Shown: positions 1 to 64,000 of the stretch, in pieces
Layout of the letters: the number at the start of each line of letters is the position of its first letter
How positions within the stretch are numbered: position 1 is the first letter of the stretch
NCBI RefSeq assembly: GCF_000315625.1
Contig: NW_005434672.1
Location: forward strand, 426,006 to 490,005
Reading direction: 5' to 3'
Source: Guillardia theta CCMP2712
Taxonomy: Eukaryota > Protista > Cryptophyta
Length of the DNA: 64,000 nucleotides
The notes under the pieces: generated by a model
What the model was told of the DNA's origin: nothing
What the model saw: only the letters and a program-made list of their open reading frames with translations
Databases searched by the model: none
Position numbers and translations under genes: made by a program

Positions 1-899
1 AAGGGAGTCAGCAAAGAGTGAAAATTTCGGGTACTGCATTCCTAAGAAAGGATTTGATTTTGAACGACAATACCTCTTGGTATTGTGTGGAAACCTAAGT
101 ACCTTTTCCTTTCTTCCCTGCCTTTCGGTGTATCTAAAATGTTCAAATACAGAAGCAAGGAACTTCTCCTCAACTCCAAGTTGAACAGAAGAGCTCCATT
201 TTTCCTTTTCTGTTCTAGAACTCTATCACACGGTTGCACCATGCTGCATTTCACCATGTTTGAATCTCACTGCCGTCACCCTCACTGAATAAGACTTTCA
301 CTTCTGCCAGACTACTATCTCTTTCCTTCCATGCCGTCATTCGTGATTACACACTTTCTTCTCTGCCAGGCCCTGAGCCATGGCCCCTAACACGACCAGC
401 TGCGGCGAACTGACGGCGGCGATTCTGCCATTGTTGCGGCTTCATTTTGACAGTGTTCTCTTTCCGCCATCGCACTTTGGAGCCGGGTCCGTCTACTAGA
501 CTGCTACACCTTGATGACCCCACCCCTAGTGTACCATGACCCACCCCCTCTCGGAGTGCGGCCGGGGGCTCATCAGGCCCCTGCCGCACTGCAGTGGAGG
601 CTACCATTACAGTACCCACCCTTCTGACTACCGTACGGCTAGCACGGTACCTTTCGCTCCCCGGCAATCGCCGACCGGTACCAATTGAATGGCCAGTCAC
701 CCGGTACCCCACCCTTACATGAAGCCTTTTATTCCGACCCCCCGGGGGGACCCCTCCAGTGCCCGACGGTGCCGCACTGGACTCCCTGGCAGGGAGGTGG
801 TGAAGTACCTGGCAATGGCACCGATAATGATGATGGTGACCCGTCCGACGACCGTACCTGTTAACGGCTAGTAGTAAATATTGGAATCAATTCCTGACT

Positions 900-2280
900 C
901 CTAGAGTCTGTGCACAGATGAATGACTAGTAGAACAGCTCAACAGCTGACTGATAAGTCCAAAGACCAAGACTCACAGATGATGTGCGCACGAAGACACC
1001 AATGACTTTCACAGCCAACCAAACACCTCAGATAACTCAGATCAACTTCCCAACAATCCCCAGCACTTTATTCCCAACACTCGTAGCAGCAAGACCAACC
1101 AAACAGCTTCCCTTCACACACCACCGCCTTACTTCCACCACTGTACGAGTGCTGCCTCTTCGACAGCCGGCGCCTCTTGATTCCTCCGGCGTCGCCTCAG
1201 CTTCCCCAGGCTCCAACCAACCGGATCTTCTAAGTCATAGACTAAGCTCCAGCCCACTAGCTTGGACCTGCAGGCTTCACTTGGTTCACAACCTGATTAG
1301 ACGCATCCCTTGAACTTATCGCGTCTGAAAGAACTTCTGAGAGGTTTGTCAGAACCTGAGTTCTTACACCCTCCCTTTGGGAAGCAAGTCAGAAGTCTGC
1401 AACCTTCTCAGCTTGTCAAAATCATCTGCTTGACAGCTAAGCAGCTGTCCCCTGCGATGTCCTCCTTTCCAACGATCGCTCTAGCTTCTTGCAGCGTTGT
1501 CAGCTGCTCCCATCACCTGACCATCAACATCTTTCCCAAGCTGACTTCCATGCTGCTCTCCTCTCCAAGGTCATCTTGCTGCTACCACTCCATCAACCGT
1601 TCTGCACAGGCTCATCCCCCATCTTGCATGCCTCCTGCGCTCCTCCTTCGCTTCAAGTGTGCACCCTGGTGCACCTGCGTTTCTCCTCCTGTGACACCTG
1701 CGCTCCTCCTCCGCTTGCGCTGCGGATGCAGTGCGGTCGCACCCCGCCAACAGTGCACCTGTGCTGCTCCTCCACCTGCGCTGCGGCTTCTCCCCACCAT
1801 CGTAGGGCCTGCGCTGCTCCTCCAGCGCTTGCGCTTCAGCAGCACTCCTGCAGCACCTGCGCTGTCCTCCTCTAGCGCATCCTGATGCTCGTGCACTCGG
1901 GTTCCTCAGCTTGTACCATCCGCATGCCACAGAGACTCTCCTCATCCGCCTGCGCTGTCCGCATGCACCTGTGCTCCTCCTCACCTTCCATCATAAACTC
2001 TTCCCAGCTGCCTGCAGTGTCAGCTCAAGACTAAGTCCTGAACACATCTGCATCTTTCAAGTCAGACAGCTCCTCCACCTCTTCAACCTGATCCTCATGA
2101 TGGGATTGGTCATCATGTGACCTCTCTGAAGCTTGCGCATTGAGCAATGAAGACATCTCCACCCATTGATGATGCCAAGAATTTAGAATTCCAATCAAGC
2201 TCCAGAGATCAGGTTCAGAATTCTTGCAATGCATTGATTGATCTCTGATTGTTTTGAACACAATTTTCTCGTTTCTAATC
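900..2280 (-). pseudogene. Decayed E/R-rich coiled-coil ORF (unassigned; possibly a TE ORF remnant)
   Basis: Minus-strand reading is broken by many stops. Recurrent gaggagcgcagg(t/c)g (EERR-like) units with abundant TpG/CpA suggest CpG decay. No recognisable domain. Confidence 0.3.
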
Positions 2281-2505
2281 TATGGGCCCTTTCTATCCTA
2301 TCTACCCCGGGGATCATTGTTTTGCCAAGGCACAATCATTTTTGACGTCAGCGCTTTCATTTCAACCACATGACTTATCGATCTCGACTCATCCGTCATT
2401 TCTTTCTCAATTTTCATTTTTGGCCATTCAATTTCATCGTTCACTACCGTCATGGGTTCCATAGATCAGGATGAGCGAGTTTCTAAGATACTAACCTAGA
2501 ACAGA

Positions 2506-2625
2506 TGTCTTGGTTGCAGCTAGCCACAGGCTTGAGGAAGACGTGTCTGTCTTTATCCTCCTTCCGATTCATCCGATTCCTTCACGTTCTCCATGAGAGT
2601 CTCCTCGGTGACATCACCCGAGACA
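2506..2625 (-). repeat. Candidate short 3' LTR of the copia element
   Basis: Bounded by an imperfect inverted repeat TGTCTTGG...CCGAGACA. On the minus strand it is preceded by a purine tract (agggaggg, 2626-2633). Lies downstream of the RT-RNaseH stop. Confidence 0.35.
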
Positions 2626-2917
2626 CCCTCCCTGAATCGGATAGAAGACGGAAGACTGACAATTCTCGAGCGACACGGACTCGGTGGCAAGGGTCCGAGA
2701 AACCCTCCCTGAATCGGAGAAAAGACGGAAGATAAAGCCTGGAAGCCACCGCAGCAGGATCGGTTGAATCTCCTTGTCGGAGACTGGAGCTCGGATCACC
2801 GTCAATCACACACGGGGCATACAACTTTGACGACTGACGGCATGGGAACAGAGTAGCACTGTCCCTGACAGAAACGCAGAGAGCATGAAGCGCAGAGAGC
2901 ATGACAGGCGAGCATCC

Positions 2918-4710
2918 TCAGAGCAGCATATCCGGTAAGGGGTCTCCGAAGAGAAATTCACCAAGGAGCCTCCACCGATTCAAAGGCAGAACTTTCGTCA
3001 GCAAATCACCAGGCTGATAAGAAGTATGAATCTTTTCTGGATAGAGCTCGTCCTTTTCTACCAAATCAACAGCATACTTCGTTCGAATATCAATGTGTTT
3101 GAGTCGACTATAACTTCGCTTGTCCCACAAAAGCCTCAGACATGGTTCATTGTCGATTAGCAAGAGAGTAGGACGAGTCTGCGTAAATCCCATCTGACCC
3201 AAGAGATTTCTATAAAGCTTGACTAGTTTCGCGCATGTGGTGGCAGCATAAATTTCAGCTTCTGAAGAACTCAGGGCAACAACCTTCTGCATTTTTGAAC
3301 CAAAGACGACTACCCCACCATTCAGAACGATTCCATATCCGCTTTGACTCCGTCTCGTAATAATCTCGGTACCCCAACCAGCATCACTGAATGCAATCAT
3401 CTCATTGACAAAACACTCCTGGTGGTAAGATACTCCGTGACAATGGTATACGATCTGAACCTCCCGAGTAGTGTAAAGGTACTGTAGAAGATGAATTAAG
3501 GCATCCATATCGCACTGCCTAGGAGCCCGAGCAAAGCGACTAAGGACGCTCGTCGCGAATGCGATATCAACCCGCGTACAATTTGCCACGTAGAGAATGG
3601 ACCCCAGAAGACTCTGATAAGTGCGGACTTCCTTCTTGTTCAACAACTTACCCTCCAAGTGATAAGTCTTGAGATAGTGACCAGGTAATACCGTTTTGAC
3701 ACCTCTGGCAACGATTTCAAAGCGTTCAACAATCTTTTCAATGAAATGCTGTTGTGACAAAGTTATCCGACCCTGATCGTCATTCTGTTCTATTTTAATG
3801 CCCAAGAAGGTACCGGTTGCCTCACTCCCTGAAAAGTCGAATACTGTGTTGAGCTTCTCAAGAAACTCAATCTTAACTGCTTCAGTTTGAGAGACAATGA
3901 GTAAGTCATCCACGAAGACAGTCAGAAGCAAGACGTCCCCCGCACAGTTGGAGTATCGGTAGATGATCTCATCATGTCCTATCCCACTTGCTCCCACCGT
4001 CTTCAACACCTGCGTGAACTTAAGATACCATCTCCTTGGTGCAATGCGAAGTCCATAGAGCGACTTCAAGACTTTGAGGAGGCACTCAGGAGGAAGACTC
4101 ATGATATCTGGAGGAATCAAATACACAGGAACCTCCAAGTCACCATACAAGAAAGCAGCAGAGATATCCCTGAATGTGATTCTCCAACGGTTGCCTGCCG
4201 CGATGCTCAGCAAGAGCCGGATATTGTCCAACGATGTAGTCGGTGCAAACAATTCTTCAGATGAAGGAAGTAAGTTGCCCATGATAACTAGCCGCCCCTT
4301 TCGTTTCAAGATCTTGCCCTTCAAGTCTCGTTTTGAAGCATACACCCACAAGGCGCGAGCAAGGACGGAATGATTTGACTCCCTGTTTTTCTGATCACGC
4401 GTAACAACTTCCCAGACCCCACGACTTTCGATCTTCGCAATTTCCTCCTTTTCAGCCTGCTCCCAAAGATGCCGATCCGGACGACGTAACATCTCTGACC
4501 TTGTCTTGGGATCTGGTAACTTGTCAAAACTACTTTCGTTCTCCACATTTCCTGCATCGCAAGCCGCTGTCATCACGTAATCTGCCTGATTCTCAGGCAT
4601 TGCAGCTGGATTGTCACGGTCGGAAGACATCAGAGATAACAGGTCAGACGCCAGCTCCACCGCGTCCCATACGGGAGAGACCAACGCTAGATTCGCCACA
4701 AGATCTGACC
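2918..4710 (-). mobile_element. Ty1/copia retrotransposon pol fragment (reverse transcriptase + RNase H), 5'-truncated
   Basis: Uninterrupted ORF with copia motifs: KRKGRLVIMGN, FAPT, DISAAFLYGDL, LKSLYGLR, VFVDDLL, FSDAGW, SSSEAE, IDNEP, KHIDIR, DLLTK. No gag, protease or integrase upstream. Confidence 0.93.
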
Positions 4711-5406
4711 GGTCACCGGGTACTACGGTATAATATAGTACCGTGGCCCAGGTTAGTAGGGTAGGGGGTGACTGCGGCAACCCCCCCCACCCCTGGCTGT
4801 CTGATCGGTTTAAGATCATCTTCCGTTCAGTACTACGGTAGTAGTCATCCTCGTCATTGCCGGCCGGGCCGGGCCCGCCCGGGCCCCGGCCGCCCAGCCC
4901 AGTGCACGGTGTTGTATTGCGCCGTTACACTGCAACGGCAATTCCAATGGCAACGTCATGCAGGGGTGGGCGCGAAAGGGGCTCAGTGATGTTGGGATAG
5001 CGGCAGGAGGATGGGAAGATATCTTCGAGAGACGATGGAAGGATCAGGAGGGGACGGTTTGAGTGGTGTGTTGGAGGAAGGTCGCGATCGTGGATTGCAG
5101 TAATGCAGTGGAATCGCGATGAACAGCAAGAGAACGGGAGGGAGCGAGTGGGAGAGTCAGAGATGGATGAGGTAGGAAGAGAGGGAGTGAATGAGGGGCG
5201 AGGTAGCAATAGAAGTTGAGGGAGGGAGCAAGTTGATATAGGGAGGGAGGGAGGGGCAGGGATTTGCTGGTTGCCTGATCGGTAGTCCAATCAGTCCGAA
5301 AGCACATTTCTCTGCGAACACTTGGATTCTAACTTGCTGTGTGCTCCATCTCCTCTGCCTGCCTGCAGCATGCCCTCCCACAGGACCGAGTTCGGTTAAG
5401 AAGGGC

Positions 5407-8204
5407 ATGGGAGCAGCCTCGTCGCTGGTGGACGCATACTATTGCCCGGCCTGCGGCGTCTCGCTGCGGGTCAGCCCGGGCGAAGGACCGCAGGACCGGT
5501 GCTCACGATGCGGAGGGCCTCTGGAGCATCGATCGGAGAGGGTAGGAGGCGGCGGCTCACTGACCGGCAGCGCTGAAAGCCCCTGCAGGTGACGAGGCCG
5601 CAAGTGTTTGTGACGCCCACGGGCCTCGTTATGACCGAGGAAGTGTTGAGGCAGTTTGTGCTGGCGCAGCTCTCCAACAGCATCGACGGGGATCATGTGC
5701 CTGACGCTGCTCGCGGTAGCTGGAGAGTGACGCCTGCTCGCAGCTGTCTCTTGCCGCCGACAGGATCATCGCTGAGATGCGGAGGAGCGCCAGCAACATT
5801 CTCAGTGAGGACCACGAGCTGATGGAGGTGGGCCTGTTAGGAGGAGAGGAGCGAGCCGTGGGCAAGGGCAGTGACGGGTCCTCCAGGCGATTTCGAGATC
5901 GCTGGCAGAGTCTGAGAGCAGGCAGGCGCCTCCTGCTTCTTCGCAGGTCCTCGAGAGGATGTTGAAGCTGAGGTGGACCCCCAAGACTCAGCGGGAGAAG
6001 GGAGGGCGGCAGAGCTGCTCCATCTGCCTGTCGGATTTCGAGATGGTGACGCTGTTTGCTGTTTGCTCCTTCCTCGCGCAACCGACCCTGTTGCGTCAGG
6101 GGGATGAAGTGATGCAAATAACCTGCGGGCACTTCTTCCACCAAGACTGCATCCTTCCCTGGCTGAAGCAGACCAACAGGTACCGTGCTGACGTTCCTGC
6201 GGTGCAGCTCCTCTCCGCACCCTCCCCTTCCCGTCTCCTGCTCACCATTTGTTTCGCTTCCAGCTGCCCCCTGTGCAGGTTCGAGCTCCCGACGGATGAC
6301 ACCGAGTACGAGGCCCGCAAGACCCGTGAGCCGCAGGAGGAAGTGAGAGCTCCGTCCACATCCTCCGGCAGCGCCTCAGTGTCGACGCCTCCCCGAGCAG
6401 CGGCTCCTTCCTCCTACTCCGCTGCGGAGCTGCGGGAAGAAGGGGAGAGCCAGGAGGGTCACCATCCCATCTTCGGGATGCGGAGGGGTTTCCTGCACAG
6501 TCAGAGCAGAGACAGCACTCGCCCAGTTCCCTCCCACCATCGGCGGCAGCTGCCAACCTCGACGAGAACGCAGCATGTGAGAACTGGCGGTGGGCGAGGA
6601 CGAGGAGCGCGATGATAAGAGGGGGGGGGGCAGGTGCACCGAGACGACGCGGAGGTCGAGACCGACAGTCTGAGAGGTAAGGATGAGCTGTCGCGGGTAG
6701 GTGGAGGAGTGGTGACGATGCTCCACAGCAGCGCAAGACCAGGACCCGAGGTCATCAGCGCTGAGCGAGACGAGCTCTGCGTCTGCTAGATAGCTGACCA
6801 AACTCCTCCCTTCTTCAGGCTGTGGAGCGTGAGGAAGCTCAAGGGCGTCCTGGACGCTGCTGGCATTGCCCACCATGGTGATTGCACGAGACCCCTGGCC
6901 CCGGGGTCTCTCGCCTGACCTCAGTGGGCAGACTGTCTGGAGAAGAGAGATTTAATCAACAAGTGCTTGCAGACTTCTCGGTGATGCCCTCGACCTCTGT
7001 CCCTTCGCCCCCGCTCACCAGGCCGTCCCAGGGAGGTCATCGCCTCCGCCGCTCAGATCTACGATGCAAGGACGGCCAACTCAGGTTGCAGGAGCTGGAG
7101 CTGGGGAGGAGCTGGGGATGGAGAGAGAGGCGCGGGGGAGGAGCAGCGAGCACTTACTCTCAGTTTCTTCAGAGTCAAGTCCTTCCCGACCAGAAGATCG
7201 TCTGAACCGCCCTGGAGCGCAGCGAGAACATCAAGTGCGCACATGCATAGTCTTGATCGCCGTCTTATCTCCATGCAGGCTTCTCCTCCTGACGACCTCC
7301 GCTTCCCTTCTCTCGCCAACCCACGGGGAAGCAGCGGAGGATCGTCCGAGAGCTCGTGGCAGAACCAGGACAGGAGCACAGGCGTCCTCCGATACCGCCA
7401 CCGGATCCAGGCAAACCGCTTTCCCTTATCGTTCCTGCCCAGCTGATCTCAGGCTCGGGCAGGGACGTTCAGCACTAATCGAGAGGAACACGGCCAGCCA
7501 CGAGTACGCCAGGAACCCCAACCCCACCAGGAGCAGCCAAGATGGGAGACAGGCCTTGAGGGATCGCTACAACCTGCCCAGCAGGCCTCGCTCGGGCATT
7601 TCGGCTGCGCCAGAGTCTCAGAACGCTCCTTCGAGCTCGCGGAGGATCCGGCTGCATCCTCTCAGAGGGCAGGCAGAGGAGTCGCAGGCTAAGGCAGCTG
7701 GAGACGATGAGCACAGAGCGAGTGGAGAGCTCAGCTCTGACAGCGCAGAGACAAACCCCAGAGCAGACTTGTCAGCCGCTCGTCCAACTTCCTGTAAGCG
7801 TTGCCTTCTCGCCTTGTCGCCTACCCAGCTCTTACTCCCTGCTACCACCCTTGTCACCTTCCTGGCATGTTGTAAACCCGCATTCTCAGCTTCCGGCCGA
7901 CAGTCGTTTCGGACGGTCCTGGACGACAGGACGATGGAGGTGAAACTCTTCGCTCCATTTCTGAGGACCTGACGCTCCAGTCATCAGGACGGGGACGAGG
8001 TGGACGACTCAAGAGCGCTGCCGGCAGAGGACCCCTTCCTCCGCCTCTCCAGAGAGCGCGAGCGCGAGTGCGTGACGTCGTTGCCCCTGCCCCTCTCCCC
8101 ATGACGGAGATCGCAGGTGGAGAGGGACGACGGTGCGGATGATGACGGGGCAGGACGACGAGGACGGGGCGTTTCTGAACCGGTATGTTCGACTGGGGCG
8201 ATGA
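5407..8204 (+). CDS. RNF126/RNF115-like RING-H2 E3 ligase with N-terminal zinc ribbon and internal HeH/SAP-like motif (multi-exon)
   Basis: Exon 1 YYCPACG...RCSRCGG. Spliced CSICLSDFEM/GDEVMQITCGHFFHQDCILPWLKQTN/SCPLCRFELPTDD. WSVRKLKGVLDAAGIAHH/DCLEKRDLIN at ~6820-6965. The 3' end is approximate. Confidence 0.75.
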
Positions 8205-8465
8205 CAACCGGTCGTCACAGCGTGGGGATCTTGTATTCTGTAAATTATTTCTTCTCTTGCTGCCGCAGACATCTTCTTCTACGTCCGGAGTCTCCCCCGC
8301 CCTCCCCCCCCCTCCCCCCTTAAACGTTCTCAAGTGCTCCCCCCCCCCCCCCAAAGCCTTGCACTCTTGCTGTCCCCCCAAAAGTTCTGAACATTTCCTG
8401 TCTCATCTTTTACACCTTGCTGGTGGTGCGCAATTCACCAAGAGCGCCAACATGCTGCCATCAGC

Positions 8466-10210
8466 CTAGGGCACATCTCAACATCACTCTGTTCCAGCTC
8501 TCGCTTTGTGCTCATGCGTGAGCAGACAAGCGTTCGAAAATCTTCATGCACAATCAACTCAAAGTTTTGAGTGAGAGGGCGGGGATGTTTCAAGGAAGGG
8601 GGTAATCGGAGTTTTTCGTTCTACGTCTGTGATGAAGCACAAAATCTCCACTTCATTCATGACCACCCTCGCTTTGTTGATGTTCCTCCTTGTGTTGTAG
8701 TCTGTTATGTCATCCCAGTACCGTGCAAGTCCAAGGTACTTGAATGGCCGAATCCTCCGCACTTGACCTGTTTCATCAATTATGACCTCTCCTATATTCC
8801 ACCACATGAACATGCTCCTCGTCGGCACCCGCAAAGGGAATTTCGAGTTGCTTGGAACCATGTGCTTACCACGTCCATCCATTTCCCCTTCCCCTACCTC
8901 CAATTCACTGCTCGCACGTAGCACTCCCTGCAAGGACACGGGATAACAAATCACTTGTTTTATTCGAGCATGACATCAAGAGAATAAACCCTCTTTCCAA
9001 AAGCTCACATCGTCACATTCTTCAAATCTTCACATCTGCGCTGCTGTCTCCGAACCACAACTCACTTACTTCCCTATCTGAATCAGACACTCTCAATGCT
9101 CCTCCTCTCATCCTCTTTGTCGCTGGCAGAGCGAACCCCATCCATGTTGTCACTGACGGCATCTTCATCCACAGTCTCCGTCACAGGCAAGCCTTCAGCA
9201 CCTGCATCATCATCGTTAACTGCCGTGCAAGCACCGGCTCCTCTCTCCTCCTCCTACCGCAGCGTCTTCACTTTCTCCTGCTCCCCCCAGGAGCACCAGA
9301 GGAGGCTCCTCTCTCGTCATTTCGTACATCCCCTGCGCCAGCGCCGTGTAGCCTTCGAGAAACCGCTTGAGATCCTGCCCCTGCCCCTGCCCCTGCCCCT
9401 GCTCTTCCACTGCTGCTTCGAGAGACTGTTTGACAGGCAACATGAACCAGGATACCACTGAGGGCAGGGTGGACAGCTGAGGGTTTCTGCTACTGCCGCC
9501 GCCTTCGCCTTCGCCGCCGTCGCTGCAGCAGCAGCTGCAGCTCTGACCCATCCCTGTCCTTCTTGGAGAGTACCAGGAGACGACGCGGGGGAAGGAGGAG
9601 AACTGGAGGACGGCGAGAACATGCTTGACGGTCTGACGACACGCGAGGCTGGAGGAGAGAGCGAGTTTCGTGTCTTGCGGGAGGATGTCCCAGACGACTG
9701 CAGTTAGGAAGCTGTTAGCTGCTGCTAACCTGCTGGAGCGCTGCGGATCCTGGCGAGCTCCTCCTCCTGTTGGAAGACGCGTAAGAGATGAGGTGGGGAG
9801 GAGGAGAAGGGAGGGGAGGAGACGAGAGGAAAGAGGGAGGATAGTTGGGCGACAGTGGAAGGTGGACGAAAGGGCGGGAGGGGGGAGGTTGAGTGGAGGA
9901 TTGAAGGGAAGAGGCCGGGGGGAGAAAAAGATCGGAGAAGGAGGGTGGAAGTGAGAGGCTGAGGGGGAAGAAGAGGAGAGCGCGGTAGAGGAGGGGGAGG
10001 AGGTAGGAAGGCGAAAGAAGAAAAGGGGAGAGTGGGAGAGAGGAAAAGCGAGAAGGGGGAAAGGAGGGTGAGGAGGGGAACGGCGAGAGTGTCATAGATT
10101 CAACCTTCCACTCTAAATCTTTGCCGTCGGACTTGTCGGGGTCAGGAGGCTCCTCTGCTGTTTCACTTGGCTGGCCAGGGCTCTCAAGGTCCTTGAGAAT
10201 CGATTCCTAA
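8466..10210 (-). CDS. Multi-exon protein with C-terminal GCR1_C-like (Crypton-associated) domain; may be the 3' part of the MORN gene
   Basis: Coding-like exons. HMVPSNSKFP...MFMWWNIG...IRPFKYL...WDDI...RRNINKARVVM at 8600-8890. The family call is from recalled pattern only. Confidence 0.45.
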
Positions 10211-10299
10211 GAGAGAACTCAACGACAGGACAGGAAAGGAGCAACTCGACAGCTTCACATGTTCACAGCAGATCGCTGACAACTAGCAACACTCCCCAG

Positions 10300-12520
10300 C
10301 ACAAGATGAACACCGTGGCTCACCAAATTGGCGATGAAGGCGGCAGAAGTCTCATGTTGACTTCCTCGCTGCATGTTTGTCTTCTCTCCCTCAAGAACTT
10401 CTCCGACGGCGTGCAACAACCTCTCTCTCAAAAGACCTGCATCAACCTCACTCGCCCCTCTTGCCCCTCCCTCCTCCCTCTCTGATTCTCAATCGTGCTG
10501 CCTCCTCGTGCTGCCTCCTCCTCCTCCTCGTGTGCTCCTCCTTCCTCTTCCTCCTCTTCCTCCTCCTCCTGCTCGTGCTCTTCCTCCCTCTTCCTTCTCC
10601 TCCCCCTCCTCGTCATTCTTCTTCCTCCTCCATAACCCCCTCCTCGCTCTCCCCCCCTGCTTCTCCTTACATCTCATCTCCACCTCAACCCCAAGTAACA
10701 AGAGGATAGAATCGTCTCACCCATGTCCTTGGCTCGGCTCTCAGGGTCAGTTGCTCTCAGCAGGGGGGACGTGCATCCTAACGAGCTGGGGGGGAGAGGA
10801 TCGATGTACCCAGCAGAGGAGAAGTACATCTCCCCCCGAGATAAAAACTTCCGTCCCCCTCCCCTCTCTCCTCCCCAGCTTCCATTCTCCTTCGTAGACG
10901 CCCCCGTAGTCATATCTCATCGCTCCCTTCCCATGCCGCAGGTCCAGGAAGAACTCCCCGCTGTAGATGCCGTTTCCTCCCGATAAGTGTACTCTACATC
11001 GCTCACGTACTTTCCCATCCCCTCCCTCCTCCCGCACACCCACTCCCCCTCGTAGCTGCTCCCCGCACTCCATGCTGTGGAGTCGGTATGGCAAGTCCAC
11101 AACCCCTTCCCATGGTACATGTCCTCATCAAACTCCCCAACGTAGCTCTCGAAGGGTGTGAGTACGAAGGGGAGTTCGTGCATGGACCGGCAGCACCCCA
11201 CACCCGGGGAGCTTCGCGCTGACCCCGTAGCACTTCGCTTCCTCGCTCTCGGGGTCCAGCCCAGGAGGATGAAGACCGTAGAGGAGCTTGCCGTATCCTC
11301 CAAACTTCCCCGCTACAAACTCCCCCTCGTACTTGAGATTCCTTTCTGCCAATTCCAGCGTCCCCCTCCCGTAGTAGAGCGACTGGTAGAACTCCCCCGA
11401 GTAGCTCTCCTTCTCCGTGACTCGGCATTCTGGCCCGTGCAGTATCCCATTCCGGTGCACGCCTGACTCGAGCACCTTCCCGTTCCTCCGCTCGAAGGAA
11501 AAGGACGCGGAATCGAACGTTGTTGTGCAGACTTTCCCGTCCCTGAATGTGAAGCTTTCCTCGCCATGCGACTCATTCATCCTGAACTCTCCTTCGTACA
11601 CATCACCGTTGGCAAACGTTCGTCTCCCCACGCATTTCCCATGCTCGAAGGTCGCCTCCAACATGCCTCCATCGGCAAACAGCACGTTCCCTTTACCGTC
11701 GGGCACACCAGCGTTGAAAGACCCGTAATACACATCACCATCAGTCAGCGAAGCCAGTCCTTTCCCTGCTCCCTCCTCTCCTCTCGACCCCAACTTGTCC
11801 TTTCCTCCCTCCGCAAACGTTCCTTCGTACCAGTCCCCCCACCTGCTGCGGTATACTCCCTTCCCATGAAAGTGATCGCGCTGCCAGACTCCTTGGTACT
11901 CGTCACCATCGGGAAACAGCAGCACCCCCTCCCCTTCCAGCCTCCCCTTCCTCACGCTGCCGCTGTACACGCTGCCATTCTTGAACTCATGGTTCGAGAT
12001 GATGGTCGTGTCCTTCTGCCACTTCTCCTCAAACGACGACCCGTTGGGAAACCAGTACTTGCCCTTGCCGTGGAACATATCCTTGGAGTGCTGCCCTTGG
12101 TACTTGGATCCGTTGGCGAAGAAGTAGGTTCCCTTGATAAAGTTTCCCTTAGTCTCGGACTCTCTCTTCCCATAGCTCATCGTCCCCTCATACCGATCGC
12201 CGGTGTCATAATACATAATTCTCTTTCCGGTCGGATGGAACAGGTGAAACTGCCCTTGCCATCGACCAATACATTTCTATCAAAATTATGCCCGTTCATG
12301 GCTTTAGGTCAGTGTCCTTGTTGCCTTACTAGTATGTGATAACTGAAGATACAGGTATTTATTGGCTGATCTATAGAGCGAATCATACTGCAGCTTGTGG
12401 TAAACTGTTTCCAGGTATACTTGCTGCAAGTGATACCTATACATTCACCTTCTTTTCGTCAAGCTCTTGCCGGAGAGGTCAAAGCCAATATGAACGATTC
12501 CGCAAGCTTTTCTGCTAGCG
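10300..12520 (-). CDS. MORN-repeat protein (multi-exon; both ends uncertain)
   Basis: Many G-x-Y-x-G-x-W/F-xx-G/D-xx-HG-x-G units (GDEYQGVWQRDHFHGKG, GGVYEGEWKLGRREGRG). A GTAAG..TAG intron at 12329-12277 shows the gene continues upstream. Confidence 0.85.
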
Positions 12521-12914
12521 AGTACTGAAGGACCATGATACCCAGCAGGCACTCGATGAAAAGGGTCAGCATGTGGGAGACTCAGGTGTGAACACTTGGA
12601 GGAAGTGGAATGGAGGACCGTGAATCAGTCTGAATGATGAAACAGGATAAACAGGATCACACAGTATTCGTAAAGGAGGCGTGCAAAACAGTGCCGCCGG
12701 AAACACCGCTGGTCCGTTGGTGCGATCAGTGTAAGGGCTGGATGGAAGATAGGAGGCAATTCAAGACACGTATATGAGGTAAATTAACCTCAGTGCTGGA
12801 AGGGTCTGTGGGATCAATGACATAGCGGCTCTGGTGAGGTATAAACGAGCTGGCAATCAGCATGTAGGAAGAATAGCCTCAGGGTTACCGACTGAGCTAC
12901 CTGATTCTAAAATC

Positions 12915-15900
12915 TTACCACCAACGATTCACACCACAAATCACCGAGGCTCCCAAGTGCACCTCCTTGCTGCCTGGGTGCAGCTCCATAGCCTTGAGGA
13001 TTGCTTCCATCCCACCGAGCCTCGCTATCTTGACCTTGTTGTCGTCATTGACGGCGAGCTTCAGTTAGTGCCCAGCAGCCCTGCTCTTGCACCTCCTTGC
13101 TGCCTGGGTGCAGCTCCATAGCCTTGAGGATTGCTTCCATCCCACCGAGCCTCGCTATCTTGACCATGTTGTCGGCATTGACGGCGAGGTTCAGTAGTGC
13201 CCCGCAGCCCTGCTCTTGCACCTCCTTGCTGCCTGGGTGCAGCTCCATAGCCTTGAGGATTGCTTCCATCCCACCGAGCCTCGCTATCTTGACCATGTTG
13301 TCGTCATTGCCAGCGAGCTTCAGCAGTGCCCCGCAGCCCTGCTCTTGCATCTCCTTGCTGCCTGGGTGCAGCTCCATAGCCTTGAGGATTGCTTCCATCC
13401 CACCGAGCCTCGCTATCTTGACCATGTTGTCGGCATTGCCAGCGAGGTTCAGTAGTGCCCCGCAGCCCTGCTCTTGCACCTCCTTGCTGCCTGGGTGCAG
13501 CTCCATAGCCTTGAGGATTGCTTCCATCCCACCGAGCCTCGCTATCTTGACCATGTTGTCGTCATTGAAGGCGAGGTTCAGTAGTGCCCAGCAGCCCTGC
13601 TCTTGCACCTCCTTGCTGCCTGGGTGCAGCTCCATAGCCTTGAGGATTGCTTCCATCCCACCGAGCCTCGCTATCTTGACCTTGTTGTCGGCATTGAGGG
13701 CAAGGTTCCCCAGTGCCCAGCAGCCCTGCTCTTGCACCTCCTTGCTGCCTGGGTGCAGCTCCATAGCCTTGAGGATTGCTTCCATCCCACCGAGCCTCGC
13801 TATCTTGACCATGTTGTCGTCATTGACGGCGAGCTTCAGTTAGTGCCCAGCAGCCGTGCTGTTGCACCTCCTTGCTGCCTGGGTGCAGCTCCATAGCCTT
13901 GAGGATTGCTTCCATCCCACCGAGCCTCGCTATCTTGACCATGTTGTCGGCATTGAAGGCGAGGTTCAGTAGTGCCCAGCAGCCCTGCTCTTGCACCTCC
14001 TTGCTGCCTGGGTGCAGCTCCATAGCCTTGAGGATTGCTTCCATCCCACCGAGCCTCGCTATCTTGACCATGTTGTCGGCATTGCCAGCGAGGTTCCCCA
14101 GTGCCCCGCAGCCGTGCTCTTGCATCTTCTTGCTGCCTGGGTGCAGCTCCATAGCCTTGAGGATTGCTTCCATCCCACCGAGCCTCGCTATCTTGACCAT
14201 GTTGTCGTCATTGCCAGCGAGGTTCAGCAGTGCCAGCAGCCCTGCTCTTGCACCTCCTTGCTGCCTGGGTGCAGCTCCATAGCCTTGAGGATTGCTTCCA
14301 TCCCACCGAGCCTCGCTATCTTGACCATGTTGTCGGCATTGAAGGCGAGGTTCAGTAGTGCCCAGCAGCCCTGCTCTTGCACCTCCTTGCTGCCTGGGTG
14401 CAGCTCCATAGCCTTGAGGATTGCTTCCATCCCACCGAGCCTCGCTATCTTGACCATGTTGTCGGCATTGAGGGCAAGGTTCAGTAGTGCCCAGCAGCCC
14501 TGCTCTTGCACCTCCTTGCTGCCTGGGTGCAGCTCCATAGCCTTGAGGATTGCTTCCATCCCACCGAGCCTCGCTATCTTGACCTTGTTGTCGTCATTGC
14601 CAGCGAGCTTCCCCAGTGCCCCGCAGCCCTTCTCTTGCACCTCCTTGCTGCCTGGGGCCAGCTCCATAGCCTTGAGGATTGCTTCCATCCCACCGAGCCT
14701 CGCTATCTTGACCATGTTGTCGGCATTGACGGCGAGGTTCAGCAGTGCCCCGCAGCCGTGCTGTTGCACCTCCTTGCTGCCTGGGTGCAGCTCCATAGCC
14801 TTGAGGATTGCTTCCATCCCACCGAGCCTCGCTATCTTGACCATGTTGTCGGCATTGCCAGCGAGGTTCAGCAGCGCCCCGCAGCCCTGCTCTTGCACCT
14901 CCTTGCTGCCTGGGTGCAGCTCCATAGCCTTGAGGATTGCTTCCATCCCACCGAGCTCGCTATCTTGACCATGTGTCGGCATTGCCAGCGAGGTTCCCCA
15001 GTGCCCAGCAGCCGCGCTCTTGCACCTCCTTGCTGCCTGGGTGCAGCTCCATAGCCTTGAGGATTGCTTCCATCCCACCGAGCCTCGCTATCTTGACCAT
15101 GTTGTCGTCATTGCCAGCGAGCTTCCCCAGTGCCCCGCAGCCCTTCTCTTGCACCTCCTTGCTGCCTGGGTGCAGCTCCATAGCCTTGAGGATTGCTTCC
15201 ATCCCACCGAGCCTCGCTATCTTGACCATGTTGTCGGCATTGAAGGCGAGGTTCAGTAGTGCCCAGCAGCCCTGCTCTTGCACCTCCTTGCTGCCTGGGT
15301 GCAGCTCCATAGCCTTGAGGATTGCTTCCATCCCACCGAGCCTCGCTATCTTGACCATGTTGTCGGCATTGACGGCGAGGTTCAGCAGTGCCCCGCAGCC
15401 GTGCTGTTGCACCTCCTTGCTGCCTGGGTGCAGCTCCATAGCCTTGAGGATTGCTTCCATCCCACCGAGCCTGGCTATCTTGACCATGTTGTCGTCATTG
15501 CCAGCGAGGTTCAGCAGCGCCCCGCAGCCGCGCTCTTGCACCTCCTTGCTGCCTGGGTGCAGCTCCATAGCCTTGAGGATTGCTTCCATCCCACCGAGCC
15601 TCGCTATCTTGACCATGTTGTCGGCATTGCCAGCGAGGTTCCCCAGTGCCCCGCAGCCCTGCTCTTGCACCTCCTTGCTGCCTGGGTGCAGCTCCATAGC
15701 CTTGAGGATTGCTTCCATCCCACCGAGCCTCGCTATCTTGACCATGTTGTCGTCATTGCCAGCGAGCTTCAGCAGTGCCCGCAACCCTGCTGTTGCACCT
15801 CCTTGCTGCCTGGGTGCAGCTCCATAGCCTTGAGGAATGCTTCCTTCCCACCGAACCCTGCTATCTTGACCATGTTGTCCGCATTGCCAGCGAGGTTCAG

Positions 15901-18333
15901 TAGTGCCCAGCAGCCCTTCTCTTGCACCTCCTTGCTGCCTGGGTGCAGCTCCATAGCCTTGAGGATTGCTTCCATCCCACCGAGCCTCGCTATCTTGACC
16001 TTGTTGTCGGCATTGAGGGCAAGGTTCAGTAGTGCCCAGCAGCCGTGCTCTTGCACCTCCTTGCTGCCTGGGTGCAGCTCCATAGCCTTGAGGATTGCTT
16101 CCATCCCACCGAGCCTCGCTATCTTGACCATGTTGTCGTCATTGAGGGCAAGGTTCCCCAGTGCCCAGCAGCCGCAAAATTGCACCTCCTTGCTGCCTGG
16201 GTGCAGCTCCATAGCCTTGAGGATTGCTTCCATCCCACCGAGCCTCGCTATCTTGACCATGTTGTCGGCATTGACGGCGAGGTTCAGCAGTGCCCCGCAG
16301 CCGTGCTGTTGCACCTCCTTGCTGCCTGGGTGCAGCTCCATAGCCTTGAGGATTGCTTCCATCCCACCGAGCCTCGCTATCTTGACCATGTTGTCGTCAT
16401 TGCCAGCGAGCTTCCCCAGTGCCCCGCAGCCCTTCTCTTGCACCTCCTTGCTGCCTGGGTGCAGCTCCATAGCCTTGAGGATTGCTTCCATCCCACCGAG
16501 CCTCGCTATCTTGACCTTGTTGTCGTCACTGCCAGCGATGAACAGTAGTGCCCCGCAGCCCTGCTCTTGCACCTCCTTGCTGCCTGGGTGCAGCTCCATA
16601 GCCTTGAGGATTGCTTCCATCCCACCGAGCCTCGCTATCTTGACCATGTTGTCGTCATTGCCAGCGAGGTTCAGTAGTGCCCCGCAGCCCTGCTCTTGCA
16701 CCTCCTTGCTGCCTGGGTGCAGCTCCATAGCCTTGAGGATTGCTTCCATCCCACCGAGCCTCGCTATCTTGACCTTGTTGTCGTCATTGAAGGCAAGGTT
16801 CCCCAGTGCCCCGCAGCCCTGCTCTTGCACCTCCTTGCTGCCTGGGTGCAGCTCCATAGCCTTGAGGATTGCTTCCATCCCACCGAGCCTCGCTATCTTG
16901 ACCTTGTTGTCGTCATTGCCAGCGAGGTTCAGTAGTGCCCCGCAGCCCTGCTCTTGCACCTCCTTGCTGCCTGGGTGCAGCTCCATAGCCTTGAGGATTG
17001 CTTCCATCCCACCGAGCCTCGCTATCTTGACTTTGTTGTCGGCATTGAGGGCAAGGTTCAGCAGCGCCCCGCAGCCGTGCTCTTGCACCTCCTTGCTGCC
17101 TGGGTGCAGCTCCATAGCCTTGAGGATTGCTTCCATCCCACCGAGCCTCGCTATCTTGACCATGTTGTCGGCATTGACGGCAAGAATTCGCATTGTCTCA
17201 CACCCTTGCTTTTGAATACCTTCATGTTTACGATGCTTTTTCATCTCGTGTACCAGAGCAGCTACGTCGTGGTGGAGTTTTATGGATGCGAACAGGACTG
17301 CTGCTAGAATTATTGCCAAAAAACAAAGTATTGCTGCCGAAAAAGCATTGCTTTTTACAAAGCATTGCTGCCCAGAAAGCCTAGCTGCCAGCCTGGCTAC
17401 CAGCAGGACCAAAACAAACCACAAAGTTTGAGTCCACGATCCCAGCAAAAGCAGATATGACCGGATGCTCAATGGATTCCTCGCTTGTTCAAGCTCGCCC
17501 TCCTCGCCCATGATCTGCTTCAAATGCACCACATCCGGGAACCCGCTTTTCTCAAGCAAAGAGGTTTCCTTCGGATCGATGATATTCTTTGAAGTAGAAA
17601 CTACCTCGAACGTGCTAAGAGGGGGTAGAAGCACTTCATACTCGCTATCGGTACCCTGAAAAAGACTGAAGCTCTCGATCCAGTAGCCATGCAAGACATC
17701 GATTATGAAGATGGTGCGCGGTCCTGCGTTGATCCCGCAGAAGTTCACACGTGTCATCACCTGTGGCTCCTTACTTGTGGATTTGTACTCATACCACATC
17801 AGTTTTCGCCCTGTCTTGAAATGGCTGGTCGGATTGTGATGGTCTGGCGAGGGATAGACCCACTTGACTCCCCGTCGAGCTTCACCCTTGTACTTGAACC
17901 TTTGGGGCAACGCTCTCAGGGCCTCTCGTAAAAACTTGATGTAGGGCAGACACGCACCAAGTGCCGGTGAGATACTGCGACCACCTCCCACCTGGCGACG
18001 ATCACGGTTGAACATCTCACGGTTGATGATTGCAAAGACCGGAGGGTCACTCAGCGTGTATACGTGGATGCACACGGCAAAGTCGATGCGGTAAGATTGG
18101 GGCAGGTTGAAGTGTTGCGGGTCGTGAAGCACCTCCTGCCACTCAGAGCTCTTGGACTTCACCACAAACGTCAAGATGTCCATGTCGATCTCAGGAAAGC
18201 GCTCCAGAGGTTGTACAGCATCCAAGAGCGTGGCAGGAAGCTCAGTCTCTTCCATCGCCTTCGACAGGGATCGCATCCAGCCATAGTCAATGCTTGGCGC
18301 CCCGTCGGATTCTGCGAAGTCAGGCGTGGCCAT
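12915..18333 (-). CDS. Mono-ADP-ribosyltransferase (R-S-E class) - hydrophobic hairpin - ~33 hypervariable armadillo repeats; array carries frameshifts (real or assembly error)
   Basis: ART motifs: IHVYT, RRGV, KSTS, SEYEVLLPPLSTFEV. Two hydrophobic stretches at ~17270-17460. Then 43-aa ARM units EVQxxGCxALxxLAxNxDNxVKIARLGGMEAILKAMELHPGSK. Single-base indels at ~15780, ~14975, ~14957, ~14233, ~13840 and ~13065. Confidence 0.88.
12957..17215 (-). repeat. Coding tandem array of ~33 x 129-bp units
   Basis: Constant block (gcctcgctatcttgacc...gctccatagccttgaggattgcttccatcccacc) recurs every 129 bp. For example, equivalent positions 13061 and 13836 are 775 bp apart = 6 units + 1 inserted base. 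Confidence 0.97.
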
Positions 18334-18962
18334 CGTTTCCTGTCGCAAAGAATCACGTCTGTCAGATGGTGCAGGGTGTTGAGCTGACAGCTGCTACCTT
18401 GTATCATGCGCATAGCCACCGAGCAGCAAGCGGCATCAGCTTGCTCTCAAGATACTTGAACCAGAATCTCACAAGCCGCGTCAGAATCTCAGCACCAACA
18501 ATCACAAGAGAACGATCGAAACATTCCACAGTAACCAGCTTCAAAAGAGTCTCAACACTTAGCTCGTCATCGAAACTATCCAAAAGACCCAAGAAAAATC
18601 TCAATACTCTTGTAGGATCATATTTCCCAATCATATTCAAACTATCATATTCGAACTCCCAACGCTCATTTCAACAAGATCAACAAGATCAACATAAAAA
18701 TTCGCACGATCATGTACTCCAAGACTCTTGAGAAAGACAACATCCTCCTCATACTTGTAAGTAGACTACTACCTCCGAGGCTTCACTCCGCATCAACCAG
18801 GCCATGGATGCAGTGCGCTGGCGTCTTATCCACCAAAAAGCACCGCAACTGACTCGACTACCGGTGTATTGGATACATCCGATAAAAACTACCCCACCCC
18901 TAAAGAGTCAATCGACCCTTCAACTACAACCCCGACAACTCGACCACCCATGCTTGGGTGGT

Positions 18963-19126
18963 CCAAAACTGGGCATGTGCGGGCTGTATGAGGAGCTTAC
19001 AAATTCAATGTGACGGATTCCGTCGGGATCAACGGTTTGTAAGCTCCTCATACGGACGGACCAAAACTGGGCATGTGCGGGCTGTATGAGGGGCTTGCAA
19101 ACCGTAGATCCCGACGGAATCCGTCA
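18963..19126. repeat. Nested direct + inverted repeat (fold-back) structure
   Basis: 30-bp direct repeat ccaaaactgggcatgtgcgggctgtatgag at 18963 and 19061. 43-bp inverted repeat 19011-19053 vs 19084-19126 (3 mismatches). 18986-19003 also pairs with 19036-19053. Confidence 0.9.
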
Positions 19127-19599
19127 ATTAATTTTTATGGCGCAATCCCTATATATCTGTTGCTGTCCTTTTAGGGTTATAGGGTTGCGCGCAGTAATAA
19201 AATTCATAAAAGTAGTTATTAAGCACGCAACTTGATATAGTTATATAATGTACGGGGTACTTTTCCATGCAAAATCAAGGACCGGTAGTATACAAGTTAT
19301 CTAAGATGACGTTCCCGGATACGTGCGTCGAAGATTGCGCTGAAATAATTTGTACCAGGAAAAAGTTAAGTAAAGTATTGTTGGTGTATGCGAACAGTTG
19401 AAAAAAATATCGACAATGATCAAAAAATATCTATAACCTGACTAGCCGCGTGACGCCGGCGGCCCCCCCGCCGCGGCGGCGGGCGGCACGGTGAGTGCCG
19501 CGCCGCGGATCGGCCCGGGACTGCCCCACCGTTCAGTCACGGAGCCTGGCGGAGCCCACTATATCCTATCATTTCGCTCCCTACTAGCGCTGAATCATT

Positions 19600-22500
19600 T
19601 AGCATTCACAAGATTGAAATCACGAATCATTTTCCTTAACTCTGGAGCCGGAGTGCGAAATTCACGCGTAGACAACCAAGAATCATCCGATGATCGGACT
19701 TGTCATATCCGAGGCTTTCCAACGAACCGGGTACTGCACACGATTTCCGACTTTCCCGCGACGAGCCAAAATACGATCGACTTCAAAATACTGTCCATCG
19801 CGTTGAACCAAAGGCAACGGTGGTGGTTCAATTTCATCCAGGGACACATCTCGAAAATAGTAAGGACGACGTTTCGCCACGTTGAAAACTGTTTTCTTCA
19901 TGTGTTGAAAACGCGGTGTAAACTCCAAGCGCACAGAGTTATCTGAAACTTTCTCTTGTATCTTGAAAGGTCCAATGAAACGAATTTTCATCTTGCCCAT
20001 GGACTGCCATGCAACTTCAAATCGCGTGTCGACAACATAACGAAGTCGCACGCTCCAGGCGCAGCAAGTAAAAATCCTAATCGAGAGGCGCACGACGCTG
20101 CCGCTGCTCATGAGACGAAGCAGAAGCATCCTGACGCGTGCGATGCTGTTCATATGTCTGAAGCAACTGACGGAGCGCCGGTGTACGCGAGAGATGGGCA
20201 ACAGGTTCCCAAGTGTCGTCGGCGGAGGAAAATCCCTTCCAACGAACCAGATATTGCTTCGCACCATTACGTTGATCGGATGATTGATGATGCGAGCCAC
20301 TTCGCCGCCGAATCCAGGCACAGCCTGGTTGGGAAACCACAGGCTGTTGCAAATGATCTTTCCGAAGTTCCTGCGCACATGGGGGCGTAGGAACTTGGCA
20401 TTAAAAACATCTTGATCCGAGGCCATCCGAAGTTCGGGTCAGTTCCTGATGACGTCCGTCCAATTCGTCCGGCGTCGTCCCTACCGACTTCCTGCGACGC
20501 TCCAGGAGGAGCTCGCTAAAACGATCGACTTCTTGTTGGCACGTGGCATCATTGAACGGAACAATGATGTCATGTGGCAGAGTCCCGTCATCTTTGTTCG
20601 CAAAGGTCTTTCCTCTGAAGGAGTCCCTCAATTTCGTTTTTGTATTGATTATCGAGGAGCCTGGCAACACAATCACCTCCTCGACGACAGTTTTCCGCCT
20701 AACGGATCGGGCGGGTGCTCTCGCAGCGTACTCAGTCCAGTACGGATACCCTATCATTACTTCAGCAAGCTAGACATGGCCTCTGGGTTCTGGCAGCTGG
20801 CTCTCACTCCTGACAACTCTCAATACACTGGGTTTGTTACTGAACAAGGATCCTACCAATTCCGCGCTCTGCCCTTTGGTCTGAAAACGGCCACACTGAG
20901 CTGTTCTCACAGGGCATTCTCGCAGGTATGGCCAATGTCTTAGTCTACGTCGATGATGTCTTACTCTTCTCCATGGGTAATCCTCGTTCACCGTGGCACC
21001 TACAGCAGGTGCGTCTCCTACTGGAGCGCCTCCGCCACCACCCTGACCAGGTCAGAGTCTTCGTTAAACGGAGCAAGTGTGTGTTTCTTCAGACGCAGAT
21101 CAGTTTTCTCGGATACACTTTGAATGCTCGAGCAGAGACGCGTCTACTTCCTTCTCGCCGCCCGCTTCGCTAGCAAGTTGGTGATTTGGTCTGGATCGAC
21201 GCGCGTTTATTCAATCAGCAGTTTGAAATTCGCAAATTTCGAGATCCGATACATTGCGGAGTCCTTTCCCCGGTGATCACCGAGGTTTGCAACAACAACA
21301 ATTATCGAGCCGGCGTGTTCGCCAGCGCTTCCCTCGCAAGGACAACGTCATACTGCCCCCGCGAGACAGGCCCAGTGGCTGGATTGGTAGTTCGTCTACC
21401 GTTCAGAACATCGGAAAAATCCTCGAGTAGCTCCTGCAAGGCCTGAGCTGCGAGCGGCGAGTCCGACGAGGCGACCTGAGAGACCAACGAACTGGTAGAA
21501 ACAGGCGACTCCGCGAGGAGACGGTCGCCATGACCCAGGGCATCATGATAGTATCCTCAGGTGGAGGAGGCTGACTGAGCGTGTTCCAGTCCGCATGCCA
21601 GGGAAAGATCAACTTTGAACACTGGGCTTGCCGCATAGCCTCGATGTCCAGGGCCACAGTTGTAACAACGGATGGTATTGGTCGATGTGCGTGGGGACGA
21701 GGAGTCTCCCGCACCCCTGGCCGGCGTCCTGCCGAGCAGCACGGCGCTCTTTGAAGGCCGAATCCTGGCCGGGGGCAGAAGGACGACTCTTGCGATCATT
21801 GGAAGTAGAGGAGCGATTGCCCACCAGCCACGGAGTAGAGCTGCCGGTCACTGGGGATCTGCTCCCGTCGAATGGTCTTTGGTTCTGGTCTGATTGTCGA
21901 TCTTGAGCGCGTACTCCCTGAGCTGACGGAACTGAGTCAACATCATCCGAACGCTGTAAAGTCAGGGCCCACTGATTTACTGAGAGTAGAGCAGTCATAT
22001 GCGATCGGACACCATTAATGAACCGTTTGCAGACCCCCCGGACCAGTGAGGACGTCGCAAATAATTTACCATCCGGAAGGAGCTGAAGTTGCTCGATTAA
22101 TGTCACGAATTTCCTCCGAAAACGTGTCACAGTGTCCCAATCCGATGGCATGCGGCGAAAGGTCTCTGGCGGGTACTTGGCCACGAAGTGTTGGCGGACG
22201 GGAGCATCCAGCCTCCGTAAATCGAGGGTATGGACAACCCAATTAGCTCGGGGAATACCATAGACCGCAAAGGAGTACTGAATGGTTTGAACCCATGTCA
22301 GGACATTGTTGGCGCTAGTTTGGCGGGCAGTATCCAACTTGGGGAGATTGCGCAACTTAGCAAGCAATTGAGCGGCTGATCAGCCAGAGAGACCAGCGGA
22401 GGACCGTCACGCGAGGAGATGGGGGGCGGTCCAGGCTTCAAAGCTTGAGAGCGGCGGGCGGGACCGCCGCAGAGGAGGCGGGACCTTCGCCGAGAGCACT

Positions 22501-23400
22501 GAGGCGCTGCTGAACCTCCAACAGCGCGGCAGACATGTTTTGGAAAGACCGATCCTCGGTCGATTCAGGACCGTAAGATCGTCGTCAACGCCGGCAGCAG
22601 ATTGCCAGTCAGTCATGTTCCAAAGTATCCGTAGCATTCTCGTCCAGCATGCGAGCTGCGAGTCGAGTATTGTATCCGGACATCTACGCGACGTCAGCGT
22701 AGAAAGAAGCAAAACAGTGGAGAAAGGGAGGGGAAGAGAGAAGACTCGATCGCTATCACCGATCGCAACCTTGCTACCAATTTATGTCACACCTCGAAGA
22801 TTCTCGAGTGGACCTTCAAGCGCAGTTCAACAAGAACTCACGTTGGATTTCTCTACTAAGAGGGAAAGCGGTGAAACAGAAGGAGATCTAACTCTCTTTT
22901 ATTTCTTTCACACACACACACACACAATCGTGAACACACACGAAAGGGGAAGAGGACCACCTAGCTCTGACGAGTTTCATCCTTTTATAGCTTCGAGGAA
23001 TGAGCCAGGGGTGCCGTCTCTTGGCTACAGAAAGGAGGGGTGTCCTGTCCTTGGAAGTTGACAAGCATCCCTTCTGACCTTCGAGAGGATACCATGCTCT
23101 CTCGCAGGGAAGAGAACCCCGTCCTTGCATGGCAGCAAGCTGCTTCCAACGGGTCGTACTCCACAAGACGCACCCCTTCTGTTTACCTTGTAAGTCCCCC
23201 ACGGGTACACGGTTGCTGCAACAAAGACCTCCACAGGGGTCCTTTCAGCAGCTTCACACTGGAGTAGAGTATCCTGGGTCATCCAGGAGAAGTCAGCTTC
23301 AAACACGAGAACGAGACAGCCAACTGTCCTTTCATCCTGATAGGCCTTTGTCTGACTCGGGCTCGGTTCCTATGAGCTCTGACAAACTTGAAAAGCACAT
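19600..23400 (-). mobile_element. Degenerate Ty3/gypsy chromovirus with internal inversion and deletion
   Basis: Gag-like ORF 21609-22367 (-) with a zinc-knuckle remnant (RCYNCG..H). RT on + at 20449-21130 (PYRLP, WQSPVIFVRK, RFCIDYR, KLDMASGFWQ, LPFGLK, YVDDVL). SH3/GPF and chromodomains on - at 19683-20446 ([18 protein letters not shown]; FEVDRILARR..VQYPVRWK). Confidence 0.9.
22768..22790 (-). other. Putative primer-binding site and 5' LTR boundary of the chromovirus
   Basis: Minus strand reads GTGACA-taaat-TGGTAGCAAGGT: an LTR-like CA end followed by a TGG-starting PBS, upstream of gag. Confidence 0.5.
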
Positions 23401-23474
23401 GTAGGGGCAATAGGCCTTTGTCCTAGCCGACAGCAGTAGCCATAGCTCGTTGTGTCCCAGTAAACGCAGCAGTG

Positions 23475-23693
<219 letters not shown>

Positions 23694-26590
23694 CCCGAAG
23701 GTTATGTAACAACACTGGCTAGTAGCAAGTGCTCAAACTCGACAGAGAACATATGAACGCCGAGAAGACATCGAGCCGACAATTGATGATGTGCCGACTA
23801 TGTCCTCTACTGCCGTACAGCCTTCCCTCAAAGACCTCATGGACATGCTTCATATGCAGCAGTAAGAGGTTCGTCTCTAGCGCGCCGCAGCAACAGCTGG
23901 CCAAAACTCGGATCTGGGGAAGACGAAGAACTAGAATCAACTCAGTGATGCAAGCAGCATTGTGCACAGGATTCTCGCTGTGCACAGGAGAGGTATGATC
24001 GGGTAGGTCGTAGTTCAGTGAGTTGCAAACCGTTGAACAGGACAGCATGACTTAGTGAGGCCCTAATGTCTCAAATGCTGACATGTGCTCTTTCTCTTCC
24101 TCCTCTTCTATGTCTTATCCTCCCTTTCTTTCCTATTCTCCATCCTCTTGCCCCTGTCCCTCACCTTCTTTCCCCTGGCACCCCCATCCCCACCCCATCC
24201 GATCCACTCTCTTGTTCCACTCCAGCTTTCCCCTCTGGTCGGACGTTTTCTGCTCTTCCATCGGAGGCTCACTGCTTCTATCCTTGCTCTTCCCTGTTCT
24301 TTCTCCTCTCTCCTCTTCCTAGTTGTACCTGTCCTCTTCCTCTCCTCTCCAGCGGCATCGCCCAAGTTGACCCTGTGTCACTGTGAAGGAGTCAGACCAC
24401 CACGGGTGTCTGCTGTGAATGGAGGGGTGATATCATCATGATTTCCAAGGAAGAAGTACGGGTACATATCCAGTAAGCCACTAGGGGTGGGTGGGGTACC
24501 AGGTGCATTCCTTGCACAGGCGCACCTTTCATAGAAACAAGTCACAACAATGAACCGTGCCTGGCGAGATCGAGGAGGGGTCAAAAGAAAGGGTTGGAGG
24601 GGTTGGGGTCAGCAGCGATACCAGGTCGATTATAGAAGAGTGGTCGTGACATCCCCCAGGCTCTAAAATAGGTTTTATAGCCTTTTGATTTTACGGCCCC
24701 GGGTGTGGGGTGGGTGGGGTGAAATGCATGTTTTTGGCGTCCGCTCGAGGAGATGGGGTGGGGTGGATGGGGACACGACAAGGGCTGCAATCACCGCACT
24801 CCACCCCCTGATCATTCTTCTTTCCACCCACCCCCGTCAAAAATATTTGTCTACTTCCGTTTGTGGTTCGGGGCCCGTCTTCGAATCCTCCAAGGGGGGT
24901 GGGGTACCGACTACTTGACTTTTAAGGGTGGTAACACCGTACGTAAGCTTGCCGAGAGGGGGTACCCCTCGTACTATCCATGTGATCGGATGACCCGGGT
25001 GGGGGTGAGGACGGAGCTTGATCCCTCCGGCGCAGCTGGAGGAGATTGGTGAGAGAGAACGGGTACTTATCCTTGTTGATTTAGGGGTGCGCTCTAACTC
25101 AACCATCACAATGAAAGTCAACTCCGATGGGATGCATGCCAGGTGGACCCGTTAAGGAGACATTGGGGGACTGGGAGGGGGTAGGGTGTATCACACAAAG
25201 CCAGAAATGGACTCCATTCAAATGGTGGGGTAGTTTGATGGTCTCACGGGGGTACATACCGAAAAAAAAGCCACGACGAACCCCACAGAATGGGGAGTGG
25301 ATCGGGCATACCGAAGTAGCACCCCACCCCCTGTGTCACGACGGGTAAGCTTTGTCAATTGTAGGGAGCCTGCCCTGACGCCTTTCACTAGGGGTGGTTA
25401 TCAGCAGAAAGTAAAGGTAATCATACCGGTGGTAGGGGGTCGTGACATCCTCTTGTTACCAGTAGTAAACTTGAGCGTTGTCTGGTGACATAAAGGCGGA
25501 GGGGTAGATCACTTGATTCCATCAAGTACGGGTTCTTTTTAGCAAAATATTATGGGTCCTTGGTGCACTGGTTTGGTACAACCACGGCTGCTAGGGACAG
25601 AATGTGTTGCAAGGGTGGGGTGGATTCGGTTGGGATAGGAAAGTCAAATGGGGCTTTGGTGCCTTTGTATTGCCGTGAGGGTATGTTGATTTATCCTAGT
25701 ACATCACTTATAAAATATAGTAGGTAGGGTGTATACCAGCGTTGACCAGGGATTGCGTCCTGAGCAGGGGACTTTTTGCGAGCTGTCGAGAGTTGAGTTT
25801 AGGAGGAAGGGTGGGGGAAGTACTCAAGGACCCCACCCCTTCGATTCGGCGATTCCCGTGACAGAAATGCACCTAGTTGGTAGGGTGGGAGACCACATCG
25901 TGCAGGTACACGTCACGAATGGTTGGGTGGTAAAGATTTTCAAAATCAAGGGGTACAGTGCTGTGGAACGCAGGGGTGATCACAAGTTGAAATCAAAGAG
26001 TTCACTTCCATAGTAGGGTGGGGTAGGGGACCCAGGGTAGGGTGGCGTTAAAATTAACAACACACCAACACAACACTGTGCCGTCTGATTGCGCAAGATG
26101 ATGCAGGAGGAAGGTAAGAGCGCGTCCCCGCAACATGTACCCGCTAGCCCTCCTCCTCTTCCATGGTTGATGCTTGTTTTGGGATCACCGTGTCTGTATG
26201 CTTCCCTTCTTCTTCGTTGCTTCCTTCTTTCTTCCTTCCATTTCCGCTCTGTTGCCCAGCAAGCAGGCCCCGCCTGCGTTGCAGGGCAGTGACGTTGCTG
26301 TGAAGCGGATTGCAGGATGATAATGTGAAATTGATCCTTCTCCCGCATCTCTTGATAACCTCTGCGACATACTCTTTGCTGCGCTGTTTCCCTCATCGTG
26401 GAATGTCCATTGTTGTATATGAAGGCCGGTTGGCAAAAGCCCAAGTGTGTTTGAAATCAATACTTGAATGCACAAGAAGAAGGGCTGATTCTGTGGTTGT
26501 TTTGGAATTCTGCTGTTGGCTCACGGTTGTTTTACCGACATTTCACTTTTGCTCACACTTTGTGTTTTAACAGCTCGACGTCTCTTTCCG

Positions 26591-27781
26591 ATGAACAAGT
26601 ACGATCCTCTGCCTGTGCCGTGTGGCCTTGGAAACTTTCAACCTTCTCTGCAATACGCAACTCCAGTGGCTCAAAGGCCGTGCGTGCAGGACGATGCCGA
26701 AAATGTTAGTGAGACTGATTCGAACGAATCTGCATCGAATGATAACGGAAATGTGTCGAGACGTGCTAGAGTATGGACCACTGCAGAGCGCCTACAGCAC
26801 AGGAAAGCGTGTATGAACAAGAACAAGTTGACCCTCGGGGAGAAGATGGAAATAATCAAGCGGCACACTTCAACAAACCCTGCAATCTTCATGACCCAGG
26901 CCCAGCTCGCAACGATGTTTGGGAAGAGTAGGTCAGCAATATCAAAGATTCTCAAAGCTGAGAACGTCTCGAAATTGAAACAAATTTCGGATACGGGCGT
27001 TCACGCAGGAATTAAGCGATACTCTCCAGCCCAAAAGCACCTTGAGCTGGAAAAGCGCATCCATCAATACATTGTTGAAGCTGGCCTTGGCTTGGGATGC
27101 AGAGCTCAGATATGCAAATGTGCTGCTGAAGTAGCGACCGAAATGGGCATGACGGACTTCAAAGCAACTCACGGCTGGTACTCTCGTTTCATCAAGCGAC
27201 ATGGTCTTTCCAAGCCAAGCAAGGAGGGTCGTCTCAACATCGAATCAAGCAGTGTTGCCTCGACGCCTTTAGAGACCCTCGCTCACACTCACGTGATGCC
27301 CAACTCAGACGTTTTGCCACGGTCTTGTAACCCGGCAAAGAGTCGAGAGCTGAAGTTCAAAGTGTCTCTCACACAACCAGGCAAGCAAGCTGTGTTCAGG
27401 CGGCTGAAGTGGAACTTTGAGTTCGATCACTTTGGGAATCCTGTTCAAGGTTACGAGATGATCATGACTGGGCTGCGAAATGCCTATCGAGAAGAACTCC
27501 TCGGCGTTCCAACAAGTGCCTTGCAGCTCAGCTACGTCGACGAGGATGGAGACAACATTCTCATCTCCTCGGATTCAGAGTTAGGTATGCTCCTTCAGGA
27601 CAAGTCTCAGTCTGCGGGAATCCGTCTCTACCTACATGCACTTTCGTTGTTCGACCAGCCGCCTATCGTACCAGCTATTGCCAATCCGCAGCCTTCGCAT
27701 GCAGTTCCACCGTCGTTTCTGAACATGTATCTGCAAGGTTTCAAGCTACAACAGGAACGGCTTCTGGTTTCCAACACATAG
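26591..27781 (+). CDS. CENP-B/pogo-type double HTH DNA-binding protein fused to a PB1 domain
   Basis: KLTLGEKMEIIK...TQAQLATMFGKSRSAISKILK (CENP-B_N/psq). LELEKRI...FKATHGWYSRFIKRHGL (Tc5-type HTH). LKFKV...LQLSYVDEDGDNILISSDSEL (PB1, basic K plus OPCA motif). No DDE domain. Confidence 0.85.
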   Translation: MNKYDPLPVPCGLGNFQPSLQYATPVAQRPCVQDDAENVSETDSNESASNDNGNVSRRARVWTTAERLQHRKACMNKNKLTLGEKMEIIKRHTSTNPAIFMTQAQLATMFGKSRSAISKILKAENVSKLKQISDTGVHAGIKRYSPAQKHLELEKRIHQYIVEAGLGLGCRAQICKCAAEVATEMGMTDFKATHGWYSRFIKRHGLSKPSKEGRLNIESSSVASTPLETLAHTHVMPNSDVLPRSCNPAKSRELKFKVSLTQPGKQAVFRRLKWNFEFDHFGNPVQGYEMIMTGLRNAYREELLGVPTSALQLSYVDEDGDNILISSDSELGMLLQDKSQSAGIRLYLHALSLFDQPPIVPAIANPQPSHAVPPSFLNMYLQGFKLQQERLLVSNT

Positions 27782-28414
27782 TTTTTCACATGTATGCTCG
27801 TGTTTCAATGATGATTGAATTTCGACTGTGGCGGTGATAATGTACATTAAATAATTTCTTCAATTGAAGTTCACTGCGGTTGCTGACTGCTTCGGTCTTC
27901 TTTGCCTCTGAATGACATGTCACTGCTTTTCAAGTGTCATGTCTTCTTTCTCATCAGCTGCTTTCTTCTCTGCTCTGCTTCTCAAGTTGCAATCGATTTG
28001 ACCTAATTTGGAATGCCCCACTCCTACAAACCTTGCATTCCCTGCCACCGGTAGTACAAGAGTACCACCCTGCTAATGAAGGATGATTTTTCTACAAAGC
28101 ACCGGTACGTGAACTACCCCACCCGTCTAACTCAATAACAGTCCTCACGTCGAGTTGCGACACGTCGTGTAGGGAGGGGAGGAGAGCGCGAGCCGCAGAC
28201 AAGTCGGAGAAGGTCTTGATGTCGGTGTTTGGGCATGCACATCATGAAGGGTACTTGGCACTCCTCCCTCGTGATGGGATGAAGGTGACACGGAGCGTGT
28301 TGGACGACGATAGCTCGAGCGATTCATAGAATCTACCGCAAGGACAAACTCCCGTGGACGTCGAGCATGGTGGTGTGGGTGTAGCACGTCAAAGACGGGA
28401 GGGACAGGTTGGTC

Positions 28415-30516
28415 ATGGATCCTTTTCTCTCCGGAGAAGCACAGGATCGGAAGGCGAAGGTTGAGAGCATGTCGCACAAGATGACACTGGACGAAGCGTT
28501 CGCTGCCCTGGGTTGGGGACTTGACTGCTGGCCTAGCGAGCAGGACGTGAAGAGGCGGCACAGAGAGCTGATGCTGCAGTTTCATCCAGACAAGGCGCCG
28601 GAGGGCAAGCTGGAAGAATACACCCACAGGTCCATGAGGCTGAACCGTGCGAAAGAGATCATCCTCCGAGCGCAAGGGTTGGGGAACGAGGAGGAAGGGG
28701 AGCTCGACATTCACAAGCAGCCATCTTGTACCGAGAAGTATGCTCGTTGATCTCGCTCTCTATGAACCTATCTATCTCCCTCGCTCGCTCCCTTGCTCCC
28801 TTGCTCCTTCCCACCCTCCCTCCCACCCTCCTCTCTCTGACTCTCCCTACCTCCTTTACTCCCCTCCCATCCTCGGTACTGACGATGTTTCTTTGGACTT
28901 GTCTCCAACGTTTCGAATCTTCCCTCTTCCAGGACTGCTGGAAGCAAGATACCCTACGACAAGCTTCTGGAGCGCGAGCTTGCAAACTTCAAGAACAATT
29001 ACGTGCCCGGCAGGGCAGAAACCTTTGCAAAGTCAGAGCACGTCGACTCGAGTCGCTGGGCCAGAGAAGTTGGTCCGAGATCTGAGGAGAGAGGACCCCA
29101 GCAAGTAGCAAGCAGTTTGCAGCACATGGGAAACAGAAGCATGGAAGAGGAGGGTATCCCACACAACATCTCTGTCTATGGGTCTGAGCTTGTATCTTGA
29201 CAGGAAGCAGCCCAGTCAGCAAGATGGACTTGAGAGCGTCGGGGAATCAGAGTGAAACTACAGACTCGTTGTCGGAAAGCGATGAGAAGATTGCAAATTC
29301 TCCTCTCCCTGTCTTCTTTTCAGAGGAGGTCAAGAGCATCGAAGACGAGGTGCGGAACGAATCGGATGCAGTGGAGACGAGGAGGGGAGTAGGAGAGGAA
29401 CAGGAATTCCTGCAGCCTGCCGCATCGACTGGCAAGTCACATGCAGACACTGGTGGTCAAGGTGTCGATGGCCGCATCCCACTCTGCGCTTCTGATGTTG
29501 GAGCAGTGCCTGACGATGACAGCACTCCGCTAGGGAGGCTGTCCTCCCTCGATCATCTCGACCATCGCATGCTGCACGAGGAGCAGCAGGCGGCTCAGCC
29601 GTCGACATGCAGTGACGATGACGACGACGACTGCGTGTACGTGACCCCGAAGCAGGTGATAGGAGGTTCCTGGTCTCCTCCTCCTCCTGTTTGACGCAGA
29701 GCAGGTGGTCCCCTCGTGGGAGGTGCTGAGAGCGAATCTCAAGCTGCTGGCGGATGTGAAGGAGGGAGACAAGCTCGTCATCGCCGGCGACACCGTCCGC
29801 ATCGATTCAGCTGGGGTGAAGCTGGGGGAGGGAGTTTACGCACAGCTGATCCTTTCCTCAGATGTTCGGGAGCGTCACGCGGTGGCTCTCGTCGCAAGGA
29901 AGGACGCAGACGCTCGCATGGCTCTCAAGGTTTGCCAGCGACCTCTCGCGCTTCCAGTCGCTCTTACAAGCGGTGAAGTCTCCTGCTCTTGACCCCGCCC
30001 CTGCTTCTGCTCCTGCTCCTGCTTCAGCGCCTCCTCCTCCTCCTCCTCCTCCTCCTCCTCCTCCTCCTCCTCCTCACTTCGTCTTGTCCACCAGGGTGTG
30101 GGGGTCTCGACCGACAACTTTGCAGAGACCAAGTTCCACAGGTCGCAGTCTTCGCTCCCTCCCTCAGCCTCCGCCCTGATGCTCCCCCCCTCAGCAGGAC
30201 GCGCGATGAGGTAGTGAACGACCTTCGCAAGGAGCTCACTCCGTGTATCGACGGGCTGAAGAGACTGAGGAACACCTACAACGAGGACCGGCAATGCAAC
30301 CCTGACCTCCTCTCCTTCCCTGCTCCACTCCTCCACATATCCATTGCTCCACTCCTCCACTCCTCCCTTCCTCCTTTATTCTTCTTCTGCAGTCCTGCCG
30401 CTCGTTCTTCCTTCCTCCCGTGTTCTGACATTTGCGTCAGATGGGCTGTGCAGAGGCTCGACAAAGTGATCTCAGATCTGTCGCAGCTCCAGTCGTCTCT
30501 TCTGTCTGCTCGTTGA
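28415..30516 (+). CDS. DnaJ-domain protein with uncharacterised helical C-terminal domain (multi-exon)
   Basis: AFAALG...DVKRRHRELMLQFHPDK...RLNRAKEII (HPD intact), then an acidic linker. C-terminal exons NLKLLADVKEGDKL.../RWLSSQGRTQTL.../DGLKRLRNTYNED. Confidence 0.75.
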
Positions 30517-30579
30517 TACTGTCTCTCTCTCCTGCTCTTTCTACATCTTCGCCTCCCAGTCTCAGTGGCATGCATTTTC

Positions 30580-31080
30580 CGGCGTGGCCCGACGGCGCCG
30601 GCGGCGCAGACTCTGTGACGCCTGTGCCGCCGTCCGACCCGGCGGGGCCGCGGGCCGCGCCCGTCTAGTCGCAAGTTACCCGGCCCGCTCCGAACTTAAA
30701 GTTGACCACAGTTAAATCTCAGTGTGTGACCGTACCGCCGAGTTACTTGAACTAAGGGGCTGACCCGCCGGACTGAGCGTGTCAGCCCCTTAGGCCACTG
30801 ATCAGGCCCGGGCCGGCCATACACTGTCCGGGCCGATGCCAGGCGGCGCGGCGGCCCTGCCGTGATGGCCCCGGCCGCCGGCGGCCCGCCGTCGGCCCCC
30901 GGCCCGGGCCACGCCACTCAGCTCGCCCGGTTCCAGACCGTCACGGTACAAGCACGACCGTCGGGCCGATTTTCAGCCACATCGTTCGAATACTAGATAG
31001 CTTGGCGGCCCGGGCACAGTGCTCCCGGGCCGCCGGCACCCGTCGGAGGTCCGTCACCGCTCACCGTGACCCGGGGGCCT
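30580..31080. promoter_or_regulatory. GC/CpG-rich island upstream of RFC1 (representative of a recurring class)
   Basis: CCGG/CCCGGG-rich with GTGAC/GTCAC and ACTCAG motifs. Regulatory role inferred from position only. Confidence 0.4.
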
Positions 31081-31123
31081 TGGCCGCTGTTTTCTCTGAG
31101 GGGGGCTCAGATCTCTCAATTCA

Positions 31124-34100
31124 ATGGCCGCATTGCCAGTGTTGGTTCTGGCCATGGCCATGGCAGTTTCCTCCCCTTCGCCGCGGCCATGGGGGCGGGA
31201 AGGAGGAGAAGTGATTAGAGACGTGCGGGAGGCGTGCTGCTGGATGGTTAGGCTCAGGTACGAGATGCACCGTGCCAGAGGCGACATCGTCGCCATGAAT
31301 CAAGGTCCGATGATGAGGATCAAGGGTGGAGGGCGAGAAGGAGCATCGGGGAAGAGAGAAATGCAGGGAGAGGCAGAAGGCAGCAAAGCGAAGAAGGCAA
31401 AGACAGCTGGGGGCTTCTTCTACGTGAATCGCAAGCCTCCTCCTCACTATGGCACGAAACCCATCCCGACCGGGGACCCCGACTGTCTCAAAGGGATGCA
31501 GTTCGTGATATCGGGGGTGCTGGACTCGCTGGAGCGAGAGGAGGCTGCGCATCTGATCCAAGTGAGGAGGGGCTCTTTGCTGTCCTGCTCGCCTTCACAG
31601 TTGACATGCTGGCAGACTCATGGGGGGAAGGTCGTGTCGGCGGTCAGCGGGAAGGTCACCCATGCGCTAGTAGGGGAGGAGGCGGGAGAGACGAAGATGA
31701 AGAAAATCCGGGAGATGGGAACGTGAGAACAACGAGACATGCAGGATGAGGAATGAGATGGCATGCAGGATCAAGACTTTGACGGAAGACGAGCTCTTGA
31801 ACCTGATCAGCAGCTCTCGCAAAGGTACTTCGGCCAGCGTTCACCCCTTGAACTGAACCTGGGATGCTCTCCTGGAAGATGCAGGGACGGAGGATNNNNN
31901 NNNNNNNNNNNNNNNNNNNNNNNNNNNNNNNNNNNNNNNNNNNNNNNNNNNNNNNNNNNNNNNNNNNNNNNNNNNNNNNNNNNNNNNNNNNNNNNNNNNN
32001 NNNNNNNNNNNNNNNNNNNNNNNNNNNNNNNNNNNNNNNNNNNNNNNNNNNNNNNNNNNNNNNNNNNNNNNNNNNNNNNNNNNNNNNNNNNNNNNNNNNN
32101 NNNNNNNNNNNNNNNNNNNNNNNNNNNNNNNNNNNNNNNNNNNNNNNNNNNNNNNNNNNNNNNNNNNNNNNNNNNNNNNNNNNNNNNNNNNNNNNNNNNN
32201 NNNNNNNNNNNNNNNNNNNNNNNNNNNNNNNNNNNNNNNNNNNNNNNNNNNNNNNNNNNNNNNNNNNNNNNNNNNNNNNNNNNNNNNNNNNNNNNNNNNN
32301 NNNNNNNNNNNNNNNNNNNNNNNNNNNNNNNNNNNNNNNNNNNNNNNNNNNNNNNNNNNNNNNNNNNNNNNNNNNNNNNNNNNNNNAAAGTGGACCCCCA
32401 CCAAGGATTTTTCTATTTACTATAAGGAAAAATACCATCACGACTCCGCCGTCCAGCTGAAAGTGACAATCGTGCCAGGAGAAGAAGATGAACAATCCCA
32501 AGACTGTAAAAGTTGTGGTGGTGAAAAGATTTCTGAGCGGACATTCGGATGTCGTCGTAGAGGTTGTTCTTCTTTCTCGGATTAACTTTACAAACAAGAA
32601 TAACATCAGTATAGTGATCCTCTCCGTGATAAGGAGTGGAGGGAGGTGGGGGATGACCAAGGTGGTGGAACCTGATGGGAGGGGGCAAAGCGGGTCCTGT
32701 TTGTCCGAGCTGGTTTTAAGGTATTTTCCGAGGAGGAGGAGATGGAGGAGGAGGAAGAGGGTGGAGGAGGAGGAGATGGAGGAGGAGGAAGCGGGGAGCC
32801 TGGGAGATGAGATAGAGTGCAGGGCACACCAACCAGGTCAAGTTGATCACCAACTGGTTGAAGGGATTCCTCCCAGAGAGCAAGGGCTCGAACCAAGACG
32901 GGAAGCAGCAGAATATCATCCTCATGACAGGCCCTCCGGGTCTTGGAAAGACGACGATCGCCCACGTCCTGGCCAAGTGACCACAACTCCCCCTCGCCCC
33001 CGTCGCCTGCACTCTCGTCAGCCCTGACGCCTTGCTCGCAGTTTCCTTGGCTTCGAGATCGTCGAGATTAACGCCTCCGATGATCGCAGCGCAGACGTGA
33101 GAAGCTCCGCGTACTGCCCTCATCCCTCACCTGGTGAGCTCGCAGGAGATCGACCAGGTGCTGGGCGGGATGATGGGGAATCAGCCGATTACGAGTAAGT
33201 GATGGAGGGTCCAATCGATCCGACCTCCTCTCTCACGCGTGCCTGCCAAGATTTCTTCGCTCCTCGCGGGACTGCGGTGGTGAAGAAATCAAAGCCTCTC
33301 CTCCTGATCATGGACGAGGTGGGAGCGTCGAGGTCGCCAGGGAGCAGGAGGGTGACGGAAGGCGGCAGGTGGACGGAATGACGTCGGGGGAAAAGGGAGG
33401 AGTCCAGAAACTGATACAGCTGGCGACGTCGAAGGTGTTGCATGCTCCCTTGAAGAGAAATTTTCCTAACGGACGGTCAGCGTGACAGGCTCCCCATCAT
33501 CTGCATCTGCAACGATGAGCATGCCAAGTGCGTCCGCCCGCTCCTGTCAAGGCGAGTGAGGAGGATCGAACCTTGCTCGTCCTTATTGGGCCAGCAGGGC
33601 GCTGAGGATTCGCTTCTACCATCTCAAGGGGAGGGAGGTGCTCCCAAGGTTGAAAGGTGGGGCGGCGAGCGCTTGTTGGTGTTGGTGGTGGAGGAGGGGA
33701 TAGAGCAAGAGATGGTGGAGATCTTGCGGTGGCTGAGATGATGGAGATGATGCTGAGCTGACTGAATCCATTGAGATTGTCATGTTGAGGGCATTCCCGC
33801 TGATGTGTTGTTGTGAAGAGGTCTGCCGCCTTGAGCAATTCAAGAACGTCGAAGACTCAGCCCTCCTCACCATCGCCGAGGTCTCGCGCCCCATCCCCCC
33901 GCACACCCCCGACTGACATGTTTTGACCCTCCAAGATCGCCAATGGAGACTTGAGAACCATGATCAACATCCTGCAGCTGGCCAGGAGCAGCAGCGACGT
34001 CCTGACGCTGGAGATGGTAGACCCCAGCTGGATGGTAGACCCCAGCTGACAAGCCCACAGGTCCGGAAGAAGTACATGGAAATGGGCAAGACGCATGAGA

Positions 34101-36787
34101 GGTAATGGAGCGGGGAAAGGAAGGGAGATGGAGATGGGTAGGAAAGGGAAAGAGGTGCGAACGGGAGGGGAGGGAAGGGAAGAGGAGGTGGGAGGGGCAG
34201 GGCAGGGCAGGGCAGGGCTGGGCAGAGCAGGAGAGGGGAGGGATCTCAACGGCTGACGTGATGGCAGTCTGACGGTCTTCACGCTCGCGGACTCGTTCTT
34301 CAAGGTGTTGGGGATGTGGGGGAGAGGATGTGGAGGTTGATAAGCTTGCAGCTGGACATTCCGATCAAACAGAAGCTGCAGAACTTCTACCAAGAACCCT
34401 TCCTCCTTCCGGCGTTCGTGGAGGAGGAAAGCTGGAGGAGGAGGAGGAGGAGGAGGAGGAGGAGGAGGAGGAGGAGGAGGAGGAGGAGGAGAAGGAAGGG
34501 GAGGGGTGTGTGTGGAGGAGAAGAAATGCTGAAAGTAAGCTTCGCGGCAGAACATGGAGAGCTATCGATCGCCAAACAGGCCAAACGAAACGGCGCAGGT
34601 GAGTCCCTGCTGAGCTTCCCGGGCCGCCAGGAGGTGACGCGCCGCTCATCGCAGCAACTTGCCGTGGAGGAGGCGAAAAAATGCATCCGCCGAGGCAACT
34701 CAGACTGCTGCTTGCTCTGCGACCTGCGTCTGACGAGGAGGGGGGAGCAGGGAAGCAGATGTTGGAGTACCTGCAGAGGCACCCTTTGGAGCGCGGTAAC
34801 CTAGCAAGCAGCAGCCGCATGTCACGCTGACCTTCCTGGGAAGATCTGTGGATGTTTATCGGGCTGGAGACGTGCGTCTTCCCTGGATACTACCTGGAAG
34901 GAAAGCTGGAAGGTGCTGGCGGCATGCGCGGAGAAGGGAGGAGACGAGGCGGGGGAGCGGGAGGGACGGAGCTGACTCCCTGGGCCGTAGGAAGGATGCG
35001 GTTTCCTACCAAGTTTGCGAGGCAAAGGGCGTTCGAGCGGGACAAAAAGGTTCCTCCTCCTCGTTCTCAAACTGCTTCTGCTGCTTCTGCTGATGCTGAT
35101 GCTGATGCTGATGCTGCTGCTGCTGCCCCCCTCTTGCCACCCTCTTCCATATCCTCGTTCTCTCTGCCCTCCTCGTTCATTCTTCTCCTCCTGCTCCGCG
35201 TGTTTCAACTGCTGGGAGCTAACGGAGATGGACCAGCACCTGGAAGCGATGACCCACAGGCTTATGAAGGCGACTGGTGAGGGCGATGAGGACGAGGACG
35301 AGGACGAGGAGTGCTTGTGCTGATGGGATAGGATGAGAATTTGTTAGAGTGTCGAGCGATGTCTGTGTTGCAAGGAAGCGCGTGTAAGATGCAGGAGACC
35401 GCTCTCGCTTGCATTGAAAACCCTCGTCTCGTTCACGGCCCTCAGCTCGGCAACTGCTGACTCACTGCTTCCTCGCAGATGAAATGTTGTTCCCCTCAGA
35501 AGGTCTGGGCGCCCAACGAGGTCGGACAGCATGCCTCCCTTCTGACATTTGCCCCAGTCAGAAGGCATCGGATCCCGGAGCTTGCGGCATGGCTAGGACA
35601 TCCCATGGTTTGCCTCCTTCCACTCCTCCTCCTCCTCCTCCCACTCTTCCTCCTCCTCCCACTCCTCCTCCTCCTCCCACTCCTCCTCCTCCTCCCACTC
35701 CTCCTCCTCCCACTCCTCCTCCTCCTCCCACTCCTCCTCCTCCTCCCACTCCTCCTCCTCCTCCTCACTCTCCCACCTTTCCCGCTTTCTCCTCGCCTTC
35801 ATCCCCCTTGTCACCCTCCTGACCTCTTCACAGGAGATGGCGGGTACCAACCAAACCCTCATCAGCATTGTCGCTCCGTTTGTCGTTGACTCGATGGACG
35901 CGCACGGGCTGATACTCGGTGAGCGACTCTGACATCTGCCGCTCGTTTCTGTACTTTTCCTGCTGACAACAGTGCTCCTGCTCTTGAGTCTTGTCTGTGC
36001 TTCTCCTCCTCCTCCTCCTCCTCCTCCTCCTCCTCCTCCCTACACGCTTTCCCCTCTCTTCCTCTCCTTATTTCCGCCTGTCCTTTTGCCTGCTCCTTGT
36101 TCACCCTCCGCATCCTCAGCGCGAATCTGTTGGCTTTCTTGCTCACCGTCTTCTTCCCGTCAGAGGACCTCGAGTTCATCATGCGCATGGACGACCATCC
36201 TCCCAACTACAACAGGGTGCTGCATCCCCCTCCCGTTCTCCCTCCCCTCTCCCCTCACCCCTCTCCTCCCCCTTCCTTCCTCCCTCCGGTCCCCTCCCCT
36301 CCCTCCTCTCCTCCTCTCCTCTCCTCCCCTCCCCCTCCCCCTCCTCATCCCACCCTCCCCGTCCTCCTCTGCACTGAACTGCTGGGCAGTACCTCAACTT
36401 CTCCGCCCCAATGAAGAGCGCGGTGGAGCAGATCTACTACGAGAGGTGACTTGTCGTGGGTTTTGCATGTGCATGACAAGAGGACAGGCACGGCAAACCT
36501 GGGAAGGAGATCGTAAGGGTTGGAGGACAGAGAAAGCGCTCAAAGGTTTTCCCTCATCCCGTCTCCCCTCCCCGCTCATTTTTCATCCTGTTCGCTGCTT
36601 TCCCTTGTACTGCTCTTCTCGTTCATCATCTCCTCTCCTCTTCCGCTCTCCTCCCCTCTCCCTTCTGGTTCCCCCTCCTTCCTGTCTTCCTTTCCCCACA
36701 GGCCCCGTCATCCTTTGCCTCCTCTCCTCCTCTCCACATTCCTTTCCCCCCCACAGCAACTCCCACACCATCAGCATGACCTTCTCC

Positions 36788-36845
<58 letters not shown>

Positions 36846-37200
36846 TCTCTGTCCAGCAGGACTCGCGGCTTTCAGCGGAGGATTCTTCGAGCCTGCGGGT
36901 GTGTGCGAGGAGAAGAGGAGGAGGAATGAGCTGACGAGCATGCAGAGCAAGCAAGAAGCTTCGCTGGAATCGTCCAAGTCGGAGGAGGACGAGGAGGCAG
37001 GGGAGGACAACGAGGAGGAGGACAGGTGAGCGACCTTCCTGCCCTGCTTCTTGTGGATGACAAGGCTGCAGCCTTGCCAGGCTGCGAGAAGCGATCGCGG
37101 AGGAGACTCGCGATCTGGGCTGAAGCTGATGACTGACGTCTGGGAAGAAGAAGCAGTGGAGCTCAGCCGATCAGGCTCAGCGATACAATTGAATGTGAGA
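31124..37200 (+). CDS. RFC1: Replication factor C large subunit with N-terminal signal-peptide-like leader (multi-exon, spans N gap 31896-32386; 3' end approximate)
   Basis: BRCT PDCLKGMQFVISGVLDSLEREEAAHLIQ/THGGKVVSAVSGKVTHALVGEEAG. Walker A GPPGLGKTT. EINASDDRS, LIMDE/VDGM, PIICICND, NGDLR. C-terminal VDSMDAHGL/EDLEFIM. Confidence 0.85.
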
Positions 37201-38103
37201 TGTATACTAGTCAGAGGCGATCAGATGTTATTGTTGACCATGGATTGAACTGTTTGTTATCCCATCCGGTCACGAGTAAACCCCGCCGGCACACCGCCGG
37301 TGCGCGCCCAGGCGCCGAGGCTCGGTACTACCGTAGGCTCCGACACTCGGGCCGTGACCGTCTTGCGTACTGAGTAGTACAGTGATTAACTTGACTGGAC
37401 TCCCCCGGGAATCCGGCGCGGCGGCGGCTGCGACTGAGTCCGGGACTCGGACTCCCGGTCCGGGATCGGGACTCCTGGCACCGTACGGTACTACGGGCCG
37501 GGCATTGGATCGGACCGGGCCCGGGCCCCGCCGGGCCCCGCCGGGCCGGGCCCACTGTTCCGGCCGCCAGGCCAGCGCGGGGGAATCACAGAGGCCGAGC
37601 TCACCTCGGCGGATCCCCTTACATGTGAAATGCACAACCCCCAGAACGGAGGGCAGGACTGGGAAGAGGAAGAGGGGGAGAGGAGAAGAGAGGAGGAGGA
37701 AGATGATGCCAGTCAGGATGATTGTGCGTGAGATGATGAGCAAGACAGAGAAGGAGGGAAAGATTAGTAGGAAGGAGCAGGGTGGAGGATGGAAGGGGTC
37801 CAGAAAATGGAGGCCTGATGCAAGAAAGGCGAGGACGAAGATGGGAGAGAGGGAGAGAGGGAGGGAGCAGGGGACAGAAGATTGCAGGAACGTGTATAGA
37901 AGGATTTCAGAGCAAGTCAACACTGCAGGGAGGACCAGTGGGAGAGCGATAGTGGCCATGGCGGTCTTCGAATTCAGGCATACGATTCGATAGTATCTGA
38001 GAGCTAAAGGAGACGTGCGCGGGTATGGAAAGGGATAGGCATCTTTGACACGACACAATCTCATAAATCTGCACTCCTCTGATTATTGACTCTTCCTAGC
38101 AGG

Positions 38104-41284
<3,181 letters not shown>

Positions 41285-41495
41285 GGGGAGGGGAGAGAGG
41301 CTGGCGACGACGAAAATGTCTGAAGCTTTCATTACAACCAAAACAAATATTAGAACCAATAAACCGATTAAGAAGGAGAGCGAACAAGACAGAGAGGATT
41401 CAACAAACAACACCCGAGCTCAATACACGACAGCAAGTCCTTGTTACTCGACCCATGGGATGCAGACAAGGAGGAGCAGCGGCAAGGGGCAAGGT

Positions 41496-42919
41496 TCAGA
41501 CTTCATCTAGGAACTGTTTCAGCAAGACGTTCCAAGAGTCGTCCAGCCATGTCAGAGCATATGCTGCATTCGCACTCAGAATGGAGGCCCACCTACTGCT
41601 CTGCCAAGATCTCGATACCACCCGTCCTGCCTCCTCCTTCACGCTCTCCACAGCCTGCTGCAACTTGTTCCCGTCCACCACTCGGAACAGGCATGCGGCC
41701 AGGATCAGCGTGCCCCCAAGGTATGCGTTCGATCCCACCTGCTCTCCCAGCACAGCATGAGCAAACGCTGTCCCCCAGAGAGGCTCCGTCGCGAACAGCA
41801 CCGTCGTCTCCGCGCTGGTTAGCTTGCCCAGTGCCCACGTTTCTAGCCCAACGGTAATGGCCGTGGTTGCGATCCCCGTCCACAGGAGCGCGAGGAGCAG
41901 GTGCCCGTCATGGAAGGAATGGAGGATTTCCTGCATCACATGGCCTGCGCTTCCTGGATGCATCACCGTGTCTGACACCATCCACATCATCGACATCATC
42001 CCCACCGTCAAGATCTGCATCGCCGTCAACGGCGCCGCCTGGTCCGGCAGCTCTCGCATGACCCGCTCACACCGCCAGAAACCTGCTCCGAACGCAAGAG
42101 GCTGGATCAGGGCCCAGAGATCTCCCGTCCCAGGCATGTCCGCGCCTGCCAGCTCCAGAACTGCAGTGCCTGCTATGGCAAGTCCCACTGAAGTCCAGGC
42201 TTTCGCCCCCAACCTGGAGCCTTCCAGCACATCGAGGAGAGGGCAGACAACAACAGCCAGCGAGCACAAGAACGCCATGGTAGAAGCATGGCAGGTCTGC
42301 AGTCCAATACCCTGCGCAAAGTACCCCAAGAATGCAAACATCCCAATCTCCAGCCCCGGCTTGATCGTCTCAACCCTGAGGTTCTTCAATAAAGGAAGCA
42401 TGGCGAGGGATGCTATCCCGAAGCGAACAAACGCTGCTGCTGATGGATCAAGACTGGACTCGAGGATCTTCACGGAGCCGAAGTTTGTTCCGTACAGCGC
42501 GGCGACACCCAAAATCACCAGGCGAGCGGTCGATATTCCGTCCAGCCCTGCAACCCCTGGCATGTCCGGCGTGTCCTGCAGCTGCAGTCAGGGAGTGCTG
42601 AGAGGCAAACAACAGGAGCATTGCAACCTTTCCGCCTTGAGGACTCGTTGCCCGGAAGCTTGTTTCTGTTCTGGACTCTTGCATTCTCAGAGCGGCAAAC
42701 CTGTGACGAGTCAATCGGCAGAACAAGCGGCGCATCCAGGAGCTACCCATTCGCGCGTCCAAGTTTCGGAGTCTGACGCAGGCGAGCCATTGTCACATGC
42801 TTAGAGGAGAGGCTTCTTGTGCCGAATTGATGGGAGGCTCGGAAGGCCAGCGCACCTTGCAAGGCGCCAGCAAGAACAAGAGCAAATAAATAAGTTGAGA
42901 ATTTTTGAGTAGAAACCAT
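41496..42919 (-). CDS. EamA/DMT-family transporter, predicted plastid-targeted
   Basis: AALYGTNFGSVK, AFVRFGIA, QGIGL, AFLCSLAVVVCPLL, FATEPLWGTAFA; ~10 TM segments. Upstream exon MVSTQKFSTYLFALVLAGALQGALA-F. Confidence 0.88.
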
Positions 42920-44436
42920 GCTCAGATCAGTTGACTGTTGTCTTCCCCTCGATATCTTTGCAGCGACGTTGATGTCTGAAGATGCAAGATCACAATCACC
43001 GCTCACCGCCACGTGGCCGTTCACAACAATGCTTCCTTGAAAGCAGCGCACAGGAGCACAAGAATCGGCAGGGGAGCTTCAGTCAACGGGAGATCTTGCT
43101 GTTATCTTAAGCGCTCAGCTCTTACTCCGCAGACAACCCAATCTTCTTCCTCCATGATCCTTGTCCACGACACCCGGCGCACCTTGCATGCTTCTCCCAC
43201 CGTTGCATGCTCCTCCCCATGTTTCGTGATTGGCGGCTCCTTGGGTATTGTAAGAAAAATTGAGTGCGTTGGCCCTCAAGGTAGAGTATCTTATAAGTGA
43301 AGTACTAAGAGAATCTCTATATCCTCTACCCCTGGAGGTCCTGGGGGTCCTGGGGGACTGCAGGGACGGACAGGGTGAGTTGGGTAAACCCCCCGGGGAC
43401 GCAAGGAGGGTGGAGCCCGATTACGGACAACAATTTCCCATATTTGCTCGTATTTGATACTTTCAATTTAAGTATTCGAAATAATTTTTCTTAAATTTGT
43501 AATATAATGACAAACTTTCATACCCTTTTTGAACATGTCAAAGTGATGTTGTCTTGGAGGAAAAGATCCCGGGCCCACGGCACTCCAGCACAAGTTTACT
43601 CATCATCATCAATCAATCATGTTGGCTCCTTGATACCACCCCACCCCACCACCCCTGTCTTCCCACCCTGCCTTGACCACCACCCCTTCGTTTCTGCCTG
43701 ACCCCCATTCCCCCGGTACGTACGGGTGAGTAAAAACGGAACCGTTTGAGTTAATATAATAGGTGCCAGGCTCAGTGACAGTGGGGCCGCCGGGACGGTG
43801 CAAGTTGGCGGTGACGGTGACTGAAGGCTCTCGGGCCGGCAGACCTGCCAGTCACAGTGGCACGACGGTTCAACGGTCGGACTGTGACTTGACTGCCTTC
43901 AGACCGGGTGATGATTCAGTAACCGGCGGCGGCGGGCCGGCCGGGCCCCGGTACGGTCCGCGGCGCCGAGGGGCAACTTGCCCCAGGCCCGGGAGGGCCC
44001 GGCCGCCGGCGGCCTTCCGGCGCCGCAGTGCCAGTGCCGGGCGTCCGCGCCGGATCCGAGCGGATAGTGACTCAGTGGAGCCCCTGAGGTAACTTGCCGG
44101 GGTAAAACGGTAACCAACGTGTAGTAATCGAAGTCAGATTCCAAACGATGCAAAAACTCATCCCTTTGTCAACTTCACGATTTCCTGAGCTGGTTCGCTG
44201 CCTTGAAACTCGACATTTTTACTCTAATGGACTGGTAGTTATACCCTTCAGTGACCCCGGAATCCATTAGTCAATGTTCTGAGGCAGACTGGCCAGTTTA
44301 CTTCCTTTAAGTGTTTTTCCAGATCGCCGCCCCTTCCTTGGCCCCATCCGTCAATCAGCACACCCGTTGACCCTGAGAAGTCCTGCCGCGCCCTTCCAAC
44401 CCTTCCAGCTGCTATCAGAGATACTGCTTCCTCTTT

Positions 44437-44557
44437 CTTGCTCCCTTGCTCCCTTGCTCCCTTGCTCCCTTGCTCCCTTGCTCCTTTGCTCCCTTACTCC
44501 CTTGCTCCCTTGCTCCCTTGCTCCCTTGCTCCCTTGCTCCCTTGCTCCCTTGCTCCC
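44437..44557. repeat. (CTCCCTTG)n 8-bp tandem repeat
   Basis: Direct observation; probably in an intron or UTR upstream of the kinase exon. Confidence 0.95.
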
Positions 44558-44603
44558 TGGCCTCTCCGGGCCCGTGTTCTCTCACTGGCACAAACCATAG
44601 CAA

Positions 44604-45905
44604 ATGCAGCGAGAAACAGCCATACCCCGCACGAGCAGCTCGTCAGGATCCTCCGTGGCAGGAAGCGTGCACGGCCTCACAGTCTGCACTACCCAAGAGC
44701 ATGCGTCATCAAGGCCCGAATTGTTGATCTTCCGCTCACCCTCCTCCCTCAACGAGGACTGCCCTGTCTTCCTCGAGCTTGCCTCTCAGCACAACGTCCT
44801 TCACACGTCTGAGATCCAGAGGTGCGAAACCTTTGCCATCCGAAGGTCCTCGCTGAGAGTCGGGGACCTTCTCGGTCAAGGGGCCTTGGGAGAAGTAAGG
44901 AGGGGAGAGCACGAAGGGAGCCCTGTAGCCTTGAAGACTGTGTGCTCAGAGCTTGACCTTGGTTCCGAGGAGGGCAAGACACTGGTGAAGGAGATCGGGA
45001 TGATGAGCCATGCATTCAGGCACCCGAACATAGTGGAGTTTTACGGCATCTACGAGCACAACGGTCTGCCATGGCTGGTCATGGAGCTGATGGTTGGAGG
45101 GAGCCTCGAGCAGTACTACCAGGTCAAGAAGAAGTCCCGACGAGGATGGCAACCCAAGTTGGAGAGGGCCATGTCATGGGTAGGAGACATTCTGAGTGCG
45201 CTAGCATTCCTGCACTCTCAACAGCCGCCAGTGATCCATCGAGATATCAAGCCGGCAAACATGCTGCTCACCGCAAATGGCAAGACCCTCAAGGTCGGCG
45301 ACTTCGGGCTAAGTCGCAAGTGTTCAGATGCCGCGGCTACAGAGCATGGTCTCACGTCCAGGTCTGAGCAGGAACTCGGCACAAGCATGATCAGCCTCAA
45401 TGCACACCACGAGCTGACAGGGGTGAAAGGCACATTCCGGTACATGGCTCCTGAAATCTTCCGCGGTGAGCCCAGGTACACGGCAGCGGTGGACGTGTAC
45501 TCTTTCTCACTGGTGATGTGGTACATCTTCGCGGGAGAGCATCCCTTTAGTAACGTCGACGGCTTCTCAGTCGCTAGCATGGCAGCCAAGTTCAACTTCC
45601 GTCCTGCAGTCCTGAGCGAGCGAATCATGCCAAAGATTCTGCAGGAGATGATGATCATGTCATGGGCGGAGACGGCGGAGGAGAGGCCAAGGGCGGAAGA
45701 TCTTCTATTAGATCTGGAGGACTGGAAGCGAATCAGAACCGCGAAGATTGCAGGCTGCACATTGGGGTTTTTCACGCACGTCAAGCAGAACTTTGGTTTT
45801 CAGAATGGCCGCACTGCGCAAATCCCCACCACGGCGGCGGCCAACTTCAATACCGGGCCACTGCGACCGACACCGTCATCATCATCTATGGCAAGTCACT
45901 GCTGA
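44604..45905 (+). CDS. Ser/Thr protein kinase, TKL-like
   Basis: GQGALG, VALK, HPNIV, HRDIKPAN, DFGLS, GTFRYMAPE, DVYSF, W...ERP. Confidence 0.93.
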   Translation: MQRETAIPRTSSSSGSSVAGSVHGLTVCTTQEHASSRPELLIFRSPSSLNEDCPVFLELASQHNVLHTSEIQRCETFAIRRSSLRVGDLLGQGALGEVRRGEHEGSPVALKTVCSELDLGSEEGKTLVKEIGMMSHAFRHPNIVEFYGIYEHNGLPWLVMELMVGGSLEQYYQVKKKSRRGWQPKLERAMSWVGDILSALAFLHSQQPPVIHRDIKPANMLLTANGKTLKVGDFGLSRKCSDAAATEHGLTSRSEQELGTSMISLNAHHELTGVKGTFRYMAPEIFRGEPRYTAAVDVYSFSLVMWYIFAGEHPFSNVDGFSVASMAAKFNFRPAVLSERIMPKILQEMMIMSWAETAEERPRAEDLLLDLEDWKRIRTAKIAGCTLGFFTHVKQNFGFQNGRTAQIPTTAAANFNTGPLRPTPSSSSMASHC

Positions 45906-47976
45906 GTTGCGGTCTCAGTACCGTACCTAGTAGTCACTGCCATGATCGGACGGTCACGTCACGATTAGGCCGGGCTGCCCTGAGGGCCGCTGGCAGAGTC
46001 GTTAAGTTTGGGGGACCGTGACAGCAATCGGCAGGATGAGGCCGGGTTGCCAGGGTTCTCCGATGTCATTTCCCTTCAAGCTCGCCGTATCCGTGGCATC
46101 ATCGCGGCCGCCACGGTGACTGATTTTGAAGTGAAGGCCGCTAGTCACTAGCGTTGACATTTTGCCTTTTCTGCTTTGGGCTGTATGTTTTCCCGTGAGG
46201 GGGTTGTTCTGCTTTCTAGGTGGATTGGGGGGTGGCGTGTTTGAGGATTTGAAATAGGGTCCAAATTTCAGGTTTATAACTCTGATTTTGTTTTCCAATA
46301 AGATAAGTTAGACTGTATTGTGGAATGGTTGAGTATAAACACTGGCAGAGAAGTAGGGCCGGGCTGCACCCCAGAAGTTACACTCGGAGATCATGGGGTA
46401 GTCTACTAACTAATTTGTATTGAAGCCTTCTTACTAATCATAGTACAGTTTTATACTTGAAACAAGTTTGAACGACCTCCCTACACGCCATGAGCCTCAG
46501 GCTCCCCTTGCCAGTTCGGGGCACGTCGCACCCGCGGCGGGGCTCTGTACTGCTAGTAACCATGGCTCGCAAACAGCGAGCCCGCGGCAGCGTGTGCCGC
46601 ACTGACATCAGATGTTCACCGAACATCCTCATGGGAAATTGTGTAGAGACTCGGATGATGATCCTTGAGGAGTCGTGAATCTCACCGGCGAAAAATCGTT
46701 TGGTGAGCGAAGAGCATCAACAATACAAGCCTGTGAAAACCACCATCACTCAGGGATACGGATTGGCAAGTTGCAATAAGCTATCTGCGATGCATGACAG
46801 GGAAACTGAGTTGGAGTAGATGCATGGAGCCTGATTACCGGCGTGCCACCGGCGTGACGGTGACGGCCCGGCCCGCCGGGTGCCACCGTCACACACTGAG
46901 TCAGTGAGTAACCCGTTCGGACAAACTTGGCAACGGTTGAACCGGGCGCCCGGGCCCCCGCCGGGCGACCGACGGTTGGCGGCGCCGGGGAGTCCGATCT
47001 GGCAAAGCCTGAAGTGTCACTCTGACCGTACACGCCGCCGGCCGGTAGTACCCGGCGGCGGTCGGCGGGTCCGACTCAGTACGGTTCAACGTGCCGCAGT
47101 GTAGGTAGGCCCTTGAAAGTTCAACCGCGGTGACCGGGCGGGCTCGGAGGAGCCTGCCGCTTGCCAGGCCCACTGTCCGATCGGATCCGCCGCTTAGCCT
47201 GTGACACACTTGGTGAGATGGCCGCGGGCGCCGCGCAGCGGTGGCAGGGATGCCGGACTCCCGGCGCCCGGCCGCGGCAGGCGGCCGCGCCCGGCGCGGC
47301 GCCCGGCGCCCGGGCCGCCCGGGTCGGGCCGCGCGGCGGGGGCCCGTCGCCGGACCGCCGACTCTGGCTCTGAACGGCGTCACACCGGTCCGGCGCCGGG
47401 GCCGCCACCCACGGTGCCACCGACGTTAAGTGAAAAATCAGTACGAGGCGTTGGAGTCAAATGACAGTGATCTATTTGTGGTTGCCCGAGGAATCACCGG
47501 CGTCACTGTCAAGAATCGTTCCACGGTACGGTACGGCATGCCGCAGTGACAGTGAGCGACCGGTAGACCTCCTATGCCGGGAGGGGGACCATGAAGGAAG
47601 AACTCTGGTTGAGGGAAGGTTGAATAATGTTCCCGGCGGAGGTTTGAGGATGTGATCTACTAGGCTATCTTGGGTCACCGGGTGGCAGTGGTGTAGAAGC
47701 CTCGGAGGATTTTGAAAGTTTTGTGATTTGAGGTTTGTACCGAGTGCAGGAATCCAGAAATCGAGATGCAAACTCGGTGGACACCCAAAGAGAAGTTGCC
47801 GCTGTCTTCATACACTCGATTCCTTGAATTGCATCCCCCCCGCTAGATTCATCACGCATGCAACTAAGACACACAAATCCAAGACTCTTTCTTTCACCTC
47901 CCCCACCTTCACTTTCCCTACCTTCATCTCCATGTGTTGCAGCGCCTTGCCGAGACTCACATTCGTTTCATCCCAG

Positions 47977-48435
47977 ATGTTCGAGACCATCCATCACTTC
48001 CAGGCCCTCAGCTCCTGCGTTGGATCCAACTCCTGCGGAGTCTACTTCAACATTGGCACCGAGGACTCCGGCCTCAACTTCGGAGCTGCTCACTTGAACG
48101 TCTCTGTCGCCGACGCTAATGGTGACTACACCAACTCTCCTGGCGCCCAAGGATGGAACGCCAGCGGTGAGGCCCCTGGAGCCAAGGCCTGGTTGTCCGA
48201 CTCCAACAGCACCGTCTCCTACTCCATGACTGGAAGCAACCAGGGCATGTTCACCAACGGCTCTGCCATCAACGCCAGGTGGTGGGACACCACCAACATG
48301 GACAACATCCGTGGCGCTGACATCACCAACCATTCTATCGCCGGAACCACCGAGAGCATCAACAACAACACCGCGGCCAACAACGTCCGCGGCGGCCACT
48401 CCATCCACCAGAACACCACCGAGACTTACTTCTAA
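47977..48435 (+). CDS. Small Asn/Gly/Thr-rich protein; candidate cryptophyte ejectisome (Tri/ejectisin-like) component
   Basis: Strong C-ending codon bias suggests high expression. N-terminus MFETIHHFQALSSCVGSNSCGVYF. The CDS is well supported; the family assignment is recall only. Confidence 0.55.
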   Translation: MFETIHHFQALSSCVGSNSCGVYFNIGTEDSGLNFGAAHLNVSVADANGDYTNSPGAQGWNASGEAPGAKAWLSDSNSTVSYSMTGSNQGMFTNGSAINARWWDTTNMDNIRGADITNHSIAGTTESINNNTAANNVRGGHSIHQNTTETYF

Positions 48436-48519
48436 GCTGTGATGATGCTGTGTTGTCAGAACGCGTTTTGATCTTTTGGTTTCTTTGAAAACCGCTCCAG
48501 TGTTTGACTAGACGGTGAC

Positions 48520-50660
48520 TTGTGGTCAACAGTCTATCAGAGAAGGAATCGGATATTCAAACTAATAAAGGGATGGAACATCTCACATTGTTTGTCACTT
48601 CACTTCGGCGACGATCTCTACACGGCAGTGTTCACGAGTTACCCAGTCAGTAATGACGCTCCTTGCAGCGCAGAGGTTGGCTGCACTGTTTCGGAGTTTC
48701 TTACTGCTACGGGTGGGGTTGTCATTGAGTGTTCGTAAGGGTGGGTATTAAAAGCAGAAACAGGGGGTAGTGGTGTTGAAGTTCTCATTGAGGCGGGTGG
48801 GGTCTGTTGATTGAAGCTGGGGCGCTCCGACCTGGGGAGGCAATGTACTGACCAAGGCGACTGAAGGCTTGGAGGATCTTGTTGGCTCTGGTACATGCTT
48901 CGCCCCTGAGAGCTTCTTGCTAGCTCCTCTGGACCTGGAGTGCTCGAGAGGTGTGAGCGATGGAATGTTGTTGCGTTGGAGGTTTGGTGAAGTACGTTTT
49001 GTGTTGGCAGACAACATGTTACAGAGTGGATGGTGCTGTTGCAATCCAGACAAGAATACTGGGATGAAAGAGACAAAAGGTGATTGTCATTTCTCTTCGC
49101 ACATCTGAGGATCAACAGATGATGAACTATTCCCGAATTCGTCTTCTTTCGGAAAGAGCCAATCCGATCCCAATCGGTATATCTGCGCAGAGAGCCGAAT
49201 CAGGAATGAGGTTTACCTTCTTCGCTTCGCCAGGTTCCAAACAATGAATCGTGTTGGTGGCGTCGGATTGATCTTCGAGACGGATTCCGTCAAGTAAGAA
49301 AGATTATGGCTGGGATGTTTCTCCCTTCTGAAACACTTTCAGCCAAGGTTTGAGGATCGCGGACATGAAGATGAATGGACCTGCGATGAAGTCTGGGATC
49401 GATATGAGAGGAATGACTCTGGTATCTCTTGTTTTCCTTGAATAATCAGTTTTCCCCTCCTAAACTCATTGACAGGTTGCCATCAATGGTCAACCAGTCG
49501 TTAACAGCTCCATTGAGCAGGTGCCGCACTGTCTTGTCCGTTCTTTTCCCTCCTTGCTGCTCAAACGAGTTTTGATACAGATTGCATCGAAGCTTTTGGG
49601 GCCACCTGGAAGCAAAGTTCAATTGTTGTTGAGGCCTCCGATGTCTAGCAGGTATGCACGGCCGATAGAGGTGTTGCTGGAGAGAGAGGCCTTCGCTATC
49701 GTGGATTGAAAGTTTCAGAATTTTATTTGTGGTACATTCGCGTTAGCAGCAGACGAAAACGTTAAGATATATGAACACATTTTACAAGTTATCTTGGGAT
49801 GCAGCTTGCTTGAAAATTGTTTCAATCGTTTTTCTCGCATGCATTGGAATTTCGTTGCCTTTGTCTCTCTGGCTTCTCTCTCCGAGAGATCCTCTGACAA
49901 GGACGAGTTCAATGAGACCATGAAATCTGTGCTGTGGAGAGAAATCTCATATTTTCATCACTCTTTTTACAAGTGCATTACAGTTCGTATCAAAATGCAA
50001 GAATTTTTATTTGATTATTATCGTCAACATGTCAAGGGAAGATCTAGAAGCACTAAAGTGTCTTGTTAATGTGTGGGTAGCATGCGAATTGCAAGATTTC
50101 GGCTCACGGATATGCAACAATTTCGTCTCATGGAGTTACAAAGCTTTGAAACAACCACTTGGCAGATCATTGTTCAACACTCTGTCTCTCTGCGATGCGC
50201 TTTAACGTTCTTGCTACCTGCGACATTGCGCCGACTTGCAAATCAGCTCCAATTGATGCTGCTTGTAGGATCAAGAGTCCTGCTGCACCAGCTCCAGCAT
50301 ACAGAGTCATTTTCAGAGCCCATCCAACAAAAGACATTATTTTGCCAGCTAGGAATTCAAATGACCCTTGTAATGCTGATGGTAATTACCACTGCTCCCA
50401 ACGATGTCCCTACCTGCTTTGCACGCCTCAAGGAAAAATTGTCACAATGGATTCCCCTCAAGAGACAAAGCCCGTAGCCACGACAACAAACTCTGAAGCG
50501 ACTTGTTTGAGTTACGTCAACAGCCAACTGCCCTGCACGGCGTGTAGAACAGGCAAGGATGACGGAGGGAGGTTGCAGAGTCACACAACCTTCCTCTCTC
50601 GTCTCCTTGTGAGCTGCTGCGCAAGGACGGAGCTTACAAGTCAGGACGCTGCCCTTCGCT
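48520..50660 (+). CDS. PDZ-domain protein (multi-exon, ends uncertain)
   Basis: Spliced 49250-49640: VGGVGLIFETDSV/NQGLRIADMKMNGPAMKSGIDMRGMTL/VAINGQPVVNSSIEQ/IASKLLGPPGSKVQLLLR. Cys-rich C-terminal exons. Confidence 0.65.
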
Positions 50661-51769
50661 GCAAGCACGGGAAGCGAGAAGTGATGGAGAGCGATATGAA
50701 TGGAAGGAGTTGCTCCTCAATGGGGGTAGAGGGTGGGGCACCCCACGGGGTGGTCACAATGAAAAGACGGAGGAGGGTGGGGTAGGGATCATGAATTGAG
50801 GGGCAAGAGGTGGGAGAGTCGATGGGACATGGTGGGTGGATGACAATTGGGGGTGGGTATAATCTATTTCAGATTTTATTTCACACATTGAGGGAAAGAT
50901 ATGGGCTCATACAGTATTTGATAGTTGTTTTAGACTCATTTTGTTCCTCTATAGAGTATTGAATGACCTGAGCTCTTTGAGGACCAAATATGGGGGTAGG
51001 GGTACTTCATTGCGTTGGTCAGAAGGGTAGTGATGGTTTTTCCCAGGGGTCATCATGCTCTACGTAAAGAAAAATGGGGGCTGCCCAGAATGTAGGGTGG
51101 GTGAAGATAGGGCTACAGGGGTACAATGAGAAAAGGGTGTTGCCCACGGGGTGGTAAAGTAAAACCATCGAAGGGTGGGGTGGCAAGGTGGTGATGGTTT
51201 GCACCAATGGTAATTCGCAAGGCAGGGGTACCAGGAGTCTCAAAATAACCTTTGCTGCATATATAGAAAACTTGATCTTGATGGGTTAGGAGGTAGCAAC
51301 CCTCTGGCTGACGCCAAAGGCTCAAAGGAATAGGGATCAATTCGGGGCTGATCTTGTGGGGTGAAGGAGCCGCTCAGTTCTGCGACATAAGTAGGGTAGG
51401 GTGCTGGACTTGAAGGGGTACAACTGGGTAATTAGAAGCCTTTGGAGGTGGTAGGGGTCATGGAGTGACATCTGGATGGTGGGGTGGGATCATCACATAG
51501 GTGTCTGTGGTCCGCAACGTGTGTGGGTTGATTCAAAATACTTTTAAATCGAGATTCTATGAAAGATCCAAAACGTGGTACAAATTCATTATTCAAAAAA
51601 TACATTTTCGAAAACTAAAAGTTTTCTAAACGTCTGTGGTCGCATCGGAGCGGACGCACCCCCTCGAGCCCTCATCATAACAAAAACGATTGAGTGAAAT
51701 ATTTACTGAACTTATTTTTCCCGCCACCGCTTCAATTTGATTTTTTGAAAAAGCAAACTCCGACAGTGC

Positions 51770-52440
51770 GGCACTGTGACGGTCGGACTTGAATCCGATC
51801 ATGCCAGGTCAAGTTTCGGCGCCCCAGTGGCACCGGGCCGGGCGTCGCCGGGTAGGCCCTGGTTACGGTGGGGCTCAGTTCAGACAGTGAGACCCGGGCG
51901 CATCATGGCATGCCAGTACGCCGGTCCGAGTGACAGTGACAGTGATTCGGACAGTGGGCCGACGGTCACCGAGTCACGGTGAGTCAGTCCCGGGCGGCAT
52001 GGGGCAGTGGGCCATCCGGAACTTCCGAGAACGCCCGCGGCGGCCCGCGGCGGCGTGGCGCCGCACGGGGCCGGCCCGGGCACGGCTCAGTGGGGCCGGG
52101 CGGGCACCGCTGGCAGGCTGCCAGTCACCCGGAGTCACACTCCCGCCGGGCCGGGGGGGGGGGGGCGGGCTCAGTGGCCCAATAACGTGACCGTCAGTGA
52201 CGCCCGCCGCCGCCGGCATGTGACTGCCCCGGCGGACTCGCAGTCACCAGGGGTGACTCCCCCGGCCGCGCGCCCGACTCGGCGACCGTGAGTCGGCGGC
52301 GCCGGGCCGGGCCGCGCGCCGAGGGCACGCCGCACTACGGCAGCCTCAGTCACCAGTGCGCGCCGCCGGGCACGGGAGTCAGTGGCCCGGGCGTGACTCA
52401 GTGCAGAGCCTCTCAATCCGATGATCGGTCGGGTCAGAGT
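51770..52440. promoter_or_regulatory. GC/CpG-rich island upstream of EF-G2
   Basis: Dense CAGTGAC/GTCAC/GACTCAG motifs with CCGG runs, ending just before the ATG. Confidence 0.4.
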
Positions 52441-52475
52441 GGGGACGAGGGATGGTCGCGACTGGATCCTTAGGC

Positions 52476-57984
<5,509 letters not shown>

Positions 57985-58869
57985 GAGGAGGGGCAGGACA
58001 TTTCTCAGCTTCTCTTGCAATTAAACGTGACCGTCTAGTGAATCAGTGCCTCTCCGCCCTCCTCCCTCTTCCCTCCGACCGTCCCTTCGGGGGTCTGTTG
58101 ACTCATGAAGTGAAGAGCCTGCACACCCGCGCCGGCGTGGTTGTCCCGGAGCCTGCCAGAGACCGTCCGAGCGGCGGCTCACTGGCCCGCCCCGCCGGGG
58201 TTTAAGGGGCCCGGGGCATCAATCGCCGCTGAGTCTGGCAACGGCCCCGCGGTGATCGGGCCTGTCCAGTTTCCCGGGTGCGGCTCGTGGCGGGCCCGAA
58301 CAGAGGCTTCTGAAGTTCGGGCCAGCCGCAGTCACTGAGTCCGAGCCCCGGGCCCGGCTTGTGACCGGACAGGGGCCGACTGACAGTAGTGGTTCAATGA
58401 ACTGGCGTGGCCGGTCCGGCAAACCTTCTTTAAAGTGCAGATCCTGTTGAGTGACTCCCGCGGTCAATCCGGTCAGGACAGTGAGACAACATGCCGCCGC
58501 TACAGAGCAAGTATGGGGAGGGAGGAGGAGGCGCGGGGAGGAAGAGAGGAGGGGATGGATCCGAAGAGAGCAAGAAGAGGGCCCGAAAGGTGAGGAGGCG
58601 AGCCTGGGTTGAGGGAATGTTGCGATCTAGAAACTTGATCGAGAGGAATCTTGATTGGAGGTGAGAAGGGGAAGATGAAGGTTCAAGGACAGAGGTGGAA
58701 GGGTAGGGAAGGATTGAGCAAGGAGCAGACAAATCTCTCAGTGATGACACTGAGAGTGTCATGAATGGAGCCGGGAGATTTTGAGAATCTGAGCCTTCTT
58801 GGTGAATCAGAGTGTTTAGCCCCGGGGAACAGGAGGGTCGCAACGACAAGGAGAGGAGGAAACCTGCCG

Positions 58870-60551
58870 ATGGCAGCGATGGGAATCCAAAGACTGTTCC
58901 CCTCTCCAGCAGGTTCTAGAATACCATGTCTTCCTGCCTTGTGTGCTGAAGACTGAATCCCTCGCCTCGTTCAGGCTTGCAGACGCGTCAAGTTTTCTGA
59001 TCATCGGGGAGGAAACGAATCAGATGAACGAGACCTTCTCGGAGGCGCTTCATGGCAGGCAGTCGAAGAAGGAGCCCAACATCCAGAAGGAGGTGGAGAA
59101 GCTGGCGCAAAGCGTAGGGTTCAGAGCAAGGCAGCCCCTCCAGCTCCCTCCGAGGCAACTGCCCCAAGTCCATGTTCCCAGCAGCGTAGCAGACGTCAGG
59201 AACCCTTACCTGACAAACTACAAGTCGAGCAGGGGAGAGAGGAGCCGGACGGCTCTCGAGCAACTCCATCATGCTCTTCCCACAGCGCCAGTCAATGTCG
59301 GGGCGCTCCTCGAAAAGGAGGCTTACACCCTCGCACAAGAGCTGGCGGTGGCGTCCCGAGGGTCCCCGCCCGCCATGGCCGAGGGATCATGGGCGCACGC
59401 GCTGGAGTCAACGCTGGAGGAGGAGCTCTTCCTGCAGACGCAGAAAGGTCACGTGCAGGCGGCGGAGAGGGGAGGGGGTGGAGAGCAGCAGCAGGAAAGA
59501 GTCAACATGAGCTCTTGGACGAGGACCCTCCCGATCGCTGCGACTTTTGACGAGGACATGTACCTCAAGTTTCGAGGTCAGCGGAGCAACAGCGCGGTAG
59601 CTTGCCCTCCTGCTCCGCCTCTCTGTTGAGGAATGGTTGCTCCACAGGCTGATCGAACTCTGACGTTCTCCGATCTGAAACCGCACTATGCGAGGAAGTC
59701 AGGCACAGAAATGGTGAGATCTTCCTCCTGTGCGCTTGGTGCTGACGTCATCATAAGGTGCAGATCCTGTCGATCAGGCACAACCGGGACACATCAACAT
59801 CGTCTCCATCACCATCGCAGAACCGGAAGGCTGATCGTGTTGACGACAACCTCCCTTCTATGAAGTTGTTCATTACGGAGCCCTCCGAGCTTCGATCGAG
59901 GTTGTTCTGCATGCCTTGACAGGAGCACTTGCTTGACTATAACTCAGCGCACCACAAAGCGACCAGGAAAACCCACCGGGGCAGAACGGGGGGGGAGGAG
60001 CGTATTTGAAGAATTGCTTTGGGCCTTCCCGCGACGGCCAAGACAAGGATGTCAAGATCCGCCTGGGCACACATGGCGACACGGAAAGAGAGGGAACGGG
60101 GACAACAGACAAGATGTCGCTGAATACTCTTGTAGGCGAAGATGATGAAGCGGTGGGAGGGGAAAGTAGAGCGAGGCATGGAGAGGAAGAGGAGAGGAGA
60201 GAAACATTGGTACAGGAAGAGCGAAGCAGTGATGTGCTGGGCTCGAACATTGAATCGAGCGGCGGGGGAGAGGAGGAAGGTGCGAAGGGAGAGGCCGTGA
60301 GAGTTGTCGAGAATGGAAGAGAGTCGGAGAAATCCGAACCGAAGTTCATCGCCATCGTCAACCAGCCCGACCTCTCGTTCTTCCAGGACACGTCGGAGAA
60401 AGGCAATCTAGACCCCTCGTCGTGACCTGCTCATCCCACCTGCTAATCTTTTCTTGCAGATTCTGAGGGGGGCGAGGGAGTGCAGGAGGCGGAACAAGAC
60501 CTTTCGTCTCAGGACCCAGAAGCCACTGACTTCCCAGACTTCTCCTTCTGA
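58870..60551 (+). CDS. Hypothetical protein (multi-exon)
   Basis: Long coding-like exons 58970-59577 and ~59950-60390 with plausible splice sites. No recognised domain. Confidence 0.55.
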
Positions 60552-60616
60552 TGGGAGCTGAGGCTCGTGGGTGTATAAACTAAGTGATTAACCGCCTCTC
60601 TCCAGCCTCTCCCACT

Positions 60617-62013
60617 TCACGAGCGATGGAAATGCACGCAGACCCACTTCCCTTGCTTCATCTCAAACACTCTGCCGCCGCAGCCGTCAAGGCCTTGCAA
60701 GGCAGGGAGGAAGCGCAGGTACCTGGATTCGTGGGACTTCACCGTCACTGGGCTCCCGTCCTCCAGCTTCTGGATCAGCCTGACACGGGCTGTGTCACAG
60801 ACGCCCCATCCTCTGAGCCACACCTGTTGTAGCAAGCCACAGCTGAGTTTCCTTCCCCGAGGATGCGCACGTTGAGGTCAGCTAGAGTGACGTTGTTCTT
60901 GATGCCTGAGGACGGACCTGATGGGCACAAGTGAGGAGAGAGAAGGGAAGGATGAGGAGGTGGAGGAGGAGGTGAGAAACGGGAGGTTCGATCAAGGTCA
61001 CCAGTACAGGAGGAGAGGAGGAGTGAAGCGGAGGATGGGAAGCAGGGAGGAGAGGAGAGCAAAAAGTTGGACAGGTAAAGAGAACAGGAGGGAAGTAGGA
61101 GAGGAGGAGAGGAGGAGAGGGACTGCGATGACCTGACGGCAAGTCGAAGTAGTACTTGTGGAACGCAAGTCCCTTGGCTACGTTGCCAACGCTCTCAGGC
61201 TCGAAGCAAGTGATGTCCTTGTCGCAGAGCTTCTCATACTTCTCCCTGCACAGGGGTGAGGAGAGGAGGAGGAGGAGGAGGAGCAGAGGAGGAGGAGCAG
61301 AGGAGGAGGAGCAGAGAAGGAGCAGAGGAGGAGCAGAGGAGGAGCAGAGGAGGAGGAGGAGGAGGAGGAGGAGGAGGAGGAGGAGGAGGAGGAGGAGGAG
61401 GAGGANNNNNNNNNNNNNNNNNNNNNNNNNNNNNNNNNNNNNNNNNNNNNNNNNNNNNNNNNNNNNNNNNNNNNNNNNNNNNNNNNNNNNNNNNNNNNNN
61501 NNNNNGTGGAGGAGGAGGAGGAGGTGGTGGTGGTGGTGGGGGTAAACTGACCAGTCTTTGTTCCCTGCAGACTCAAGAATGTCTTGGAGCGCCTTCACCA
61601 CTCCCTCCTCTGCCCTCCCAAAGGACATCCAGCGTTGACCTGCAGTCGCACACAGTGGCAGTCCTGCCCGCAATGCTGTCCTGGGTCAAAGAACAAGTGA
61701 ACGAGCGTTGGCATAGGATTTCTTCTATCCAGCAGCAATGCCTCCTCTGTCGATGTTCGGCATGCCTCCCCTGCTCCCCATGCCCCTATCTCGTCTTCAC
61801 CTTCGTCTTCACCTTCGTCTTACCTTCGTCTTCGTCTCTTCACTCAACTCTTCCCCCCCCTCCCCTTTCCGCTCCTGCTCCTGCTCCTGCTCCTGCCCCC
61901 ATTCATCTTCCTCAGTACAAGGTTCTGCATTGATCGACTTCATGCCGCTTTTTCTGCATCTTCTCTCCCCGTCGCTCTTCTCACCTTGCGCGCCCAAGGC
62001 TGATTTTGAGCAT
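60617..62013 (-). CDS. Stand-alone CaMKII association (hub)-domain / NTF2-like protein
   Basis: Spliced DW/EKYEKLCDKDITCFEPESVGNVAKGLAFHKYYFD...VRILGEGNSAVACYNR/LIQ...SHE/...VFEMKQGKWVCVHFHRS*. No kinase domain. Start codon tentative. Confidence 0.8.
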
Positions 62014-62446
62014 GGCCTCGTCCTCGGTAGAATTCTTTTTCGGGCCTGCCTCAGATACAATTTGAAGGACATTGATAATACATATACCAAAATATGATGC
62101 ATAAACTTACTGTCTTGCGAGACATTGCCGAATGTGCCCGGGGGCAAATGCGCGCCAAATATTTTCAGGCGCAAAATGAGCGAGAGAGGGGAGGGAGAGG
62201 GGAGGGAGAGGGGAGGGAGAGGGGAGGGAGAGGGGAGCAAGGAGAGGAGAGAGGCGATTGAGTTGCCTGAGAGATAGGATGAACACAGACAGGAAGAGAC
62301 AAGTGAAATTATCGGACCGGAGGCAGCAACGAAAAGCAGCAATGATAATCTGTCGTCGATATCCCACAGTTGAGGTGACTGGGATTTTCCATCGTTGAAA
62401 CGTTGCTGCTGCATCCCCCGTCTCCTTCTCCTCTTCTTTTGCACAG

Positions 62447-64000
62447 ATGACATCTCTAGAGCTCGCGCAGTCCAACTACGAGCAGGCATTCATGCTGCTA
62501 GACGAGGACCAGCGTCGAGCTACGGTTGCGGATATTGAGGGCCCTTGCCTCGTCGTGGCAGGACCTGGATCAGGGAAGACTCGTGTCCTGACACTGCGCA
62601 TAGCGATGATGATCGTCAAGCATAAGATACCGCCTCATTCCATCCTTGCGTTGACGTTCACCAGGAAGGCATGTCAGGAGATGCAGGACAGGGTAGCGAA
62701 ATTGTGCCATGGTCGAGATTGCGGTCTGCTGATACAGACGTTCCATTCTTATTGCCTGGCATGCGTGAAAGAATTCCATGCTGAGCTCGGGTTTCGTTTC
62801 GAGCCCATGGTCCTGGACTCCTCAGCTCAGATCGATCTTGTGAAAGAATGTTTCGGCAAGCTGAATAGCTTCCAAGCTCAGCAGATCAAGACATGGCGAG
62901 CAGACAACCGGATCGATTCAGACTATGGCGATGAAGAGCTCAATCAGGTGGTGAATGCTGGGCCGTCCAACCAGGACAAGGGCACCCACCAGGCAGCGCT
63001 CTACTTTGTTGAATGGATGAGAAGGACAAAGTCGTCAGGAAGCGTACCGAAGCCGCAGTTTGCACTGGAGTCAGAAGTTTTTGGTCACTATGAGAGAGAG
63101 AAGAAAAGAAGAAACTGTGTTGACTTTGATGATCTGATTCCGCTTGCGACCAGGTTGAGCATATCTCATGTTGACATGTTCTGATCGGGTGTTGACAGTC
63201 TGCTGGACGCTGAGCGAACGCGAAAAATCATCCAGGCAAAGTCGAGATACGTATTGATAGACGAATTTCAAGATGTTTCTCACAATCAGATTCAACTTGT
63301 CAAAGTTTTGATGCAAGGGAAGCCATCGAGCATCACTGCCTTCGGAGATCCGAACCAGTCGATTTACAACTTTCTCCATGGTAAGGTGCAGGATAACTTT
63401 GGAATCTTTCTGAAAACGTGGCCATCAACCAAAGTCACGAGACTTGAGAGAAATTTTCGCTCATCTAGATATATAGTTGAAGCCAGCGCTTCCTTGATTT
63501 CCAAAAATCCTACGCAAGGCACTGAATATGGCATTAAGCCTTTCACCACCAACGATATTGGCGACAGAATTGTGATCACGAGCCATACAACTGAAGAAAA
63601 GGAAATCACCTGGGTGACCAATGAAATAGAATACTGGAGACGTGCCGGAGTTCCACTTTCACAGATGGCAATCTTGTACCGGTATGCTGTGTTTTTGTGT
63701 AGTAATGCTTTATCTGATGTTACACAGTTTGAGATCGATCGGCAAGTTATTCGAGAATGCACTCAAGAAGAGGAATATTCCGGTGGTCAATGTCTCACCT
63801 GACGATGAGAATGTCTATCGAAAGGCGCTGTCGATGGACCTGCTTGCGTACCTCAAAGCTGCTCTCTTTGAAAATGACGATGCGATGCGAAGGATTATCA
63901 ACAAGCCAAAACGAGGCCTCGGTGAATCAGCTGTCGGCAAGATCATCGCAACTGCACAGAGACATAAATGTAAGTTTTTGCAGGCGTGTAGAATTCTCTG
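62447..64000 (+). CDS. UvrD/PcrA/Srs2-family SF1A DNA helicase (multi-exon; runs off window; true start may be upstream)
   Basis: LDEDQ, VVAGPGSGKTRVLT, ILALTFTRKA, TFHS, DFDDLI, IDEFQD, GDPNQSIY, LERNFRS, AILYR, RIINKPKRGLG. Confidence 0.93.

Follow-up and report, generated by a model that had tools for sequence, protein, structure and literature searches.

What is encoded by a tandem array of nearly identical 129-bp units, and why are the differences between the units gathered at so few codons? The locus that raises this question lies in Guillardia theta CCMP2712 (assembly GCF_000315625.1, contig NW_005434672.1, positions 426,006-490,005); the whole 64,000-nt stretch analysed is called the window here, and all coordinates are given within it. 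Our preferred reading, which we hold with a probability of about 0.65, is that the array is a coding minisatellite at the C-terminal end of an expressed gene for an ADP-ribosyltransferase (ART), a membrane hairpin and an armadillo (ARM) array with a conserved scaffold and groove-facing variation, in which the groove would bind a ligand.

The gene and all its features lie on the minus strand, in the order ART, two hydrophobic segments and ARM array. The start codon is at 18331-18333 (protein MATPDFAESDG...), where the 192-aa database fragment P0001 also starts with 100% identity. A 58-nt GT-AG intron (18340-18397, reading GTAGCAG...GCGACAG) is located in the 5' UTR with its 3' end 6 nt upstream of the ATG. 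Its splicing is seen in a 1488-nt contig of the RNA set X6, which matches 17152-18341 and then resumes at letters from 18400 on. The X2 contig reads through the intron without a gap and hence behaves as genomic DNA. In X6 the constant region is covered at 41 times the depth of the unique 5' part, which shows that transcription spans the whole array, and an X6 contig with a loose end at 15794 links the constant region to the tail of the gene. Raw RNA reads (X20) were scarce, for the most part partial, and gave no information.

The ART domain (aa 60-254, 17572-18156) was recognized by Pfam PF01129 with E=9.4e-9 and 35.3 bits (cut-off 22.3), and the R-S-ExE motif is found as R154 (17872-17874), S185-T-S187 (17773-17781) and E229-x-E231, reading E229-Y-E231 (17641-17649). 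Among 12 relatives R154 and S185 never vary, and S187 and E231 hardly do. By this profile and the intact motif the domain is an R-S-ExE mono-ADP-ribosyltransferase, with predicted activity; our sequence search found no relative of it with a solved structure. The two hydrophobic segments, at aa ~293-320 (17374-17457, Kyte-Doolittle peak 2.0 in a 19-residue window) and aa ~331-352 (17278-17343, peak 2.9), probably form a membrane hairpin, and the first 60 aa have no signal-like segment (Kyte-Doolittle maximum 0.57). A degenerate capping repeat (17164-17277, translation ...GIQKQGCETMRILAVNADN; the AF2 model is helical from its first residues) precedes 32 full units of 129 bp, u01-u32 (13038-17163), the first of which has its constant part at 17083-17163 and its variable cassette at 17035-17082. 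The array ends in a truncated unit u33 that has only the helices H1-H2, followed by a 14-aa tail and a TAA stop at 12915-12917 (12915-13037 in total).

TRF reports a period of 129 bp with 32.8 copies and 93% matches over 12958-17181, and each unit is one 43-aa ARM repeat. Nucleotides 1-81, which encode H1, H2 and the beginning of H3, are constant, and nucleotides 82-129 (codons 28-43) form a variable H3 cassette. The mean identity between the 32 units is 94% at the nucleotide level and 90% at the amino acid level; one 78-nt stretch is identical in 26 of them. The polymorphic columns shared by more than one unit number 3 out of 81 in H1-H2 versus 15 out of 48 in H3 (Fisher p=2.3e-5), whereas the singleton columns are evenly spread (8/81 versus 9/48, not significant), which indicates a similar mutation input, so that the contrast between the two regions lies in what is retained. 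The first-pass annotation of this DNA had listed the alternatives at eight positions, and the unit alignment gives exactly these: E26/Q5/F1 at codon 28, Q18/H7/K4/R2/C1 at 29, G18/W12 at 32, L23/G9 at 35 (CTG/GGG, with no one-step intermediates), N24/K7/F1 at 36, G16/V6/L5/F5 at 39, A17/D15 at 41 and M25/K7 at codon 1. These 7-8 positions with 2-5 states each make 24 signatures, and 25 distinct H3 cassettes occur among the 32 units. All four gametes are present in 50 of the 66 site pairs of the 48-nt cassette. The same annotation held the other codons to be almost invariant even at synonymous sites; this is true of codons 2-27 (piS 0.007, piN 0.009), in agreement with the concerted evolution that it proposed, but not of the scaffold codons of H3, whose piS is 0.23.

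In four paralogous arrays of this genome the most variable positions are again those of the focal array, and piS is lower in H1-H2 than in H3 in all five arrays. ARM arrays of this kind are coupled to an ART in the focal gene, to a CHAT-like domain in paralogues, and to TIR, U-box, SH3 or BTB in relatives.

Where would the variable residues be located on the folded protein? Pfam Arm PF00514 matches with E=1.9e-27 and 94.8 bits (cut-off 20.6), ARM_LRRK2 matches with E=7e-35, and the best PDB sequence match is the engineered consensus ARM protein OR497 (4rv1, E=9e-41), with Vac8 also matched at E=4e-30. The AF2 model (pLDDT 79) has helices of ~6-9, 11 and 15 residues recurring every 43 residues, with H3 at unit positions 24-38. 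Foldseek gives a probability of 1.0 to ARM proteins at a global TM score of 0.37-0.40, the superhelix of this single-sequence model fitting known ARM structures poorly. Judged from the profiles and the model, the units are true ARM repeats with H1, H2 and H3. Codons 28, 29, 32, 35, 36 and 39 form a single helical stripe (R=0.75, permutation p=0.004), which bears out the helical-face periodicity noticed earlier. In HMMER alignments to engineered ARM proteins and Vac8 they correspond to positions 29, 30, 33, 36, 37 and 40 of the designed binders, in which residues 29, 30 and 33 form the pocket, Glu30 and Trp33 are exposed at the peptide site, a concave-side Asn holds the peptide backbone, and Leu32 and Thr34 are buried (PMC4756613, PMC11228518). 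The interleaved non-variable codons align with these buried Leu32 and Thr34. Homology and helical periodicity thus support placing the variable positions on one face of H3, probably at the groove or concave side. Its comparison with the W-xxx-N ligand-binding residues of importin-alpha holds for the spacing, W32-x3-N36, but both residues occur together in just 10 of the 32 units (G32/N36 in 13, G32/K36 in 4, W32/K36 in 2).

The synonymous changes allow us to ask whether selection acts on these positions. Common synonymous variants in H3 are found at A33 (GCA/GCG), L34 (CTG/CTA), L37 (CTC/CTT) and A38 (GCC/GCT), and piN of the scaffold codons 33, 34, 37 and 38 is only 0.006, a clear sign of purifying constraint. 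The H3 face codons have a piN of 0.26. With the face fixed in advance from designed ARM binders, piN/piS is 1.95 in the focal array with a bootstrap interval of 0.89-6.6, which includes 1, and 1.0-1.5 in the four paralogous arrays; these ratios fit anything from neutral evolution to positive selection. Across the whole H3 region synonymous and non-synonymous divergences are comparable (dS 0.167, dN 0.142, dN/dS 0.85), the very outcome that the first-pass annotation had named as counting against its proposal of diversifying selection on the groove. We consider such selection no more than plausible.

Under the preferred reading, unequal crossing-over and short-tract gene conversion would leave hardly any difference between units in the 81 nt that encode H1-H2 and the beginning of H3, and the 48-nt H3 cassette would retain old polymorphisms, shuffled among the units. 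Purifying selection would hold the buried scaffold residues G30, C31, A33, L34, L37, A38, N40, D42 and N43, admitting synonymous change only, and amino acid change would be tolerated, perhaps even favoured, at no other positions than the groove-facing 28, 29, 32, 35, 36 and 39, plus 41 and 1 (next turn). The product would be a long solenoid with a common scaffold whose units differ at the residues that would touch an extended ligand. Our inference is that extended peptides or proteins are the ligands of the groove and that reshuffling of the units may change the specificity. The ART would be the cytosolic output, modifying the bound partner or a downstream target.

The reading frame itself raises other possibilities, since six 1-nt indels disrupt it beyond unit 11. 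Deletion of one nucleotide from the G run in codon 32 of u11 (15780-15781) brings the frame to its first stop, at 15769-15771, and leaves an 854-aa open frame with 11 units. Two further deletions, at the u17/u18 junction (14974/14973) and in codon 6 of u18 (14957/14956), together with that of u11 put the array back in the ATG frame. The remaining three are a deletion in u23 (14235-14236) in the same alignment column as that of u11, an inserted A in u26 (13841, CACT[A]ACTG), after which the ATG frame is regained, and the same insertion in u32 (13066). If the indels are real, translation covers 11 units only, and the gene could be truncated or decaying, making ART, anchor and 11 units and leaving 22 units untranslated and uniform through concerted evolution alone. 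We regard this as doubtful, though with a considerable claim on attention. The cassettes of u26 and u32 are identical from codon 30 on, and the inserted A they share suggests a real, copied variant; the X1 and X6 contigs also have no reported indel difference from the window over 15700-17163, though possibly without informative coverage of the u11 site. However, four of the six indels are in short homopolymer runs, two of them in one and the same G run, a context in which compression during sequencing is common, and frame slips are also seen elsewhere in the assembly, in further arrays of the family. Stops in the ARM frame are absent from all units, and past unit 11 the scaffold is changed no more often than before it. 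Moreover, the depth of the constant region implies 43x in DNA and 41x in RNA versus 29 and 26 assembled copies, about 1.5 times the expectation in both, so the array is probably mis-assembled; this suggests that the assembled array is collapsed and that the true unit number may exceed 40. The same depths could be taken to mean that the units are chimeric or consensus-smoothed products of collapsed reads, but we find it extremely unlikely that the variation is such an artefact. The independent short-read contigs of X1 (DNA) and X6 (RNA) match several cassettes with zero mismatch at about single-copy depth, so the variation was not invented by the assembly. Nor would an artefact sort amino acid changes onto one helical face and synonymous changes onto the other, or repeat the pattern in four other arrays.

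The variation may instead be neutral surface drift, with groove positions that are simply unconstrained and no recognition code, which we think unlikely but worth weighing. Gene conversion could homogenise the already identical H1-H2 and stall at mismatched H3 cassettes, making the diversity self-perpetuating. The face piN is close to the neighbouring synonymous diversity (0.26 versus 0.23 in the focal array), the paralogues have ratios of only 1.0-1.5, and the share of sites with old polymorphisms is similar for the synonymous sites of the scaffold and the non-synonymous sites of the face. Against drift, the focal ratio is 1.95, and each face position uses a small alphabet at intermediate frequency (G/W at 18:12; CTG/GGG), where drift is expected to yield more states. 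The variable positions also recur across five arrays and coincide with the ligand-contact residues of ARM binders. Reading of a nucleic acid or some other polymer at one base per unit, in the manner of TALE or PUF proteins, would fit the very long array, the uniform modules and the few variable residues per unit. We hold this to be very improbable, as in fold and sequence the units belong with the ARM proteins that bind peptides (Vac8, beta-catenin, importin, designed binders), G, L, V, F and W are among the variable residues in place of the polar pairs that read bases, and the protein is predicted to be membrane-anchored.

TAL effector repeats have a uniform scaffold of 33-35 aa in two helices, and their two variable residues, 12/13, read DNA by a one-base code in a modular read-out along the polymer. 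The focal array resembles them in its uniform scaffold and few variable residues per unit, but it has 7-8 variable positions in 24 combinations and its fold points to peptides. The TALE-RVD-like code proposed earlier is hence an analogy only, and we rejected an identity with TAL effector repeats as the units are 43-aa three-helix ARM repeats. Vac8 is anchored to the membrane through lipidation. It belongs with importin-alpha and beta-catenin to the same ARM subfamily by sequence (PDB 5xjg, 7ycj and others), and among the Foldseek matches it is solved with its partners Nvj1, Atg13 and Vac17 bound. Unlike the focal array, these proteins carry 10-12 repeats that differ from one another and are conserved between species, and they show neither an enzymatic domain nor homogenisation of the repeats. 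The designed ARM proteins (PMC4756613, PMC11228518; OR497, 4rv1) share with it identical internal repeats, H3 specificity positions that align with the variable codons, and Gly at pocket positions, which the binder designers had noted for natural ARM proteins. The focal array differs from them in being natural and far longer, in its units of 43 rather than 42 aa, and in having W-x3-N in only a part of its units.

Closer in mode of evolution are the repeats of fungal NLRs (WD40, ANK, TPR/HEAT; Podospora HET-E/HET-D, NWD family), where shuffling and concerted evolution act on units more than 85% identical, and positive selection and repeat-number polymorphism were shown in Podospora (PMC4986451). 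High internal conservation is defined there as an identity of 85% or more among repeats across 100 aa or more (PMC4986451); the focal array has 90% aa and 94% nt identity over 32 units, and its variable positions align with a ligand-binding surface. Both have few variable positions on a ligand-binding surface (a putative one in the focal array), N-terminal effector domains that vary within multigene families, and an engineered consensus repeat protein as the best structural template. The focal array is, however, made of armadillo repeats, which are not reported in the survey of PMC4986451, and comes from an alga; no NACHT or NB-ARC was matched by Pfam in the 859-aa frame or in the paralogue N-termini, which speaks against a NOD-like receptor or STAND identity. 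The zinc fingers of PRDM9 are similarly tandem, near-identical coding units that evolve in concert and vary at ligand-contacting residues, but they have a C2H2 fold, read DNA, are 84 bp long and show well-documented positive selection (PMC8925151). The pattern is thus known from fungal immune receptors and PRDM9; as far as our literature searches reach, which returned no report of near-identical armadillo repeats with a variable ligand face, the armadillo case is new.

If the groove positions set specificity, the array would offer, on a single fixed scaffold, a natural library of armadillo pockets. This is what the design of modular peptide binders aims at, and the natural cassettes would be directly testable. 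The theme of concerted evolution combined with a hypervariable binding face, known from fungal NLRs, PRDM9 and TAL effectors, would then reach the armadillo fold, an alga, and NOD-less proteins with conflict-type enzymatic domains. We speculate, while considering it improbable, that cryptophytes have a NOD-less innate recognition family, in which a self-homogenising ARM array is a re-programmable peptide reader gating an effector (ART here; CHAT-like protease or TIR in relatives). In such a reader each unit type would be one pocket and unequal exchange would reshuffle the units, making it a natural counterpart to the designed modular armadillo binders. If so, innate recognition would become testable in a little-studied eukaryotic lineage.

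The tandem array studied here lies in a minus-strand gene of Guillardia theta CCMP2712, whose reading frame opens with an ATG at 18333. The encoded protein begins with an N-terminal ADP-ribosyltransferase (ART) domain (Pfam PF01129, E=9.4e-9), followed by two hydrophobic segments (aa ~293-320 and ~331-352), a degenerate capping repeat and the array itself at 12958-17181 (TRF: period 129 bp, 32.8 copies, 93% matches). Anchored on their constant part (nt 1-81, coding for helices H1 and H2 and the start of H3), 32 full units extend from 17163 to 13038, while the last one, u33, consists of H1-H2 alone and runs into a tail of 14 aa before the TAA stop (12915-12917). The last 48 nt of a unit, i.e. 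codons 28-43, are called the cassette. At 17325-17389, in the stretch coding for the hydrophobic segments and their linker, there is also a weak tandem repeat of 17 bp (3.8 copies, 72% matches), which probably arose by chance from the composition of the sequence. Next door on the minus strand, a 362-aa frame at 11128-12216 encodes a MORN-repeat protein (Pfam PF02493, E=2e-20).

Every unit corresponds to a single 43-aa armadillo (ARM) repeat. The units match Pfam Arm (E=1.9e-27) and ARM_LRRK2 (E=7e-35); among solved structures, sequence comparison ranks an engineered consensus ARM protein, 4rv1, first (E=9e-41) and Vac8 second (E=4e-30). A single-sequence AlphaFold model (pLDDT 79) has helices of about 6-9, 11 and 15 residues repeating every 43 residues, and places H3 at unit positions 24-38. 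Foldseek matched the model to ARM proteins with probability 1.0 and low global TM-scores (0.37-0.40), the overall curvature of the model being a poor fit to known ARM structures.

The variation among units is concentrated on one side of H3. The residue alternatives listed in the first-pass annotation were found exactly so in the array: E/Q/F at codon 28, Q/H/K/R/C at 29, G/W at 32, L/G at 35, N/K/F at 36, G/V/L/F at 39, A/D at 41 and M/K at codon 1. Its claim that the rest of the unit is near-invariant even at synonymous sites is right for codons 2-27 (piS 0.007, piN 0.009) and wrong for A33, L34, L37 and A38, which carry common synonymous variants. Within the cassette, piN is 0.006 and piS 0.23 at the scaffold codons, against a piN of 0.26 at the face codons. 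A 78-nt stretch is shared unchanged by 26/32 units. The data support the proposed concerted evolution of the scaffold. Individual cassettes were reproduced with no mismatch and at about single-copy depth by short-read contigs of X1, an independent DNA read run, and of the transcript-like run X6.

Of the first 81 columns of the unit, 3 hold polymorphism present in at least two units; of the last 48, 15 do (Fisher p=2.3e-5). Singleton polymorphisms are spread evenly (8/81 versus 9/48, not significant), so that mutation input is alike along the unit and the difference lies in what persists. Hypermutation of the cassette was considered as the main cause and rejected, since singletons are not significantly enriched there.

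On a helical wheel codons 28, 29, 32, 35, 36 and 39 cluster (R=0.75, p=0.004 by permutation among H3 positions), with the invariant residues 30, 31, 33, 34, 37 and 38 on the opposite side, which bears out the idea that the repeats vary on a single face. The mapping of this face to the binding groove rests on homology. In the HMMER alignments, the counterpart of EVQ-x-x-GC-x-AL-x-x-LA-x-N is EVQKEAARALANIASG in the engineered protein and the equivalent stretch in Vac8. The consensus of designed binders, NEQILQEALWAL, is readable from quoted primers (PMC11228518), and an alignment anchored on Trp equates binder Glu30 and Trp33 with codons 29 and 32 here, and Leu32 and Thr34 with C31 and A33. In the binders Glu30 and Trp33 are surface-exposed in the peptide-binding site, Leu32 and Thr34 are buried, and on the concave side conserved asparagines hold the peptide backbone (PMC4756613); the pocket residues are 29, 30 and 33, and Gly is natural at some pocket positions (PMC11228518). 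This homology, with the periodicity, supports the assignment of the variable positions to the groove face of H3. The importin-type W-x3-N ligand-binding pair that had been suggested has the right spacing (W32-x3-N36), but both residues occur together in only 10/32 units.

The first-pass annotation had proposed diversifying selection on the groove, to be judged by comparing synonymous with non-synonymous variation. Simple dN/dS over codons 28-43 does not demonstrate this (dS 0.167, dN 0.142, ratio 0.85). A second test used a face fixed beforehand from designed ARM binders, whose positions 29, 30, 33, 36, 37, 40 and 41 are 28, 29, 32, 35, 36, 39 and 40 here. The ratio of piN to the synonymous diversity of H3 is 1.95 on this predefined face (bootstrap interval 0.89-6.6) and 0.21 in the remainder of H3. 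There is clearly a strong constraint on the scaffold beside face positions that are either unconstrained or positively selected. Positive selection as such does not emerge clearly from these ratios. Diversifying selection at the face positions is plausible, and a TALE-like "code" in the array is likewise a plausible conjecture.

Among the 32 units there are 25 different cassettes and 24 different signatures of seven residues. All four combinations occur in 50/66 biallelic site pairs of the cassette, neighbouring sites are still linked (a GCT at codon 38 is invariably followed by GGC at codon 39), and there are few states per position (G/W at 18:12; CTG/GGG without one-step intermediates). The diversity is thus combinatorial and drawn from a few old states per position, which speaks for the swapping of short tracts among units and not for continuing point mutation. 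A simple higher-order repeat was rejected, as identical units recur in no fixed order.

The assembled reading frame is interrupted by six indels: 1-nt deletions at 15781/15780 (u11), 14974/14973 (u17/u18 junction), 14957/14956 (u18) and 14236/14235 (u23), and an inserted A at 13841 (u26) and at 13066 (u32), all on the minus strand. The first open frame has 854 aa and 11 units and stops at 15769-15771; the ATG frame is regained after u18 and again after u26. In the broken frames each unit was read separately, a gap or X marking the breaks. The 854-aa frame used as a query returned no self match, and a search for short database fragments spanning the u11 break found none.

We favour, at roughly 60%, the reading that these indels are errors. 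Short homopolymer runs hold four of the six, two of them in one G run; frame slips also occur in further family arrays of this assembly; and the depth of the constant region is about 1.5 times that predicted by the assembled copy number, in both DNA and RNA. That the indels are real is somewhat less probable, though it is favoured by the same inserted A being found within the identical cassettes of u26 and u32. The read-contig comparison, which covered 15700-18400 and hence only the u11 site among the six, also speaks for real indels in that no indel difference was reported there, an informative contig over the u11 site being unconfirmed. In the depth estimate, constant-part strings from 15942-15999 and 17084-17161 gave 43 times the single-copy depth in X1 for 29 window copies, and 41 times in X6 for 26; X6 also gave 8.2x for 6 copies, and unique cassettes are close to 1x. 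This excess indicates that the assembled array is probably collapsed, and the true array may hold 40 or more units.

The gene is transcribed. A 1488-nt X6 contig matches 17152-18341 without difference and continues with sequence from 18400 onward, and the 58 nt it skips (18340-18397) start with GT and end with AG. They are an intron of the 5' UTR that has been spliced out, and X6 therefore contains RNA of the focal gene. X2, a run of 2011, is unspliced across 18340-18397 and behaves as DNA. Since the constant-region contig of X6 has 41x the depth of the unique 5' part and a second X6 contig links the constant region to the tail of u33, the whole array is transcribed. The raw RNA reads of X20 are few, and 95/101 of them fit only partly and all in one direction, so they are uninformative on strand or level; a look-up of contigs encoding the 192-aa database fragment P0001 found none. 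X2 (depth 2-5) has three 1-nt indels relative to the window, at 17411, 17426 and 17621 within the unique ART-coding stretch; at these sites X1 and X6 match the window, and the indels are most likely low-depth read errors.

The ART motif is intact. Across 12 relatives compared, no variation occurs at R154 or S185 and almost none at S187 or E231, and the focal protein has E229-Y-E231, which completes the R-S-ExE motif. A sequence search found no solved relative of the domain. As no signal-like segment was found at the N-terminus and there are two hydrophobic segments, the ART domain and the ARM array would both face the cytosol. An exhaustive profile search gave 422 ART-domain relatives, with C-terminal partners including ANK, TPR or ARM repeats, kinase plus EGF, and PARP. 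Examples among database proteins are P0004, P0027, P0033, P0053, P0054, P0079 and P0094, with fusions to ankyrin/TPR, protein kinase plus EGF repeats, or a PARP catalytic domain. The ART family acts as a mobile enzyme module that is joined to many partners.

Among described systems, fungal NOD-like receptors come closest: their WD40, ANK and TPR/HEAT repeats are of high internal conservation (units >85% identical) and evolve in concert, a few positively selected positions mapping to the binding surface (PMC4986451). A second parallel is the zinc-finger minisatellite of PRDM9 (PMC8925151). The focal case differs from the known systems in its armadillo fold, its algal lineage, the attached ART and the lack of a NOD domain, which is absent from the Pfam hits of the protein. 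TAL effectors provide a third parallel. Full-text literature searches gave no report of such armadillo arrays, nor of the family in cryptophytes.

Related arrays are numerous, with matches on about 43 contigs of the 87-Mb eukaryotic assembly (669 contigs) to which the window belongs, and relatives in other data sets have ARM arrays of the subfamily with N-terminal SH3, U-box, TIR or BTB. We extracted four paralogous arrays, three clustered on contig C118 at 124-167 kb (L022:4037-7783, L023:7651-9999 and L024:2715-8136) and one on C10 (L026:3658-6366). Pfam recognised no domain at the N-terminus of these paralogues. The region carries ...HLACHG... and ...NLCWSG... motifs, and language-model features alone (score 0.95) give as a lead a putative CHAT (caspase-like) protease. 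Two long frames overlap around 6172-6281 of L024, and in a further array of the family, L025:3938-7210, two units are out of frame without a stop before the frame is regained; these slips reflect either systematic mis-assembly of such arrays or frequent decay. Units within the four arrays are 74-87% identical, and in 4/4 the most variable positions are 1, 28, 29, 32, 35, 36, 39 and 41, and synonymous diversity is lower in H1-H2 (0.04-0.18) than in H3 (0.17-0.35). The pattern is thus shared across the family, with the focal array at its extreme end, and this argues against chance or artefact.

Follow-up and report, generated by a model that had tools for sequence, protein, structure and literature searches.

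Does a gene of Guillardia theta that joins an ADP-ribosyltransferase (ART) head to a long array of near-identical armadillo (ARM) repeats encode a diversifying recognition protein, or is it an ordinary, decayed or misassembled copy of something else? The gene lies on the minus strand of the window (the whole analysed stretch of 64,000 nucleotides), with ATG 18333 as the start codon, and genome-wide searches covered the assembly of 87,145,349 bp in 669 contigs. The chances appear evenly balanced that the locus represents a transcribed, membrane-tethered ART with a diversifying ARM recognition array and belongs to a conflict or recognition gene set, a function that we infer. The protein would comprise a cytosolic N-terminal R-S-ExE mono-ADP-ribosyltransferase, a two-helix membrane hairpin and a cytosolic ARM solenoid. 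The array would serve as a fast-diversifying recognition surface: a protein bound there would be delivered to the membrane-tethered ART, or else binding would free the ART.

The locus is a transcribed and spliced nuclear gene, transcription being required by the original prediction, and its mRNA was found in runs from several studies. The RNA evidence consists of contigs assembled from short-read runs (Logan contigs). In the contigs of runs X1 and X2 position 18341 is joined to 18400, and the contigs extend 377 and 403 letters past this splice, the first 30 of which map to 18400-18429; the intron boundaries read AAG/gtagc...gacag/GAAACGATG. The DNA-like run X3, unlike X1 and X2, is collinear across the intron. 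The 3' end of the array is also represented in RNA contigs, since in X1 and X2 the constant part of a unit is joined to the tail of the last unit, u33, followed by at least 255 more letters, and this u33 tail maps to 12928-12957. The public gene model spans just 192 aa of the ART, so that the ART-ARM architecture (Table 1) is hidden in the current annotation.

The N-terminal part of the product matches Pfam PF01129 (ART) over aa 54-249 (38.4 bits, cut-off 22.3, E=1.1e-9). The AF2 model of the domain (pLDDT 93, pTM 0.90) retrieved Vis, HopU1, XopAI, C3, Certhrax, ART2.2 and VIP2 by Foldseek (prob 1.0, E 3e-10 to 1e-7), the nearest solved folds being those of bacterial ART toxins and type III effectors. 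The R-STS-ExE signature read earlier from the letters is present, with the R153-R154-G motif at 17877-17869 and EYE exactly at 17635-17643, as claimed. Profile, modelled fold and catalytic motifs place the predicted enzyme in the R-S-E (ARTC/C2-C3-like) clade of ADP-ribosyltransferases. It is probably Arg-specific, judging from the ExE motif, which denotes Arg specificity in iota, C2 and ART1/2; C3 has QxE. The ART-ARM protein has its Pfam family, fold and R/S-T-S/E-x-E motifs in common with vertebrate ART1-5, Vis, HopU1, XopAI, C3 and iota/VIP2; it differs from these enzymes in being putatively intracellular and membrane-tethered and in carrying a giant repeat array, and its head has <20% identity to solved structures.

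The two hydrophobic segments announced by the original prediction were recovered downstream of the head, with a K/R/H-rich stretch after the second. They would form helices of a membrane hairpin that leaves the ART and the ARM solenoid both on the cytosolic side. The structural proximity of the head to bacterial toxins and effectors might suggest an exported toxin directed against competitors, grazers or symbionts, which the ARM array would guide to its target once within the victim. This is very improbable, because the ART-ARM product contains no signal peptide and the internal transmembrane hairpin points to a resident membrane protein. In the spliced mRNA an in-frame TGA lies upstream of ATG 18333 and therefore rules out a hidden N-terminal extension.

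Table 1. Features of the ART-ARM locus (window coordinates; aa numbering from ATG 18333).
Feature	Coordinates	Strand	Basis or remark
5' UTR exon	18398..18802	(-)	RNA contigs; upstream limit approximate
5' UTR intron, GT-AG, 58 nt	18340..18397	(-)	ends 6 nt before ATG
Predicted R-S-ExE ADP-ribosyltransferase domain, aa 1-290	17464..18333	(-)	Pfam, AF2, Foldseek
R153-R154 (R154, putative catalytic Arg)	17872..17877	(-)	R154 invariant in 57-sequence alignment A1
S185-T-S187 motif	17773..17781	(-)	S185 >=90% conserved, 57 homologues
E231-Y-E233 (ExE, ARTT loop)	17635..17643	(-)	E231 and E233 >=90% conserved, 57 homologues
Hydrophobic segment 1, aa 293-313	17395..17457	(-)	Kyte-Doolittle 19-residue window >1.6
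Hydrophobic segment 2, aa 330-352	17278..17346	(-)	Kyte-Doolittle window up to 2.9
33 tandem ARM units, 129 bp (43 aa) each	12915..17163	(-)	TRF, unit alignment, Pfam
1-nt deletion in G run of u11 (~15779) and resulting TGA 15771-15769	15769..15779	(-)	
Two 1-nt deletions at u17/u18 junction (~14972, ~14956)	14956..14973	(-)	
1-nt deletion in G run of u23	14233..14235	(-)	
1-nt A insertion in u26; stop 13822-13820	13839..13841	(-)	
1-nt A insertion in u32, identical to that of u26; stop 13047-13045	13064..13066	(-)	
3' UTR	12700..12914	(-)	at least ~255 nt past u33 divergence point

The repeats were delimited by TRF at 12958-17181 (period 129, 32.8 copies, 93% matches, score 7212), and the alignment of units yields 33 copies, in agreement with the approximate number first given. 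The last unit is degenerate and is closed in the unit frame by TAA 12917-12915. The first 80 nt are invariant across all 33 units; repeat identity exceeds 85% (93% DNA matches), and the constant codons have dS 0.007 and dN 0.009 (Nei-Gojobori). Pfam assigns the array to Arm (E=1.8e-27) and ARM_LRRK2 (E=6.9e-35), AF2 models three helices per 43-aa unit (pLDDT 95.8), and Foldseek matches the model to the designed ARM protein 4rv1 (TM 0.84), as well as to Vac8 and beta-catenin. The array is thus predicted to be a true ARM solenoid by profile and model, and AF2 returns both folds that had been expected, ART for aa 1-290 and ARM for the array.

Variation among the units is confined to eight codons (positions 1, 28, 29, 32, 35, 36, 39 and 41), each with few alleles, which upholds the earlier reading of a solenoid variable at a few sites, mostly in helix 3. 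Positions 28, 29, 32, 35 and 36 are i, i+1, i+4, i+7 and i+8 of this helix, implying that in the model five of the eight share one face of it. In ARM proteins this face usually forms the ligand groove. By the Nei-Gojobori method the eight codons, picked post hoc and with recombination ignored, show dN 0.32 and dS 0.036, and the nine framework codons interleaved with them dN 0.011 and dS 0.29. The resulting dN/dS of ~9 at the 'hypervariable' codons is inflated because these were selected after inspection of the data; across the variable region as a whole omega is 0.81. Units located 3' of the first frameshift show the same dN/dS pattern, and variation falls at the same positions in the arrays of paralogues and in P0014, a metagenomic ART-ARM orthologue. 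Concerted evolution would hold helices 1-2 and the helix-3 framework identical, and the eight codons would be kept diverse amid the homogenised units.

The reading frame does not conform to the uninterrupted ORF of the original prediction, which overlooked six single-base indels. The span from 18333 to 12915 is 5419 nt, not divisible by 3, and the assembly contains indels at ~15779, 14972, 14956, 14234, 13840 and 13065, so that the array is divided among five ORF pieces whose frame alternates between two. The assembled frame from the ATG encodes 854 aa with 10.7 units and terminates at TGA 15771-15769; owing to the six frameshifts, the assembly as it stands does not encode one continuous protein of 1,806 aa. 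Either just the ART, the hairpin and 10.7 units would be made, or the gene would have decayed recently, or the indels would be errors of assembly.

That the indels, and perhaps the number or order of units, are assembly or consensus errors masking a true ORF of ~1,806 aa that runs to TAA 12917-12915 is plausible but falls short of probable. All indels lie within homopolymers, their sum is -2, pieces A, C and E are in a common frame, the selection signature is unchanged along the entire array, and the array ends in a plausible native C-terminus with a stop in the unit frame. Arrays of highly internally conserved (HIC) repeats are known to be mis-reconstructed without long reads (PMC12222747). 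The best RNA run lacks 23% of the reference 31-mers, although such absences are expected anyway because Logan contigs lose rare variants. Random error, however, does not predict an identical insertion in two units, and the other long arrays of the assembly are nearly free of frame breaks. Ten paralogous arrays contain four frame-breaking spacings in ~18 kb, compared with six 1-nt indels in 4.26 kb here, a ~6-fold lower density, and for this reason we lean towards the indels being real; for the same reason this copy may be non-functional. The locus would then be a recently inactivated but still transcribed pseudogene with a stop in unit 11 and the other 22 units as untranslated remnants, perhaps with selection relaxed by prolonged culture, in a family that is possibly functional. 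The shared A insertion of u26 and u32, which are of the same unit type, looks inherited rather than like a random base-calling error, and u11 has six unique substitutions in addition to its deletion. Such inactivation is nevertheless rather unlikely, given that the gene is intact from the ART domain through the hairpin to unit 10, with the catalytic triad kept, that the distal units show no added degeneration, and that every indel lies in a short homopolymer run also prone to consensus errors. The detection of mRNA in several studies likewise speaks against it, as does the 854-aa product, whose 10.7 ARM units make an ARM domain of ordinary size.

The genome contains 11 PF01129 loci, with fusions to ANK arrays (contigs C64, C19 and four on C97) or to WD40 arrays (C35, C15); the similarity of these other ARTs to the ART-ARM head is at the Pfam level only. 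Further 129-bp ARM arrays, 64-71% identical in DNA, are located on C118 (in four genes), C207 and C14. In one C118 gene the array is preceded by a CHAT-like N-terminal domain (Pfam E=0.002, sub-threshold; atlas score 0.95), and the N-terminal sequences of a second C118 gene and of the C207 gene are visibly similar to this head; the C14 ARM-array ORF showed no head domain. The search for paralogues with different effector domains, proposed originally, was thus productive. Members of the family are arranged in tandem clusters, and ART or CHAT-like heads are exchanged among them, as are ARM, ANK and WD40 solenoids. Orthologues of the ART head, metagenomic ones among them, carry ARM, ANK, TPR, WW or kinase modules; its clade is drawn from protists and metagenomes, and the fusion partners there are ARM, ANK, TPR or kinase modules. 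The gene would belong to a genome-wide set combining an enzymatic head with a highly internally conserved solenoid, and this set would act in biotic conflict or self/non-self recognition.

A more ordinary role could be proposed, namely that of a membrane-tethered regulatory ART whose long ARM scaffold has fixed endogenous partners and takes no part in non-self recognition; the units would be homogeneous because the coding minisatellite evolves in concert and neutrally, and variation would be tolerated at exposed positions. Most ARM proteins are scaffolds, omega remains below 1 across the whole variable region, Pfam detects no TIR or death-type domain and no NOD in the 854-aa product, and the PADLOC search gave no match. 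The ordinary role is unlikely, since interleaved codons show opposite dN/dS regimes within 50 nt, paralogues and one orthologue vary at the same positions, and tandem clusters and the swapping of heads and solenoids typify conflict rather than housekeeping genes.

Among known systems, the recognition array proposed here recalls the sensor domains of the fungal HIC NLRs (HET-E/HET-D/NWD); common to both are solenoid repeats near-identical in DNA, shuffled cassettes, a few highly variable positions, here on a predicted surface, and effector heads and repeat types assorted combinatorially in multigene families. In fungal HIC repeats the hypervariable sites lie on binding surfaces (PMC4986451, PMC12222747), and the repeat types surveyed are WD, ANK and TPR (PMC4986451). 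The ART-ARM gene differs in its ARM repeats, its R-S-E ART head, its membrane hairpin and its occurrence in a cryptophyte alga rather than a fungus. Fungal HIC NLRs also possess a NACHT/NB-ARC NOD module; Pfam found no NTPase family in the 854-aa product, in a WD40-ART product or in two ART-ANK products (C64, C19). The locus was therefore not classed as an NLR, a central NOD NTPase (NACHT or NB-ARC) being absent from these products. The lack of a NOD/NTPase switch to couple sensing to output counts against the recognition reading, and the gating of ART output by the ARM array, suggested earlier, is not supported. It is quite doubtful, though conceivable, that cryptophytes have a NOD-less innate recognition repertoire in which enzymatic heads for death or modification (R-S-E ART, CHAT-like protease) are combinatorially fused to highly conserved, shuffled ARM, ANK and WD40 solenoids, and in which ARM units are evolvable peptide binders and the out-of-frame distal units are a silent cassette reservoir recombining into the translated array. 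If the recognition reading is true, the strategy by which fungal NLRs and TALEs combine near-identical repeats with hypervariable contacts extends to a secondary-plastid alga, with an ARM repeat and an R-S-E ART output outside the description of the fungal survey and with no NOD switch. The family would then be a concrete candidate for algal virus, parasite or self recognition.

The likeness to SARM1 drawn by the original prediction stands as an analogy of logic only, an ARM sensor or regulatory domain with a NAD+-consuming output. In SARM1 the eight ARM repeats have diverged, and they are joined to SAM domains for oligomerisation and to a TIR NADase; Pfam finds neither SAM nor TIR in the ART-ARM protein, and its domain order is reversed. 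The ARM genes of C118 and C207 that have the CHAT-like head resemble bacterial TPR-CHAT-type conflict proteins, as this head is predicted to have a caspase fold and contains an HG...C motif; this is a property of those paralogues and not of the ART-ARM gene, and their Pfam score falls short of the curated cut-off.

TAL effectors and designed ArmRPs are similarly built of near-identical units, each with few specificity-determining positions, a role that is putative in the ART-ARM array. TALEs are DNA binders and not ARM proteins, and the ART-ARM unit differs from theirs in having eight variable positions with few alleles each; a TALE-like code of one unit to one residue, like a part in defence or allorecognition, would be an inference. 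Designed ArmRPs bind extended peptides modularly, and two of them (5mfm, 6s9o) are among the Foldseek matches of the array, which, if it does serve recognition, would supply protein engineering with a natural collection of ARM units whose variable positions are defined.

At its N-terminus the gene encodes an ADP-ribosyltransferase (ART) domain, PF01129, recognised by Pfam search within the first ~290 residues above the curated cut-off (E=1e-9), and 424 homologues of it were found by phmmer in the full library. Across a 57-sequence alignment of ART homologues R154 never varies, while S185, E231 and E233 are each conserved in at least 90% of sequences. R154, S185-T-S and E231-x-E233 make up the motif set of the R-S-E clade (R, S-T-S and E-x-E), as originally predicted, and the EYE triplet lies exactly at the predicted position (17643-17635). 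A fold search was needed since a PDB sequence search returned only sub-threshold matches to XopAI. The AlphaFold2 model of the domain, which used the 57-sequence alignment as input, reached pLDDT 93, and its Foldseek neighbours are Vis, HopU1, XopAI, C3, Certhrax, ART2.2 and VIP2, which bears out the ART fold in residues 1-290. The two predicted hydrophobic segments follow the domain at aa 293-313 and aa 330-352. Complex prediction of armadillo (ARM) units u01-u08 against the ART domain gave a score of 0.00, which speaks neither for nor against contact between them. The one public protein model found for the locus (P0001, source NCBI) covers only aa 1-192 of the ART (17758-18333, minus strand), no contigs encoding this 192-aa model are on record, and the fusion of the ART to a transmembrane hairpin and ARM array is absent from public annotation. 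No paper on Guillardia ARTs was found in a literature search.

Contigs from two RNA runs, X1 and X2, follow 17152-18341 without a break and resume at 18400. On the minus strand the 58 nt left out are bounded by GT...AG, and a DNA-like run (X3) reads straight through them, so that the X1 and X2 contigs represent spliced cDNA of the minus strand and the locus is transcribed. After splicing, the start codon is preceded in the mRNA by an in-frame TGA, which leaves no hidden signal peptide; given this and the two transmembrane helices, the ART and the array are both expected to face the cytosol. RNA contigs also link the constant part of a unit to the tail of the last unit, u33, and extend at least 255 nt beyond it, and the best RNA run contains 77% of the sampled words across the whole 5.6 kb; transcription therefore reaches the end of the array. 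A C>A call at 16941, present in all runs, is not editing but stems from W-type units at other places in the array that cross-map to this site.

The hydrophobic stretches are followed by a half unit and then by 33 units of 129 bp (TRF: period 129, 32.8 copies, 93% matches), in agreement with the ~33 near-identical units predicted. The model of eight units is a canonical three-helix ARM solenoid (pLDDT 95.8), which aligns with a designed ARM protein at TM 0.84 and also matches Vac8 and beta-catenin in Foldseek. As assembled, however, 18333 to 12915 is not a single open reading frame: the span of 5419 nt is not divisible by three, and unit spacing and alignment revealed six single-base indels (see table) that the original prediction had overlooked, every one in a short homopolymer, which divide the array into five ORF pieces, A to E. 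The frame opened by the ATG ends at TGA 15771-15769 after 854 aa, which take in the ART, the two-helix hairpin and the first 10.7 units. The degenerate last unit carries, in the unit frame, TAA 12917-12915, apparently the ancestral C-terminus. One frame is common to pieces A, C and E, and a second to B and D; the possibility that B and D are introns was rejected, as splice evidence was lacking and each break is an indel of a single base. On the plus strand, the long ORFs across the array matched no Pfam family above threshold and were dismissed as antisense artefacts of the GC-rich repeat.

Coordinates of features of the focal locus, its neighbourhood and related loci (L-numbers are excerpts of genome contigs)
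Feature	Position	Strand	Source or remarks
Focal ORF start (ATG)	18333	minus	ORF scan
1-nt deletion in u11	about 15779	minus	unit alignment
1-nt deletion, end of u17	about 14972	minus	unit alignment
1-nt deletion in u18	about 14956	minus	unit alignment
1-nt deletion in u23	about 14234	minus	unit alignment
1-nt A insertion in u26	about 13840	minus	unit alignment
1-nt A insertion in u32, identical to that in u26	about 13065	minus	unit alignment
MORN-repeat protein, downstream neighbour	11131-12216	minus	Pfam, PF02493, E=2e-20
MITE-like structure, putative promoter region	18960-19126		inverted arms and direct repeat
ORF with Tf2-1-type integrase SH3 domain	19686-20426	minus	Pfam, PF24626, E=2e-9
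Four ART-ANK genes	C97:~150000-216000 (L036-L039, L008, L010-L012)		ANK 8-18 copies, 84-88% matches
Four tandem ARM genes	C118:~123000-168300 (L043, L029, L030, L021, L022, L028)		13-23 units of 129 bp
C35 open frame, 1454 aa	L033:4642-9003	plus	leader, Cys-rich ephrin-receptor/TNFR-like modules, WD40, ART
C14 ARM array	L046:6939-9998	plus	132-bp (44-aa) units, two frame-breaking spacings
C207 CHAT-like and ARM gene, neighbouring ORF, ankyrin array	L047:7315-9998 (-), L047:1066-2298 (+)

On one rival explanation the gene is intact and the breaks are assembly errors. This is favoured by the position of all indels in homopolymers, by the otherwise intact distal units and by the known difficulty of assembling arrays of highly internally conserved (HIC) repeats (PMC12222747). 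Pointing to real indels are the identical insertion in u26 and u32, which belong to one unit type, and the lower density of frame-breaking spacings in paralogous arrays of the same assembly (four in ten arrays, ~18 kb, versus five here in 4.26 kb). We lean modestly towards real indels. The 121 nt around the u17 and u18 deletions yielded two of seven sampled words in each of five runs, a result that is uninformative as Logan contigs drop rare variants. Reads aligned to a part of the gene with 11 units gave no base-level coverage of the u11 deletion. Another rival explanation is that the locus is a recently dead copy. Units past the first frameshift retain the dN/dS pattern described below.

Units show virtually no variation over their first 80 nt, synonymous sites included (dS 0.007), and differences between units are restricted to the last ~50 nt. 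Amino-acid differences fall at positions 1, 28, 29, 32, 35, 36, 39 and 41 of the unit, where 26 distinct combinations occur among 32 units. For these eight codons, which were selected post hoc, dN is 0.32 and dS 0.036, whereas the nine interleaved framework codons have a dN of 0.011 and a dS of 0.29; omega of the whole variable region is 0.81. Old synonymous variants are linked to particular alleles. The contrast between these regimes at a distance of a few nucleotides and the allele-linked variants fit cassettes that have been maintained for long and reshuffled within a homogenised backbone. Helix 3 of the predicted model covers positions 24-37 of the unit, which places positions 28, 29, 32, 35 and 36 on one helical face, and in ARM proteins helix 3 lines the ligand groove. 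Paralogous arrays and the metagenomic orthologue P0014 vary at the same unit positions.

The window occupies C2:426006-490005 of the genome (87,145,349 bp, 669 contigs), which contains 11 PF01129 loci, including the focal one; several paralogues are known in part only. Six encode an ART followed by ankyrin (ANK) arrays of 105-bp units, four clustered on contig C97 and the others on C64 and C19, and others carry a WD40 array with the ART at the C-terminus. The C35 gene, which has an N-terminal hydrophobic leader, WD40 units of 126 bp and also Cys-rich ephrin-receptor-like modules, is receptor-like in architecture, with its ART at the opposite end from that of the focal gene. The other ARTs of the genome resemble the focal one only at the profile level.

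Contig C118 has four clustered genes with ARM arrays of the same 129-bp design (64-71% DNA identity), and C207 and C14 carry further genes of this kind. The C118 arrays have 86-90% internal DNA matches and are open, apart from a single frame-breaking spacing in L022. As the original prediction anticipated, the related repeat is joined to a different candidate effector. In one C118 gene (L043) the N-terminal domain contains an HG...C motif and gives a sub-threshold match to CHAT (E=0.002), and its language-model neighbours are nearly all CHAT (score 0.95); the N-terminal sequences of another gene on C118 and of the one on C207 are visibly similar. Both C118 genes whose 5' end was covered (two of the four) have a CHAT-like (caspase-fold) head with an HG...C motif. 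PADLOC matched neither the ART nor the CHAT-like domain. The C14 ORF has no recognisable head domain and, with an open frame running through an out-of-frame stretch, is possibly another broken array. Directly upstream of the C207 gene, on the same strand, lies an ORF with a sub-threshold match to UvrD_C_2 (helicase C-terminal, E=0.0017), which may be an NTPase-containing relative, and a separate 105-bp ankyrin HIC array is located nearby on the opposite strand.

Outside this genome, orthologues of the focal ART share 40-57% identity with it and are fused to ARM (P0014), ANK (P0004), TPR (P0027) or WW (P0173) domains, or to kinase/EGF/PARP modules, the kinase type including a Picozoa protein. 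Another relative comes from Entosiphon.

The hallmarks described for the HIC-repeat NLR sensors of fungi are the exchange of heads and solenoids, genes in tandem clusters, repeats that are homogeneous in DNA, and variation focused on the surface (PMC4986451, PMC12222747). The Guillardia genes likewise combine different heads (ART, CHAT-like) and solenoids (ARM, ANK, WD40), occur in tandem clusters, and show repeat homogeneity in DNA together with focused surface variation. Unlike in the fungal sensors, no NOD NTPase switch was detected in the scanned products (the 854-aa product, WD40-ART, and the ART-ANK proteins of C64 and C19), and the focal gene has ARM repeats and an R-S-E ART head; no paper on ARM HIC arrays was found in the literature search. 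The shared hallmarks suggest a diversifying recognition array that would be coupled to an ADP-ribosylating output at the membrane, the array either recruiting substrates or gating the enzyme. An ordinary scaffolded regulatory ART is a rival, less likely reading. A diversifying recognition array of this kind may serve in defence or allorecognition.

The ORF with the integrase SH3 domain of Tf2-1 type is, because of this domain, regarded as a retrotransposon fragment and lies ~0.9 kb upstream of the 5' exon of the focal gene. In the MITE-like structure, two inverted arms of 43 nt, 19011-19053 and 19084-19126, are 93% complementary, and a direct repeat of 44 nt is also present.
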